NCBI GenBank assembly: GCA_001179505.1
Contig: CDMY01000929.1
Span: 124,001 to 188,000 of the forward strand
Source: Vitrella brassicaformis CCMP3155
Lineage: Eukaryota > Protista > Chromerida
Direction of reading: 5' to 3'
DNA: 64,000 bases
Part shown: positions 1 to 64,000 of the stretch, piece after piece
How positions within the stretch are numbered: position 1 is the first letter of the stretch
Layout of the letters: each line of letters starts with the position of its first letter
Position numbers and translations under genes: made by a program
Notes under the pieces: generated by a model
Told to the model about the DNA's origin: nothing
Database searches by the model: none
Seen by the model: only the letters and a program-made list of their open reading frames with translations

Positions 1-2048
1 CGGACGCAGGAGAGGGCCAAGCCACGCGAGAACCCGCCCCCACAGCTCCTTATGTTCGCCAACACAAAGGTGCACAGGGCAGAAGGGGTGGCAGTCGATT
101 CAGGCGTGATGTCTTCGCAGGAGCTGATACTTGTGTACGTGACTCCTCCGGCGAGCAGCAGGAACCGTGCCTTCGTCGAGTGGGCTGGGCGTCATGATGT
201 GGCCACTGAGCCAGTCATTCGGGTAACGCCCCCCACACACACAAAGCACGCCGCCCTTTCATGTGTGCTCATACAACGACAGGTGTGGGATTTGAGGACT
301 GCTCAGTACCGTGCAACCATCTACTTGTCGCCCCCTGCAGCCAGACCTGCTCAGCCGTCTCCCCCCGCCAGGCGTCCCGCCAGCGCTCCCGCTGCAGCTG
401 TCGCAGCGCTCCCCGTCGCACCCGTCACCCAATCAGCACCAGCCAACACGGCAGACAACCAAAAAGGTGAGATAAGTGACAAGGAAACCAATCAAACGGC
501 TGCTGTTTGCCCGTGTGAATTCATCGATTCACCGTTGCCTTTGCTGCTGTCTCTCAGCGTCGCAAGAGGCCGACCAGCCGATGGACGAGGAGCCAGAAGA
601 GGAGGACGACAGCTTTGCAGCCGCTGTGGGGACCGGCGCTTTCAATGGCCACTATTTCTCACAAGACCGGCAGTGCGAGCCGCCCCAGGAGTTCTTCTGC
701 TGGCAGGATACCCTCATGCTCAGCTGCCACATTGGACTGGTGATCTGGAACGTCACCAATGCCGACCGCATCGAGCTGTCGCGAAAGCTGGAGATGAGTA
801 GGTTTCCGACCAGTCTGCCGTCCCCCGATCCCCCTACTGCTGCCCCTGCCAATCCCCCTCCCCCTCCGCCTCCCGCAGTCCCTGCTCCCCCTGCAGCCCC
901 TGGCACTCTCATCCCCCCCTGGGGAGCGGGAGCCGCCTTCATCTGGCCCCCCATTGGGCCGCAGCCACCGCCATGGGCGCAGGGACCATGGGTGCAGGGA
1001 CCCTTCCCCCCACCGCCTGCAAAGTTGTACGTCACGTGGTACACGAATGAGCTGGTAAGGGGTAGGAGACAAGGCGACATGACCGCCATGCAGGTGTTTC
1101 TTGCTGCGATGCCTGCAGATTGGTTTCTATTTGGATACGATGCCGGATTTGTACGTGTACAACTTTCGAGAGGCTGATGACGACAACGGTGAAGCTGAGA
1201 GGAAGATGCTGCGGCTGCAGCGACACACAGAGCCCATCATCGGCGTGTGTGTCATTGATCATCCATTCAAGACCACACAACAGGACGTCTGGTACGCAAT
1301 GCCCGACGCACAGCTGAGGCTTCTCGTCGATGCATGTGGATCTCTTCTGTCTCTGACCATCAGGGTAGACGAGCTCTACTGTTTCTCCATGGACCGCAGT
1401 GGCCTCGTGTGCGTGTGGGACAGCTCCCAGAACTTCGCCTGTGTGCGGGAGATCAACACAGGCCTCGCGCAGGTGGCCTTCTCCATCACAGCCGGGCCTC
1501 AGCACCTGCTCATCCTATCTGAAGACACTCACCACCCGTAAGCGTCCGCACGAGCCACCGACAAACGAATGAGGTACCCACCACACAAACACGGTCTGCA
1601 CGTGCCATGGCGTGTCTTGCCAGGTTCATCGAAGACGTGAACGTGCACATCTACACAATCTCTCACGAGCGCAGGCAGCGAGACGGCCGCACAACATGGG
1701 AGCTGGCCATCACCGAGATGCCTGGCCCAGCTCCGCGCGTTGACCCGCAAGCATCCCTGGTCAGCACACACACAAGCATGTGTCGTCTGCGACGTGTAGC
1801 TCGTTCTTTTTTCCCTTGTGTCATCGATGCAGGCGTACATGTTCGACTCCTCGTACGTCCACGTGTCGTCCAGGGAGGGCAACAGCCACGGGTGCAACTA
1901 CTCCATCTACCGTCTGAGCGACTGGGAGAAGGTGGCCCAGCTCAACGACTGCCTCGTCCACGATGCGTGGGTCTTCTGGAAATGGATACAGGTGCTGGCG
2001 GACGGCACCATGGGCGTCTTCGACTATCGACAGATCTGCTGTGGCTGA
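1..2048 (+). CDS. 5'-partial multi-exon WD40/beta-propeller-like protein with a Pro-rich insert
   Basis: Phase-consistent GT-AG splicing (e.g. intron 1055-1118) joins the peptides VWDLRT, LYVYNFRE...LQRHTEPIIGVCV, GLVCVWDSSQNFACVREI and MGVFDYRQICCG-stop. These are WD-like strand motifs. The start lies upstream of the window. Confidence 0.5.
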
Positions 2049-2244
2049 GCTCAGTGCCTGACGTGCATGTGATTGGTGTGACCTATCGATTTGACTTCGA
2101 AGAATTAATCGCACAAGAATTTGACGCACATGGTGGTACTTGGAGTGGTAGCACATCGCCTGCCGATCGCATCGCCCCCAAAGCGCTGGATAAGCGCGCA
2201 GGTCACTGCTGCCTGAGTTGATTCCCCAGCTTCTTGATGCTTGA

Positions 2245-3865
2245 ATGAACAGCGCTCCCTTATTGACGCCCCCGCTGTCGAACCAAGTCAAGGCAAAGCA
2301 TCCGTCTCGGCGTTTGTCCTCGCTGACGCGATGCCGTTATCGCCGGTTTTCTGGACATTCATCGGCCTCTCTCTGACCAGGGCCACTACGAATGGAGAAG
2401 ACCGGCCACTGCAGAGGAGCGGGTCGGACGCTCATCGACACATTGCAAGAATCCACAAGTTCGGTCTGGGGCGCAAGGGCCCTCACCAGTGGTCGTCCCG
2501 GAGACCGTCACCTCGCATCAGCAGCTCAGCAAGCGAGGCCGATCACACGATGGTCCTTCACTTGCTGCCCGGTCTAGCGCCCGACCACCTCCTCCCTCCC
2601 CTCCCCATGTCTCTGCACGAGACAAACCACTCCGCCCACACCGCCACAAACGATCGGCGACGGCTCAGGAGGCCGCTGACGCTCCCCTGCCCTGCAGCAG
2701 GCCTGAGATTGAAGAGGAGCTCCCCAGCCTTCCAGGGAAACCTGAGGAAAAGAAAAAGGAAGGCGACAAGAAGGCTGAAGGGCCAGCTGAGGAGAAGAAG
2801 TCGCCCGAGGAGGCGGGCAAGACGAAGATCCAGCCTGACAGCGACTCCAACGGCAACGAGAGGCTGTGTGGCGTGTACGAGCTGGGTTGTGTGGCTGAGG
2901 CGGGCGACACGGGGACGCTGGTGGAGTCGCGCAAGACGACCGAGTGGTACCACAAGAACGGCGTCATGCGTGAGTGGGACAGGTACTACTCCAACGACGA
3001 GGGCAGAAAATGCAACGTCAAGGACATCGATGCAGGTACACGCCCAACAGACAGACAGGCAACACACGGGAGACACGGAAAGAGTAAGGACGATGTTCGT
3101 TCGTTCGTGGTGGTTCCCTGATTCCTCTCTCTGCCAGATTTGGTCATGTGGGCCAGCTACAATGTGTTGGCTGAGACGACGGCGGAAAATCAGGGGAGTG
3201 AGTTCAAAGTCAGATACGTGTGGCGCTCTATCGAGGTAACAAGACAAGAGCGAAACACATAATTGTGCCGGCCATTCATCCTCGTCGGTGTCTCCATCAG
3301 CTGACGCCCTACCAGGACGATCGTGTCACACATCTGCAGGAGAAGTGCGCCTGTCCTGACCAGCTCAAGCCATGGGCCAACGGCAAGACACAGCAGATCG
3401 TACGCAGTCCTGCATCCACACAAGAGACATTCAATCTTTCTCTTCTGTGTGAGTATGTGCGTGGGCAGGCCCGCTGTGACCCTGCTGGTTGCGAGATGCT
3501 CAAGCGACTGTGTGTGGAGCAGTACAACGGCAAGTGCAGCCTCACCGTCACGCTCAGGGTCTTCAGCAAGGACAGCAAGAAAGTCATGGAAAGGCTCAAC
3601 CAGGTAGAGAAAGACTTAACAAAGACGCCTTGCCTAAACAACAATGTCTCTCTTTCTGTGCTGACAGTTCGGTGATATTCCTAAGAACGAGTCAAGTCTG
3701 CCGGCCAAGCTGCTGATGGAGCAGAAGAAGAACTGCGAAGAACTGGACGGAAGGCTGTGTCCTGGAGGCGGCGCGATCGGCAAACATGGTGGTGGTGCGC
3801 ATGCAGGTGTGTTGGTGGCTTTGTTAGTCATGTTGTGCCACTGGGTCATTTCAGCTGTAGAGTGA
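2245..3865 (+). CDS. Hypothetical Cys-containing protein with a hydrophobic C-terminal tail (possible GPI-anchored surface protein); 5' end uncertain
   Basis: Exons encode ERLCGVYELGCV...MREWDRYY, QEKCACPDQLKPW, ARCDPAGCEMLKRLCVEQYNGKCS and a last exon ending GGGAHAGVLVALLVMLCHWVISAVE-stop at 3865. Confidence 0.45.
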
Positions 3866-4443
3866 GAGAGACGTGTGGTTGCTTGGTCGCTTGGTTGCTT
3901 GGTTGGTTGTTAGGGTATGCAAAGATTGAGAAATTTCTCCACATTGCCAAATTTGTCCATTTATTTGTCCTCACACATTGCATTGGTGCGATTCCTCGAT
4001 TTCATCCACGAAGAGAGAAGGCAGCCAGTCGGTCCTCTTTCTCATTCACACACGCAGCCCTTTCCGGGCTCGAGCATGCATGTCGGTCAGGCGATGTCCC
4101 TCACTCACCCCATCCTATACACACACGCACCCACTTCCTCAGTGCAGCGACAGCCACAAATACCACACCCTCACAAGAAAACACACTGGGTGCTGTAGAG
4201 CAGTCAGGCATCGAATTTAGGGAAATACAGCAGCCAGCCAGCCGCGCAAACCGAATCAAGGGAGCGCAGCTACCGGGAAGGAAAAAAAGGAGCGAGAGAG
4301 AGAGAGAGAGAGAGCTTCAAGACAGGGCGGCAATCACTCACACACAGTAGGGATTGTCTGTACTGTCTGTCCACGCGTCTGCCTCTCCTCGCATCCCCGG
4401 GTGTGCAATGCATGCGCATGACATACATGTGTAGGTATCCTCT

Positions 4444-4523
4444 ATTGACCTTCCAGTAGCGACTCACATCCGCCAGGGATGGTACCATCCCTGGCGGATG
4501 TGACTCGCTGGTGGAAAGTCAAT
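4444..4523. repeat. 80-bp palindrome with a perfect 40-bp core (4464-4503)
   Basis: TCACATCCGCCAGGGATGGTACCATCCCTGGCGGATGTGA is perfectly self-complementary. With the flanks, 36 of 40 positions pair Watson-Crick. Confidence 0.9.
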
Positions 4524-5235
4524 GAAGAATGCCGACACGTGTGACGCATTGCCCCCACCATGAATGAATCCTGCGGCTCTGGTGGCGATCTGTGTCTTGT
4601 CGCGCATTTCAGGGTTCTTGGCCAGCCACGTGCCGATGTACTTCTCAGTCAGCCATGAGTGTGCTGGGCAGTCGGCGCCAGATAAAACTCTGCACACGCG
4701 GGAAGACAAAGAAAAAACTAAGAAAACATGCACTCCATCACCCCTTTCCTTGATGGCGCAGCCGAGCTGTGCGTCCGCCTCACCTCATTGCTCTGACTCC
4801 TCCCCAGGTCATCGTACCAAGACTGACGCACACACATACACACACCGTTAACGAAGAGGGGTGAATGCATCATTCTGATCACTTGCCAAACAGGTGAGGT
4901 GTGACCATCATATCGCTGAAGCCAAGCCGCCAGCCCCCGCTTCTGTGCAGATGAAGACGGCGGTGAGCTCCTGGTCTGTGCGAGTCGCCTCAGCGGGCTG
5001 ATGAACGCAGAGGGGAGGGCCAGGCACGGCGGCAGCTAGGCCAACCACCATGACCAGCGTGAGCACCGCTCAGCAGCAGTTGCCAAAAAGCTCGCAGCGA
5101 TCCGGAGCTTCCCCTCTGTTGTCTTTGTTTCGTCGCGTGAGGCATTTCTCTGGCATACATAAGCGTGATTGTATCAGCGTCTGTCGCGTTCAAGTGTTGG
5201 TTGAGGAGAAATCTGTGAATCGAGGCATAGCGGCA

Positions 5236-5515
5236 ATGGACGAGTCGGAGTTGCAGCAGAACGGGCCTGCCGAGGCAGGACCCGCAGAGGCAGACGCAGA
5301 GGTACGCCAGGTGCACGGACGAGCGATAGAGCGCATGATGCGGTGCACCGTAGATCATCCGATGACGACGCGTGTGTGTATGTGTGTGCAGGAGATGAAG
5401 GCGATGTTTGGCAAGAAGAAGAAGAAGGGAACCAAGAAGAAAAAGGCCGACGATGAAGGTATGTGGGCGGACACCGACCAAAAATGCCGCGGAGCGCCGT
5501 CATGCTTGGTGTCCC

Positions 5516-5551
<36 letters not shown>

Positions 5552-5927
5552 GTTGTACAGCTGCCGACCAGAAGGCCGAGGAGTTTGTTGATGGGTCTGG
5601 CCAGCCATTCGTCAAGGGCAAACTACACCCATACAGCTTCGTAAGCTCACCACGCCACACATCCGGATGACTGACTTGTGTGCATCCAATGTGCCTGTGT
5701 GCGTGCGTGTCCTTCAGTTGCTGTCTCGGCTGTACGAGCGCATCAATGAGTCGAATCCCGAGTTGGGTCAGCGGAAGCGGTACACTCTCAAGCCGCCCCA
5801 GGTGGTGCGGGTCGGCTCCAAGAAGGTCGCGTGGATCAACTTCGCTGAAATATGCAAAATGTACGCCGCAGCCACTCGTGCACCCCACCGACACGTCACG
5901 CGTGAGCTGAGTCATTCCTGACTGTCT

Positions 5928-5965
<38 letters not shown>

Positions 5966-6371
5966 CAGGATGAATCGTAGCCAGGACCACGTGAACCAGT
6001 TTGTGTTGGCTGAGTTGGGTACGGAGGGGTCGGTGGCGGGCGACGACCAGCTGGTGCTCAAGGGCAAGTACGGGCCCAAACACATGGAGAGCCTCCTCAG
6101 GAAATACATCGGTGAGTCTGTCTGTGGCCACAGACACCTCACCACACACATGTACCCGACACAACCACTTGTGTGTGTCGATTGATCAGACGAGTACGTC
6201 AAGTGTCACATGTGCAAGAGTCCCAACACGGCTCTGCAGCGCGACGCCGCCACCCGGCTGTACACCCTCATCTGCTACAACTGCACCGCACAGCGAACCG
6301 TCTCACAAATCAAGTCGGGATTCCACGCAGTGGCCAGGGGAGAGAGGAAAAAGGCCAAGGCAGCCACATAG
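5236..6371 (+). CDS. EIF2S2: Eukaryotic translation initiation factor 2 subunit beta
   Basis: Six exons. Lys boxes (GKKKKKGTKKKK), then LLSRLY...LKPPQVVRVGSKKVAWINFAEIC, FVLAELGTEGS...LVLKGKY and a C-terminal Zn ribbon YVKCHMCKSPNT...LICYNC. Confidence 0.95.
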
Positions 6372-6732
6372 GAAGCCACCTACCTTACCTGGCCGGGCAG
6401 GGGCGGGGGAGGGAGGGGAGGGAGGGAAACAGATGTGGTTCGTTTGCTGAGTGTCGGTGGTCGGTTGGTTGAACTTGGTTGTGGTTGTGATGGTCGTGAC
6501 TGCTTCATTTTTGAATGCTTATATATGAATGACATCCGTCTGTCTGTCTGACTGTCTGTCTGTCTGACTGTCTGTCTGTCTGTCTGTCTGCATTGGTGCG
6601 GTTGGTAGACGTCACTGGGCTGACTCTCTTGTGCATCCATCGTGATCCGTGAACCTAAGAAGAATTCGTACCCAGCTTCACTCCGCTGGCTTTAGGGAAA
6701 GTCGGCGGGCGTCAAACGCACCTCAATTGAGG

Positions 6733-8275
6733 ATGAAGGAAGAGGCCCAATTCTGTTCAATCAGAGGGTTGGTTGTGGCGGATACATATAGGATTGTACA
6801 CAAGATTGGAGAGGACGGGTAAGAAGATGTCCTGAAGCCGCGCATGTGTGACTCGTCAACTGCTGCCATGCAGATGCGGAACGATATACCGGGCCGAAGA
6901 CATCGCAACCAAGGAGGATCTCAGACTCAAGAAGCTAGACAAGTGAGGCGGGCAGACAGGCAGGCAGGCTGCACGCCCTTGCATGAGCATTTCTGGCTAT
7001 TTCTCCCTCAGAGAAGACTTTGATGCGGGTGTCAAAGAGGTCTACAGACGCCTGCGCGAGGCGAGACACCCCAACGTCGGCAGGATCCACGAGGTGGGTT
7101 AAAACAAAGGGGGACCAGGGCAGGGCCAGTCATTCATCGCATCCAGGCGGCCTGTTTGTGTCGTTGGTCAGTTTATTGAGGAGGAGGATTGCTACTGGGT
7201 GGTGATGGAGCTCATCCATGGAGAGGCGGCCGAGCACTTCATCTGTGAGGTGGATCACATGGAGGACTGCACGCCCATCCCTGCAGACGATTTCTGGAAG
7301 ATCGTCGATGGGGTCCTCAAGGGCCTCGAATACGTCCATGCGGATCCGGATATCATGGTGAGCGATTCATCCTCCATCCCCTGGACACACTGCACGGTGG
7401 TTGGTTGTCTGTCTGCCTGCAGGTATACCATCGTAACGTGACGGCCGACAATGTGATGATCACCTTCACGGAAGCCAATCAGCTGGAGAGTGTCCAGTTG
7501 ATTGACTTTGAACTCTGCCATGACATCCCCGACAACAGCATGGATGGGCTGGGAGAGGACGACGTCCCCGTGGGCACACGGGGCTACAAGGTGCGCACCA
7601 CACCGCACCCAATCCACCACCCAACAGACAGACAGATGGGCGCCCGTGTGTCTGTGTGTGTCGTTTGTCAGGCACCCGAGTTGTATGCTGGCAGGTTCGA
7701 CCAGCGATCTGACCTGTTTGCTGTGGGCGTCATAGCGTACGCAGAGCAGAGCACAGCACACGAAGGCCGGCCGCATACGAGCATATGTGTGTGTGTGTGT
7801 GTGTGAATTTGGTTGCTGCAGGTGGCGGCTGATAACGCACAAGTGGCCGTATTATTTGACCCACAGGATGGCGGAGGAGATGGACAACGACAAGATCCGG
7901 GAGACCATCACCGAACAGCTGCAGGAGAGCCTCAGCTTCCAGGTGGGCAGGGCCATGGGCCCTGTATAGACGGACGGACGGCCGCATTGGACAGCCAGGT
8001 CAACCGCTCATTCATATGCGCTCTCCTTCTGTCTGTTGACTGATTGATTGTGTCAGTGTGGTTGGGTGCTGACCAGCCTGGCCATGTACCCGGGGGCCTC
8101 CTCTCTGCTGAAACTGCTGCTCGCCCCCGACCCCAACGACAGGGCGGCCTCAGGTCAGTCTTTGTCAGACAGCCATACAGACAGCCCATCTGTGTGCGTG
8201 TGTCTCTCTTGTTCAGCAAGTGAGGCATTGCGGCACCTGGCTGACGTCAGGCCCTGCAGCACAGCACCTAGCTGA
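6733..8275 (+). CDS. Ser/Thr protein-kinase-like protein, probable pseudokinase
   Basis: Spliced subdomains are IGEDGCGTIYRA (Gly loop), LRLKK, HPNV, WVVMELI, YHRNVTADNVMI, LIDFE, GTRGYKAPE, SDLFAVGVI and LLAPDPNDR. Confidence 0.85.
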
Positions 8276-8682
8276 GCAAGAATGATACTAGGTGTCGTGT
8301 CGGCAGCGATGCGGGGCAGGGCAGTGGATGGAGATGGGGAGGAGGGGGCCTGACCTGACCTGACCTGTTGGGGTGGGCGGGTGGGTGCGATGCAGCTTAC
8401 TTGCATGGTCTGCTATACATACGTTGGTTGCATAGCTCCCCCCCATGTGTGTGTGTACATAGCTGACTCATCACATCGGCCATTGCAGACAAAGGCAATC
8501 AATACTCAGCTCGACGGCCAACCACACAGAACCCTCCCTGGTACATCTACCTACATCTGGAACACACACAACAGTTCCAGGCAGCAGGGTTTCAACCCAA
8601 AGGGTTTCTGAGCTGAAGAGTCCCCCCTGATTCGTTGGAGTCTGTGAACGAAGAGCGAAGGGTGAAAAGTCCTCCATGCAGA

Positions 8683-10617
8683 ATGGCTGCCTTTCTTACC
8701 CTGTTTGGCATGGGTTCGGGTGGCCCCAGGAAGGCAGAGGGGGAGAAGAGCAAGAGCAAGGGCAAGCCAACCGTGGAGGACATCTACACGAAATACACGG
8801 ATCCGAGGCTGCCTCCGGAGGGCCATAGCAAGATCGATGTGGACACGGCCAGGTGAACACAGCGGAGGACGGAGAAAGAGATCAAGGAGCTGGTCACATA
8901 CCTGCACAGGGTCATCTCAGGTGAGAGGGTGGCTGGTGGAGGGATGCGGCCTGAATTTCAGTGCAGAACGCTAATTCGGTCCATTGTGGCTCTCTGTGCA
9001 CTCACTCAGGCAATCCCCACCTGAAGACCCGTGTCGAGCTGTTCTACCCGTCGGCAGTGCTGCAGAGGCAGCTACTGGGGCTCATCTGCGCCAACATTCC
9101 CCGTAAGCGCAATCCCATTGGACAAGATGAAGAGGCCTCAGAGAGCGAGGAGGAAGAAGAAGAGGAGAGGAAGAAGAAAAGACGTCGGTCAACGAAGCGG
9201 AGGAAGTCGGTGCAGGACGAGTGTGTTCTGTGGATGGGCCCCCTCACCAAACGAGGAGACATCGCAGCGTGCCGAATCTGGCTGCCCGGTAGACCTGATT
9301 GGGCCACCACACCACTGCACACTTGCCTGCCTGAGTGTATCTTGTGTCGGCGCTGCTGCAGAGGTGTATGACCCCTGGATCACCTACACGAATCGCGTGA
9401 TGGTGTACTGCTTTGGGGATCTCACGGACCCCAAGCCCCACGACAAGATGCATCAGATGCCCTTCTACGCCCTCGTGGGTGACCCCAAGAAGCCATTCGC
9501 CATGAGATGTGGAAACCCGAGGTTAGCCTACATGACTGCTGCACAAAGACACACGGAGACATGCTTTGGTCTGTCTGTCTGTCTGCAGGTGTGTTCGTCT
9601 GAGCCACGTTGTGTACCGTCCCGATGACCCTTGGCTCAAGAGGGGCGCCAGAAAAAAATCTAAACGAAAGCGGAGAAGGCCATCGGCCGGACGGCAGGTG
9701 GGTGAGGTGGTGGGCAAAGAAATGGGCAAGAAACAACACCAAGTACCTTTTCCAACAATGTCAATGTCACCTTGTGTGGTGCAGCGTTTTGTTCCGGTCC
9801 GGTCGCCGTCTGCATCAGAGTTCTCAGCAACAGAGGAGGAGGAGGAGGAGGAGGAGCAGGAGGAGCAGGAGGAGGAAGAAAAGGACAAAGGAGAGGAGCT
9901 GTCCGCCTTCTCAGCTTCCGAAAGAACTGAGGAGGAGTCAGTCGGTTTCAAAGCGATCGAGGAAGGACAAGGACAAGAAGAAGAAGAAGAAGAAGAAGCT
10001 GAGGAGGAAGAGGCAGCTGAGAGTTCGGCCTTCTCTGAGACGGAGGCCGAGAAGTTCCCAGAGGAAGCTGAGGAGGAACGTCTGGCGGCGGCTGAGCCTG
10101 AACTAGCAGAGGGTGAAGGGGAGGGGGAGGCGATCGTTCCGCCAGAGGCGCCACAGGGGTTGGAAGAAGAACCTGCAGCTGGGGAGATCCCCACAGAGCC
10201 TGTGGAAGTGGCCAAGGAAGGCCCAGCAGCCGCAGCAGCAGCAGCAGCAGAGACCAAGGAAGACCTGTCTGTCTCGGGTTTCTCGGAAGAGGTGACGACT
10301 CAAGCCCCGTGTCTCCTGCTGCTGCTGCTGCTGGTGCTGAGCCATCCCCCTTGGCGGCTGCTGCCGTCGCTGCTGAGGAGGTCTCTTCACTGTCGGTGTC
10401 GTTGTTCAGCGAAGAGGAGGGCTCTGAGGCAGAGGCGCCACCGCCACAACGAGAAGAGATGCCCCCTGCACTGGTGACTGCGCGGCGAGCGCAGAATGTC
10501 CCCATGCGCATCTGCTACAGTTGTGGGCAGCCGCGCGACGCGCATCACCCAAGCTGCCCGGCTGTGAGAAGGCTCAGGGCATTGCAAAACTCGAAGCTGG
10601 TGCAGACCGCCCGGTGA
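8683..10617 (+). CDS. Protein with a degenerate His-Me-finger/HNH-like Zn domain, acidic low-complexity tail and C-terminal CxxC...H...C motif; carries an in-frame TGA (8854) and an apparent frameshift (~10305)
   Basis: The spliced peptide reads CVLWMGPLTKRGDIAACRIWLPEVY...NRVMVYCFG...FAMRCGNPRCVRLSHV. It has basic NLS-like runs (RKKKRRRSTKRRK), an E-rich region and a terminal CYSCGQPRDAHHPSC. Confidence 0.55.
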
Positions 10618-11063
10618 TCGATCGGTCTGTGGGGGTTGTGTGGTGTTGGTGTTGGGACGCCTGCATGGCATGGGTGCTGGACTACCTGCGTGTGTGTCCG
10701 TTGGTGGACATACCATACATAGGGGACGAATCTGTCGGGGGGGCAGATGCGAGCGTTGAATGGAATGCCGTGCAGAAAAGATCTGACATTGACATTTACA
10801 CAGCAGGAGTCACTCACAGCGACCCCACCCGCACCAATGCACACACACACACGCAAAACATGAAGGGCATCAATTGTCTCGCCCCACTACTTACACTACT
10901 TACAACAACATCTACTCGAAGACCCTCTACGTCGAGGATCAACAGAGAGGGGGGCTCATGAGGGTTCGTCAGGCGTCGGGAGGCGTCAATCATCGCATGG
11001 CTCGACAGACACAACACACATCAGGCCGCACACCGGTCATAGATGCTCTGCAGATGCCGTCAC

Positions 11064-14000
11064 TCATGTACATCGAGCTGTCTGTCTATCGTCCTCCCTC
11101 GACCGCCCCCCTCTGCTGTCCCCGAGCCCGTCGCTCGCGTCGCTGTCCCTCGACGTGAGCGAACTCAGACGCCGCGCCACACCGCCGTCGCTCATCGGAC
11201 GCGGCAAGGGATCCATGGGCACAATGCGCAAGCCCTCCTCAGCCAAAGCTACAGCATGGGGCGCATCACTGCCTCTCATCACCACCTTCCCCGTACCCCT
11301 CCCTCTGCCCATGCCCGTTCCCCCGTCATCTCCATCTTCGCTGACAGGGGCAAGGTCGTAAGGGTTGTCCCGCAGACCGGCAGAGAGGCGGCGTCTGTAC
11401 GACGAGCTTGATGAGCTGGAGGAGGGAGATGGGCCGCTGCCGTTGCCGTTGCCGTTGCCATCCTGCTTGGATGGCCCCGACAAGAGGCCGCCGTCATGGA
11501 TGATCGACATGGCCTTGTACTGTGGGTAGCTGGGCAGCCGGGAGTGGGAGAGGTTGACGGGCGAGTTGGCTCCGCCCGATCCACACAGGGGCGTGTGGCC
11601 AGGGGTGGAGGATGGCGAGGCCGAGCCGTTGCCGCCCCTCTCGGAGAGGCCGGGCAGCCCCCGGTCGCCGACGGACAGCAGGTGGAGCGGGGATTGGCTG
11701 AGGAAGGTCTTGTCGCTGTACAGAATGTCCTCCAGCCGTCTCATGGCCGACGTCGAGTCGGCTCCGTTGCCACTGGAGGGCCACATGATGTCGACGGATG
11801 GGTACGGGGAGAGGGACTGCCACTGCGCCAGTAGCGTCTCCAGCTCGGTGACCTTCTGGGTGAGGTTCTGCACAAGGCTCCTGCGTGTCCTCTCCTCCTC
11901 CAGATGTCCCCGGGAGTGGCCCTTGAATCGCTCGCGGATCCGCTCGTTGAGGTCACGCTCGAAGTGCTCCGCGCTCGACCACAGCGAGTCCCTCTCCGCC
12001 ATCTTGTGCGCGATGTCTTGCTGCACCTCCAGCCGGGCACGTGATGTGTCGATGGCCGACAGGGTGGCCCGCAGCTGCTCCAGCATCTCACTGTGTGGCT
12101 GTCCGTTGGCAGTGCGGTGTGCGACGGCCGCAGCGGCCTGCTGGGCGATGGCGGTGTAAACTGCGTGTTGAAGGGCAGCGGGTGATGTGTGTGAGAGGTC
12201 GGATGGGGTGGTGAGGATAGTGTCGAGGGCCTGCCTGGCCCCCTCCAGCCGCGACTCAACCTCGGCGTCGAGGCGAGCTGTACACAGACAGACAGACATA
12301 GTGGTGGTCGTGTGCATTTGCGCGCCGGTGGGTCTCTCTGTCTGTCTGGTTGGTGGCTGACCGATTTCGCGTTTGAAGGTGAGTTCTCCCTCCCACCCCA
12401 TGGTTGTGATGGCGGACTCGTGAAACTGTTTCTCGTACTCACGACCGAGGAACTCCCACCTACACATGCATGAGATTCAGCCATGGCGCAGTGTGTGTGT
12501 GTGTGTGTGTCGACATGGGTGCCAGATACATACCTGTATTCCAGTTTCTCTCTGAGTGCGTAGTTTCTCTCCTCCACACGCTTCTTCGACTCGAGCACTT
12601 GCCTGCACGCATACAAACGAGAGAAGAGAGTGCTGTACCGACACACAGTGGGCACATGGTCTTACTGGATGCGTTCCTCGACGGCCTCCCATCGTTTGCG
12701 AAGGCTGGCGGGTGACGATGCGTCCGAGCCGTCGCCCTTGTCCCTCTCACGCTCCCTCTCACGCTCGCCCTTCCTAGTCACCGCACGATCCAAATCGGTG
12801 ATCATGTGCTCGGGCAGCTCGACCTGCACACACATGAATCCACATCACATCACCCCCCGCTTGTCTGTGCGCCTTGCGTGCCTCACTTCACTTACCTGCA
12901 ATAAGAGCTGTCGCAGGTACTCCTCCTTCTTGGCGAGCTCAGACACCGATATCGACTCATCCTCGCCCCTCTCCCCCTGCCCGCCAGGCCTCGCCGCCAC
13001 CCGCCCACCCAGCAGTGGCTTGGGCGGCGGCGCGACCACCGCCCCAATGCCGCCTCTCCCACCCGTGCCCCTCGCCGGCGACCCCCGATGCACCACCTTG
13101 GGGTTTGGACGGACAGGCGACCGCAGGATGCTGTCCTCGTGTGATGCCGACGAGCCAGATGGCTGGTTCATGCGCCAGACCGGGGTGATGATGGGCATGC
13201 GGCCCGACGTGAGTCGGGACTTTGCCCGTGTCCCTCTGGCCTCCGCCGCCTCGTCGTCCCTCGCGTGCTTGAGGCCGTGGGTGGTCCCCCTGAAGAACGG
13301 GTGGCCGTCCATGCCCTTGTCGGAGTCGAGCAGGGGCTGGCTGGTGCTCTTGGACAAAAAGGGTGGGAGAGATGACGCCATGGGCAGAGGGGCCACTGGG
13401 GCAGGCGGCGGACGGGAGGGGGAGGGCGGCGTAGGCCGCGGGGCAGAGAACGACGACGGGTCGATGGATGACGTCGTGAGGCTGCGAGAGAGGACACGAG
13501 TGGAGGTGGGCTGCTTCTTCTTCTCGGGCGTGCGCATGAGATCCAGCTGCACCACAGCTGCTGATGCCGACGAGGGGAGGCTCTTGGGCTGGTCAAACAA
13601 ACTGATCGACGCCGTCTTGGACTGTTCGCTGGGAACAGGGGCCGGAGGGGATGGGGACGATGGGCCAGGGCGGCCTTGTCCCTCCCCCTTGGCGAGCTGC
13701 AGGTTGATGCCGACACCCATCTGCTCGGCCGTCAGCAGGCGGGACGACGAAGGGGCTCGGTGCAGCGGCCGTGAGGGAACGCCGTTGTCCGTCTCGTCTT
13801 CATCATGTGGCTCGTCCACCTCGTTGGCGGCCGCCCCCACCAAACCCTTTGGCCCTAGCGCGGCCACCTGGCCCGCGAAGTGCCCAGCCGAGTCCCTCTC
13901 GATGGTCTCGTGTTGTCGGACCCAGTTCTGTTCTCTTCTTCGGTCGCGCATCTTGACCTCGTGGAGCTGCTGCTGGGCCTTGACGAGGTCCTGCCGCAGC

Positions 14001-17000
14001 TGGTGGCTCAGCACCTGCTCGTTCTTCAGGGCCTGCTCGAGCGTGTCCGTGTGGGTCTCCAGCTCACGGATGCGCCGGCCACGCACATCCACCAGCTGCC
14101 GCAGAGCAGAGGGGTCCAGGGGGGCGGGCCGGTCTGCGTCTCTGGCTGGCGGTGCCGGCCGCTCTGGTGGTTCCTCTGGGGCCTGCTCCTCGTCGTCATT
14201 TCTGTCGCATTCGCTGATGGTGGGCAGCGGGGCGAAGGCCTTGATGCGTGTGGGGGTGAAGGCGAGCTCGTCAGCAGCGAGTGCTGGGGACGGGGATGGG
14301 GATGGAGAGGGAGAGGCGGGCTGGTTGACATGGGGGGGCACGTTCTGCGAGAGGGACTCATCCACGTGGCTTAACACCGCCAGCATGTTGTCCTGAAGGA
14401 AGCAAGGGACACCCAGGGATGGACGGATGGATAGATGGATGGCCTTTTCCCTCCCTTCCTCCCGGCCTACTTGGTGAGCGCTTTGCAGGGAAGTGATCGT
14501 TTCTTGGTGCGCGGTTTCGGCGTTGGCCAGCTGCTGCTTGAGCTCTCGCACCTCGGTCTCTCGCTCCATCAGGTCGGCCTCCAACTCAGACACGCGACTG
14601 CGATAGGCCCCACCTGCACGCAATCACGACCAGGTGAGTGATGCATCAAGCTTATACGGAAATCGATTGCCAGCCGTGCCGTGCTTACATTCTTCCTGCA
14701 TCGCGTCGACGCTTTCGGTAAGTGCCACGACGGTGGCCCTCATCTCGGACTCGTCGCCGCCCTCCTCGAGTGCGGCCATGGCGGCGGCCACCCGGCCCTC
14801 CGACACCATGCCCTCCTCCTCGTTCTCAGCTATCTCCTGCTGCACGTCGGCTATGCGGTCAGACCGGAAGGCGATCTCGCACTCAATGGCCCCGATGCTC
14901 TCATTCAGCGACCGAAGGCGGGACTGACTGGCCTCCTTCTCGACTGTGGCGCGGCCCTTGGAGCTGTTGAGCTGAATGCTGAGTGCGGGGACGGGGGAGC
15001 CACCTGACTCGGTGGATGATGGGGCGCTGCGACGGGGGCCCTGCTGCTGCTGCTGCTGTGGCAGGCGAGAGAGGAGTGAGTGTGGTGGTGAGGCGGTGGA
15101 GGGGCGTTTGGGTTGGAGGGATGTCTGCTTGGGGGGCCTCTGCTGCAGCAGCTGGGCGCGCTCCGCATACATGCCCTCGAGAGCCTTGACCTAATGAAGA
15201 TATGGGAAAGTCGATTAAGATGGAGATAGATACATTTGGGTGTGGATGGTATGTTGATGGTACGTACTTTGGCCTCTCGCTCTTCGAGTTCTCGCTTCAT
15301 GCGGTCCTGCGCCTCCTTCTGCCGGCGTGACCTGGCGGCCTGCGCCTCGATCCAGTGGCGCTTCTTGCTGAGCTGCAGCTCCTCCTCCAAACCCCTGTTC
15401 TTCATCAGCTGCAGCTTCTGAGTCATCGTAGACACCTCCTGGGTCTTACGCCTGCAACACAACACATACAAGCGCTCACGTCACTCACAGACGCAGGCTG
15501 CGCAGCACGTGTGTTGTGTGTTCTTGTCTTGTGCTGGCTGACTGACTTGATGATGGTTTCCTGTTGCTTGGTGGTCTTCATGAGGTCGTACGCCTTCTTC
15601 TTGTCTGTGTCGGCCTCCTTGCGGAGCTGCGCCACCTTGTCCTGCCACTTCTTCTTCCACTCACGGTAACGGTCGGTCTCGTAACGCATCCGCACCTGCA
15701 AAGCGTCCTGCTGGGCCTTCATTCGCGACACGTCCTGCACACACACACACACACACACATCAGCGGCATCCGTATGTGTCTGCGGCTGGCCGTTGTCTGC
15801 GCGTCTGGTGCTGACCTGGTGTAGCTGCCGCAGCTGTGTGTCCTGCTGTGTCTTGAGCCGTACGATGCGCTGTGCCTCTCTTTGCTGCTGCTTGAGGTCG
15901 ACGATGCGGCTGTTGAGTTCCTGCAGCCGCCCCTGCAGCCGGGCCTTCTCCTCCTCCAGACGACTCATCCGCTGAACCGCCTTGGGGTCCTTGCTGGCCA
16001 CCTCGGGGGGGATGGCCTGCATGTCACACACACACACACACACACACATTGTCCCCCGCAATGGTGGTGGCGCGCGTGTGTGTGGGTGGTGTTTACCGCG
16101 GGTCTGATGGCGCGTTCATCGGGGTTGGTGAATGTTTGTGTTTCGACATTGACGGTCTCGGATGCGACGCTTGAGACGTCGCCCATGGCCATGTGTGACT
16201 CGAGCTCTGTCTGGATGACCTCAAGCTCGCGCGAGAGGGCCGTCTTGTCCTGGATGGTCCGCGAGAGCTGCTCCTCCAACTCCTCCAAACGCAACTCGTA
16301 CCTGCACAGGTAGGTACGTGGGCTGGGTGAGAGGGGCTGCCTGGCCTGGTACCTCTGTTTCATGCTCTTGTATGCCTGTTGGTTCTTCATGAGCTTGTTG
16401 ATCAGCTGCAGCTTCTCGTTGATCGTCGCCTCCAAACTCTGATTATGGCCAGCAAACCACACACGGGAACGTACCCCCCATCTGTCTCTCCTTGCTACCC
16501 TTCCAGCGCACCTCGCATGTCCAGTTCATCTGCCGCTGGCTGAGATGGAACTCGTGATCCTCCTTCATGTCCTCACGAGCATGTGCCTCCGCCTCGCCGT
16601 CAGCCTCGCCACCACCCTCCACACCATCACCATCACCCTCACCCTGTCCATCGTGCTGCAGCACGGCGTCGATCAGCTCGCTCTCGAGAGAGCTCGTCCA
16701 ATCGCCCACGCCGTCCCGCAGCGCGCTGCGGCCAGCCAGTGGTGGCGAGTAGGGCGGGGGCATGGATGGGTCGGAGTGTGTGTCCTTCTTGGGTTGGGAG
16801 GTCGGTGGAAAGGACCGCGATCTGCGGAGGGAGGCGGGGCCTCGTGCGATGGCCAGTGGTGGGATGAATGGGAGGCAGCTGGGGTCGCTCCCGACGGGGT
16901 AGGGCGTCAGGATGGCCAGCAAACTCTCCTGGTGACGCACTCTAGATTGGCGGACAAGAGAACAAACGGCATCAGAGAGGTAGGGAGGAAGTGAGCATTG

Positions 17001-19634
17001 GGGTTTGCCTCTGTGTGCGTGCGTGTGTGTGTGTGTGTGTGATGTGTGATGTGTGATGTGTGATGTGTGATGTGTGATGTGTGATGTGTGCTGTACTTTT
17101 TCCTAAATTCGTTGATGGTCGTTAGATGTTTTTCGATGACCTCCTTGGCCTGGTCCTCGTTGAGCACGGACTGGTGCACCATCACACCGCCCTTCTCGCG
17201 CTGAATCCACGCCAAACGTGCCTGAACGATCGAATCCACACACACACCATCAGACACACCCTCGGGCTTTGAATACATCCCAATCAAGACTCACCTGCAG
17301 TCGGATGGTTTCTTCGTCGGCCTGTGTGAGCTTCTCCTGCAACTCCTCCACCTGCTCCACACTCTCCTTGACCTGCTCCTGCAGACTCTTGTTCTGAGCC
17401 TGCAGCAACTGCACCTCCTCACGCAACTCCCGAACCACCGAAGGAGACAGATCGTCGCCATCCTCACCACCCAACAGACCCGCGAAGGGCGGTGTGGCAG
17501 CCGGCAGCTCCGGGGCGCCGGGGAGGCCCGCAGGGGGGACGGCTGGCTGTCGGTTTGGGGAGACGATGGTGCGCGCTTTGAGTAGCTCGAGCTGCAGCTC
17601 TTGTATCTGTGCCTTGAGCCTGGCGATCTCCATGGTGTGGGGGTCCTGGTTCACGATAGGCTTGTTCTTGATGTTGCGCGCCCTGCAGACAGACGTGCGA
17701 GAGGATAATGAATGCCCCCCATTGTATATATGTGTGTGTGCGTGTGTGGAGGTACCTGTTGGCGTAAACGAGTGTGTTGAGCGATTCGCTGAAGTTGGAG
17801 TCTGCTGGGCTGATGCACGCCACCATCACAGTGCGGCTGTTGCCCCCCAACGAATCCTGACACACACATACACATACGAAGAAGCGCATGGCAAGGCAAA
17901 GTGCATCCATCATCCATCCATCCATCCTTCCATCCATCCTTCCATCCATCGTTCCATCCATTGACCTGCAGCAGGCGTGTCAGTTTGGAGTCTCTGTAAG
18001 GGACGTGTTGGCCCCTCTTGGCGGGATCGCCCAACACAGATATCACATTCCCCAGAGCCAGCAAACCTGACACCACACACACAGACCCACGAGCCCAGCC
18101 CACCGGCAAACGCAGGAATGGGCGCGCTTCGGTCGTATGTCGGTCGCTCGGCTGTGTCACCTTGATTGATGTTGATGCCTTCTCTGAACCGCTGGCCCAC
18201 GGTGCCGGTCTTCTTGACACGCTCGGAACCGGCCAGGTCCACAAACCGACACTTGGCACTGACAAGACAAGAAAGGCCATCATCCCGCTATGAATCACTG
18301 AGTGATAATCCCATACATAATCGCCCCGCCCCAGGAGCTCTCACCTGAGGAATTTGTCGTCGGGCAGCGCCTGCTCGATGGTCACCGTGAAGACGGCATG
18401 GGAACGGCTGAATCAAACAAGGCACACAGGTAGGTCGATGTGCATGAGACTGACTGGTTGCTGTGCTGTGCTGTGCTGTCGTGTGTGCGTGTGTACCTGG
18501 AGTACTCATTCATGAGTGTGGTGCCAGTGGTGCGATTCAGGTTGCCCTTCTCCAGGCACCGCAACACCTCAGAGGGCTTCTTGACCTGACACACCACACG
18601 AGAGAGAGGAGAGAAACGATGACGTGCTGACGATGCGGCTGTTGAATGCTGTGAATGCTGTGTGCATGATATGATGCCTACCTACCTCCACTTCCTTGAC
18701 GCCCAGCAGGATCTGCTGCCCGGACGTGTCCTCGCGGATCATGATGGCCCTGTGAGTGGGTGGGCAGACAAGACACGAAGGAGAGGAAAGGACACACCCG
18801 TCCCGTGGCCACCCATTCGTTCGTTCGCTCCATATCCCTGCCGCCCTCCCGTCCCGCTCACTTACTTGTTCTTGGCCCCGTATGAGGTGTCGAGGAGGTC
18901 TCCGAAGTCCTCGTTGTGCAGCTCGACGTAGGAGCACTTGACCATGAACTCTATGTCCTCCCGCTTGCTGCTGTACATGCAGCGGAAGATGCTATTCACA
19001 GCGCGGGGAATGATACCAAGAGTCTCACTGACACACACACAGACAGAATAGCAAGGCAACCAAAGCATTCATCTGTCCGTCCGTCCGCTGGCCAACGTGC
19101 TTTCGATATCATGGGCATGTCACACAGGTACGTACCTGTCCTGCGAGAGTATGGATGAGCCTGGGACGCCTGACATGGTGTAGGTCTTGCCTGCGCCCGT
19201 CTGGCCGTAGGCGAGAATGGTGGCATTGAGCCCCTCAAACAGCCCCTCCACCAGCGGATTGGCCGTCGTGTTGGCCACCACCTGCGCACACACAAATCGA
19301 CAGCAGGGCAGGCAGGAAACAGACATGGATGGATGGATGAATGCATCAAGACGAATGGCCTTATCGTTGCGCATCGTACCTCTTGTGTATCGGTGGCATT
19401 ATAGACGTCGTCGTAGGTGAAGGTCTTATCTCGGCCTATCACAATCTGGTTGGTCTCAGGGAACACCCTCACGCATTCTCGGCAGCGCTCCAGGATCTCC
19501 TTCGGGCTCAGCGGCCGCACGCGGACCGCCACGCGCACTTGTTCGGATCCACCACTTGACACAGGGGCCGACCAGGGGTTGGCTGATGATGCAGCCGCTG
19601 ATGCAACGCCCTCTACTTCCTCCATTTGGAGCAT
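11064..19634 (-). CDS. Kinesin-4 family (KIF4/KIF21/KIF27-like) motor protein, many exons, long coiled-coil stalk
   Basis: Motor motifs [30 protein letters not shown] (P-loop), [64 protein letters not shown] and [16 protein letters not shown]. These are followed by extensive heptad-rich exons. Confidence 0.93.
17023..17089. repeat. Intronic (GT)n followed by (GATGTGT)x7 tandem repeat
   Basis: Directly visible at 17041-17089 inside a kinesin intron. Confidence 0.95.
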
Positions 19635-19789
19635 CTCGTCGGTGTGTTTTGCAGTGTTTTGCGGCGTGAGTTAGGGAAAGAGGAAGGGAGGCGAGGAAAC
19701 AGGGAGATGCCTCCGTTCTCTGGGAGGAGGATGCGTAGATCAGCCCATTTGCAGTGGGATTCTGGAGTGAATTGAGGTGTTTCTGCCCC

Positions 19790-22700
19790 ATGGTGCTGCA
19801 CCATCACTCCACCACGCCCTCCTTGGATGACATCGCACTTAATGGCCATGGTTATGATGGCGCAGTGAGGGGTGAGCATGCAGGAGGCAGATATCCATTG
19901 CAAACGGCACGATTTCTGCGCATCTTTCCTGTCAGCCCTGGAGGCAGTCTGGTCGGATGGCGTGGCGCCGCCCACTGTGCCGCACTGCAGTGACCCTGCC
20001 ACATGCTTGCTCTACGCAGAGGCCAACGTACTCGCGTGAGCTATCTATGGAACAGACATGCACCGGCATCCGAATGGAACGACGCCCTGTGTGGTGTGTG
20101 TCTTCGCATCGTGCAGTGGTCTTCTGCGGCTGGATGATCGGTTTCTGGTGGTTGCCAAAGCGACATATAGCAAGAGCGTCCAGCTGGCGAAAGCGGTGGG
20201 TGGACGGATCAAGGTAAGATAGCCCTTACCCGCCTTCCCACTGTGTGTGTCAGTGGTATGAGGTGGCGTCGCGGCACAAGAGGGACCTCCGGAGACACAT
20301 GCACGACCCCCCACTAGACAAGATCCATCAGGTAGATGTCTGCATAAGTGCAACGTCTACCTGCGTATGGATGTATGTGTGTATCACCTATCAGGTCCAG
20401 CGCATCTGTGAGTTGGTGATAGGCGAGGCCTCGCTGCTCGCCACGTGCCTCGAGCCGTCGCTCTTCACCAGCCACCGCACACGTAGGCAACGAGGGAGGG
20501 AGGGAGCGAGGGAGCGAGGGAGCGAGGGAGCGAGGGAGCGAGGGAGCGAGGGAGGGAGGGAGGAGGGAGAGGGACAACAAAAAAGAGGTATCCTTGGCTT
20601 CAGCTATACAGGCGCTGCGCAATCTGACGCGATTTGTGTCTGCCCTTGCCAAAACGCTCAACCACTTTGACGAGGCACACCGTCTGACAGACCACAAAGC
20701 TCACCCGAAGTAGCGAGACGCCACCACGGACAGAGAAGAAGAAAACGGTTCACGTGCCCTCTGTGTATACTCAGTCCGTCTGCTGGTCGGGGTGGCAAGC
20801 TGGCGGCATCAGTGGAGTCTCAGTCCACCGCCGCCCCTCTGTCGACGTCGAGCCCCCAGGGCAGCCCAAGAGGCGACTCTGACACATGGAACAGGGTGGA
20901 GAACGACCTCATAGCGAGCTCTGCATTCGTCAAAGGTCGGCTGGCACAATGCTGAAAACGGAACGAAGGAACGAGACGTTGGATGGTGTCTTTCAGGCAT
21001 GATGAACGTGATCGCGTGGAAGACCTTCTCTCACCTCCCTGAGATCATTCGCCTGACCATCCGCACAATCATGTGGCCGCTCCGAGGTGGCAGATCCATC
21101 CCCGCAGACTGCGATGTGGGCAAACAGCTGCTCAACCTGGTGACAAAGTTCGGACTCCGTCCATTTCTTCGTGGATATCCTTGATTGATTTCAGGCCCTA
21201 TCTCGCGCCGCTGGCCGTCCTCACGTGCTGATGGGGCCGTACATCGCTGAGAAGATCGTAGACGAGGAGAGACGGGGGGTCCGACGCGATGGCATGCTGG
21301 TTGGGGAAAAGAAGCCGACTAAAGAGACACCTGAGCCCCTTTCCTCGTCTGTCAGATCGAGTCGTTTCCTCCGATGGCCAAGCTTATCCTGGGATTCGCA
21401 CTGCAGTCAGACAGAGGGGGGAGACACAACGAAACGCTCAGCAATGCGCAAATGGGCTGTCTTCTTCAGATGTCGCGATGGCCACTACAGCAAGGCTGCG
21501 GAGATGGTCGAGGAATACGCTGCAAAGACGTATGCCATGACGGAATGACGAACGATGGCACACACGCACATGCGCCACTCCTATCTTTCCTTTATGTGTG
21601 CAGGAGTGGCTCAGTTTGGCAATTGCTGTGGGGCCCGGAGCGCTCTGGCTGTGCATACTTCCACACGACCAACATGCTGCCTTTGGCACAGGGCATCGCC
21701 ACGCCATTGTTTGTCGCGAGGAAGTGGAAGGCCGTGCGCGACATACTCCAGCGTAGGCAGGCCATGGATCGTCCATCTTTTTTGCTTTTTGCCAACGTCG
21801 GTGACCGCTTTCTGCAGCCCTGGATGTCGTGCATGCTTTCACGCCTCACCTCGTCATCGCTCTTGCCATGGCTGGCCACGACGGCAAGTCAGAAACACTC
21901 CGTCAGCAATACCTGCTGGTGACAAGAACCGCCAGGGCCCTCAGTGGTGAATCTGTGAGTGATGCGTTTTGTGTTTGTTGCCTGCAGGTGTGCAACTCCA
22001 TCTCTGGGGAGGCGTCGTGGAAGAAACGCCTCATGCAGCGCATGTAAACATGAGGCCGTCTTCTCGTCGATCAGTACGTACGGATGTCTTTTTTTTTGTT
22101 TGTCTGTTTGTTTGGTTGTGTCAGGCGAGACCCCTGTTTGGCGTGGCTGGAGGTGTGCTACCACACAGGCCACCTCACAGACATCCGCGAGCCGGACCTC
22201 CTCACACCGATCAAACAGCTGCTCGATGACGTAGGCAAACAAACAAACAAACCAGCCAGCCACACCCTCCTGGCTGATGCGGCATCCGTCGGTAGGCGTC
22301 GTCGACAGCCCAGCGTGTGTCTGGGGACCACACGGACTGGGTCATCTGCCGGTTCCTCCAGGGTGGGTGACTGGCATACATGCAGTGGTGGTCGACTCTA
22401 TGTCTGCATCCCTGTCTGCCTGCTCAGGTGTTGTGGGCCGGAAGGCCTTTGACTTGGACCGGCAGAGGAAGCAAATGGACATAGGGGAGCACTTCGGGGG
22501 GCTCTACGGACATCCCGACACAGTCAAGGTCAGAACACCGATTCATTGGGATGTCTGCCTCCCTGCCTGATTGTTGTCGACGGTTGGTTGTTGTGTCTCT
22601 CCCTCCCTCCCCGCTGCAGGTGGATTGGTTGCTGCCGTTCACCTTCTATGAGTTGGCAGTGGTCCACCGCATCAATAGACGCTTCGCGGCTGCTATACAG

Positions 22701-23199
22701 GCCCTGTTCAATGCGCACAGGTACCCACGCCCATACCTTCAGGGGGAATGAGTGCATCAGCCGATCTTGCCTTTCGTTGCAGTGCGTCATCGAACATCAG
22801 TTGCGCCGCCCTCAAGACCAGAATCGACCACCTCATCTCTCTCGGTAACTTGAGACGAAAAGTCGCAACAGTGGCAGCTTTCTCTTCTTTCGCTGCCCTT
22901 CTTCAGAGCGTACCTACCTCCGGTCTGCCTTCTCTCCACCATCCCGGCCAACCTCCGTCACGTTCAGTGCCCCATCTGCCCCCAGTCACGAGAACGACAC
23001 CCCAGATCCGCAGCAGCAGGTGTCCCCTCGTGTCTCGGCTGGTCTGGGTATCATGTCGCCTCGCCCTCGGCGTAGGTCGCCATCGCCGACCCACCAAGGG
23101 CAGAAGAAGAGGGGAGGGTGGTGCGTGCAGTGGAGGAAAAGGGGGGGTTGGTGCTTTAGGGGGAGTCGGAACAGGGAGGGTGAGGCAGGAGGGGTGTGA
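19790..23199 (+). CDS. TPR-like helical protein resembling the TTC39/Iml2 family; start and end approximate
   Basis: Spliced exons include ENDLIASSAFVKGMMNVIAWKTFSHLPEIIRLTI and VDWLLPFTFYELAVVHRINRRFAAAIQALFNAH...LKTRIDHLISL, which recall the TTC39 C-terminal 'P...YELA' TPR. The model has about 15 short exons. Confidence 0.45.
20492..20573. repeat. Intronic (GAGGGAGC)x6 / GGGA purine-rich tandem repeat
   Basis: Directly visible. Confidence 0.9.
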
Positions 23200-23947
23200 A
23201 GCGTGAGACGCGAGAGACGAGTGTGTGGACTGTTTGTATCGTCGTGGCTGCAGATTACATTCAGTGTGTTTGAATGAATGAATGAATGAATGGGTTGGGT
23301 CAGTCGGGCACCTTACCTCTCCACGCATCAATCAAACATCCCACACATCCCACCATACTGTACAAGGAAGGGCCAGCACACTTGGTTCATTTGCGTCCGT
23401 CTGATACGAAAAAGAACCACGTACGATCCGATCCGGTGGTCGGGCACGGCATGCCGTCTGTCCCTGACTCCACCCGATCCGCTGCAACGAGCCAAGTGGA
23501 CTGACTGGCAACGAGCGAAGCACCGTACAAACGACACTCACACCCACCATACAACAACAGGACTGATGCACGACTTCATTTGACTGACTGCGCAATCCGA
23601 ACACTCCACTCATCCTTATGGCTTGTCCTTTGGTGTGATTCGATGGCCCTGAAGCCGCCAGGTGGCCACGGCGAATGCGGTCATGAGACGTCATGCACGC
23701 ATTCGATGTCGCCGTCCAGGAGGCCAGCCATCAGAATCGCACCACACAAGCTGCACAAAGGCTAGAATGACCTGACTGATAAACGGGACTTGACACCCGA
23801 CAACCCACTTGCACCAACGGCCAACCAACAAGGGCGTCATCTTTATGTACACCGTCCACTTATCCATCCATCCATCCATCCATCCTATCCATCCATCCAT
23901 CGACTCAGTCGTGCATTCCATCGTCGGTGGGTGGGCTGCCTGCCTGT

Positions 23948-25616
23948 CTATGTGGGAATGTTGACAGCCAAAGCGCTCGGATGGTCGCGAACGGCCCGAA
24001 TCTGACACCCATACCCACCCACACACACACACATAGCCAGACCGACAGATACACCGTTATGCCGCCGTTTTGCGCGTGTGTGCGTGGTTGCGGACCTTCA
24101 TGTAGTCGAGGAGCAGTGGCACCGACGAGTTGAGGGAAGGGAGAAGCTCGCCGTAGCTCATCGCCTGATTACACACACAAACACACACGCATTGGTCTCG
24201 TGTACATTCCCTTCTCCCCCCAGCCCCGATCAAATCACCTGCAGCAGCTGTGTGATGTTGTAGGCCTGTATGGAGGCCAGGTTGTTCAAACGAATGGACT
24301 CGGCCGTCGCGAGGGCCTGCTGCAGCACCACCTCCACGTGCTTCTGCGCCTGGATGACGGTCGTTTCAAGTGTGACGACTGTCCTCTGCTGCTCGGCCTC
24401 CGCCTTCTTGATGTCCTGCTTCTGAACCTGATGGATAAATGGATGGATCAGTACACGTGCACCCAGCACGACTGTATGTTAAGTGGAGGACGATGTCGAT
24501 CGGTGTGTTGTGTTGCGGGTCTCACCTCTGTCTCTTGGATGGCCTGCTCAAAGAGGGGAGGGAGAGAGACTGTCTTGAGCTGGAAGCCCCCCACGCTGGC
24601 GAAGGCTTGTCTTTGAAACACGTCATTCATGACGCTGAATGCGTCCACACCCACATATGCATCCAGACGATACAAGACCTGACTGACCATGGTGTGCATG
24701 TGCAGTGTTGCCTTGCTCACTCTTCCATCCTCTCGCGTATATCCGCCGGCGTCTGGAACAGCTTGTAGGCTGCATACACCCACATCCGGACCATCATCCA
24801 TCCATCCATCCATCCATCCATCCTACGTGACGTCAGTCACCTGTGTAGTTGGTTGCCGCGTCGGTGAGGAGGTCCTGCGCGAGGCGGATGTAGGTGGGAT
24901 GGTAGTCCTTGCCGAACTTCATGTACAAGTCATGAAGTCTAGTGGAGTCTATCAGGTACTGGAAGGATATCTCCAAAGACACCTCAAGGCCATCTGAGCA
25001 ACGCGGACACGCCACGCATGCACGACACGACGAGCTGAGCACGATTGATGTCTGAGCGGTGTGTGTGCCGTCCAGCCTCCCTCCCCTTGCTTGCCTGATG
25101 TTCTGCTTTTCAGCAGAGGGGCTGATCGATCCGAGTCATCGGAGAAGGAAATGGTCTGAGTGACAGACACGTCGACATCAAGGCATGCAACACGCAGCCA
25201 AAACCATCAAGTCAGAAAGGCTCTCCCGGGGACAGACGTCAATTCACCTGGAGGGTTCGGGGGAACTTGACGAAGAAATGTCCGAGGCCCAGCAGATAGC
25301 GACCAGGGAAATACGTCCGCTTGCCGACTGTCTGGGCTATAAACGAGTAGTCTGACGGTGGCCACAAAACACGACACACAGGCACACAACCACAGCGCGT
25401 GAGACCAAGATCTGCAGAGCTATGTGTGCGCTCCCATCCCTCATGCTGACCGAGGCCAATCTGGGTGTACTCCAGCTGCGCCCAGCAGAGGATGAAGAGC
25501 GTGATCAGCAGGACGCCGGCAATGACGCCCACAGAAGACCATATGATGATCCTCCTTGAACGAGACCAGGACGAGTCGGCTCCGCCCAGAGGCTCCCCGC
25601 CTCCGCCCGTCAGCAT
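23948..25616 (-). CDS. SPFH/band-7 (prohibitin-like) membrane protein
   Basis: N-terminal TM helix, then LEYTQIGLDYS...PGRYLLGLGHFFVKFP, SRTSDGLEVSLEISFQY, FQLKTVSLPPLFEQAIQETEVQKQDIKKAEAE and a C-terminal coiled coil. Confidence 0.85.
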
Positions 25617-26326
25617 CGAGTAGGAGGGATGAATGGCGAGGGAAAGGGGTGCGAAGAAGGGCACGGGAGATCTGCCAGCTGTTAGAGTTAGAGCAGAGAT
25701 CGGGTAAAAAGGGGTGTCTATGAGACATGGGTTTGTGATGCTTGTGGACCCGTCGCCGAGGGCTGTTGACACCCCGCTGCGCATGCCCCTGTCAAGCATG
25801 ATGGAGATCTCAACTTCCAGCAGGCGGCAGTGCGGACTTCTAGCGAGGGAGAGTCAATCACACAGCGACCGCAGCGTTGCCACACCGTCATCCTCACGAA
25901 TCCGTGCCTGTGTGGTGGCGCAAACTGATGCCTGCTCACTCCCCCACCACAATGCATATGGCCCTCTCTACGGTTAACGCTTACTCACGTGAACACACAG
26001 GGCACACGCGTCCTCCCACATAGCACAAGGTGATGAACAAATTGATTGCGTGCAACACACTCTGGACGATCCGCCCAGCCCGAAATGAAAAACTGATGGA
26101 AAGAAAAAAGCCGCCGCCCGCGTTCGAAAAAGCAAACGCAGAACGGCGCAGGGCAGCAACCAATCCACGTCACATGCACATCACCACATCGCTATGACAC
26201 ACGTACACCCGGCAGGCAGGCAGTACACCGCAGCAATAGAGGTCAGGTCAGCCGATCGAGGGGAAAAACGCCCTCGCGAGTCAGTCAGTCACACGATGGA
26301 TGTAGCAGTGCATGTAGGGACATGAA

Positions 26327-28154
26327 TCACGACGCAAGAAGGGGCTCATTCTTGTCATCTGTGCCGATCGGCACCACCACGCTCTTGGCCATCCCTCCAG
26401 TGCCCGGCGCCTCCACGAACCCCTCGGGCAGAGCTGGCTCGGGTGTTTCCCAGTGCATGTCGTCCAGGAATAGCTTGGAGGGCGGCACGGCGTCGGCCTT
26501 GAGCACCAGCAGCCCCGTGATGAGGCCGGCTGTGATGGCCACACCGAGCATGACGACGATACCCAGGAGCTGCGTGACGGCCTGCACACACACAGATAGA
26601 GCAAAATCGAGCAAGATGGGATTTGCTGTAACTGTATGTGAGCGCACTGTATGTGGGTACCGATGGAGTGTCTGACGTCAGTGAAGCGACGATGACCGAG
26701 ATGACGGCCCCGAGCAGTGCCGGCATGCCGTGAAGGTTGTGGACACCACACGTGTCATGCAGCCCCAAGTAGCGCTCCATTGCAGGCTGCGATATAAGAA
26801 AGGGCCCATCCTGTGGGATTCTTCCCATATATACGTCCTACCTACCGAGATGAATGCGATGCCGACGACGGAGAGGATCCCCGCCAAGGAGCCGACGACC
26901 ATGGCCCCCCACGGATGGATGGGAAAGTTGGCCACGATGCCCACGGCAACACCTACAAGCACACCGAACAGAAGAATACAGCATGGAAACCCCGCTTCCC
27001 CCTTCGCCCTTTTCCCTCCTCTCCTCTCACCGCCTGCCAATGTCGCATTCTGCACGTCCACCATGCTGAGCTTCTTCATTTCCTTCTCAGGCCGAATGCT
27101 CATCGACACTGCCATCGCCGTCAGACACGAACTCGCAATTGCCAGGACGGTGTGAAGGATACACATCTCGCGAGCAGCCCCGTGGACAGGGATGGCCACA
27201 AAGGATGGCCAGAAGATCCACAGGAAGACCGACCCGATCATGGCGAACAGGTCGGAGAAATACGACGACGCGTTGTCGGGCTGCTCGGCCAGCACCTCCC
27301 TGGGAGAGAGAATGGCAGACGCGGCAAGACCTGAACGACGACAGACAGACAGACAGACAGACGACATGAAAAACATGCATGAAACGCACTGGAGCGTCTC
27401 TGGCAGCGTACCGAAATAGCAGCCGAACGCGTGGATGCCAAGGGATCCACCAACATCGCTGACGCCCAGTAGGTCCAGCAGGCGGAGATTGACGGCATAC
27501 GCGACACACTCGAACAGCGTCAGGAACATGAGCTGCAGCGGGCCTGTCTTGCCGAGAAGGGCGCCGAAAGAGATCAGAACTGCGGCGGCCGCGAAGTCGC
27601 CTGTTCTTTATACAGATCTGTGTACACTGATGTACCCCGACGCCAAGCACCCGGCCATACCTTGCACGAGCTGCTGCACCGATATGACGACTTTCGTGGG
27701 GAAGGACGCCTCGTCGGATGCTGACGGGATCAGCTGCTTGGAGTACCCAACCACCAGCATCGCCCACTCTGCAGGACAGGCATGACGGGAGAACGATGCA
27801 TCCGACACTTCCTCTCTGTGCTCCCCACTTACCGATGGCCAGCGCAGCGATCATGTAATTGAAGCCCACGGCAGAGAAGCCATAGCGACGGAGAAAGGCC
27901 ATCAAGAAGCCTGCATGAGCCACCGTGCAATGCACATCGCCCGCCTCATGACATTGTAAGTGCGCCAACCTACCAAATCCGATGAAGATCATAACATGCA
28001 CGTCCTGGTATAGTGCATAGTCGTCTGTGAGGTGCGTGTCCGGCTTGGTCTTCAGCGTGGTTGTGCTGCCAACAGCGTAGAGGGCGATGAGCGCTCCCTG
28101 GATGATCAAGAAGGCAAGCGTGAAGCGGTACGAGCGACCAATGGAAGCACTCAT
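26327..28154 (-). CDS. Rh-type (Rhesus/Rh50) ammonium/gas channel of the Amt/MEP/Rh superfamily
   Basis: Rh signatures [83 protein letters not shown] and [12 protein letters not shown]. The twin His residues are retained. Confidence 0.93.
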
Positions 28155-28598
28155 CGCAGCTGCCCCTGCAGCCCCAGGGCCTGACAACGTCAGCAAAGCA
28201 CCCCACGCGTCGGCACGTGCGCACAAGAGTGGATGATGCGCATCGATGGCTGGTGGGTGGAGTGTGCTTACCTGTGGATAGATCTACGTAAGCAACGACC
28301 TTACAATCAACAGGGGCTTGAAGCAGGATGCATCGAATTGGCTTAGCTCGCATGTAGCTGCGGATCTTTCTCCCGTCGTTTTCGCCAGTTCCGGAGTCAT
28401 CCAAGCGGCCAGTGGTCAGCCACAGAGAATCATCTTTGAGTTTCAGCATTCTCATCCATTCTCATCACCTGTCATCCATCTTTCCCTTTGGCCAGCCTCT
28501 CAGCAGGCCAGGAGCGTCATCTCTTGAGAGTCCGCAGCCCGTTCTGGTCAGCCAGCGGATCTTTGAAGAGTCCACCATCACAACTTCATCGCAACCCG

Positions 28599-30919
28599 AT
28601 GAACATTGGTGGCCAACCGTCTGTTACCGGTCCGCCATCTTCATTCAGCCTTCTTCGCCTCATGATATCGGTATCGCTGCTCTTCACTGTCCTGACCAAC
28701 GTCATTCTCTTCTGCTGGCACACCACGTGGGTGCAGACGCTGCACAACATAACCGACTCCCACAACCTGGAGTTTCTGCGCCGGACCAATCTGAAGGGCT
28801 GGACCAACTTACAGACCAAAAGTCGCCCTGTCAGCCGCCCAACGCCTCCCCTCCCCGCCACTGCATCCCTCAACACCACCGGCGATACGAGGGCAGTAGC
28901 ACCTATTCCATCGTCTGCCAATCTGTCGGCCGCCCAGGTCCCTTCTGGCTCTGGGACATCGGCAAAGGCCGCCGACCTGCCGCCTTTGAGGATTGCATCG
29001 TCACACGAGGAGACCGACAGACGAGCCGAACTGGCCCATCAGCGGGCTATCGACCAAGAGAAAGAGCGGGAAAAGCAGAGACAGGAGGAATGGGCACGAG
29101 AGAGAGAGAAAGCGACGGAGATGAAAAAAAAGCGAGAAAAGGTGATGGAGAGGAACAGAGAAAAAGACGACATAGACGAGAGGCAGCGGTCAGAGGTGCC
29201 CCTACCAACGGACAAGCTTCTGGTCAACGCGACGGAGACAGACGACTACATTTCGATCGAGGGCCTCTTCGGCTCTCTCTCGCTGCTCAAGCGTGAGATC
29301 ACGCCCACGTGGGTGCAAGAGTTCTACCGTTCAGAGGCCTTCTACAAGGTCAATCGCAACAGACGAAAGAGAGCCCCTCAGCCAAGAGAGGAGGGTCGGC
29401 TGTACATGGTGACTGCCTGCGACAAGTATCAGTACGAAGGCCTCATGGCGCTCATCACCTCCATCTATCGCAACACAAAGGTGGGAAGGAGTGGCAGCTC
29501 CCTCTTGGCTATGGGCTACCCAAGTATGCTCTCCCTTTTCGGCCTGTGTGTGTACTATCAGCATCACGACCGTCTGACGCTGTATGTGTTTGTTGAGCGT
29601 GACGACCCTCCCTGTCTGCGGGAGACCGTGGCGTGTCTCGGGTATGAGAAAGAGCATCCAGACTTCAAAGTGGAGATCTTGCCCGTCACCCCATCGCAAG
29701 TGCGCGTCGCCAAAGGCAAACACAACCAGGTAAGTGCGTGAACAATGCAAACAGGCATCCGCTGAATCGCTTAAAAGCGGACGGAGTTGAACACTTGCTG
29801 TCAGGTGTTGTTCAACTCCGTCCGCTTTTATTTGCCGGAGCTGCTACCATCGCACGTGCACAAGGTGCTGTGGATTGACGCAGACACCATAGTGAGAGAT
29901 GATATCGCATTCCTGATCGACGGGGCCATACAGCGGGCTGTCCACAACGAGGAGCTCACCATCACGCCCACCTCAATCAACACGACCCTCAATGCCAACA
30001 GCCAGAGGAGGCAGCTCGTCCCAGACGACACTGAGGGCGCCACAGCCGCCAGCATGAGCGACCCCATCATCCCAAAGCACTGGAAGGAGTTTCCCATGAT
30101 CTCGGTCATTCGGAGGGGCGCCTACAAATCGCTGGCGGACCTGGTGCTGCCCGAGCAGGTGGAAATGCTCGACAGGGGGCTGGGGGTGCATGTCGGGCTC
30201 AAAATGTTCAACGCCGGCATCTTCGTGGCTGACTTGGAGGCGTGGCGCCAAAACAGGATAACGGAGGAAGCGGAGATGGTCATCCACTTCCTCCGTGCCA
30301 GCAATGTCACCAAATTCTCGGGCATGTCGACGGTCGAGTCGAGCCAGCTGACGCTCAACATCCTGTTCCACAAACGCGTTAAAGAGCACTTGGAGGAGCT
30401 GTGGAACGTCCTCTACCTCGGCCGGAACAAACCTATCCCCGACGCCCTTTTGCGCAGCTCCCGCATCTTGCACTGGAACGGCAGACGGAAGCCCTGGTTT
30501 GCCTTCGGCTCCTTCAGAGAGTACTGGACGCCGTACAGAGTGGACGACTGCCACGCATGCCCCCTCTGGAGGTAGAACAGGACCAAAGAAGGAAGGAGAC
30601 ACGACACATGTGCTTTGTCGATCTTTCTCTCCGCTGGCCGTGTGTCGTGTCCAGGTGTGCTGACCAGATGTGTGCGCTGCACGAGCAAGTAGAGGAGCTG
30701 CATGAGATCTTTGAGTCTCAGCAGTCGCGGATGCTGCACTGGGGCCACCGCACCAACAATGTCGTGTTCATGCTCGAGGGGCTGCTCAAAGACTACGTGA
30801 AAGAGCAAGAGGAGAGAAGAAAAGCCGAGATGGCGGCAAGCAGCACACAGAGACCAACGGAGGGCGCGAGGGCGGCAGCCACAAACGGCCCGTCCTCTGA
30901 GCCGCTTCTGACTGCGTGA
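28599..30919 (+). CDS. Glycosyltransferase family 8 (GLT8D/GATL-like), type II membrane protein with a C-terminal coiled coil
   Basis: N-terminal TM, LMALITSIYRNT, RFYLPELLP..HKVLWIDADTIV (DxD), FNAGIFVADLEAWR, SQLTLNILF, WNVLYLG and ILHWNGRRKPW. Confidence 0.88.
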
Positions 30920-31718
30920 CAGGCTACCTTTATTGGGGTTTGCGTGGCCACCTGGCGGATGTGTGTACAAAGCGTGTCTTTGTACAGCGATGCGTATACC
31001 TTTGTCCTCGTCAATTGACCGATCGTGTGCATGCATATGTGATTTGTAAAGCCTTCGAGACGATCGGATTACACATCATACATACATACATACGTATATG
31101 CATACATCCGTATGCCACCCACAACACGGCACGACCAACCAGATATTAATTCTCTCTCGTGTGCACGGTGCGTACGTTGGTCTGTCTGTCTGTCTGTCGT
31201 GTGAACCGGATGACTGAGAATGAAGACATTTGGCACCATGTGGTATCGATCGTCGATGCTCCAGGAATATTATGGTCAGGTGTTCGTGTCATCACATGCG
31301 AACATGGCACAGGAAGCTCAGTCCTCCGCCCGTCCGCGCGGATTGATGAACGGAACGGTCACCTCCCACCACAGCTCTATTGCTAGAGGCTGTGGCGGTG
31401 CCTAACCATTCCATTCGACAATCCGCACGTACGAGGAATTTTGCTTCCGAGAACTTGTGCACGCACGTCGTGTTTGCTTCAAACCATCATGCAGCAAATC
31501 ACGTCATGTACGGTGACTGCACTCCTCTCTCTCTGTGTACACTTCTGCACAACGCGCCGGCTGAGCCGGCAAACAAATCGACACACATGGAATTCATGAA
31601 CAGAAGACTCAGCCCCCCAGCCCATCAAGACAATTGGTCAGTCAGCATCCAAAAGTCAAGTCAGACGCCGTCCAAAGGCAAAATGCAAAACTCTCCCCAC
31701 ATCTCTCCTTTATCCCCC

Positions 31719-32945
31719 TCACGCACCCGGCTTGCTGTCCGTATCATTCGCCGCACCAGAGGGCGCTCCTTCACCGGCACCAGGCGTAGGTGGCTCAGAC
31801 AGACGCAGACGCTTCACACGAGCACTGCATTGAGGACACCAGACACGCACATAGAGGGAACAATATGAGTGCAGTCTGGATGGATGGATATGTGTGTTGT
31901 GTGTCGTCGTACTGACCCATTTTCGTCATGGTCGGTCTGTGTGGTCGCGAAGGGCTCCCTCGTGTCCTTGGGAGCATCAGATGAGTCCACCTTGACAGGC
32001 GAGCTAACGTCGACGTCGTCACTCTGACCGATCTCGCGAGTGCCCGGCACGCACACCTTGTCGAAGAACTGCTGCACAACTGTCAGCACCTCACTGCGAT
32101 GGCTCTCGGGGTCGACCTTGCTGCCTGTCAGATCTGATCAGACACGCAAAGATGCAGCACGTCAGAGTGTGTGTATCAACAGCTGCGCGGTGGCGTCTTG
32201 CAGTGACTCACACACCTGCCTGGACGCCGATCAGAAACAGCTTGCCGCTAATCATCATGGGCGACATGTGGAGTAGGTTCCAGAAGGTGGTGCCGTCCGA
32301 CCGTTTGTTCCACACCTTGGTGACCAGGTCCTCCACCTTGAGCTTGTCCTCTGACGCCTTGACCTCGTTGATCCACCGCCGGATCCGCTGAATCGTTGGC
32401 CGATCTGTGTCCTCACACTGCATGACTGAACACAACACACCCACAAGGGCAGGCGAACCAATGCACAGAGGTCTCGCTGGGCTGTGTGCTCGTGTTTGTC
32501 CTACAGCGGCAGTTTCTTCCGAGAATGTCGGCCATGGGGAAACCAAAGAGCGAAGCCACGCCCTGGCTGGCAGCGACGATGGGCTCGTCAGGCAGCGAAG
32601 GGTCACACACCACGGTCGAAAACTGCAGCCCGCTGACGCCGCCACTGGCGTCTTGCAGGACCGATCTGACGTCCACGGCGTCATCCTTGAGCGTGTTCTT
32701 CATCTTGCGCTCGGAAATCCTGGCAAGCGCATCAATTCTCCTCGCCACCTCACCATCTTCGACCACCTTGACCATTTCATCGCGCAGCGCCGTCGGGTCT
32801 GCACACCCGCCACAGCCACAGAGGAATATGTGACAGATATATGTGTCCGAGAAATCCGAATGACTCCACCTCCGATTTGCCTGACGTCGAACTCATCAGC
32901 TTGGAGCCGGACTCGCTTACGCGACTGCCGCTTGAAGCCACTCAT
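31719..32945 (-). CDS. Stand-alone LOV-domain (PAS) blue-light sensor, 291 aa, 5 exons (alternative ATG at 32966)
   Basis: Exons are 32945-32870, 32798-32505, 32425-32216, 32133-31913 and 31793-31719, all phase-consistent. The peptide reads VVCDPSLPDEPIVAAS...ILGRNCRFMQCEDTD...RIRR...WNKRSDGTTFWNLLHMSP...FLIGVQADLT. Confidence 0.9.
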
Positions 32946-33201
32946 GCTCGCACACCCTTCCTGCATCTTTTTTTCTGCAACAGTCAAGCGCTGGCTAAGC
33001 TCGCAGACGCCCCGAGCTCCGTGAAATCGCTCTCTCTATCTGGACTGCCGGGAGAGGAAAACGCGCGGTACAAACCGAACGCCTACAAACGCCCTCGTGG
33101 CCTCTGCCCTCAGATCTCCTGATTCAACTCGGATCTCCAACTCGCGAGCACACGTCCCACTGCGCGCTCTGCAGCGTGGCTGGCAGTTGGCTGCGAGCGC
33201 C

Positions 33202-34606
33202 ATGGATCAGTTCTTCAAGACCAAACTGTGCCCCTGGTACACGAGCNNNNNNNNNNNNNNNNNNNNNNNNNNNNNNNNNNNNNNNNNNNNNNNNNNNNNN
33301 NNNNNNNNNNNNNNNNNNNNNNNNNNNNNNNNNNNNNNNNNNNNNNNNNNNNNNNNNNNNNNNNNNNNNNNNNNNNNNNNNNNNNNNNNNNNNNNNNNNN
33401 NNNNNNNNNNNNNNNNNNNNNNNNNNNNNNNNNNNNNNNNNNNNNNNNNNNNNNNNNNNNNNNNNNNNNNNNNNNNNNNNNNNNNNNNNNNNNNNNNNNN
33501 NNNNNNNNNNNNNNNNNNNNNNNNNNNNNNNNNNNNNNNNNNNNNNGGGGATGCGTGTGTACGAAACGGAGCAACGGCTCGGCATCTCCCTCTGCTGCTG
33601 TGGTGGTGGCAGGCACGTGCCTGAAGGGCTTCTACTGCACTTACGCGCACTCGCCAGAGGAGCTGAGGCCTGCCAAGAACCTGACCAAAACGAAACTGTG
33701 CCAACTGTGGCGCAAGGGCGCCTGCACACAAGGAGCTTTGTGCAACTATGCCCACGGGAGGAACGAGCTGCGATGCACTGGTGGGCGCAGAAAGAAGCAC
33801 AGGCGGAGGCTGCGTATGGGTATGCCGTCACGGGTGGGTGTGTGCCTTCTGTCTGTGTCAGACGACTACTACAAGACTCGTCTCTGTCGCTTCTGGCAGC
33901 GTGGCGAGTGCCTGGCCGGACAACAGTGCAGGTACACAAGGCGCCCACATGCGACATGTCACGCCGGCACGGGCCCATTCTGATGTGTGATTGTTGCTGC
34001 AGGCATGCGCACGGCTTGGAGGAGCTGCAGCCGCGCAAGTACCGGTTGACGGAGCGGGAGAAGACCAAAGCCAAGGCCCGCAAACATGCGCGATTCCTGG
34101 AGACCAGCGGCCCTCAGCAGGTCATCTACCTGCCGTCGGATCACACGCCCGACCTCTCGACGCCCTCCCCCTCCCCTCCTCCCTACGACTTCCACGCCCC
34201 CACCGTGCTGAAGCTGCCGGCCATGGTGCTGCCGATGCGCGGCAACGGGCACAGCCAGAGCAACGCCATGATGGGTGTGCAGCCCGACACGCCCCTGCCC
34301 ATGTCCTTCCACGAGTGGGGACAGTCGACCGCATCGGCGGATGAGGGCAAGACCCACTCGACGCCCTCACTCTCGTCCATGCCGTCGCCCTTCTCGTCGC
34401 CTCTAGGGCCGTCTGCTGCTGCTGCTGCCGAGAGTGCTGCTGGGGCTGTCGGTGGTCATGTTGGTGTGAGGGCCGCTGTCGATGAGAGTCTGTGTGTGCG
34501 TGACAAGAGCCACCACGTGCGAAAGACCACGGTAGACTTTGAGAGCGACTTGGCCTTCATAGCCAAGTCGACAGCTGCTCTGCTCAATCTCGATGACCAC
34601 CTGTAG
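33202..34606 (+). CDS. Tandem CCCH (C-x8-C-x5-C-x3-H) zinc-finger RNA-binding protein, at least 3 fingers; interrupted by an assembly gap
   Basis: FKTKLCPWY..., TCLKGFYCTYAHSPEELR, KTKLCQLWRKGACTQGALCNYAHGRNELR and [30 protein letters not shown], followed by a Pro/Ser-rich tail. Confidence 0.9.
33247..33546. other. Assembly gap (300 N)
   Basis: A run of N in the sequence. Confidence 1.
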
Positions 34607-34619
34607 ATAGAAGCCCGGC

Positions 34620-36300
34620 CCGGCCAGGCCATCTCATCTGGTGGGGGGGGTGCGTATCCGATGGGGCGGTAGTGTAGGAAAAGGCAGGCAGAAAGGCAGG
34701 TCGGTTGATGGCTGCACCGATGGATGGATGGATGGATGTGTGCGTGGTGTGTCTGTTTGAATTCACACACACGTGCAGTGAGTGCATGGTACACACAATT
34801 TTGCCGACGTGCTGGGGCTGCACGCATTCGACACCGAGATGCGACGGATGAGAGGAGAGACGATGAAGGAAGGAAGCCCTTCCAACCTTACCTTCTTATG
34901 CTGTCGTTGTGAAGAGAGAGGTCCGTGCGTGCGTGTGCTCTTGTGTGTACGTTACGTTCCTGCTGTGTGTGTGTGCGGCTTGATCGAGTGTCTCTCTGTG
35001 TGTCTGTGTCTGTGTCCGTGTGTGTCTGTGCCCGTGTGTGCGTGTGTGTGTGGAATGTCCCTAATTGATATGGTGCACCATCAGACCAAAAGTGCCGATC
35101 GATCTGCCTTCCTCCTGCTCACTCTAACTAACGCTCCTGTTTTGTCAAGTGACCTTCGTGTGCCTGTCTGTCCCTGTGTGTGTACTATGTGGGTGTGTGC
35201 AGATGGTGTGTGTAAGGTAGCTAGGTAGGTAGGTAGGTACCGAGCGGATGGACAGTGCGTCCATCCATCCATCCATCCGTCCATCTGCGTCGCCCTGTAG
35301 GCCTCTCTCTCTCTCTCTCTCTCTTCATACTTGCATCCCTACTACTGCTCTGTCTGTCTTTCTAATGTATGTGGATCGATCGATCGACCGATCGATCGGT
35401 GCGATGGGAGAGAGACCTGGATATACCTATAGCGTAGCTTCCTTCCCTCCCTCCCTCCCTTCGTGCCTTGCTTGTCTCCTGTGTAGCATAGCTGCCCGTC
35501 GTCTTTGTGCTTTCTTTTTTCAGTCCATAGCGCTCATGTCCGTTCATCGAAATGTGAAGCAATCAATCGCTGGGGGGGACAGAATGAGAGGGGCAGAAAC
35601 GGGCACTTTGTGTCTGTCTGTGTGTCGCTCATCCGTGTGTGTATGTGTGCGTGCTGTGCTGCGTACCATACGTGTTGGTTGTGCCCAAGTTTTTCCGTTG
35701 ACACGGCCGGATTCGCGCATTCCTTTTTGAATCGATGGATGCGGAGGTTTGTTTGCCATCAACACGACAGACAGACATGTTTCGCCACGCCCCCCGCCTC
35801 GATGCGATCCATCTTCATAATTTTTGCTTTTCCTGTCGTGCGCGTTTATGCACGCAGCAAAGAGCCCCTCTCAGAGGGCCGTGTGTGTGTGTGTGTGTCT
35901 GTGAGTGTGTGTAAGAGGGAGAGAGAGCGACAGAGGAGAGGAGTGAAGAGACCCACCACAATACAACACACCACACATGGCTTTCAACACGACTAGACAA
36001 GTTTTGCTGCGTGCATGGCTGTCTGTCTGTCTGTCTGTATGGCCGTCGTTTGACTGAGTCTCTTTTTCTCTATCCTTGTGCTAACTCATCCATCCATCCA
36101 TCAGCATCGCATGCGGGCCCGCATCTTCATGCCTACACACACTACACACACATACCACTGGTGGCTGTGCTGTTATGAGTGAGTGCGTGCATGCGTGTGT
36201 GCGTGCGTGTCCACTGCTCACTTTGAAAGCGAAATGAGGGGACGAAAGGGGAGAAAGAGAGCGGAATAGTGGGAGACAAAAGTATGCGTGCATCTGCGTG
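34620..36300. repeat. Microsatellite-rich non-coding tract: (GATG)n, (GT)n, (GGTA)n, (CT)n, (GATC)n, (CTGT)n
   Basis: Directly visible simple repeats. No phase-consistent coding signal was found. Confidence 0.75.
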
Positions 36301-37396
36301 GCCAGCGACCTTCAGAATGATGATGCTCTCTGGCCATGCCGTGCGGGCGAAGGGATGGGATGGGATGGAGGACCGTTCATTTTTTGCCCACTCTTTGGTC
36401 AGTCGGTCGGTTGGTTAGCGTAATACCATACAGTGGGCTCTGACTTTTTTTTCTGGGCCACAAACATAACATTCTACTATGATTTTTGCTCTCTGCCGCA
36501 AGGCAGCCAGGCTACCTACCTGGGCAGGCAGAACAGGAGAGACACGAGAGCCGTCGCATTGTTGGTGATTGGTGGATCAATCAATAAATCGGGCAAGTTT
36601 CTGTATGTTTGTATCGTATCGGATGTGAGAGCGTGTGGGCAGTACAGTCACCTGTGTCATTCATTCTGACTGACACGCTGTGGTTGTACGCCGTCTGGAA
36701 AGTAGCAAGCGTTGCCACACGGAGAGAGTGGACACGCCCCGGGGGTGGTCACGGGGCGGGGCGCAAGAGAGTTGAGTTGTTGGTTCGTGGGTTTTGTTTG
36801 CTCCTCTAGCTTGCTTGCCTGGATCAGTTCTTCCTCTATCTGTCCGGTGACTGCCTTGCCATTGTCCGCGCCGTAATGCCGTCTACTGCTCTTCTCTGCA
36901 GCAAGAGCGGCATTGGTGCGGGCAATGGCATGCGGTGACTTGGCACTGAGAGAAGGACGCGGCTAATGGGACGGGGAGAGAGGACGTGTGTAATTCGGTC
37001 ACTGTGAATGGTATGTGCGTGATGGGATGGATGGATCTTCGCGTAAAGGCTCATATCGAGCCGAACGGACCATCATTGAACAAAATAAGTAAGCCACAGC
37101 AGCTGGAACGCCATCAACACCCACATAAAGACGATCCATCGGCCCATGCACATTACAAAGATAATCAACAGTGAGCTCAGCAAGCCAGCAACGTCACCAT
37201 CTGCAGCAGCAGCAGCCAGAGGCACCCTATGGACAGCACCTGGCCGGCTTCCTGCATTCAATGCACACAAGAAACCAATGGCCATGCAGTCTGGTGAACG
37301 CCATGCTTACACGGCCGAATCCTCGCTTCAGCAACATCGGTAGCATCTAGTTCGTCGCTTGTTTGTCCTTGGGCGGGCAGCCCCAGAGGTGTCAGA

Positions 37397-38600
37397 CTAG
37401 CTCTTCAGCTGCTCACGGCACTCTGCAGCAAAAGAGCGAAGATGGATACCACTTGACTAGGTATGCTGCCTTGCTACCTCCCCACCTGTGCAGAGGTGTA
37501 AGGGTGCCTCGTCGAGGCTATGCACATCGCTGCAGGGGGCCATTCGACAGCTGCCACGACTTGAGCAATGCTGGAAGGTCGACAGCGAGCAATAGACAGT
37601 GAGTGGTATGCGCGTCACGTGTACGTCAGGCAGTCCTTCCTGGGTCTATATGTCTGGCTGGGGCTGACCTGCAGGCCCCACAAGTGGTAGGTCTCATGCA
37701 ACACTACCTGGACACACACAGCTAAAGGCGATAAGCAATGGCCAGATCAGTGCCTGCTCTTCTCTCCCCTTCCGTACCTTGAGCAGCCGTTCCCCGAGCC
37801 TCCTCGCCTGCTGACCTTCGCTGCCGCTCGGAGCCTCCGTGTTGTCTGCTTCGGCCACACTCTCAGGCCCTTCTTCCTTTAACAACCCCTTGTCGACACG
37901 GCGGCGCTGTGCAGGTGGCGCGTCACAGATCCCAAGGGCCTCATCTGCTTTGCGCTTCTTCACATCTTGCAGGGCAACAGCATCGCTCTTGCTGCCGGGT
38001 GGCGGACTGTCAGACAGACGCGCCAGCGACACAATGGCCACACGCGCAGCAGGGTCGGCCTGCCTGACGACACAGACACATAGACTGTAAACGTATGTAT
38101 GCCGTCGCACCTTCTCGTCTGTCTGTCTGTGTGTACTGCACTCACTGCCCTCACCCGAAAGCAAAGGTCCACTCCTCGTGAGGCGACAAGTCTCTCGACG
38201 TGATGCCAATAACGGCCGCCACGCCTTTCTCCCCACTCAGCCCCTCTACACATTGCACAAGAGGCTTCAGCTGCATCAGTAGACATTCGGTGGGCAGCGC
38301 ACGAGGCTGACTCGTCGCCTTACAGTCCTCCTTGGTCGCCTCCTTGTGCCCGTCCTGCTCTGATGGGTCTTGCTTGCCGTTTTGACCCATCGACTGAGCA
38401 GGTTCCTCGGCACGCAGCAGTAGTCGGACTGGCGACAATGTGTGACGCTCCAGCTCATCTGCACACGGACAGACACAGCAGACGACAGACAAATCCATTG
38501 ATGAGTGCAAGATCTCGTCACCTGCGAGGTTTGAGAGCACATTGGGATCAACAACAATATCCATAGGAACGAGATAAAGCACCCCACGCTCTACCGTCAT
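37397..38600 (-). CDS. Archaemetzincin-like zinc metalloprotease (peptidase M54), 272 aa, 6 exons
   Basis: Exons are 38600-38522, 38458-38155, 38063-37778, 37707-37669, 37570-37486 and 37422-37397. The peptide reads VIGITSRDL...WTFAFGQA...VAIVSLARL...[52 protein letters not shown], giving HExxHxxGxxH, a Met-turn and a Cys cluster. Confidence 0.88.
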
Positions 38601-38675
38601 CCGGGGAACGTGAACGGTAACGAATTTGAAGCTGCTGCTCGCATTCGCAGAACCCTGAAAACCGCTGCTCCAGAA

Positions 38676-39569
38676 ATGGAAACGACATTACGAAGATGGC
38701 AAACCACGCCGCGCCAACTGCTGATTGCAGCGACCATTGCCATCGCTTCCTTCCCATGCTCCCTCTCGCGAAGCATCTATGGCTCATCGGCAGGCTACAT
38801 TGGGCCTGTCCCCCCTCTCGTCGCTTCCCATGATGCCGCAATGCAGGTGCCGCAGCGGATAGAGATCACAGCAGCTGACTCGTCGCTGATGAATGCTGAC
38901 TTGAGGTACGCATCTGCTGCTGATGGGCTGGCGGCGCCGTCGATGAGTGAAGGGCCGCCCGGCGCCTTGTTCGGTGCGATTGAGGAGACGAAATGGAGAG
39001 GTGAGCCGCCAAAACGACCGTCGCTGAGGAATCCACATGTGTGGCTTGCCTTGTATGTGCGCTCACTTGTGCAGATCTCGACGCCTCATCAGTCCCCCTT
39101 TCCTCCCCGGTGCTTGCCAGGTGAGCACCTACATCACACGAGTATTCGATGAGCCACCCAACCCATGCGCAGCCTTCCTCCCTTCGTGTCGTGTGTTGAC
39201 TGACCTGTAGGAGCAGTATTGTGCTGGCTTCGTCGGTCATCAAGAAGCCATGGCCGCTGGTAGCCATCGCTGTCGCCTACAACCTTGTCTGCATTGGAAT
39301 CCTGCTGGGCAGGCCCGGTCAAATCGACAACGAGGTGATTAATTGTGGACCACAGCGACCTCCACGTGCTTACATGGAAAGCCATCTCTTCTTCTCTCCC
39401 TGTCTGTGGCGTGACTGGTCAGATCCAGTTGACTCCTTCACGCAAGCCAAAGGGCATCTTCGGGTTGGTGCCGCCATCGGAGTGGCGGATAGTGGCGCTG
39501 CTGGTGGGCTGGATAGCCATCAACATCATCGTGGGCGCATGGCCAGATATACCTGACGAAGTGGTCTAG
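38676..39569 (+). CDS. Hypothetical two-TM membrane protein with a bipartite signal plus transit-like N-terminus (candidate plastid protein)
   Basis: Four phase-consistent exons. The N-terminus [20 protein letters not shown] is followed by a Ser/Ala-rich stretch. The TM segments are [21 protein letters not shown] and [20 protein letters not shown]. Confidence 0.55.
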
Positions 39570-39744
39570 ACTAGACATCATGGGATGTGATGATGTGAGC
39601 TATGCTGTGCCGTGCCGGTGTGCGTTGTCTGTGAATGAAGCCAGCCGGCTATCAGACTGATATATGGCCGCCATGGGGAGACTCTTGCGTGGACGTACAA
39701 GGATACATACTTTGATCGAAACTCGACAGAGTCTCATCCATCAG

Positions 39745-41182
39745 TCAGTCACTCATGTGTCTGTCTGACAGCACCAAGTGGAGTAGCTCTGCCACCAGCC
39801 GCACATTCACCGCGTTGCCGATCATCCCAATCTGCTGACGAACAGACAGCGACCCATCAGCAGGAAACGAAAACCATGGAGGAAAACCCATCAAGTTCAG
39901 CATCTCGCGAGGGGAGAAGTAACGCAACACCGACGTCGAAGGGTCCAGATAGTCTCTCAGCTCCTTTCGGGGCCGCCTGCCGTCCACCCAACAGTTCGCT
40001 GATGGCTCAGCATCGACATGTTCGACTGGCTGGCGCGCTTCTCGCGAGCAAACGAGCTGCGGGAGACAGAACTGCCTGTGCAGCTGCTGTGCAGTGGGCT
40101 CAACGAGCAGGCAGCTGCCGGCTCTTTCTGCGTATCTGCCATAGCTCTTGGTGAAGCAGTTGGAATAGATGGACGACGGCACCACCACATCGATGTACGG
40201 CCAGGCCTTCCGCTTCATATCGTCACTGACCAGCAGCTGCCGGTAGAGACCCCTGCACAACACAAAACACACAGCAGGTGCACACGAAGTGTTCACTTTT
40301 CTGCATTCCGCGTCGTCGTCGTGTCATTTTCCTTACATGTTGCTTCCATCCCCACCGAGCGGTGCCATTGGCGGCAGGTCGCGCTGGAGGAACTCAGCCA
40401 GCGGCCGTATCCCCCCACACCAGTGCTCCTCACGCCCAGGAATGAAGCTCAGCGGACCTTGAATGCAGTTACCTCCGCCGGCCGCCTTTCTCGCTGTGAG
40501 GAAGTACCTGGTGCGGAAGTTGGGGATGCCAAAATGCATGGGAGAGAGAAGGAACTCGTGCAGGTGGTAGCCACTCTGTCGCAGCACCAGACATAGCTCA
40601 TCGCGGGCGTCAGACATCTCAAAGCCCTGAACGTTCTCAAGCAGCAGGAAGGACGGCTGGGCGGCTGCTGGGAGGCGGGAGAGCACCCTGATGATGTGGA
40701 ACAGGCTCTGTGCTCGCGCGTCGGTGTGGCCCCTCCGTGTGCCTGGCTGCCGTGTGTATGGCCTGGAAGGAAGAGAAGACGCGTGCGGTCTCACCAGTCA
40801 ACAGAAGGCACATTCATCTTCTATGTTTTCACTCACTGGCAGGGGGGCGACATGAGCCACATGTCAGCATTGAGGCTCTGCATCTCTGCCGCAGTGAACA
40901 GCTCCGCATTGCCTTGGCGGACCTTGGTGTCGGGGAAGTTGTGCGCATATACCTGGTTCACCTCCTGGTTGTTGTCCAATGCAAGGACGACAGCGAACTG
41001 CAGCTCCTGCCTCTGCCGGCTCACCAGATCAAGAGCCGCGTGCCAGCCACCGACTGCAGCAGACACACGCAGACGCCACAGCAAGAATGACAGAGATCTT
41101 TCAAGATCTACTTACTTCCAGAGAAGAGCTCACACACTCGCAGTAGAACTCCACCATCAGAACTCTCTGCGAGCCCTCCCAT
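39745..41182 (-). CDS. TRDMT1: DNMT2/TRDMT1 tRNA(Asp) C38 5-methylcytosine methyltransferase
   Basis: Motif I LRVCELFS..VGG, ALDNN, MSPPCQ (catalytic Cys), LLLENVQGFE, PNFRTRYF, the DNMT2-specific SNCFTKSYGRY, and LRYFSPRE..LMGFP..F...QQIGMIGNAVNV. Confidence 0.92.
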
Positions 41183-41418
41183 CTTGGTCAGCCCGGCCCC
41201 GATACTTCGGTTTCGCGGATTGGCCCCGACGGAGGTGGGAGGTGGGAATGACCATCCGGAGGATGTGAGGAGGCTCGAAGATGGCTCTGTAAGCTGATGA
41301 CGCAAAACAGCGCGAAAGAACACAAAAGATCGGGGATCTCTGACCGTGCGGCTGTGTGTGCCCCCTGTGCGTTCGTTAGATGGTGTTTTGATGGTGGGGT
41401 GGTGATAGTGTGACGACC

Positions 41419-44400
41419 ATGGCAGAGCCTGCCGGGGAGGAGCCCATCCCAGCTCCCCCCGAGAAGTTGGAAGTGGATTTTGCCTATGGATACTCTGGAA
41501 GGTCAGACCTCAACGGATGGATGGACGGATGGATGGATGGATCTCGCCTGGTCTGCTGGGTGTCTGTCTGTGGCGCTTGTCCGTCAGCGTTCGCAACAAT
41601 CTGTATACGGTTTCGAGCAGAGAGGTCCTCTACTGCATCAACGGAGTAGCTGTCGGTCAGCTGCCGGCATGACAATCTGAGAAGGACTGGCTCACGTGGG
41701 ATATTTCTTTTCTGTGTTCTGTTTTGCAGTGCTGGACATCGAGTCCAACAGCCAGCGGTGTTTCAACGTCCACACGGGCCGCATCACGTGCATCGACTAC
41801 AATGCAGCCACCGGATACGTCGCCACGGGTACGCACGTGCATCTTCACACACCGACGCACATTCCTTCTCCCCGGTTGTTGTGTGTCAACAGGTCAAGAT
41901 GCGCCGCTCCCCCCGCTGCCCCCCGGTGTGGCGCACCAGTCGTTCATATCCCTCTGGCGGGTCGGCGGATGCGGCGAGGCGGCGCGGCTCTTCGTCGAGG
42001 ACCCCGTCGTAGAGGCATGCTGCTTCGCACACGACGCATCCACTCTCTATGCCGTCGTGACACCTGACGTATCGACACCAGCAGACAACAGAGTCGGGGT
42101 CCTCTATGCCTGGTACGGTGGGTGGGGGTGCGCCAAACGAGGCTCAGTGACATGTCCCTCGTCATTCCTCTCTTGTTCTTTCTCTCATGTAGGGAGTTGG
42201 AGGGGCTGGACCGCGGCGATCCGCCCCGGTCGGTGCTGTCTGCGGTGGTGTCGGATCGTCCCGTGCTGGGCATCACAGCCCACCCCACCGACGCATCGCA
42301 GGTGGTCGTGTACGGCCACCAGCTGCTGAAGGCCATGCTGTGGAACCGTGACGACGAGGGCGAGCAGCTGGATCAGACCAACGCATCATGGGGTGGCATG
42401 GACCTGTCCAAGCGGGTGGCGGGAGCGGGGGACGGCAAGGGGCCACCCATAGTGACGGAGGCCAAAGCGGGAGAGAGGGGAGGGATCCCGCCCAATGTAA
42501 GCAGAGAGATCAGGAGATGGAGAGAAACCAGCCACTGCCTCTCCTCTGTCTTGTGCGCCTGTGTGTCAGATCATCACGTGTTGTCGATTCTTGTATGACG
42601 AGGAGGTCCGCTCCGCCCTCCAGGGCCGCCCGTCCAAGAAACAGAAGACCACCACCGCAGCTGCGGAGCAGCCAGCACCAGCAGCGGCAGCAGCAGCTGC
42701 TGCGGCGGCCAGTGGGAGTTCGGGTGCCGATGAGGGCAAGGGCAGTACTAGAGTTTCAAGCACGGTTGCTGCGGCCACGTCAGAGGGGACGGTGGTCATT
42801 CTGAGGGACATGATAGCCATGTGTGTCATCGAACTGCCCACCAGAGGTACCCACACACCGAACGAACGAACGAGACACGACAAAGAGAGAGCAAGAGAGA
42901 GAGGGTCATGTACCAATGTCTGTGTCATGGATGTGATGTGTGTGTAGGGCTTGCGTTGTCGTTTGTGCTGCCCGATGACGAGGGCGGCTACGTGTGCGGA
43001 GGAGACGACGGCAAGATCTACTTCCTAGACCCAGACCACAACACAGCTGCCGAACCTGTAAGACCACAAAACATCACGCCTAATTTGTGTCTATACTTGT
43101 GTCTCTTGCTTGCTTGTCCCGGACTGCAGATTGAGTGTACCCTTGACGGCGAGGGGGTGCAGATCCGCACGTGCATATTCCCATCCAGACCATCCATCGT
43201 CATCGGTACAATCAAAACACAACACACACACCTCGGCGCAAGGCGACACATACAGATCCGTTTTTCGGTTGTTGCAGGCACGGTGTCAGGCGATCTGTGT
43301 GTCGTGCACCCATCCTCCAGTAGCGATTTGGCCCTCCCCGGCCCCGCCAGCCACGAGCCATCCGACACGGGCCGTCTGCTGCGGCTGGTGCCGTCACCCG
43401 GCCCCGTGTGTGCCATCGCCGCCCACCCATATCGGAACTCTGAGATCGCTGTGGGCGCACAGAGCATCGTCAAGTGAGTGACCAACAGAAAAGAGACCAT
43501 TCACAACCATGTGTCGTGGCGTTCATGCATGTCCCGTCTGCCGTTTTGGTGCAGGTTCATCGACGTCGAGCACCATGCAGAGCTCCCCCGCCGCCCCTAC
43601 CGTGTCAGCCTCGCCTCGGGCGCATCCAACTCATCTCTCGGATCGGCCACCGGCACACGCACGGGGCCCCCAGCAGCCGCGGCCGCCAGCAGCAGCGGAG
43701 ATGGCGGTGGTCCTCCAGTAGTGGTGACGTGCCTAGCGTATCATCTGACGGGTGTGCTGCTGGCCATCGGCACCAGCAAGGGCGGGCTGCACTTCGTGGC
43801 CACGCCCGACTGTGGGTTCGGAACACCTATCCAAGACTGCAACAGGCAAGACATGGCACACAAACCATCTCCCATATCCTTGCACCGGTCCATTGATCCA
43901 TACGCTGTGTCCGTCCGTCCATGTTGCAGATTGTGTCGTGAGAGGGTGGGATCCTGGTCGATCGGAGACATGGGTTTCACCCCGTCGGGGGAGTTCATCG
44001 CCGCCACGTCCGCCTCATCACCCGAGGCGGCCATCTACCACGTCGTCGTGCAACTCAGAGGCGACATGCCCTACCTGAGGGTAAGAGCGAGATTGAGACA
44101 AAGAGGAAGGAGCCCATTCACGATTTGTGATGTCTTGTGGGGGGTCACGTGTACAGGTTGAGAAGCGTTGCAGTCTGCAGGGCGGCCCGTCGCCCTTCCA
44201 CGAGCTGCAGTTCTCCGAGGACTCGTCCCTACTCATGATCACCGACAAATCCAAAAACGTACCTCAGGATATCACACTGCGTCGCGCAAATAAGTATTCC
44301 ACTCGCTCCTTGTCTTTGGTGTGTGGGTGCTGCATTCATCAATCAGATAATGTGGTGGCGTGTACCCGAGGGCGCCCGGCTGGACACGATGCAGGGGGAT

Positions 44401-47264
44401 GATTTGGGGGTCATCCAGTCGGCCATCTGGTTCTCCGACTCCCACACATGGAAACCCATCACTGGATTCCTCGGTGGGCATCCTCCCTCGCACCCATTCA
44501 TTCATGTCTGTCTCCTCCCACCCTCCTTGCTGCTGACCATTTGTGTGTGTTCTTACTTTGTGTGTCAGTTGGCGGCATCATGGCTGAGAGCAGCGGTGGT
44601 CAGTATTTGGGGATGGCCAGCAGTGCCATCGTCAGCTGCGAGTCGGCCAGACGACACCAGCTACTCGCCGCGGGAACCACATGTGGCAGGTCAGTGAGCG
44701 AGGGAAGGAGAGGAGAGGAGAGGAGAGGAAGGAGGGAGGGAGGGAAGGTCAAACACGAGCCGGCTGCAAGGGATGTGTTCGTTCGTTGTGGTTGCAGAGT
44801 GCGTTTGTTTCATTTCCCCTGTCCTGCCATGGCGGACTGCCACGAGCACTGGGGGCACGCTGCAGCCATATCATCTGTCAAGTAAGGACAACACACGAGA
44901 ACACCAGACACGGGTGTGCTGCATGTTGATTGACACGTGCGTCAGGTGGACACAGGATGACACACTCATCACCAGTGGCGGCAAGGACAACTGCATCATA
45001 CAAGTCGGTGCACACACAAAGACAGACACCCGTACACACGACACATGCCACCTCTCCTCTCTCTCTGCAGTGGCGCATCATCGACCCCGAAGCCGCCCGC
45101 CCGGCTCCCCCGGCCATCGAAGAGCCCAGCACAGCAGCGGCAGCAGCAGCAGCAGCAGCCCAGCGGTCCCCGCTCGCCCCCTCCAGCAACCAGGCAGAGG
45201 CCGAGTACGAGGAAGCCCTCACTGTTGACGACGACGATCTGGAGGTGCTCAGACTTCGAATGAACGGTGCAGGGGCCAAGCCGGGCGTGCGACCACCACC
45301 CGGGCCCGGCCACGGCCCCCCATTCAGGGGCCCGCCGATGATGATGCCACACATGCGACCGATCTACCCACCACCCGGCATGCAGCCCCCGCAGATGGAG
45401 GAGGGCGGCGTGTACGGCGCGCAGAGGGCCCGAGGAAAGAGATCTGCGAGCCCCTTCATCTCCTGCTGTGCACCAACGACAGGACGACAGCCCACGCCCA
45501 TCGTATCGAGGAAGGCAGGTGCGCCCCAGCAGACGGGCAGCCGCGGCCCCCGCCCACCTGGCTTCACGGGCCCCGGTGTTCCTGGCTTCGTCTACGGGCG
45601 TGTGGAGACAGTGGACTCTGACAGCACCGACAGCCGCATTTCGTTCCCTCTTCCGCAGCCATCACCCTACGCGTCGTTCCGCCCTCCCCCCGGCTCGCCG
45701 GCTCCATTCCAGCTGCACCACTTCGCCAAGCGGCCGCCGCCCCCCTCGCCATTCATCCGGCCCCACGCACCACCTGTCGGCGGCCCGCAGGCTCATGTTG
45801 GGCCGCGGATGAGCGACGGGGGTGTCATGCGGCCCCCAATGCCTCCGTTGGGGTGGACCATGAGCCATGGCGGTCGCCCGATGCTTCCCATGCCCCAGAG
45901 GGAGGAGGGCCCGACACAGCAGCAGCAGCAGCAGCAGCAGCAAGAGACGAGAGAGGGCGAGATGGAGCAGAAGCAGAGGCCACAGACGGAGAGAAAGGGG
46001 CGTTCGGCAACCGATGATGAATCTCGGGAGGTGGCGGCGTTGGTAACGTCTCGCTACCCCGCCCATCGCCCACTGCCCATCCTGCCGTCGAATGGTCCCC
46101 CCGGCCACCCACCGGTGGTCGGCCTGCCGCAGACACTCACACATCGCCCCCCTGGCCCTCCGCCACCCTTCACGCCGCCATACATCCGCCCTCTGCCCTC
46201 TCGCCCACCGCCGGGGCCGCCCATGGGCCCGCCGATCCGCATAGCGCCCCCAGCAGACTTCGAGAAAGAGGACATGGGCCGAGTGGAGAGGCCCCAGCAG
46301 CAGATCGGCCTGTGGAACGACAGACTCCCGCCATCCTCACCGCCCATCGTGTCTCCTCCGCGCGTGCCGCTGACGCCCACTCTCCGGCCAGCAGGAGTGG
46401 TCACGCCGCCCCATCTGCGGGTGGCATACCGATACCACACCAAGCCCCCGGAGTCAGGCCGAGGCAAGACGCTGCTGACCCTCGTCCACCCTCCGAAGCC
46501 ATACAAGAAGACGGGCGAGCCACCATCGCCCCCTGACACACCGATTCCCCCCATGGTGCTCGAGTCCCTGCGTCGATCCGGCGACGCTGCTGCCGATGGG
46601 GCGCGTCTCGGCTGGCTGACGGTGCCGGCTGTGCTGGGTGGAGGGCGTGGAGATGAGAGAGAGGGGTCGGTGCAGTGCGTGGGTGTTCCCTCGCCTCCGC
46701 CGAATTTGGCCGGTCGGGTGCTGCAGCCCCCCCCAGGGCCGAAGGCTTCCTACGTCACACCCAAGTTTGGCTCCCCTGGCAACCAGAGCGCGCAGGTGTC
46801 GCCGCCCAGTGCTATGCCAGAACCCGATAGGTAAAACGACCCTGATTGCACAAGAGAGATGGGTGGCAGTGCCGTTCTCTGTGTTTGTCCGCTTCTCGCT
46901 GTACGTGGGTGTCTGTGTGTGCAGAGTTGAGGCTCCTGCTGGTGCAGCGGAGCCTGTTGTGAAACTTGGCGATGTGTCGCAGCGCCTGACTGGTACGAGC
47001 CAGCAGGTCCCCAGCTCAGCGCCATCACCGCCCTTCCCGCCAGTCCATGGCGGTCCGCCACCACCCCCCCTGCCGCATCGGCCCTTATTGGCTCCGCCTC
47101 CCCTCTATAGACCACGATTCGCATCACCCATTCACCCACCTATGATGCCACCGATCATCCCTCAGCAGCAGGACTTCCTCCCCATGCCGCCCCCGGTGCA
47201 CATGGCGCCACCATACCTGGGGCATCCGATCAACCTCACATTGACACATCCGCCGGTCGGCTAG
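41419..47264 (+). CDS. EML/EMAP-like WD40 (HELP domain) microtubule-associated protein with a very long Pro-rich C-terminal tail
   Basis: The N-terminus has LEVDFAYGYSG..FRNNL...QRCFNVHTGRITCI (HELP-like). The propeller ends VRLFHFPC...HWGHAAAISSVKWTQDDTLITSGGKDNCIIQWRI. A tail of more than 600 aa rich in Pro/Gly/Met follows. Confidence 0.8.
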
Positions 47265-47886
47265 GCAGTGTGGGGTGGGTGGACAGACGGATCTTAGTGA
47301 ATGCATGATACGTTTGATGTTTGTGAATGTCAGGTGGAGGGAGTTGGGAGACGGGTGCAGCCTCCGATGGTCATGATGCCCGTGCCGATGCACCGTCCGG
47401 TGCTGCCGCCGCCGGCGGGAGGTGTGGCGCCGCCGATTTTCGGCGGGGGAGGAGTGGGAATGAGAACGGCTGCGGGTGTGGGTGTGCGGGGAGGGGCTCA
47501 GCAGTCGCGTGGCGGGGGTATGAGTAAGTGTTGCGATGTGCCAAGAGGGCCGAGGTATGTAGACGGGTGCGGACTGTAGCCAAGCTACCTACCTACCTGC
47601 CGATGTATGTGTGAGGGGGGGAGAGAGAGACGCGTGTGCATTTTCATGGACTGAGTGAGATTAGCTGACTAATTCTCATCGATTGGACTGCCTGAAAGAA
47701 TGAATGCGTCCATCCATCCACCCAATCTGTCCCAATCAATCAAGGAAGCCATAGATACACATATCTCTCCAATCTCGCCCGCCCATTGGCAACCAAACCA
47801 CAAACACGCCAGTCGGACCTATACCACCGACGCACACTGTCATGTCTCTCTCTGCCGTCCGTCGCTCAATTCGTTTCCGCCTTCCT

Positions 47887-50334
47887 TCAGCTGCTTGCAT
47901 CAAGATAGGACGGCGCGTCGAAAAGCCTGTCATAGCTGAATTTGTCAGCCTTGCTCTGCACACCCGGGGCCCTTTCAGCGGCTCCCGACACGTCAAAGCC
48001 CTCTGTGGCCGATAGCACTGGCGCGCTCCCTCTCTCTGCGGGGCGGGCATCCTCCCCCAGGGAGATATTCTCTTGCTGGCCGGGGCCGAGGAACTCTCCT
48101 GGCCTGCAAGTGCCTGCTCGGCGAACAAGGGCTGTGTATCGGTCGTCACGTCCTCTGCTGCCCTGTCCTTGTCAACACTCTCTGGTGCCTTTCTGGGATT
48201 CTCGCCGCGCATCGTGGTCGACGGCAGATGCACGCTGCCTGAGAGCTCATGTGTGTCTGATGAGTTGTTGAGAAAGCTCAGGCCGCCGCCGAAATCCGTC
48301 GACGCATTGCTGGAGAGGATGCTGCCGAGGTCATCCACTGTGCCGTGAGCCATGCGGCCCCGCAAAGGAACCGAATCAAGGCCAATTGGGGAGTGGACGG
48401 CAAAGGATGGCTTGATGTCTCGGTGGCTCGTCAAGTGGGGAATGGGCAGCGAGAAATTGGCCGAGTGGATGCCGAATGAGGATGAGAAATTGGAGGAGCA
48501 GTTGCTGTCGAAGAGGGGGTGCGGGTGGTAGGGGTGGTACGCCGGGTGTGTGGCGGTGTGGTGGACGTGGTGCATCTTGAAGGCCGATGGCGGCTGAGGG
48601 ATGAACTCGGGCAGGGAGCCGTTGGTCGGATGCACTCTGGCGCCGTCGAAGCCCTCGCTGGGCCGCAGGTAGGCCCCGAAGTCCCGCTTGGAGATTGCAT
48701 TCTTGCCCTGATGATGATAACAAGATCAAGGGGCCATGTCTTTTGGCTATCTAGCAGGCAGTGTGCTGTGGATGCTCACCCCAGACATGAGGTACTCCCA
48801 GGCGAGCTCTGCGCGGTTGCTTGACTTGTCTTTGTTGTTGTAAACATCGAGCTTCCTGAAGTACTCCATGAACAGCTGCAGCCAGAAACATAAGTATGAG
48901 CTCTGGACACGTGCTGTGAGTGGAGAGTGCTTACGTCCCGTGTCAGCTCTCTGTCAGGGCGGAGGCCGTGAAGCACCTGCACAACCACAATACGCAGAAG
49001 AGTGCGTGCCGTGTGTGTGCATGTGTGTCATGTCACCGACTTTGGGTGCGAGTTTGGTTGTGGGCTCGGGTTCTTTGATGACGCCGTCATAGTCCTTGAG
49101 CTCAGGCGGGGGCTGGTTGAGGATGATGGTCCAGATGAAGGTGTCCATAGGAAGGCTCTCCATGTACTTGGTGAACTTGCTCATCGTGCAGCCTGAATGC
49201 AGAGACATCAAATGCATCCATCTCGTTTGCCCATCCCATTCGTGTGTCCCCCCTGCCGACCGCATATGTGCCCCTGCTCTTGAAAACACATGCCAAACTT
49301 GTCCCGGGTCATCTCGTTGGGCTGTATCCATACAAAGGAGGCAGGCCACCCGTTCCGATGCCTCTGTGTCTCTGCTTGGCTTGCATTGCCCCCATTACTG
49401 ACCGCAATGAAGAGCCCCTGCAGGGCATCGAGGCGAGTGGGGCATTTATCCGACAAGGCCAGCAGCGCCTCAGCAAGGCACTGCACAAAGCCAACCAGAA
49501 AGAGGATGGAGACCCCTCTTTGTTTTGGGACCTATACCTTCTTGTGTACGACGTGGCTTTCCCGTCTTCTGGCTGCGTGGTACAGCAGCTCCCACCGCGG
49601 GCGGCTCTCGAGGGTCACCTTGAGCTCATCCCATGCAGAGGGGTCCCGCTGCCCCTCAATCGACGCTGACTTCTCCGTCACAAACGAGAACGGATTGTCT
49701 CCATCTGCAGACGACAGCCAGAATAGGATATCCGTACAGTTGGCAGGTGCACCGTGCAACGCACATGCTGCCCACCTTTGCTGTTCAGGATGCGTCGGCC
49801 GCCCTTGATTGCGATGAGCTTTGTGAGGTTGCCGGCCTTGATGGGCACGTCGAGCCGCAGCCGCAGCGCCTTTGTCTTCTTGGTGAGTGCTCCAGCTGGG
49901 TCTGCAATAGTGTCGAGGCGGGAGAAGGCTCGCAGGGAGCCCTCAGTGAGTCTCAAGGCAAAGAGGAGAAGGAATACAGGATGCATCGTGGCGGAAAAGG
50001 GATGGCAGAGGATCGGGAGGCGAGGGGAGGAATGGCAGGCTTGGAATGTCCCGCGGCAAGTTGAGCAGCTTTCAGGATCTGCCGCCCCAATCACAACAGA
50101 TGGAGTGGATGAAAGGAAAACGGATGGCGACCGTGACGGACAGACACCCCAGTCTCTGGTGGGGGCCGCCCCCATCCCGTCTGCATGCAATCGCAAGGAC
50201 CGTATTCCAGGCAGTGCTGTACAAGCAGGCAGCTGCTGCTGATCGGCCAGTGCGGAATCCACGCCATTCAGATTCGTGACATCAGCTAATCCCTCAACCT
50301 GTCCCGCCCAGCCGGTGAGGTTCATCCCCTCCAT
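47887..50334 (-). CDS. Hypothetical multi-exon protein with a His/Pro-rich low-complexity C-terminal region
   Basis: Spliced exons include SAWDELKVTLESRPRWELLYH, CLAEALLALSDKCP, MSKFTKYMESLPMDTFIWTIILNQ and LFMEYFRKLDVYNKDKSSNRAELAWEYL. No family was recognised and both ends are approximate. Confidence 0.55.
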
Positions 50335-50399
50335 TCCATCGATTCATCCCATTTCAGCTGCATCATCGGCTCCCCCCCTGTCTTTTCTGAGCCAATAGT

Positions 50400-52303
50400 A
50401 TGGTACCGAAAGCTGCCATCTGCCTTTTGGTCAGTGCCGTCTGGGCCCTTCACGTTTGTCCCGCTGTCGCCAGCCTCGAGGATGGCTCTGTGTCTCCTCC
50501 CGGGGCTCACCAACACAGAGGCCCAGCAGGTGGAGTCAAGTCCAGATGTGCTCTCTCTCAGCGCATGTGCAGTGTCTTTTGTCCTGTGCAGAAATCAATA
50601 AGGACAAGGGCGACGAGCACATTCCTCATGCCGTCACGCTTCACGAGCGAGAGGCAACACAGACGCTGAATCACACCCGTAAAGCGGCTGAAATGATACA
50701 GCAGACTCACGGTAGGTACGCGCGTATGCCACATTGAGTCGGCGAATATATCCGTACGCGCCTTCAGCGTCTAAGCATGAGTCTGAGGCGACCGCCCCCC
50801 ATCCCGCAGCCATGAAGGTCGACGTCGACATCCTCACGGAAACATCCGGTGGCCCCCTCACACAGGAGCGCGTGCAGGCCGCCTTCTGTGTTTCAACCCC
50901 AGCAGCGGCAGGGCCAACTGGATCGAGCTGCTCACGCGGCTGCGTGCACTTCCACGCACGCTGGTCTTGTTCCACACGTTGAGGCCCTGGGGATGCAGAT
51001 ACGCGGATCAATCGATCGACAAAGTGGTAATGCAATGGAGTCAGTGGAGGAGACCGATCCTGTGTGGGTGGGTACCTTGGTGTGTCTAGGACCTGTATGA
51101 GTTGCTCCGGGCATTCTTCCAGACGTGCGAATGGCAGGCCAACATCCTCCAGGGGCTGCTCATGGCCGGGGTACAGACACATTGATGACTCACAAGGGCG
51201 CATGTTCCAAATCTCTGTGTTTTGGCAGAAGAAGAATGTGGAGAACTGCCCCTGCAAGGAGACACGGTCTGACGACGACCATTTGCGAGACATGAGCTGG
51301 CCCGACTACAAGGCCTGCTGGGAGTCAGACAAGGCATCCAAATGCAGTACAGACCCAATGAAGAAAGCCTGCGTCCGCCGTGTCTCACTGTCTGTTGGTG
51401 CAGGTTGTGTGATGCAGGAGGTGGAGACGGAGCTGAAGCGCATCCCCGAGGCGACTTTCTTCTACAAGTGCATCACTCTGCAGCCCAAGGAGAGCATCCT
51501 CTGGTCAATCGCCAACATACAGGATGAGATCCTCGAAGGCATCGACCACCTTACAGAGCACGGCGGAGCGTCGGCCTTCATCGACATGGGAGAGCATGTC
51601 AACGCCAGCAGCCTTGATACACACATCACGGACCTGCAAAGTATGGTACGGCGATTTGGTAACTAACGGAAACGCAGTGGGTGGCTAAATGTATTGTCTG
51701 CTTGTGTGCGGCAGACCAACGACACGGAGTTCATGTCGCTGCTGCAAGAGGCCGAGGGCAATCCAGACAACCAACACATCACCGTTCCAAAATACATCAG
51801 CAAAGCGGTGAACAGATCGAACCCACCGATTGTGTCTCCCTCCGACCCTGTTTGGCTGGCCGCGATAATGCAGGCCTTCTTCAGCTTCTTCATGAAGCTG
51901 ATGCCCTACCTGCCCACAGAGCACCCCGGCCACACAGAGGGCGGCGGCGAACACGAACAGTATCAGCACGAGAGCGCCGGCCCCGGTGGGAAGAAGGGCA
52001 AGTGCGAGAGATCGCCCAACGTGTTGGTGGACCACCTTGAGGGCCACGAGAGGGGACGCATGATCGTCTGGCGGCTGGCCCAGAAGGAGTTCGTCTACGA
52101 TGCCTGGGTTTACCTCATGGCTGGGGTGCGCCATACGCACGCACACACACACGAAGGCACACACACAGTGCACACGACGATGAAGCATGTGCGTGTTGTG
52201 AGCGCAGGGTCGCGAGGGTCTTGGCCCCGCCATGTTTTCTAAGGCGCTGACGTACCGCCATCAGGTGCTGCACTCACAGGAGCTCAAAACAGGCGCGTGC
52301 TGA
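50400..52303 (+). CDS. Hypothetical secreted Cys-containing protein
   Basis: Signal-peptide-like MVPKAAICLLVSAVWALHVCPAVAS. Phase-consistent exons include NCPCKETRS...WPDYKACWESDKASKC, TFFYKCITLQPKESILWSIANIQDEILEGIDHL and MIVWRLAQKEFVYDAW. Confidence 0.6.
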
Positions 52304-52610
52304 GCTGGCGGCCTGGCGCACCGGAAGAAGGAGACAGACAGGCAGAGAGAATGTGCCCTACGTAAGGACTACAATACATTCATGAATGACACTCAGACTT
52401 GATTTGTCATGGCACACCAAGTCATGAAGCCACCACCATGTCTGTCCACTGGGCTCGGTGCCATTCTTCAAGGCATGTACTCATTATTCTACAGACAGAC
52501 AGGGCCATGCACTCACTCATTTGTCAGTCGGCAGCAGGCTAGACTGACACGATTAGGTCGGTCAGAAGACCTTGATACAGGCCTACAAAGCCCTCAAACA
52601 TCTCTCTGCC

Positions 52611-53246
52611 TCAATAGACCAATACAATCAGCTTCCAATTCCGCAAGTATCTCCAAAGGTCAATGTTCTTGTTCTCCGTGGAAGTGAATCCGTCGGCTTG
52701 GCTGCCATCGACGAACAGCACACCAACCGCCTTATCGCACCCGATCAGAGCAGCATTCAGCTTGCCAATGGCTGCCACTTGACCTGTCTTTTCCACTTCG
52801 TCTGTCATGGCGCTCCAGCTCACTTTGACGCCAACCAGCTGGTGCTTCTTGTTTCTTGATGGGCGGAATGGCAGTTCCCTGCTGACAAATGACTGGACGG
52901 TCCCATTGGAGTCCACATAAGGTCGGTGGGGGTAGGCTTGGAAGAGCTGCGTCACGTTGCCCCACGCATCGGCGGCTCCCTCCATGACGATGTCGACACC
53001 CATGTCGCGGGACCTGGTGGTGCGCGTCTTGTTCTCCTTCATATAGTCGACTAGAAGCCCTATCAGCTTGATTCCCGTCTCGACCAGCTCCACTTTGTTG
53101 AGAAACTTAGAGTCCACGTTCAAATAACCCGCCTCAAGCAGCCGCTTTTCGATGGTGCTTTCCTGCTGCCCGTCAGGAGTGGTCAGGTGGCCTCGAGCCG
53201 CTGTCTGTCCCAAGGGCCTGACTGCCACATTGGCCTGCATGGACAT
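52611..53246 (-). CDS. Intronless 211-aa protein resembling the Mrr-type/PD-(D/E)XK restriction-endonuclease-like fold
   Basis: A single uninterrupted ORF in an intron-rich genome. It contains TTRSRDMGVDIV (cf. Mrr T..s.DgGiDii), LVGVKVSW (strand-x-K) and a downstream helix plus AVGVLFV strand. Confidence 0.5.
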   Translation of the reverse strand: MSMQANVAVRPLGQTAARGHLTTPDGQQESTIEKRLLEAGYLNVDSKFLNKVELVETGIKLIGLLVDYMKENKTRTTRSRDMGVDIVMEGAADAWGNVTQLFQAYPHRPYVDSNGTVQSFVSRELPFRPSRNKKHQLVGVKVSWSAMTDEVEKTGQVAAIGKLNAALIGCDKAVGVLFVDGSQADGFTSTENKNIDLWRYLRNWKLIVLVY

Positions 53247-53596
53247 CCATACAACATATACACCATAGCTTGAGGGAACAACGGCCCGTCTTGTCTCCCA
53301 GAGGCGGACGGGCTCTCGTCTCTGATGCTGGGATTACCTGTGTGGCTGTCAGTGGGACCACTGGTGGACAGAAACCACTGCCAAAGGGCGGCACGGTCAT
53401 CAGGAGCACCGAAAGAGGGACAAGCTGGAAGCTCATCTCACGACGTGAGCGATGAATGACTAGACAAAAGGATGGCAAGATCCTTCCCCAATGAGTGAGG
53501 AGTCTCCAGACGATGTCGCTGTGAGGCGAGAAAGGCAAAAACGACGGATCGCAGCTGAGCTCGCAGAGAAGATCTGATCATCAACAGCGACAGATT

Positions 53597-56088
53597 ATGC
53601 TGAAGCGTGCCGCATTGCGCGAGGACTCCCTCCGGTGCATCGCTCTCGTCAGCCCTCCCCCCTTCCATTCAGTGCGGCTCGCCAGACGCAATAAGGTTCT
53701 CTTCCACGAGTTCCGCAAGCCGCCGCCCGTCGGCATGAAGTTCAGGGAGCGCCGCGTCGCGTCTGTGACCGAGAACCTCATGGATCACCCGCTTGAAAAC
53801 CTGGCTGGCGAAGATCTGGCCGAGTATGCGTATCGGCTGCACAGGACGAAAGAAGCGGGAAGCGACGAGTGGGAGGGGCTGGTCGTGCGCATGACGGAGC
53901 TAGTGAATACGCCACTGCTGAAGGCCAACCACATTGCGCAGCTGCTCAAGTTTCTGGCGAGGGAGAAGGAAAAGCTGACGGATGACTCCCTTGCGCCGCT
54001 TTATGTTGCTCTTGGGGAGAGGCTGCCTTCCTTCGGCGCACAGCCGGCCGCTCGGGCATTCATTGCTTTGTCGGGCCTTGCCGACCTGCCAGAAACAGGT
54101 AACAGGAAAACCACAGTGCGACGGCATAGTACATGCAGTGTGTGTGTTTGTTTGTTTGTTTGTCCCAGGTCATCCCCCATCCGAGAGCCCCTCCGGCAGT
54201 GTGTGGCGTCTGGTGGACACGCTGCTCGAGAGGCTTGAGGACCATTACGTGCGACTGAAGCTGTCGCCACGGTAGGCAATAAGGCAGTGCAGCAGTGCGT
54301 CCAGAGGATGTAATGTGTTTGCTCTCTGTTCCTGATCAGTGCTGCCGCTCTGTACGCATGTGGCTGCGCCCGACTGGGGCTGCCGAGGAGCCCACATAAA
54401 CAGCACAGCCAAGCACTGGTACACAGACAGACACGCTACGCTGTCCGTTTTGCATCTGGGTCGGTTTCTTCCTTCAGACCGTGTTGCGTGACCTGTTGCT
54501 GTGCCCCAAGGCAAAGCGGCTTGCGAGGATGGAGCCATCCGAGCTGCAAGACGTGGTACGGCGGGGCAAGGAAGATGGCGCTCGTTTCTTTCGCGGTGTG
54601 GCACTTGTGGGACTTGTGTGGCTGGGTGAATGTCTGGGTCGCTGGCTGGTTGGTCAGGTGTGGTGTTACGCGTTGGTGGTACCACCAGACCGAGCACTGT
54701 TCGATCACATCGTGTGGAAGGTACTCCAGGAGGGAAAAGGCTCCTGATGTATGCGAAAAATTACACTGTTCAGATCAAAGGCAGTGAGCATCGCCTGCCG
54801 CCCCACGTGTGCATCCACTTGGTCATAGGGTGAGTTCAGCCGAGCCGAGCCGCCTCTTGCAGTCGGTGTATTTATTGTGCTTGCACTGCACGTGTGTCTG
54901 TCATTCTCATTGTCAGCCTGCGTCGAGTTGGCCGCCTCAGAGAGGCCCTCCCTGCCCTGACCACACATCTTTCGACAGGTCGGTAGATAATGCACCAATC
55001 AATGGTCAGCAAGATGCCAGTGGCATTACTGCACGGTCGTCTGGTGTTTGCCGTGTCGTCTCATTCAGTTCAGTCTTTCGAGTGGTGCAGTGCCACGGAC
55101 CTGGCGCGCGCCCTCCACGCACTCATCCCCACACCAGTAACCCCTGATGGCGAACAAACACAATGATCAGCCTTTCACAGACAGTCATTCTCATTCTCTG
55201 TGTGCAGGCCGTGTCGGTGTCACTCCTCTGTCGTGTTGCGAGGGCTTTCGACGGAGAAGGACACTCGGCAGAAGCGTACGCCGCGAAGAGAGAACATGGG
55301 AACGGTTTCACGACCATCCGAACGGGCCTCTTTGTTTGTGCTCAGACTCGGTTGGGATCGCTGGCTCCATCTCCTTCTCAGAGCCGTCAAGAAGGTACGC
55401 AGCCGCGTGTTGATGGACTGTGCCGTGCCACTTTGTCTATATCTCTGTGGGCTGTACAGGGACTTGCCACCGTCACTCGCGCATCAGCTGAGCAGGTCCT
55501 GCCTGAAGACCTCTCCTCGTTTGCTGATAAAGTCGATGTGGTGAACGAGCTCCTTAATGCCCTCGCATCTGAAACGGTCAGCTTTGACGCGGCAACGGAT
55601 GAGGATAGCGAGGCGCAGAGGAAGATCGAGCTTGGACAGGTCAGTCAGTCAGGCAGCACAGGCTCGCGAAAAGGTCCCTCTGTGGTCATGTGCGGTGTGT
55701 CATGCAGCTGTTGCTGAAGCACCTGTCGACGTCATGGCGGGCCAGCAGGGAAGGCGAAAACGAGCCGGAAGAAACCTTGGCCTACAGGAACGGATCCGTG
55801 AGAGCGTCGGAGACCCAGGCACCCGCCGCGTCAGCCAGAGAGGGCGAGGCCATGATCCGAATGCAGCCTTCCGAGGAGGACCCTGATGACGATCCGTGGG
55901 CCGGTGCGCTCGGCAGGCTGCTGCAGAGGAAGGCACGTGAGCAGCGGCTGGCGATACAATCGGTTGATGAGAGTGGGGGTGATGAGTGTGTCGGTGAGGG
56001 GGAGGGGTTGGCCAAGTATGAGAGGAAGGGCCGTGTGGAGGCTTATGAGGTTGTTTTTGGCCCGGAAGAGGCAGACAGGCAGGAATGA
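53597..56088 (+). CDS. Organelle (mitochondrion)-targeted helical-repeat protein, OPR/HPR/FASTK-like RNA-binding candidate
   Basis: Arg-rich N-terminus almost free of acidic residues (MLKRAALR...HSVRLARRNK). Repeat-like helices include MEPSELQDVVWCYALVVPPDRALFDHI and AAALYACGCARLGL. Confidence 0.5.
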
Positions 56089-56304
56089 TGGATGGGAGGG
56101 AGGTGTGCGCGGACATGAGCTCATGACTTCTTGATCTGTCTGCATTTCATGATCGTGCTCAGGAGAATCGATTTATGCAGTGAATTGCATGGAGGATTCA
56201 TTGCAATCAGTTAGCCATCACTCACACGCCCGCACACGGACATTATCCCCTGCAGAAGGCCATCGGACATACCATGTGGCAGCTTGTGTGGTCTTGTGGC
56301 TGAC

Positions 56305-56388
56305 GTATTCAGGTAGCTCTTGACCCCCTTGGTCTCATGGCCAGACTTTTGGCTATGAGACCAAGGGTGTCAAGGGCTATTTGAATAC
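56305..56388 (+). ncRNA. Candidate structured RNA / pre-miRNA-like hairpin (39-bp stem, 6-nt loop)
   Basis: Arms 56305-56343 and 56350-56388 give 34 Watson-Crick pairs, 4 G-U pairs and 1 mismatch on the + strand. There is no expression evidence. Confidence 0.4.
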
Positions 56389-56794
56389 ATCAATACGATG
56401 CCATACACACAAGCTAGCTCTTGCCACCAAGTGTATCTATGTAGCTCATAGCTATTTCTCTACACACTTTGGATGCCACGCCTCCTGTCTCCCTGTCACC
56501 CCAGTGCAGCGTACGCTTCACAGCTGGGCACTCGACCGCACAGCAGTAAGACGTATGCCACTCGAGTGGAAGGAAGTCGGGAGGATCAAAGGCAGATATG
56601 CACCACTCAAGCGAATCCACACATCTCATAGATGGACGTACGTAGGCAGCCCGACAGCTAGGTGGGGAAAACACAGATACGTACGTGTCGATCCGTGTGG
56701 TGAGCGACCAACCGGCCCCCTCGCTCACTGCACTGTGTGTCACCGCATCCTCCCACCAGCCACTCCGCTCGTCCATGTATCTGTCGTCCATCGA

Positions 56795-59169
56795 TCAGGC
56801 ATTTCTCGGCTGCACGGCATCGCTCCCGCGAATGTGCACGTAGATGGCATCGAACGCACGCTGCAACGAGTCCTCATCCTACCACCACACAACGCCCACA
56901 GGCCGACACAATGCTCTTCATAACAAAACCGCCCCGCTCTGCCCTGCCCTGCCCTGCCCTGCTCTGCTCACCTTGAGTCCGAACATGTGTATCTGTCCCA
57001 GCGGGTATATGAACATCTTCAGATTGGGCCTGTACATGCCGCCAGCTGTCGAGGGCGCCGCTGCGCCAGCGCCAACACCGGCAGCGGCAGCAGCAGCAGC
57101 AGCAGCTGCTGGTGCTTGTGCTGGCGGTGGTGGTGCGCTCGCCGCTGCGTCTTTGCCGCCCGCCACGGGCGCCTGGGATCGAGAGGGGCTCAACGGCCCC
57201 GCAGCCGAATCAGCCGCAGCCTGTGCGAATGCATTCATGGATACAAACCAAAGACAGATGGCTGGATGGCTGGATGCGTGTGTCTGTCTGAATGCGCACC
57301 TACCTGTGATGTGGTGGGCTTGGCATCGTCTCTACCTGCGGTGGTGGCGCTGGCGGCCATCCGCGAGTGGCGCACGAAGATGGTGTCCTCACTGATGGTG
57401 CGGACGTCGGCCGGGTTGGCGTGGGCCGGAGGACTTGTGGCGAAGTGCGTCTGCAGCACTATCGCCGGCAACACCTCGGGATCGAACTTCTGATGAAAGC
57501 ATGAGGACAAAACAGCACAGGAGACGGCGAGTGCGTCTGCTGCTGTTGCACGAGTGTGTGGTGTGGTGCACTCTGCGTACCACATCAGCGATTTCGATGA
57601 GGTCGACGGGCTCGTCATCGCGCAGACGCTTTTGGTATGTGTTGGTGAGGTAGCTGTACAGCTGCTGCAGGTGGACGCACCGCTGGCCATCCGCACTCAG
57701 ATCGACCTCAGCTGAGTGAGTGAGGGAAGCACACACGCATCAGAAGACAAGATCGATGGCAACGTTTGCCTGCGTATGTGCAGAAAGGTGTGTAGGTACC
57801 GATTAGGTGGAGGGCTTTGAGCGACGTCGTGTCGATCGGCACCTCGGGATGATACTGATCGCTGTACATCTCCTTGATATACCTGTGCACCCACACCCAC
57901 ACCCACACACACAAAAGGCGTGCAGGCTTAGTGTGTGAATGCGCTGTGTGTGTGCTAGACTTACTCCTCGTAGGCATCGACGGCGCTCTCGGGCGTCTTG
58001 GAGACAAACAGAGCCGATGCATTCTGATGGAACCACGAGGGCGTCTTGTCCCGGCCCAAACGAGCCACAACACGGTCGCCCTGCACTCATTCACATGTAC
58101 ACGTACAGTGAGTGCCACACGTCAGTCACAGCTGCGTCTGGCGGGCAGGTTAGGTGTTCGCTACCTTGGTTGATGTCTTGAAGAACGGCGCCTCGACATC
58201 CTCAAAGGGAAAGGGCCGCTCTGGGTCCACCCACGACGCGAAGTGGCCACAGATGAGATACCGCCTGATGGTCACTGCCGGGCCTTTCCTCTCCCTCTTG
58301 GCCGGGCTGCCGATGGAGACGAGACTGCCCGACCGGTCCACACGCATCCTCGGCGGCTCGCCTCCAAATGGCGGCATCATTGGGAAGGGAGGCGATGGCC
58401 ACGGCTGCGTCAAGTGGGGGTACGGGGCGGCGCCGGCAGGCATGCTGGCCATCGGACGGAATATGGGATGCATGTGGTGGGGAAAGCCCGAGGGGTAGGG
58501 GGCCTGCGGTGGGGGGCCTCGGAACTGCGCACACACAAACAGATACGTAGGAGGCTTTCGACAGTGACCGTTGGGTTGACAGTCACATCACATGCCTGCC
58601 GTACTTACCTGTTTCCTCTGCGGCGGCTGCATGCCCATCGTGCCGCCCCCAACGCCGACAGGCGACTTCTCGCGCTTGTAGGCCGACATGGCCGGAGGAG
58701 CAAATTGCCGCCCACCAGCGCCTGCAGGACCACCACCTCCAGCAGCTGCAGCAGCTGCAGCTGCAGCTGCAGCTGCAGCGGCTGAAGGGAACGGTGCTCC
58801 GGTGGAGAAGACGTTCCTACCGCCGCCGCCGGCATAGTGCTGCATCCCAGGGCCCCCTCCCTGCCAGTTTTGCAGGTTGACCGATGGGAAGGGCTGCACC
58901 CGTGCCTGTGGGTGCTGCTGCAGCCGTGGTTGCGGCTGTGTTGGCTGGCGGCCCGCCAAAGCGTTCCCCAGCGACGTCATCGGAGCTTGTGGTGGACGTG
59001 GCTGGTTGCCGCCCTGCTCGCTGGCAGCGTCTACATCCACATCGATGACGTCGGCTTCCATGGGCGGCTGGCGTGACGCGGGTGGGCCGACTGCTGAAGC
59101 AGGAGGCCTCCCGTGGAACGTGTGGCGCGAACTCATGGGCACCTCCTTCCCACTACCGCCGCTCATCAT
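56795..59169 (-). CDS. Highly divergent TATA-binding-protein-like factor (TBP/TRF/TLF fold), 589 aa, 8 exons
   Basis: Exons are 59169-58609, 58524-58165, 58080-57965, 57882-57800, 57711-57581, 57489-57304, 57220-56972 and 56878-56795, all in phase. VVARLGRDKTPSWFHQNASALFVSKTPESAVDAYEEY aligns to TBP repeat 1. KFDPEVLPAIV and RPNLKMFIYPLGQIHMFGLKDEDSLQRAFDAIY align to repeat 2. Confidence 0.7.
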
Positions 59170-59419
59170 CCTGAGGAAGCAACAGCGACAGATCTGCCTC
59201 TTTTCCCTTCAGCTCGCAAGCTAGGGTTCGTCGAGAAACCGCTCGTCGCAAGGGTGGTGTCTTGTTCAGGATCCAGAAGGCTCAAGATAGACTTCGCTTG
59301 TCGATAAGCAGAGACTTTTCGAGGCTTGTTTCGTCAAGCGACTGTTGGTCTCTTGTCGAGTTGAGTGCCAGCAGGAGAGCCTTTTCTCTGTCGTCATAGT
59401 CTTTGTATCAGCGTATAAG

Positions 59420-60634
59420 ATGCCCGTTGCTGGAACCAGCGCCATCCTCTCGTCGCATGTCGCCCTGGGGCGGCTACAGGAGGCGTGGAAGCGCATGGAC
59501 GACTCCCACCTGCGCGTGGACGCCATCTTTGGCCGCCCCTCCATCCAGCGCGCCAACTACACCGCCATGCTCACCAGCATCGCAGGAATGACCCCCGACA
59601 AGCAGGTAGTCCACCCCGATGGCAGATGCCCCCACACAGGAGATTTCGATTACCTGTCTGTCTGTCTGTGTGTGTCAGATGGAGGCCCTCAGCCAGCTCA
59701 AGCAGGAGGCGGCTGACGTCACCCAGACCATGGCGGGCATCGACGAGGAGTTCCGCCGGTCCAAGGACAACGGAATGCAAATAACCGTAGCTCATCTCAG
59801 TGGTACGCGGCCAACACACACCGAGCCACCGGTGCACTCCCACAACGACAACTGCAACGTCCCTCTCGATGATCCGCACCTCCATATCGCTGGCTGGTAT
59901 CTGCGTGTGTCAGGGAAGCGTTCGGTTCTGGATGTGACTCCGTACGACACTGTTGAAGAGGTCAAGGCCAAGATTCAGGACAGGGAGGGCATCCCGCCGG
60001 ACCAGCAGCGGCTCATCTTTGCTGGGAAGCAACTGGAGGACGGGCGCCTCCTCGCCGACTACAACATCCGACACGGGGCAACCCTCCACCTCGTGCTGCG
60101 ACTCCGCGGTAGGGACACCTGCCTGTCTGCCTGCCTTCCTGCCTGCCTCCTACACACGCAGAGGGTCTCTGATGGATTTTGTCTCTTCATTCCATCTGCT
60201 CAGGCGGTATGTTTCACATCAGCAGTGGTCGTGAGGGCTGGGGTTCGGCCGAGATGACCGATGGGGAGCGCCAGAGGCAGGAGCAGCGGGTGGCCATGGC
60301 CAAAGAGCGGCTCGCCGACCTGGGCATCGACAACACGGGCATCGAGAACGACGAAGAGCTCATCGACGAGGCCATCTTCAATGACCACGAGCTCGAGGCT
60401 GCCAAGGGCTGCAAGGAGGACGGCTACGGACAGGCCCTCGTCGATGCCTGGAGCAACAACGAGGAGGTGAGCCAGACGACACACACACACACACACTCAC
60501 ACACAGGGGGTCGTGAATGTGTGCGTGTGCTTCGTTGTCATGGCCAGGTGCTAGAGATGGTTCGTGAGCTGACGGCGGCGTTCGAGACGATGAGCGCCAC
60601 GAGCGACCGTCTGGTGCAGCGGCTCTCCATCTAA
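59420..60634 (+). CDS. Protein with an internal ubiquitin domain (57/76 identical to ubiquitin, intact LRLRGG) flanked by N- and C-terminal extensions
   Basis: Five exons. The spliced peptide reads [86 protein letters not shown]. Confidence 0.9.
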
Positions 60635-61379
60635 ACACACAACACAACACATAAATATGGTGAGGGAATGGCATGCCAGCCACATTACACACGACACACA
60701 CGCTCTCGTATGTATGTGCCTGTGTGCTTTTGTGTTTGTGTGTGTCTGTCTGCAGTAGAATGCGGTGCGCTGTCGGCACCGTGTACCACTGCTGTTTTTT
60801 CTATCTAAGGCGATTTGAGTCATCGACTGCATGGTCTGCGATGCTGGTGTGCGTATGCGGGAGCTGCGGTCTGCTGTTGGGGTGCGGCAAATGAGAAGGG
60901 CTCGAGGCCTTCAATGCTCTCGAAGTCTCTTCTCGGCTCTGCGCTTCGAACGGCTTGGCGTGGGTCGATTGCACTCGTCCCGTCCGGCACTGCGTGTGGA
61001 CATGGTGGCAAGTTTGCTTTCTTTCTGTGCGTTGAGAGAGAGTGCTGTGATCGATTGTGCACTGCTCTGTGCTCTGTATGGCGTATTGCATTGCATGATG
61101 TGTATGTTCAGGCCTCCCCCCTCCCCCTCCCCCTCCCGCCGCCCCGCTATCGTGCCTTTTGGACTGCTGGTAAGCAAAGTGAACAGTGCGTGCCTGGTAC
61201 ATGCATGTGTTGAGTTGAGAGGAAGTGGGCAAACGTTCATAAATGCATCCGTCTCATTCAATGCCTACTCAGCCAGAGTGGAAGCCCTGAGGCTTGTTTC
61301 ATCCCTCCTTCCTTACACTCCCACACGAGACAGACAACCCTCCCTGTCCACCGGTCAAATGTACCACTAGCCCCCCTCA

Positions 61380-62516
61380 CTCACCACGAACACCCTCCCC
61401 CTCTCGATAACGTCACGCTCGAGACCGAATCGCTGCAGCGGACGGCGGGCAGCACCAATCGAGTTAGGGGTCAGTGAGTGGATGAGACGCATCGGCAGGA
61501 GATGGCTCGGTCGTCCACAAATCGATGATACCATCTCACGTACCATCTCTCGCCCACAGATGGGGAGAGGTGGTCTCGTTGGGCTGGAAGCCGTTCAGAA
61601 TCACAAAACGATCATACCTCGTATCAAAGGCAGCATTCAGATCGCCATGATCGTAGCGGTAGTCGACAGCAATGCCCTGATCCTCTGTGATGTCGTCGGT
61701 TGTCAGCAAACGGCCATAGCGCGGGTCGCCACGGCCGATATGTGCAACGAGCACCAGCTTGCCCACCTCCTCTCCCTGCCACCGGTGGAGCACCCTCTCC
61801 ATCACGAACGCCGAGAAAGAGCGACAAAGATAGGGGCCCTGTCGGATGACAGGATCGGTCCGCTTGTAGTCCTCAGCATAGCGATGGCCGCCCGGCAGCT
61901 CACCCAACGGCACCACACGAAATGACTCATCATCGACCTGATACTGTCCGTCGTCGGTTTGCTGCAGCTCCAAGCTGCCTTTCGTCCATTTCCTTGTGAG
62001 CTGACAGCCAATGGTGGCGTATATGGCCATGGCGAGTGGCAGCTGGTGGAAGACCGTTGCTGTGGGCAGTGAGTCGGCCGACAGACGGAGGGGCCGGCCC
62101 GTGCTGGGGGTCAGCCGGTAGATGAAGGCCAGTCGAACGAACCGCCCCATCGCCCGCCACTCCTCACCGATGCCCTGCTCCAACAGCCAGACGACCCTCA
62201 AGCTGCCCTCCACGTCACCATCAATGTCGAAGGCCAAGACGTCCTCCAAGCCGAGACGCCTGATGGCCTTGTTGATGTGCTGCTGGACGGCGTTGAGCAG
62301 GGTGCTGTTGACGGTCTCTGTAGTGTGGCCCAGCAGCTCCTGTTGCCGAGTGCGGGTGACGATCTGTGAGCGGAGAGCGGCTCGTTTGGCAGCGTCAGTC
62401 GACATGGCCATGGCAGCCATCTTGCTGATGGGCAATGACAGGTCAAAGAGGTCGGCGGGCTGGAAGAGGGCAGGGCTGGGGGGACGGGACGAGGGCGCTG
62501 CACCAGTGGGCTGCAT
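61380..62516 (-). pseudogene. Intronless member of what appears to be a Vitrella-type lineage-expanded family; 326-aa ORF with a degraded C-terminus
   Basis: The ORF 62516-61536 reads MQPTGAAPSSRPPSP...FRVVPLGELP..HRYA..YKRTDP. Its stop is created by a 12-bp duplication. Coding-like sequence continues in frame (DGIIDLWTTEP) and then in another frame (LQRFGLERDVIERGRV). The family assignment is from recall, not from a search. Confidence 0.55.
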
Positions 62517-62649
62517 CGGTCCGATTCGGTCGTGACTGCTGTGGAAAGGTCCCAGGGAGGCGTGATGTGCGTGAGAAATCTGCAGGCACACAGCAGTCTG
62601 CGAGCTTGGCAGAGGGAAACGAGAGTGAGTAGGCGGCAGCATGGTGAGG

Positions 62650-64000
62650 CTATACGACGGCATCGACGACAGCCAGGTGGGCGATACACTGACGTATTGA
62701 TTGCACGGCTGTCGTAGATGCATTGATTGCATTTGGCTGTGCCGTTGGCCATGCAGCTCACGACAGAGCAAATCAGGTGGGCGAAAAATGGCCGCATGAT
62801 GCGTCCGTACAGTTCACGTGGCTGCAATTTGTCTTTTTGGCTGCCCAGGGCGTGTCTGGCGGAGGAGGAGAGGCGCATCGAAATCCTGCAGCGATACCTC
62901 ATCAACGAGTGAGCAACACGACCGCACACAGACACGCGGAGATGCACTCATCGATGTGAATGCGTGTGTGTGTGTGTGTGTGTGTGTGTGCATGTCAGGG
63001 GTGTGTGTCATCCCAGTGAGTTCCCTTTGGTGCCTCCCGTCCACGAGCAGGAGTGGCAGCGACAACAGCTGGAGCGTCAGCAAGAGCAGCAGCAGATAGA
63101 GTCTGCCACAGCAGCGGATTACGCATACCAATACAATGACCGAGGTGAGTGTTGTGTAATTCACCAATCGAGAGAGCGCATCCCACTCATCCACCCGTCT
63201 GTGACCTTTGTGTGTGCACAGGTGAGAGCCCTCAGCGCAGTGGCGGCTTTGGCAACTTCGGCAACAGCGATGAAGGCAGCCCCACCAGCAGATCTGGATA
63301 CAGAGGACAGCGATTCGGTAAACCACCACACGCACACAACGACACCCCTTCCCCCCCCCACACACGTGAATGATGTTTGTTTCCGTCTGATGGGACACGT
63401 GGATGCAGGCCCGTCTCCCGAGCCGTACACCAAAGACACCAGCAGTGTGGATGGGGCCAAGAAGGAGGTGCCCCTGACGCCGCCCACCCAGTCCACCAGC
63501 ATGGGCTCGCCACCGGAGAGACCGGTCTGGCCGCACCAGGGCAGCCATGACTACGTGGTTGGGCCGCCTGTTCGCCAGGTGTCTGAGAAACAGGTAAATT
63601 AGTACCTGACCTGACAGTGTGTGTATCCACCAGAATTCACTTGCACACGTGTCACTGACACGTGCAATTGCGTAGGGCGAAGAGATACTGGCTTCGTTCG
63701 CTGGCGGTGTTGAAAGCTGCGATGACGTACGGCAGACAGACAGACAGACAGACAGGGATATGCACTTATGTGTGTGCGTGTGTGCGTCTGTGTGCGTCTG
63801 TGTGTGTGTGTGTTGATGGGATGCGTCGTCAGTTCTTCAAGCAGTTCATGGGCGTGACCACCATGTCATCTCAGGTATGAGACTCCACCCACCCACATAC
63901 ACACATGACATGAAGCAATCCAATCCGGGTGAGCACACGTGTCGTGTGTCTATGAATATGTGTGTTGGTGCCTGTGTGTGTACCGACCGTACAGGCCGAC
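62650..64000 (+). CDS. 3'-partial hypothetical multi-exon protein (Gln/Pro/Ser-rich); start unresolved
   Basis: Phase-consistent exons RACLAEEERRIEILQRYLIN, EFPLVPPVHEQEWQRQQ, GESPQRSGGFGNFG, GPSPEPYTKD and FFKQFMGVTTMSSQ. The gene runs off the window end. Confidence 0.5.

What the first reader, a model, noticed from the sequence alone, without database searches (positions are those of the whole stretch)
31719..32966. Hidden stand-alone LOV photoreceptor: an intron splits the GRNCR|FMQ motif
A 79-nt intron (32426-32504) interrupts the signature, and splicing yields GRNCRFMQ. All canonical flavin contacts are present by alignment to phototropin LOV2: the adduct-forming Cys (codon at 32509-32511), R and Q of NCRFxQ, R in RIRR, N in WNKR, N in FWN and Q of GVQ. 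There is no kinase, bZIP or F-box output domain. Instead there is a basic NLS-like start (KRQSRKRVR), a helical N-terminal cap, an insertion of about 8 aa before strand G-beta and a J-alpha-like helix (HRSEVLTVVQQFFDK). Established: LOV domains form a blue-light Cys-flavin adduct, and effector-less short LOVs (e.g. fungal Vivid) act by light-dependent protein binding. Inference: an uncharacterised blue-light signalling module in the closest photosynthetic relatives of apicomplexans, and a possible new optogenetic part.
Basis: partly seen in the sequence, partly recalled or inferred. Interest (0 to 1): 0.78.

Follow-up and report, generated by a model that had tools for sequence, protein, structure and literature searches.

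The report
Expressed stand-alone LOV blue-light sensor gene
This is a real, transcribed and correctly spliced gene of the alga Vitrella brassicaformis for a small blue-light-sensor (LOV) protein with no attached output domain; it is already in public databases under a generic name, so it is an ordinary but unstudied member of a well-known photoreceptor class.

Summary
A five-exon gene on the minus strand (ATG 32966, TGA 31719) has a 79-nt GT-AG intron (32426-32504) inside the LOV signature. Three assembled transcripts join 32505 to 32425 exactly, giving GRNCRFMQ.

The spliced 307-aa protein is identical to CEM37188.1 / UniProt A0A0G4H0U0 of Vitrella brassicaformis CCMP3155, named only "PAS domain-containing protein". 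So it is not hidden, but I found no study of it.

Pfam finds one PAS_9 domain and nothing else. All canonical flavin contacts are present: N128, C129, R130, Q133, R146, N170, N180 and Q199. A 9-aa insert lies between F-alpha and G-beta. The AlphaFold model has a confident LOV core flanked by A'-alpha-like and J-alpha-like helices, with disordered tails carrying two NLS-like basic motifs.

The only close relative is a Vitrella paralog (CEM00112.1, 42% identity), which this scan noted before on other DNA (s1-221703).

In a LOV tree the two group with a large, largely dinoflagellate family of stand-alone LOV-like proteins rather than with aureochromes or phototropins. An AU test does not formally reject aureochrome affinity (p = 0.068).

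Most likely it is an FMN-binding short LOV that signals by light-dependent dimerisation or partner binding. Photochemistry is untested. It is a new member of a known kind, of moderate-to-low interest.

The parts
32967..32984 (-). 5' UTR (minimum extent seen)
   Evidence: Transcript contig L009 reaches 32984 and X1 reaches 32973. An in-frame stop lies upstream of ATG 32966.
32870..32966 (-). Exon 1: Met1 to the first base of codon 33. Includes the basic NLS-like stretch K12-R20 (32907-32933).
32799..32869 (-). Intron 1 (71 nt, GT-AG). Spliced in X1 and X8, retained in L009.
32505..32798 (-). Exon 2: N-terminal helices and the first half of the LOV core, up to GRNCR plus the first base of Phe131.
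32509..32511 (-). Codon of Cys129, the predicted flavin-adduct cysteine.
   Evidence: The column is invariant in 60 LOV sequences.
32426..32504 (-). Intron 2 (79 nt, GT-AG, phase 1), which splits GRNCR|FMQ.
   Evidence: Exact joint in X1, X8 and L009.
32216..32425 (-). Exon 3: second half of the LOV core (FMQ ... GVQA). Includes the 9-aa insert, residues 152-160 (32337-32363).
32134..32215 (-). Intron 3 (82 nt, GT-AG).
31917..32133 (-). Exon 4: end of I-beta and linker, the J-alpha-like helix (residues 213-231, 32042-32098), and the acidic disordered tail.
31825..31916 (-). Intron 4 (92 nt, GT-AG).
31719..31824 (-). Exon 5 coding part: disordered tail with the second NLS-like motif KRLR (residues 277-280, 31803-31814) and the stop codon TGA.
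31255..31718 (-). 3' UTR (about 460 nt).
   Evidence: L009 reaches 31255 and X8 reaches 31318.

Best explanation
This is an expressed nuclear gene of Vitrella brassicaformis CCMP3155 for a 307-aa 'short' (effector-less) LOV photoreceptor.

Shown:
- The gene has five exons. Splicing of the 79-nt intron restores the GRNCRFMQ signature.
- The protein has a single LOV-type PAS domain with every canonical flavin-contacting residue, including the adduct cysteine C129.
- The E-alpha/F-alpha loop has phototropin length, as in FMN-binding LOVs, not the longer loop of the FAD-binding VVD/ZTL type.
- The predicted core is a confident LOV fold, with an N-terminal helical cap and a C-terminal helix placed like A'-alpha and J-alpha of phototropin LOV2.

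Inferred mechanism:
- Blue light forms the Cys129-FMN C4a adduct.
- The I-beta glutamine Q199 relays the change across the beta-sheet to the flanking helices.
- Their release or rearrangement changes self-association or binding to a partner protein.
- This probably happens in the nucleus, because K(K/R)X(K/R) motifs sit in both disordered tails.

With its Vitrella paralog it belongs to a mostly dinoflagellate (myzozoan) group of stand-alone LOV proteins. It is not an aureochrome or a phototropin.
For: - Splicing is seen in three transcript assemblies.
- The model is identical to CEM37188.1 / A0A0G4H0U0.
- Pfam gives PAS_9 at residues 101-203, E 7.8e-12, and no other domain.
- The exon halves hit solved LOVs: aureochrome 1a at 2e-9, plus ENVOY, phototropins, YtvA and VVD, with contiguous numbering.
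- The residue-by-residue alignment to phot2 LOV2 has no gap between NCRFMQ and TDR.
- P105, N128, C129, R130, N170 and Q199 are invariant in a 60-sequence LOV alignment.
- AF2 gives the core pLDDT >=90.
- Foldseek's listed top hits are all LOV domains; the best TM-score is 0.89, against CrPhot LOV1.
- VIA-align gives Z 16-17, and model residues 78-232 superpose on AsLOV2 398-542 including J-alpha.
- Transcript ends and neighbouring genes bound the gene.
- The careful tree separates {this protein, the paralog, P0062, 18 dinoflagellate-type LOVs} from 52 other LOVs with support 100/98.
- The NLS-like motifs are at 17-20 and 277-280.
Against: - There is no biochemical evidence for flavin binding or a photocycle.
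- The J-alpha-like helix is modelled only at pLDDT about 57-64, and the N-terminal helices at 65-81.
- The NLS reading rests on a four-residue consensus only.
- One transcript assembly retains intron 1. That would remove the N-terminal basic motif from any LOV product.
- The AU test does not reject grouping with aureochromes (p 0.068).
- No ortholog outside Vitrella was identified, so conservation of the flanking regions cannot be assessed.
Confidence: 0.72

Rival explanations
1. The main product is a 267-aa cytosolic LOV protein that starts at Met41, because intron 1 is commonly retained. The N-terminal NLS-like segment would then be absent or regulated by alternative splicing.
For: Transcript contig L009 retains intron 1 while splicing introns 2-4. 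The public MMETSP-type ORF (P0001, 267 aa) starts at Met41.
Against: Two other transcript assemblies, from two studies, splice intron 1. With intron 1 retained, Met1 opens an 88-codon non-LOV frame upstream, which would hinder initiation at Met41. Contigs cannot give isoform ratios.
Confidence: 0.15
2. It is a flavin- or ligand-binding PAS protein that is not a photosensor in vivo, for example a redox sensor or a scaffold. Its LOV-like residues would be retained by descent.
For: The nearest large family, the dinoflagellate-type stand-alone LOV-like proteins, has replaced the Q of NCRFLQ with V, I or L in 126 of 126 motif occurrences. This shows that the clade tolerates departures from canonical LOV chemistry.
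Against: This protein and its paralog keep every canonical contact, including Q133 and C129. No LOV-defining residue is missing.
Confidence: 0.08
3. It is a decaying or functionless duplicate of the other Vitrella short LOV gene.
For: A paralog exists (CEM00112.1, 42% identity). An earlier follow-up in this scan reported that the paralog's transcripts are mostly mis-spliced (not re-tested here).
Against: The reading frame is intact over five exons, all four junctions are canonical and used, transcripts occur in several data sets, and every catalytic or contact residue is conserved at only 42% overall identity to the paralog.
Confidence: 0.04

Closest known systems
Vitrella brassicaformis paralog CEM00112.1 / A0A0G4ES35 (P0070; locus of earlier finding s1-221703)
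   Same: It is 42% identical over 163 aa, including the region after the core. It is also stand-alone, has the same site of insertion between F-alpha and G-beta, has canonical Cys, Asn and Gln residues, and has an intron within 2 nt of the same place in the NCR motif.
   Different: It has a different N-terminus: no helical cap was found, and a Cys-rich alternative start is possible. Its tail differs. Its intron is in phase 2 within the Arg codon, whereas here the intron is in phase 1 within the Phe codon. It has FEN instead of FWN.
Dinoflagellate-type stand-alone LOV-like family (e.g. Durusdinium trenchii 'LOV domain-containing protein' P0248; Pyrodinium P0235). I found no characterisation in the searched literature.
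   Same: The proteins are short (about 220-320 aa) with a single or tandem LOV-like PAS_9 domain and no output domain. They share the GL-x-FS lead-in to A-beta and an insertion at the same F-alpha/G-beta site. They lie on the same side of a 100/98-supported split in the LOV tree.
   Different: The dinoflagellate proteins read NCRFL(V/I/L)DPVP instead of NCRF(L/M)Q..TD. They have longer inserts and often an N-terminal MGC. Identity to this protein is only 24-33%.
Aureochrome 1a LOV (Phaeodactylum / Vaucheria; PDB 5dkk, 5a8b, 6i20, 3ue6)
   Same: It is the best sequence match among solved structures and among named proteins: 37-46% identity over the core. It also has a LOV domain with flanking A'-alpha and J-alpha helices that drive light-induced dimerisation.
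   Different: This protein has no bZIP domain and carries a 9-aa insert. The tree places it outside the aureochrome clade, although the AU test does not reject aureochrome affinity.
Fungal Vivid / ENVOY and bacterial short LOVs (RsLOV, DsLOV, PpSB1-LOV, YtvA LOV)
   Same: These are effector-less or nearly effector-less LOV proteins that signal through N- or C-terminal helices and a change in oligomerisation. The structural matches have Z 15.6-16.4, and RsLOV aligns over model residues 75-233.
   Different: Nothing here indicates orthology. VVD-type LOVs have an extended E-alpha/F-alpha loop for FAD, whereas this loop has phototropin length. This protein has long disordered tails with NLS-like motifs.

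Membership tests
LOV domain (flavin-binding PAS subfamily) | PAS fold (five-stranded sheet with helices C-alpha to F-alpha) | tested here: met
   Pfam PAS_9 at residues 101-203, E 7.8e-12. AF2 core pLDDT >=90. Foldseek and VIA-align matches to LOV structures: TM up to 0.89, Z 16-17, rmsd 1.5-2.9.
LOV domain (flavin-binding PAS subfamily) | GXNCRFLQ signature with the adduct-forming cysteine | tested here: met
   GRNCRFMQ in the spliced mRNA. C129, N128 and R130 are invariant columns.
LOV domain (flavin-binding PAS subfamily) | Remaining flavin contacts (equivalents of AsLOV2 Q454, R467, N482, N492, Q513) | tested here: met
   Q133, R146, N170, N180 and Q199 align to phot2 LOV2. N170 and Q199 are invariant and N180 nearly so.
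LOV domain (flavin-binding PAS subfamily) | Binds FMN or FAD and shows the reversible 450/390 nm photocycle | not testable with these tools
   This needs purified protein and spectroscopy.
Short (effector-less) LOV proteins | No effector domain on the same polypeptide or transcript | tested here: met
   Only PAS_9 was found on the 307-aa protein, and exons 4 and 5 have no family hit. Transcripts of 1.3-1.5 kb end at 32984 and 31255. The neighbours are separate genes on the other strand.
Aureochrome | bZIP DNA-binding domain N-terminal to the LOV domain | tested here: not met
   No bZIP hit on P0151, whereas the aureochrome hits carry PF00170 / PF07716.
Phototropin | Two LOV domains followed by a Ser/Thr kinase | tested here: not met
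   There is a single PAS_9 domain and no Pkinase.
ZTL/FKF1/LKP2 | F-box and Kelch repeats after the LOV domain, and an extended E-alpha/F-alpha loop | tested here: not met
   No F-box or Kelch hit. There is no gap between NCRFMQ and TDR relative to phot2 LOV2.
Vivid-type fungal LOV | Extended E-alpha/F-alpha loop that accommodates FAD, and an N-cap with the Cys71 hinge | tested here: not met
   The loop has phototropin length, and the insert here lies after F-alpha instead. VVD matches only weakly by sequence (E about 5e-4).
Myzozoan (dinoflagellate-type) stand-alone LOV group | Falls with the family in a LOV-domain phylogeny, and shares the lead-in motif and insert site | tested here: inconclusive
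   The split has 100/98 support and the GL-x-FS motif and insert position are shared. However, the AU test does not reject an aureochrome grouping (p 0.068), and the family's NCRFL(V/I/L) hallmark is absent here.

The most novel reading that the evidence does not exclude
The two Vitrella short LOVs are the chemically canonical representatives of a myzozoan-specific clade of stand-alone LOV proteins. The dinoflagellate branch of that clade has expanded to thousands of sequences and lost the Q of NCRFLQ. This protein would then be a nuclear, light-switched adaptor in an unstudied alveolate blue-light pathway. It would also be a candidate for the kind of receptor missing from the account of blue-light-dependent zoosporogenesis in the sister chromerid Chromera velia (PMC10739334), where only cryptochromes were found.
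Probability: 0.3. Interest if true: 0.55.

Novelty: new member of a known kind. Interest (0 to 1): 0.3.

Why it matters
In the papers I could search, I found no description of a chromerid LOV protein. A 2023 study of Chromera velia found blue light essential for zoospore formation but identified only cryptochromes as candidate receptors (PMC10739334).

A canonical, expressed, effector-less LOV in Vitrella shows that the chromerid lineage has flavin-LOV sensing. It gives a tractable protein for testing, being small, single-domain and carrying all photochemical residues. It also links chromerids to a very large, apparently uncharacterised dinoflagellate family of stand-alone LOV-like proteins.

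As an optogenetic part it would be one more short LOV among many. Its value would depend on measured kinetics and on its mode of oligomerisation.

Tried and rejected
1. My first gene model used an intron-3 acceptor 9 nt downstream (91-nt intron, 304 aa). The transcripts show the 82-nt intron and 307 aa.
2. I first took P0070 for a Chromera ortholog. The cluster look-up shows it is a Vitrella paralog.
3. P0223, the only other word-search hit to the paralog, is a fragment with two LOV-like stretches and no insert. It is not a specific relative.
4. No homolog of the N-terminal 90 residues or of the C-terminal tail was found. In the 1.84-billion-protein search with exon 2, only the protein itself scored below 1e-30.
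5. I tried to assign the unnamed sister sequences to a taxon by looking for the dinoflagellate spliced leader in their contigs. None was present, so the taxon rests on the few named members.
6. The AU test of an aureochrome grouping was not rejected.
7. Rfam found nothing in 30000-34500.
8. Glantz et al. 2016, the main LOV catalogue, is not held in the library. I therefore could not check whether this protein is listed there.
9. The spliced protein has no single window reference, so I searched the exon pieces by reference until the public identical protein (P0151) was retrieved.

Full report
**Observation**

The gene lies on the minus strand. Reading the reverse complement and assembling exons gives an ATG at 32966 with an in-frame stop upstream. 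There are five exons, four GT-AG introns and a TGA ending at 31719.

Exon 2 ends ...GGA AGA AAC TGC CGC T and exon 3 begins TC ATG CAG. The Phe131 codon is therefore split (32505 | 32425-32424), and the mRNA reads GRNCRFMQ. The Cys129 codon is 32511-32509, as stated.

**Transcript evidence**

- Public runs holding this stretch fall into two sets. Some hold all sampled words (DNA). Others hold about 60%, the share expected of a spliced mRNA.
- I laid four of these runs on 30000-33240. Two transcript-like contigs from different studies (X1, 1293 nt; X8, 1312 nt) each skip exactly 32799-32869, 32426-32504, 32134-32215 and 31825-31916. All four skipped stretches have GT..AG ends on the minus strand.
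- The joint at the LOV signature has no positional ambiguity. The 8.5-kb contig of run X4 is colinear with the window, that is, unspliced DNA.
- A third assembly (L009, JGI sample 3300017148, 1484 nt) uses the same three downstream junctions but retains intron 1. It extends the transcript to 32984 and 31255.

**Identity**

- A search of 1.84 billion representative proteins with the exon-2 piece found one hit below 1e-30: a 267-aa MMETSP-type ORF equal to residues 41-307.
- Its cluster also holds a 307-aa protein, CEM37188.1 / UniProt A0A0G4H0U0, 'PAS domain-containing protein', from Vitrella brassicaformis CCMP3155. It is letter-for-letter identical to my transcript-based model.
- The gene is therefore already correctly predicted in the public annotation. 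'Hidden' applies only to a reader of raw DNA.

**What the protein is**

- Pfam gives one domain, PAS_9, at residues 101-203 (E 7.8e-12, threshold passed). Nothing else is found, either on the whole protein or on exons 4 and 5 alone.
- The two exon halves separately hit solved LOV domains. Exon 2 hits aureochrome 1a at 2e-9, then ENVOY, phototropins, YtvA and VVD. Exon 3 hits YtvA and phot2 LOV2. The numbering is contiguous across the intron.
- The printed alignment to Arabidopsis phot2 LOV2 places Q133, R146, N170, N180 and Q199 on the known flavin contacts.
- That alignment shows no length difference between NCRFMQ and TDR. This is the loop that is extended in FAD-binding VVD/ZTL-type LOVs.
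- It also shows a 9-residue insert (152-160) between F-alpha and G-beta.
- In a 60-sequence alignment, P105, N128, C129, R130, N170 and Q199 are invariant.

**Structure model**

- AlphaFold2 with that alignment gives pLDDT >=90 for the core (93-201).
- It predicts three N-terminal helices (34-46, 49-71, 76-88; pLDDT 65-81) and a C-terminal helix (213-231; pLDDT about 57-64).
- Residues 1-27 and 230-307 score below pLDDT 50 (bar two isolated residues) and I read them as disordered.
- Foldseek's listed top matches are all LOV domains; the best TM-score is 0.89, against CrPhot LOV1.
- VIA-align gives Z 16-17. Model residues 78-232 superpose on AsLOV2 398-542, and 75-233 on the whole short LOV of Rhodobacter sphaeroides. 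The flanking helices therefore sit where A'-alpha and J-alpha sit.
- The K(K/R)X(K/R) consensus occurs at 17-20 (KRVR) and 277-280 (KRLR), both in disordered tails. This is only a hint of nuclear import.

**Stand-alone status**

- The transcripts are 1.3-1.5 kb and end within the intergenic spaces.
- The upstream neighbour is a divergent CCCH zinc-finger gene that starts at 33202 on the plus strand and is interrupted by an assembly gap.
- The downstream neighbour is a convergent glycosyltransferase family 8 gene.

**Relatives**

- A word search with the full protein finds, apart from itself, stramenopile aureochromes (37-46% identity over the core only) and then bacterial LOV histidine kinases.
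- Re-scoring all fetched proteins with residues 41-240 singled out P0070 (120 bits): 42% identity over 163 aa, extending past the core, with an insert at the same site.
- P0070 is CEM00112.1, also from Vitrella CCMP3155, so it is a paralog. Its locus (L001) is the one this scan noted earlier on other DNA as a 209-aa Cys-rich short LOV (s1-221703). The upstream in-frame 33 codons are indeed there.
- Its intron sits 2 nt from the position here: phase 2 in the Arg codon rather than phase 1 in the Phe codon.
- I did not re-test the earlier claim that the paralog's transcripts are mis-spliced.

**Wider family**

- A quick tree grouped the two Vitrella proteins with a few unnamed sequences.
- A profile built from these found 2148 proteins at E <= 1e-10. 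Most of the 120 listed are 220-320 aa and carry only PAS_9 or no Pfam hit. The few named ones are dinoflagellate (Durusdinium trenchii, Pyrodinium) or from a dinoflagellate-bearing foraminifer.
- These share the GL-x-FS lead-in and the insert site. However, they read NCRFL followed by V, I or L in 126 of 126 motif occurrences, whereas both Vitrella proteins keep Q.
- A careful tree of 73 LOV segments puts {this protein, its paralog, P0062, 18 family members} on one side of a branch with support 100/98. On the other side are 52 aureochrome, phototropin, green-algal and bacterial LOVs. The two Vitrella proteins pair at 91/57.
- Forcing the pair into the aureochrome clade costs 23.9 log-likelihood units but is not rejected (AU p = 0.068). 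The affinity to the dinoflagellate-type family is therefore favoured, not proven.

**Literature**

- In the searchable library I found no description of a chromerid LOV protein.
- A 2023 paper shows that blue light is required for zoosporogenesis in Chromera velia. It reports finding only cryptochromes, with no Vivid or aureochrome homolog, in that genome (PMC10739334). That paper concerns the sister genus, not Vitrella, and I could not search the Chromera genome.
- The main LOV catalogue (Glantz et al. 2016) is not held.

**Mechanism**

Shown: the gene structure, expression, splicing, domain content, conservation of contacts and predicted fold.

Inferred from established LOV biology: FMN binding; formation of the Cys129-C4a adduct in blue light; relay through Q199 and the beta-sheet to the flanking helices; output by a change in self-association or partner binding, as in Vivid, aureochrome LOV and bacterial short LOVs. 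Nuclear location is suggested only by the basic motifs.

I put about 0.9 on a genuine LOV gene product, about 0.8 on a canonical photocycle, and about 0.45 on nuclear partner-switching as the output.

**Verdict**

This is a new, uncharacterised member of a known kind (short LOV photoreceptors) that is already present in public protein databases. Interest is moderate to low.

The most interesting angle is the link to a very large dinoflagellate stand-alone LOV-like family, for which I found no characterisation in the searched literature. The other is the missing blue-light receptor question in chromerids.

Noticed in passing
window 32799-32869 (intron 1); locus L009: One transcript assembly retains intron 1 while splicing introns 2-4. 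From Met1 this opens an 88-codon non-LOV frame. The LOV ORF then starts at Met41 (267 aa) and lacks the N-terminal basic motif. This could be regulated intron retention or just pre-mRNA.
   Followed up: partly
L001:4902-5800 (Vitrella contig CDMY01000295.1): The paralogous short LOV gene (CEM00112.1) has an intron 2 nt from the same place in the NCR motif and an upstream in-frame Cys-rich 33-codon extension. This is the same locus as earlier finding s1-221703.
   Followed up: partly
proteins P0003, P0005, P0083, P0106, P0119, P0224-P0337: A very large family (2148 hits at E<=1e-10) of short stand-alone or tandem LOV-like proteins. The named members are dinoflagellate. The Q of NCRFLQ is always V, I or L (126/126), inserts after F-alpha are long, and several of those inspected start with MGC, which could be an acylation site. 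I found no characterisation in the searched literature.
   Followed up: partly
window 31073-31198: A short dispersed repeat in the LOV-GT8 intergenic spacer. Many unrelated contigs in all four runs match only 20-27 nt at 31073-31105 and 31175-31205 and then run on unlike. Depth spikes there.
   Followed up: no
window 33248-33620: An assembly gap (run of N) lies inside the first part of the divergent CCCH zinc-finger gene, which starts at 33202 on the plus strand. That gene's model is incomplete here.
   Followed up: no
window 32967-33201: Only about 235 bp separate the LOV start codon from the start codon of the divergent CCCH zinc-finger gene. Transcript contigs of the two genes start at 32984 and 33020/33021, which suggests a compact bidirectional promoter.
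   Followed up: no

What the first reader, a model, noticed from the sequence alone, without database searches (positions are those of the whole stretch)
56795..59169. Cryptic TBP-like factor that has lost all four TATA-intercalating phenylalanines and gained a ~110-aa insert
The 8 exons splice in phase to 589 aa. The C-terminal part aligns by eye to both TBP repeats: VVARLGRDKTPSWFHQNASALFVSKTPESAVDAYEEY vs [45 protein letters not shown] vs NMVGSCDV; KFDPEVLPAIV vs SYEPELFPGLI; and PNLKMFIYPLGQIHMFGLKDEDSLQRAFDAIY vs PKIVLLIFVSGKVVLTGAK.R.EIY.AFE.IY. Positions equivalent to yeast F99/F116/F190/F207 read approximately G or D/H/L/Y, and the two central Asn are also replaced. An Ala/Pro-rich insert of about 110 aa splits the second repeat, and a Pro/Gly/Gln/Ala-rich region of about 260 aa precedes the core. 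Established: these Phe residues kink TATA DNA, and the dinoflagellate Crypthecodinium TBP-like factor has them replaced and prefers a TTTT element. Inference: an undescribed, TATA-independent TBP paralogue that may define an alternative core-promoter system or a non-DNA-binding regulator in myzozoans.
Basis: partly seen in the sequence, partly recalled or inferred. Interest (0 to 1): 0.82.

Follow-up and report, generated by a model that had tools for sequence, protein, structure and literature searches.

The report
Very divergent TBP-like gene in Vitrella
This is a real, expressed, already annotated but unnamed gene of the alga Vitrella brassicaformis whose C-terminal half is most likely an extremely divergent copy of the TATA-binding protein fold that has lost TBP's DNA-gripping residues; its function and its spread beyond Vitrella are unknown.

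Summary
The 8-exon minus-strand gene (56795-59169, 589 aa) is real. Spliced transcript contigs from two studies and an MMETSP transcript confirm all seven introns. The gene is not hidden: GCA_001179505.1 annotates it as an unnamed 588-aa product with no Pfam hit on record.

The TBP reading is supported, but only moderately.
- Pfam TBP is a top hit yet below threshold (E 0.04-0.27; 11.5-14.1 bits against a cut-off of 22.9).
- My own TBP profiles give E 5e-5 for the intact protein and 9e-8 with the insert removed. No shuffle reached either score.
- A protein-language-model search puts both the whole core and the N-terminal lobe alone next to TBP clusters.

In that alignment the six DNA-contact positions, kept in 54-57 of 57 TBPs, read R, G, H, H, L, Y. 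One Phe may survive if the register shifts by one residue. A ~105-110-aa Ala-rich insert splits lobe 2. The core is acidic (pI 5.9), whereas eukaryotic TBP cores are 9.3-10.1.

Sequence evidence for lobe 1 alone is weak (P about 0.04). No unbiased fold model was obtained. No orthologue was found, but those searches were limited. Whether Vitrella has a canonical TBP could not be tested.

The scan noted this same stretch once before (s1-227027).

The parts
56795..59169 (-). Whole coding gene. It has 8 exons and 7 GT-AG introns of 82-93 nt, and encodes 589 aa from the first ATG (588 aa as annotated, from the second ATG at 59166). In the public record it lies at CDMY01000929.1:180795-183166.
58306..59169 (-). 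N-terminal low-complexity region, residues 1-260 (exon 1 and the first 73 codons of exon 2, with intron 1 inside). It is rich in Pro, Gly, Ala and Gln and includes a poly-Ala run. A basic KRERK patch follows it, just before the core.
   Evidence: Composition; no Pfam hit
57825..58275 (-). Putative TBP lobe 1, residues about 271-365 (end of exon 2, exon 3, most of exon 4). S1 and S3-S5-H2 can be aligned. The H1/S2 stretch is Pro-rich and poorly modelled.
   Evidence: MAFFT and hhalign register. hhalign on this lobe alone gives P 0.041, with 7 of 200 shuffles reaching it. hmmsearch finds nothing. The ESM Atlas feature search on this part alone gives 22 of 30 hits in TBP clusters.
57451..57824 (-). 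Putative TBP lobe 2, first part, residues about 366-430 (end of exon 4, exon 5, start of exon 6). It holds S1' (LHLIAEVDL), an H1' about 20 aa longer than in TBP, and the stirrup-like motif KFDPEVLPAIVLQ.
57038..57450 (-). Ala/Pro/Ser-rich insert, residues 431-540 (3' part of exon 6, intron 6, 5' part of exon 7). It lies in the hairpin between the strands aligned to S3' and S4'. It is predicted disordered apart from a poly-Ala helix and carries no TBP signal of its own.
56798..57037 (-). Putative TBP lobe 2, second part, residues 541-589 (end of exon 7, intron 7, exon 8). It corresponds to S4'-S5'-H2' and includes AFDAIY, which matches the eukaryotic repeat-2 motif AFExIY. This is the statistically strongest TBP-like piece.
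   Evidence: Pfam TBP profile positions 45-81 of 85; yeast TBP chains 135-172; my own profiles

Best explanation
The locus is an expressed nuclear gene of Vitrella brassicaformis, annotated but unnamed. Its product has a ~260-aa Pro/Gly/Ala/Gln-rich low-complexity N-terminus followed by an extremely divergent two-lobed TBP-fold domain.

Shown here:
- The gene is transcribed and spliced as modelled.
- The core is collinear with both TBP repeats.
- The positions that in TBP intercalate into and hydrogen-bond the TATA minor groove (four Phe, two Asn) are replaced. One Phe is possibly retained.
- A ~105-110-aa disordered Ala-rich insert sits in the S3'-S4' hairpin of lobe 2.
- The core is acidic, unlike eukaryotic TBP cores.
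- The C-terminal stirrup motif is conservatively kept (FDPEVLPA against YEPELFPG).

Inferred: the protein descends from a duplicated eukaryotic TBP. The best match is to the eukaryote-specific end of repeat 2. It no longer recognises a TATA box by the canonical kinking mechanism. It most likely works as a TLF-type accessory or alternative initiation factor. On this view the saddle serves mainly as a protein-docking platform, with the retained stirrup binding a TFIIB/BRF-like partner and the low-complexity regions binding other factors. It may or may not keep some non-TATA DNA contact.

My confidence is about 0.8 in the fold and descent, and about 0.3 in the functional part.
For: Gene and expression.

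Profile matches:
- Pfam TBP is the first or second best family in a scan of all 24,736 Pfam models, at E 0.043-0.27.
- Yeast TBP chains are among the four PDB sequences listed, over the same region, at E 1.8.
- The archaeal TBP profile gives 6.1 bits, E 3.6e-4, for the intact protein and 14.0 bits, E 1.3e-6, with the insert removed.
- The eukaryotic TBP profile gives 9.0 bits, E 4.6e-5, and 17.9 bits, E 8.6e-8, for the same two forms. The match falls on repeat-2 positions 129-179.
- No scored shuffle (955 and 454 of the 2000 per set) reaches these scores.
- hhalign against a euk+archaeal+viral TBP alignment gives probability 78%. One local alignment of 137 columns spans S3 of lobe 1 to H2', and 0 of 300 shuffles reach it.

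Independent lines:
- ESM Atlas language-model features: 28 of 30 nearest clusters are TBP, best 0.92 with 185 of 256 shared features. For lobe 1 alone, 22 of 30 are TBP, best 0.93 with 173 shared.
- Even the low-confidence single-sequence model has secondary-structure elements in the TBP order.

Signature residues and charge.
Against: - Every sequence score is below curated thresholds. Pfam gives 11.5-14.1 bits against a cut-off of 22.9, and the precomputed Pfam field is empty.
- At proteome scale the intact-protein E-value would be about 1.
- The strongest scores need the insert removed, and that removal was guided by the hypothesis.
- Lobe 1 alone is not detected by HMMER and is marginal in hhalign (P 0.041).
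- One hhalign shuffle reached 33.6 against the observed 38.5.
- The only confident 3D model was built on a TBP alignment, so its TBP match (TM 0.70-0.73 by target) is circular.
- Without an alignment, pLDDT was 36.
- No orthologue was found that would show purifying selection.
- Nothing here bears on function.
Confidence: 0.7

Rival explanations
1. Only the C-terminal piece descends from TBP. The stirrup motif plus S4'-S5'-H2' (about 60 residues) would be a TBP remnant, while the N-terminal 'lobe 1' is unrelated or has decayed beyond the fold. The protein would then not be a saddle. It would be a relic of a partial duplication, or a decaying duplicate that is still transcribed.
For: All HMMER signal lies in residues 414-430 and 541-582. 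Lobe 1 alone gives E 0.18-0.22 in hmmsearch and P 0.041 in hhalign. Its H1/S2 stretch is Pro-rich and poorly modelled even with a TBP alignment (pLDDT 50-62). No orthologues were found.
Against: - The best lobe-1 hhalign alignment falls at exactly the homologous repeat-1 position.
- The whole-core local alignment runs through both lobes.
- The language-model search on lobe 1 alone still lands on TBP clusters.
- The reading frame is intact over 8 exons, and the transcript is seen in three independent data sets.
Confidence: 0.13
2. The resemblance to TBP is chance. The core is an unrelated alpha/beta domain of a lineage-specific orphan protein.
For: The scores are sub-threshold everywhere. The finding was picked by eye from a whole genome, so the single-comparison E-values overstate significance. 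Identity to TBPs is 12-21%. The Atlas tool warns that shuffled proteins reach 0.9 in 4-10% of cases and that a third of them get ten concordant hits.
Against: Three different methods converge on the same one family out of about 25,000. The two matching pieces are in the right order and match the right repeat. No shuffle reaches the scores. The shared-feature counts of 185 and 173 lie in the range that the tool reports for true family members.
Confidence: 0.12
3. It is the organism's main or only TBP-type factor. Like the dinoflagellate TLF, it would replace canonical TBP and bind a non-TATA element.
For: The dinoflagellate TLF lacks the four Phe and prefers TTTT (PMC5029490, citing Guillebault et al. 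2002). The scan's notes on this genome record no canonical TBP, though that is only an absence of notes.
Against: - The dinoflagellate TLF is described as clearly homologous to TBP, whereas this protein is far below the Pfam threshold.
- The core is acidic and the Asn pair is also lost.
- Apicomplexans, sister to chromerids, have ordinary TBPs (PMC5029490 Fig. 4 legend; PMC1199594).
- An essential general factor would be expected to have detectable orthologues, and none was seen.
Confidence: 0.05

Closest known systems
Canonical TATA-binding protein (TBP, Pfam PF00352), eukaryotic and archaeal
   Same: The order of both repeats is collinear. The stirrup motif (F-D-P-E-V-L-P-A against Y-E-P-E-L-F-P-G) and the S4'-S5'-H2' block ending in AF(D/E)xIY are shared. 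So are a conserved Arg at the yeast R105 position and Pro at the P191 position.
   Different: - Identity is only 12-21%.
- It scores below the Pfam threshold.
- Both central Asn and three or four of the four intercalating Phe are replaced.
- T215 is replaced by Phe, and the T124 position falls in a gap.
- The core pI is 5.9, against 9.3-10.1 in 72 eukaryotic TBP cores.
- It has a 105-110-aa insert in the S3'-S4' hairpin and an H1' about 20 aa longer.
- It carries a 260-aa low-complexity N-terminus.
Dinoflagellate TBP-like factor (TLF of Crypthecodinium cohnii; Guillebault et al. 2002, as summarised in PMC5029490 and PMC11453091)
   Same: It is a myzozoan TBP-family protein in which the four TATA-contacting Phe are replaced.
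   Different: TLF is described as clearly homologous to TBP. It is taken to be the lineage's replacement for TBP, and it binds DNA (TTTT). The Vitrella protein is far more divergent, is acidic, carries a large insert, and has no binding data. I had no TLF sequence in hand, so no direct comparison or tree was made.
Metazoan TBP paralogues TBPL1 (TRF2/TLF) and TBPL2 (PMC7221094)
   Same: They are duplicated TBP-fold factors thought to act at specialised promoters. Some differ in their N-terminal low-complexity additions.
   Different: According to PMC7221094, these paralogues mostly keep the signature positions. The notable change is one Phe to Trp in TBPL1, and TBPL1 has no N-terminal extension. 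Here nearly all DNA-contact signatures are changed.
Divergent TBP-like proteins of giant viruses (Nucleocytoviricota)
   Same: They are the nearest clusters in the language-model search, especially for lobe 1. In those clusters only 10-31% of members reach Pfam TBP, so the degree of divergence is similar.
   Different: No sequence relative of the Vitrella core was found in IMG/VR. The 14 viral TBP-likes I fetched keep the Phe and Asn signatures almost throughout. The Vitrella gene has seven spliceosomal introns.

Membership tests
TBP family (Pfam PF00352) | Profile match at or above the Pfam gathering score (22.9 bits) | tested here: not met
   The match is 11.5-14.1 bits, E 0.043-0.27, over one stretch only (profile positions 45-81 of 85). 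The precomputed Pfam field of the annotated 588-aa product is empty.
TBP family (Pfam PF00352) | Two tandem repeats in the order S1-H1-S2-S3-S4-S5-H2, forming a saddle | tested here: inconclusive
   MAFFT and hhalign give collinear alignments of both lobes, and the language-model search hits TBP for each part. However, lobe 1 alone is marginal, the unbiased model has pLDDT 36, and the confident model is alignment-driven.
TBP family (Pfam PF00352) | Four intercalating Phe (yeast F99, F116, F190, F207) | tested here: not met
   They read G, H (or F with a one-residue shift), L and Y. Of 57 reference TBPs, 54-57 have F.
TBP family (Pfam PF00352) | Central Asn pair on S1 and S1' (yeast N69, N159) | tested here: not met
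   They read R and H. Of 57 reference TBPs, 54 and 57 have N.
TBP family (Pfam PF00352) | C-terminal stirrup motif YEPE(L/Q)FPG. I recall it as the TFIIB contact through E186, E188 and L189 in yeast; that is from memory and was not tested. | tested here: met
   The motif reads F-D-P-E-V-L-P-A, keeping Asp/Glu, Pro, Glu and Pro. It matches the profiles on its own at E 0.005-0.03.
TBP family (Pfam PF00352) | Sequence-specific binding and bending of TATA DNA | not testable with these tools
   This needs EMSA, PBM or ChIP. The acidic core and the lost contact residues argue against the canonical mode.
TBP-like factors (TLF/TRF2/TBPL1; dinoflagellate TLF) | Clear TBP homology with partial or complete loss of the TATA-contacting Phe, coexisting with TBP or replacing it | tested here: inconclusive
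   The loss of Phe is met. 'Clear homology' is not met. Coexistence with a canonical TBP in Vitrella could not be tested. No TLF sequences were available for a tree.

The most novel reading that the evidence does not exclude
The protein is a functional TBP-fold factor that has abandoned minor-groove TATA recognition. It would either nucleate a lineage-specific, TATA-independent initiation pathway or act as a non-DNA-binding decoy or adaptor for TFIIB/BRF-type factors. It would have so far undetected orthologues in chromerids, colpodellids or apicomplexans, which would make it a new class of TBP-family protein in Myzozoa.
Probability: 0.12. Interest if true: 0.8.

Novelty: new variant of a known kind. 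Interest (0 to 1): 0.5.

Why it matters
TBP is among the most conserved proteins of archaea and eukaryotes, and its known paralogues mostly keep the DNA-contact signature. A transcribed TBP-fold gene in a free-living relative of apicomplexans would mark an extreme of what this fold tolerates. This one has replaced nearly all DNA-contact residues, turned acidic and taken a 110-aa insert.

If it is conserved in other myzozoans, it would give a handle on their poorly understood core-promoter machinery. Dinoflagellates use a TLF, and apicomplexans have few recognisable general factors.

It also shows that such genes sit in public annotations as 'unnamed protein product', because they fall below Pfam thresholds. 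As it stands, though, this is a single-species, function-unknown protein with moderate homology evidence.

Tried and rejected
1. A Pfam scan of the single exons found nothing, because the pieces are too short.

It returned only two spurious bacterial repeat proteins. It found no self-hit and no relatives.

3. An ESM Atlas search on that same 70-aa piece gave no usable hit.

4. I tried exact-product look-ups of neighbouring ORFs. The 211-aa Mrr-like ORF and the 294- and 398-aa starts of ORF 61536-62771 are not on record. The 326-aa start is on record, and it gave the public contig and its gene calls.

5. To get past the length filter of the word-based search, I used a two-row alignment (a long carrier plus exon 2) as the query.
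   - With a TBP carrier, the 120 listed rows were all canonical TBPs, so that search was wasted.
   - With the neighbouring ORF as carrier, it returned P0183, the MMETSP version of the protein.

6. A search with P0183 residues 215-390 returned only P0183 itself.

7. IMG/VR holds no relative of the core.

8. Single-sequence AlphaFold gave pLDDT 36, which is unusable for a fold search.

9. AlphaFold with a TBP-family alignment, followed by Foldseek (PDB) and the Atlas shape search, returns TBP. I reject this as independent evidence because the alignment dictates the fold.

10. I considered whether the first part of the insert (TIFVRHSRMAAS) is a degenerate extra S4-S5 unit. The profiles give it no support (E 0.34).

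11. I did not build a phylogeny. Identity is 12-21%, I had no TLF, TRF2 or apicomplexan sequences, and all my eukaryotic TBPs were selected by a canonical motif. A tree would show only a long branch.

12. The spliced 589-aa sequence has no reference of its own. I did not type it into any tool. Tests on the full N-terminus therefore used exon references or local scripts only.
Full report
**What is there.** On the minus strand of 56795-59169, eight exons with GT-AG introns of 82-93 nt splice in phase to 1770 nt, or 589 aa. I checked this against transcripts.
- Logan contigs of two runs from different studies (X1, X6) carry the joined form. Joints lie at exactly my introns 1, 2, 4, 5 and 6. Record arithmetic fits introns 3 and 7, where repeats made the tool skip.
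- Two DNA runs (X3, X7) are collinear with the window.
- An MMETSP transcript ORF, P0183, is identical to the model over its last 455 residues (model 135-589), which covers every exon junction.
- The first 84 residues of P0183 are unrelated. They join at the poly-Ala run, most likely through a chimeric assembly.

**Identity of the genome and annotation.** The exact 326-aa product of a neighbouring ORF is on record in NCBI assembly GCA_001179505.1, contig CDMY01000929.1. Proteins of that ORF's family carry the source name Vitrella brassicaformis CCMP3155.
- By coordinate arithmetic the window is CDMY01000929.1:124001-188000.
- My gene is called there at window 56795-59166, with a 588-aa product. 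That is the same exons, starting at the second of two adjacent ATGs.
- Its precomputed Pfam field is empty.
- So the gene is not hidden. What is new is the reading of its product.

**How I obtained a usable protein reference.** The spliced protein has no reference of its own, and I did not type it. Most database tools therefore saw only exon pieces at first.
- Single exons gave nothing in Pfam.
- The one exhaustive representative search, spent on a 70-aa exon-2 piece, found no self-hit and no relative.
- A two-row carrier alignment finally retrieved P0183.
- From then on the core could be addressed as P0183:205-539.

**Is it TBP-like? Hypothesis-free tests.**
- A scan of all Pfam models puts TBP (PF00352) first or second for the core. 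The scores are E 0.12 for residues 205-539 and 0.043 for the C-terminal 200 aa. That is 11.5-14.1 bits against a gathering score of 22.9, over profile positions 45-81 of 85.
- phmmer against PDB sequences lists four entries. Three are yeast TBP chains, over the same stretch, at E 1.8.
- The ESM Atlas language-model search places the core among TBP clusters: 28 of 30 hits, best 0.92, 185 of 256 shared features. The tool says that range is typical of true family members.
- Residues 211-320 (lobe 1 only) exclude everything HMMER can see. They still land on divergent TBP-like clusters, mostly from giant viruses: 22 of 30 hits, best 0.93, 173 shared.
- I do not know whether the tool embeds the part alone or in the context of the whole protein. 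I therefore count that last result as moderate support.

**Is it TBP-like? Targeted tests.** I fetched 85 archaeal TBPs, about 80 eukaryotic TBP cores from metagenome and metatranscriptome contigs and 14 viral TBP-likes. From these I built profiles locally. All E-values below are for a single comparison.

| Profile | Intact protein | Insert removed |
|---|---|---|
| Archaeal TBP | 6.1 bits, E 3.6e-4 | 14.0 bits, E 1.3e-6 |
| Eukaryotic TBP | 9.0 bits, E 4.6e-5 | 17.9 bits, E 8.6e-8 |

- With the eukaryotic profile the match falls on repeat-2 positions 129-179, including the eukaryote-typical AFExIY of H2'.
- Each set was shuffled 2000 times; none of the 955 (insert-deleted) and 454 (full-length) shuffles that returned a score came near these values (maxima 4.3 and 3.3 bits).
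- hhalign of the insert-deleted core against the combined alignment gives probability 78%. One local alignment of 137 columns runs from S3 of lobe 1 to H2'.
- The reversed sequence scores 14.8. None of 300 shuffles reaches the observed 38.5, although one reached 33.6.
- Lobe 1 on its own is invisible to HMMER (E about 0.2).
- In hhalign lobe 1 is marginal (P 0.041; 7 of 200 shuffles). Its best alignment nevertheless lies at the homologous repeat-1 position.

**Register and signature residues.**
- In that alignment the positions of yeast N69, F99, F116, N159, F190 and F207 read R, G, H, H, L and Y. Of the 57 references, 54-57 have N or F there.
- hhalign opens a one-residue gap that puts the Phe of SWF on F116. 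One of the four Phe may therefore survive.
- R105 and P191 are kept.
- The stirrup motif is conservatively retained (FDPEVLPA).
- The T215 position is Phe.
- The yeast numbering and the roles of these residues are from my own knowledge of the TBP-TATA structures. The statement that dinoflagellate TLF lacks the four Phe and prefers TTTT is in PMC5029490 and PMC11453091.

**Other anatomy.**
- The insert spans residues 431-540 and is 35% Ala. It lies between the strands aligned to S3' and S4'. That is the hairpin on the edge opposite the stirrup, not the stirrup itself.
- The insert has no TBP signal (E 0.34). It is predicted disordered except for a poly-Ala helix.
- H1' of lobe 2 is about 20 residues longer than in TBP.
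- The core is acidic (pI 5.9, net charge -5). All 72 eukaryotic TBP cores I collected are basic (pI 9.3-10.1, net +9 to +21). Many archaeal and viral TBPs are acidic too, so charge alone does not exclude DNA binding.
- The N-terminal 260 residues are Pro/Gly/Ala/Gln-rich.

**Structure.**
- AlphaFold2 without an alignment gave pLDDT 36. Its secondary-structure elements nevertheless fall in the TBP order and at nearly the same residues as in the guided model.
- With the TBP-family alignment A7, the model has pLDDT 69.7, with 95 residues above 90. Foldseek then returns TBP chains at TM 0.70-0.73 normalised by target. The Atlas shape search returns TBP clusters.
- Because the alignment consisted of TBPs, this shows compatibility, not independent proof.

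**Relatives.** None was found.
- The 70-aa exhaustive search found nothing.
- The word-limited search with residues 215-390 found only the protein itself.
- IMG/VR holds no relative of the core.
- These searches are too limited to claim absence. A Chromera orthologue at 30-40% identity could have been missed by all three.
- The NCBI 588-aa product itself did not appear in either protein library, so those libraries are incomplete for this gene.
- I could not test whether Vitrella has a canonical TBP.

**Weighing.**
- Each sequence score is modest. At proteome scale the intact-protein E-value would be near 1, and the gene was chosen by eye for this very resemblance.
- Against that, three methods of different kinds single out the same one family from about 25,000. 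Those methods are the curated Pfam profile, language-model features, and my own profiles with shuffles.
- The matching pieces are in the correct order and on the correct repeat. An unguided multiple alignment recovers the same register.
- I put the TBP-fold descent at about 0.8.
- I put a TLF-type, non-TATA-kinking function at about 0.3. That estimate rests only on the lost contact residues, the acidic core and the retained stirrup.

**Verdict.**
This is probably a very divergent TBP-fold protein. It is an annotated gene rather than a cryptic one. It fails formal family membership, and it has no evidence yet for a role in core-promoter recognition or for occurrence outside Vitrella.
- Compared with known paralogues, which mostly keep the signature positions (PMC7221094), it is an extreme variant of a known kind.
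- Interest is moderate. It would rise if orthologues exist in other myzozoans or if Vitrella lacks a canonical TBP.

Noticed in passing
window 61536-62771 (-): The neighbouring ORF (annotated product 326 aa, no Pfam) belongs to a large family: 80 proteins at E <= 0.001, more than 50 named Vitrella brassicaformis CCMP3155 by their source, the rest unnamed JGI, ENA or MMETSP entries. Many of the members sit on the same contigs. Contig lengths of 153125, 106543 and 94799 recur, which suggests tandem arrays. Two members (P0128, P0133) carry a PF03423 hit.
   Followed up: partly
window 52611-53436 (-): The ORF noted earlier as an intronless Mrr-like gene (211 aa, 52611-53246) is not on record as such. 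The public annotation calls a 240-aa product over 52611-53436. That span implies an extra 5' exon and one intron of about 100 nt.
   Followed up: partly
P0183 residues 1-84 (MMETSP transcript): The N-terminus of the MMETSP ORF differs from the genome-encoded protein and joins it at the poly-Ala run. It has a weak Pfam hit to Rpp20 (E 0.015). This is probably a chimeric transcript assembly across the GCN repeat.
   Followed up: partly
window 56926-56976, 57061-57137, 57880-57919: Three simple repeats break short-read assemblies here: a CAGGG-type repeat in intron 7, the GCN poly-Ala repeat in exon 7, and a GT/GGGT repeat in intron 3. The read tool skipped them, and contigs of several runs end at them.
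   Followed up: no
window 59166-59420: The gene lies head-to-head with a 284-aa ubiquitin/Rad60-SLD domain gene (annotated at window 59420-60634, + strand). Only about 250 nt separate the two start codons, so they probably share a bidirectional promoter region.
   Followed up: no
protein libraries (not a window feature): The annotated 588-aa NCBI product of this gene is indexed by position. It did not appear in the representative library or in the 90%-cluster library, where only the MMETSP version did. A blank in those libraries does not show that a Vitrella protein is unannotated.
   Followed up: partly
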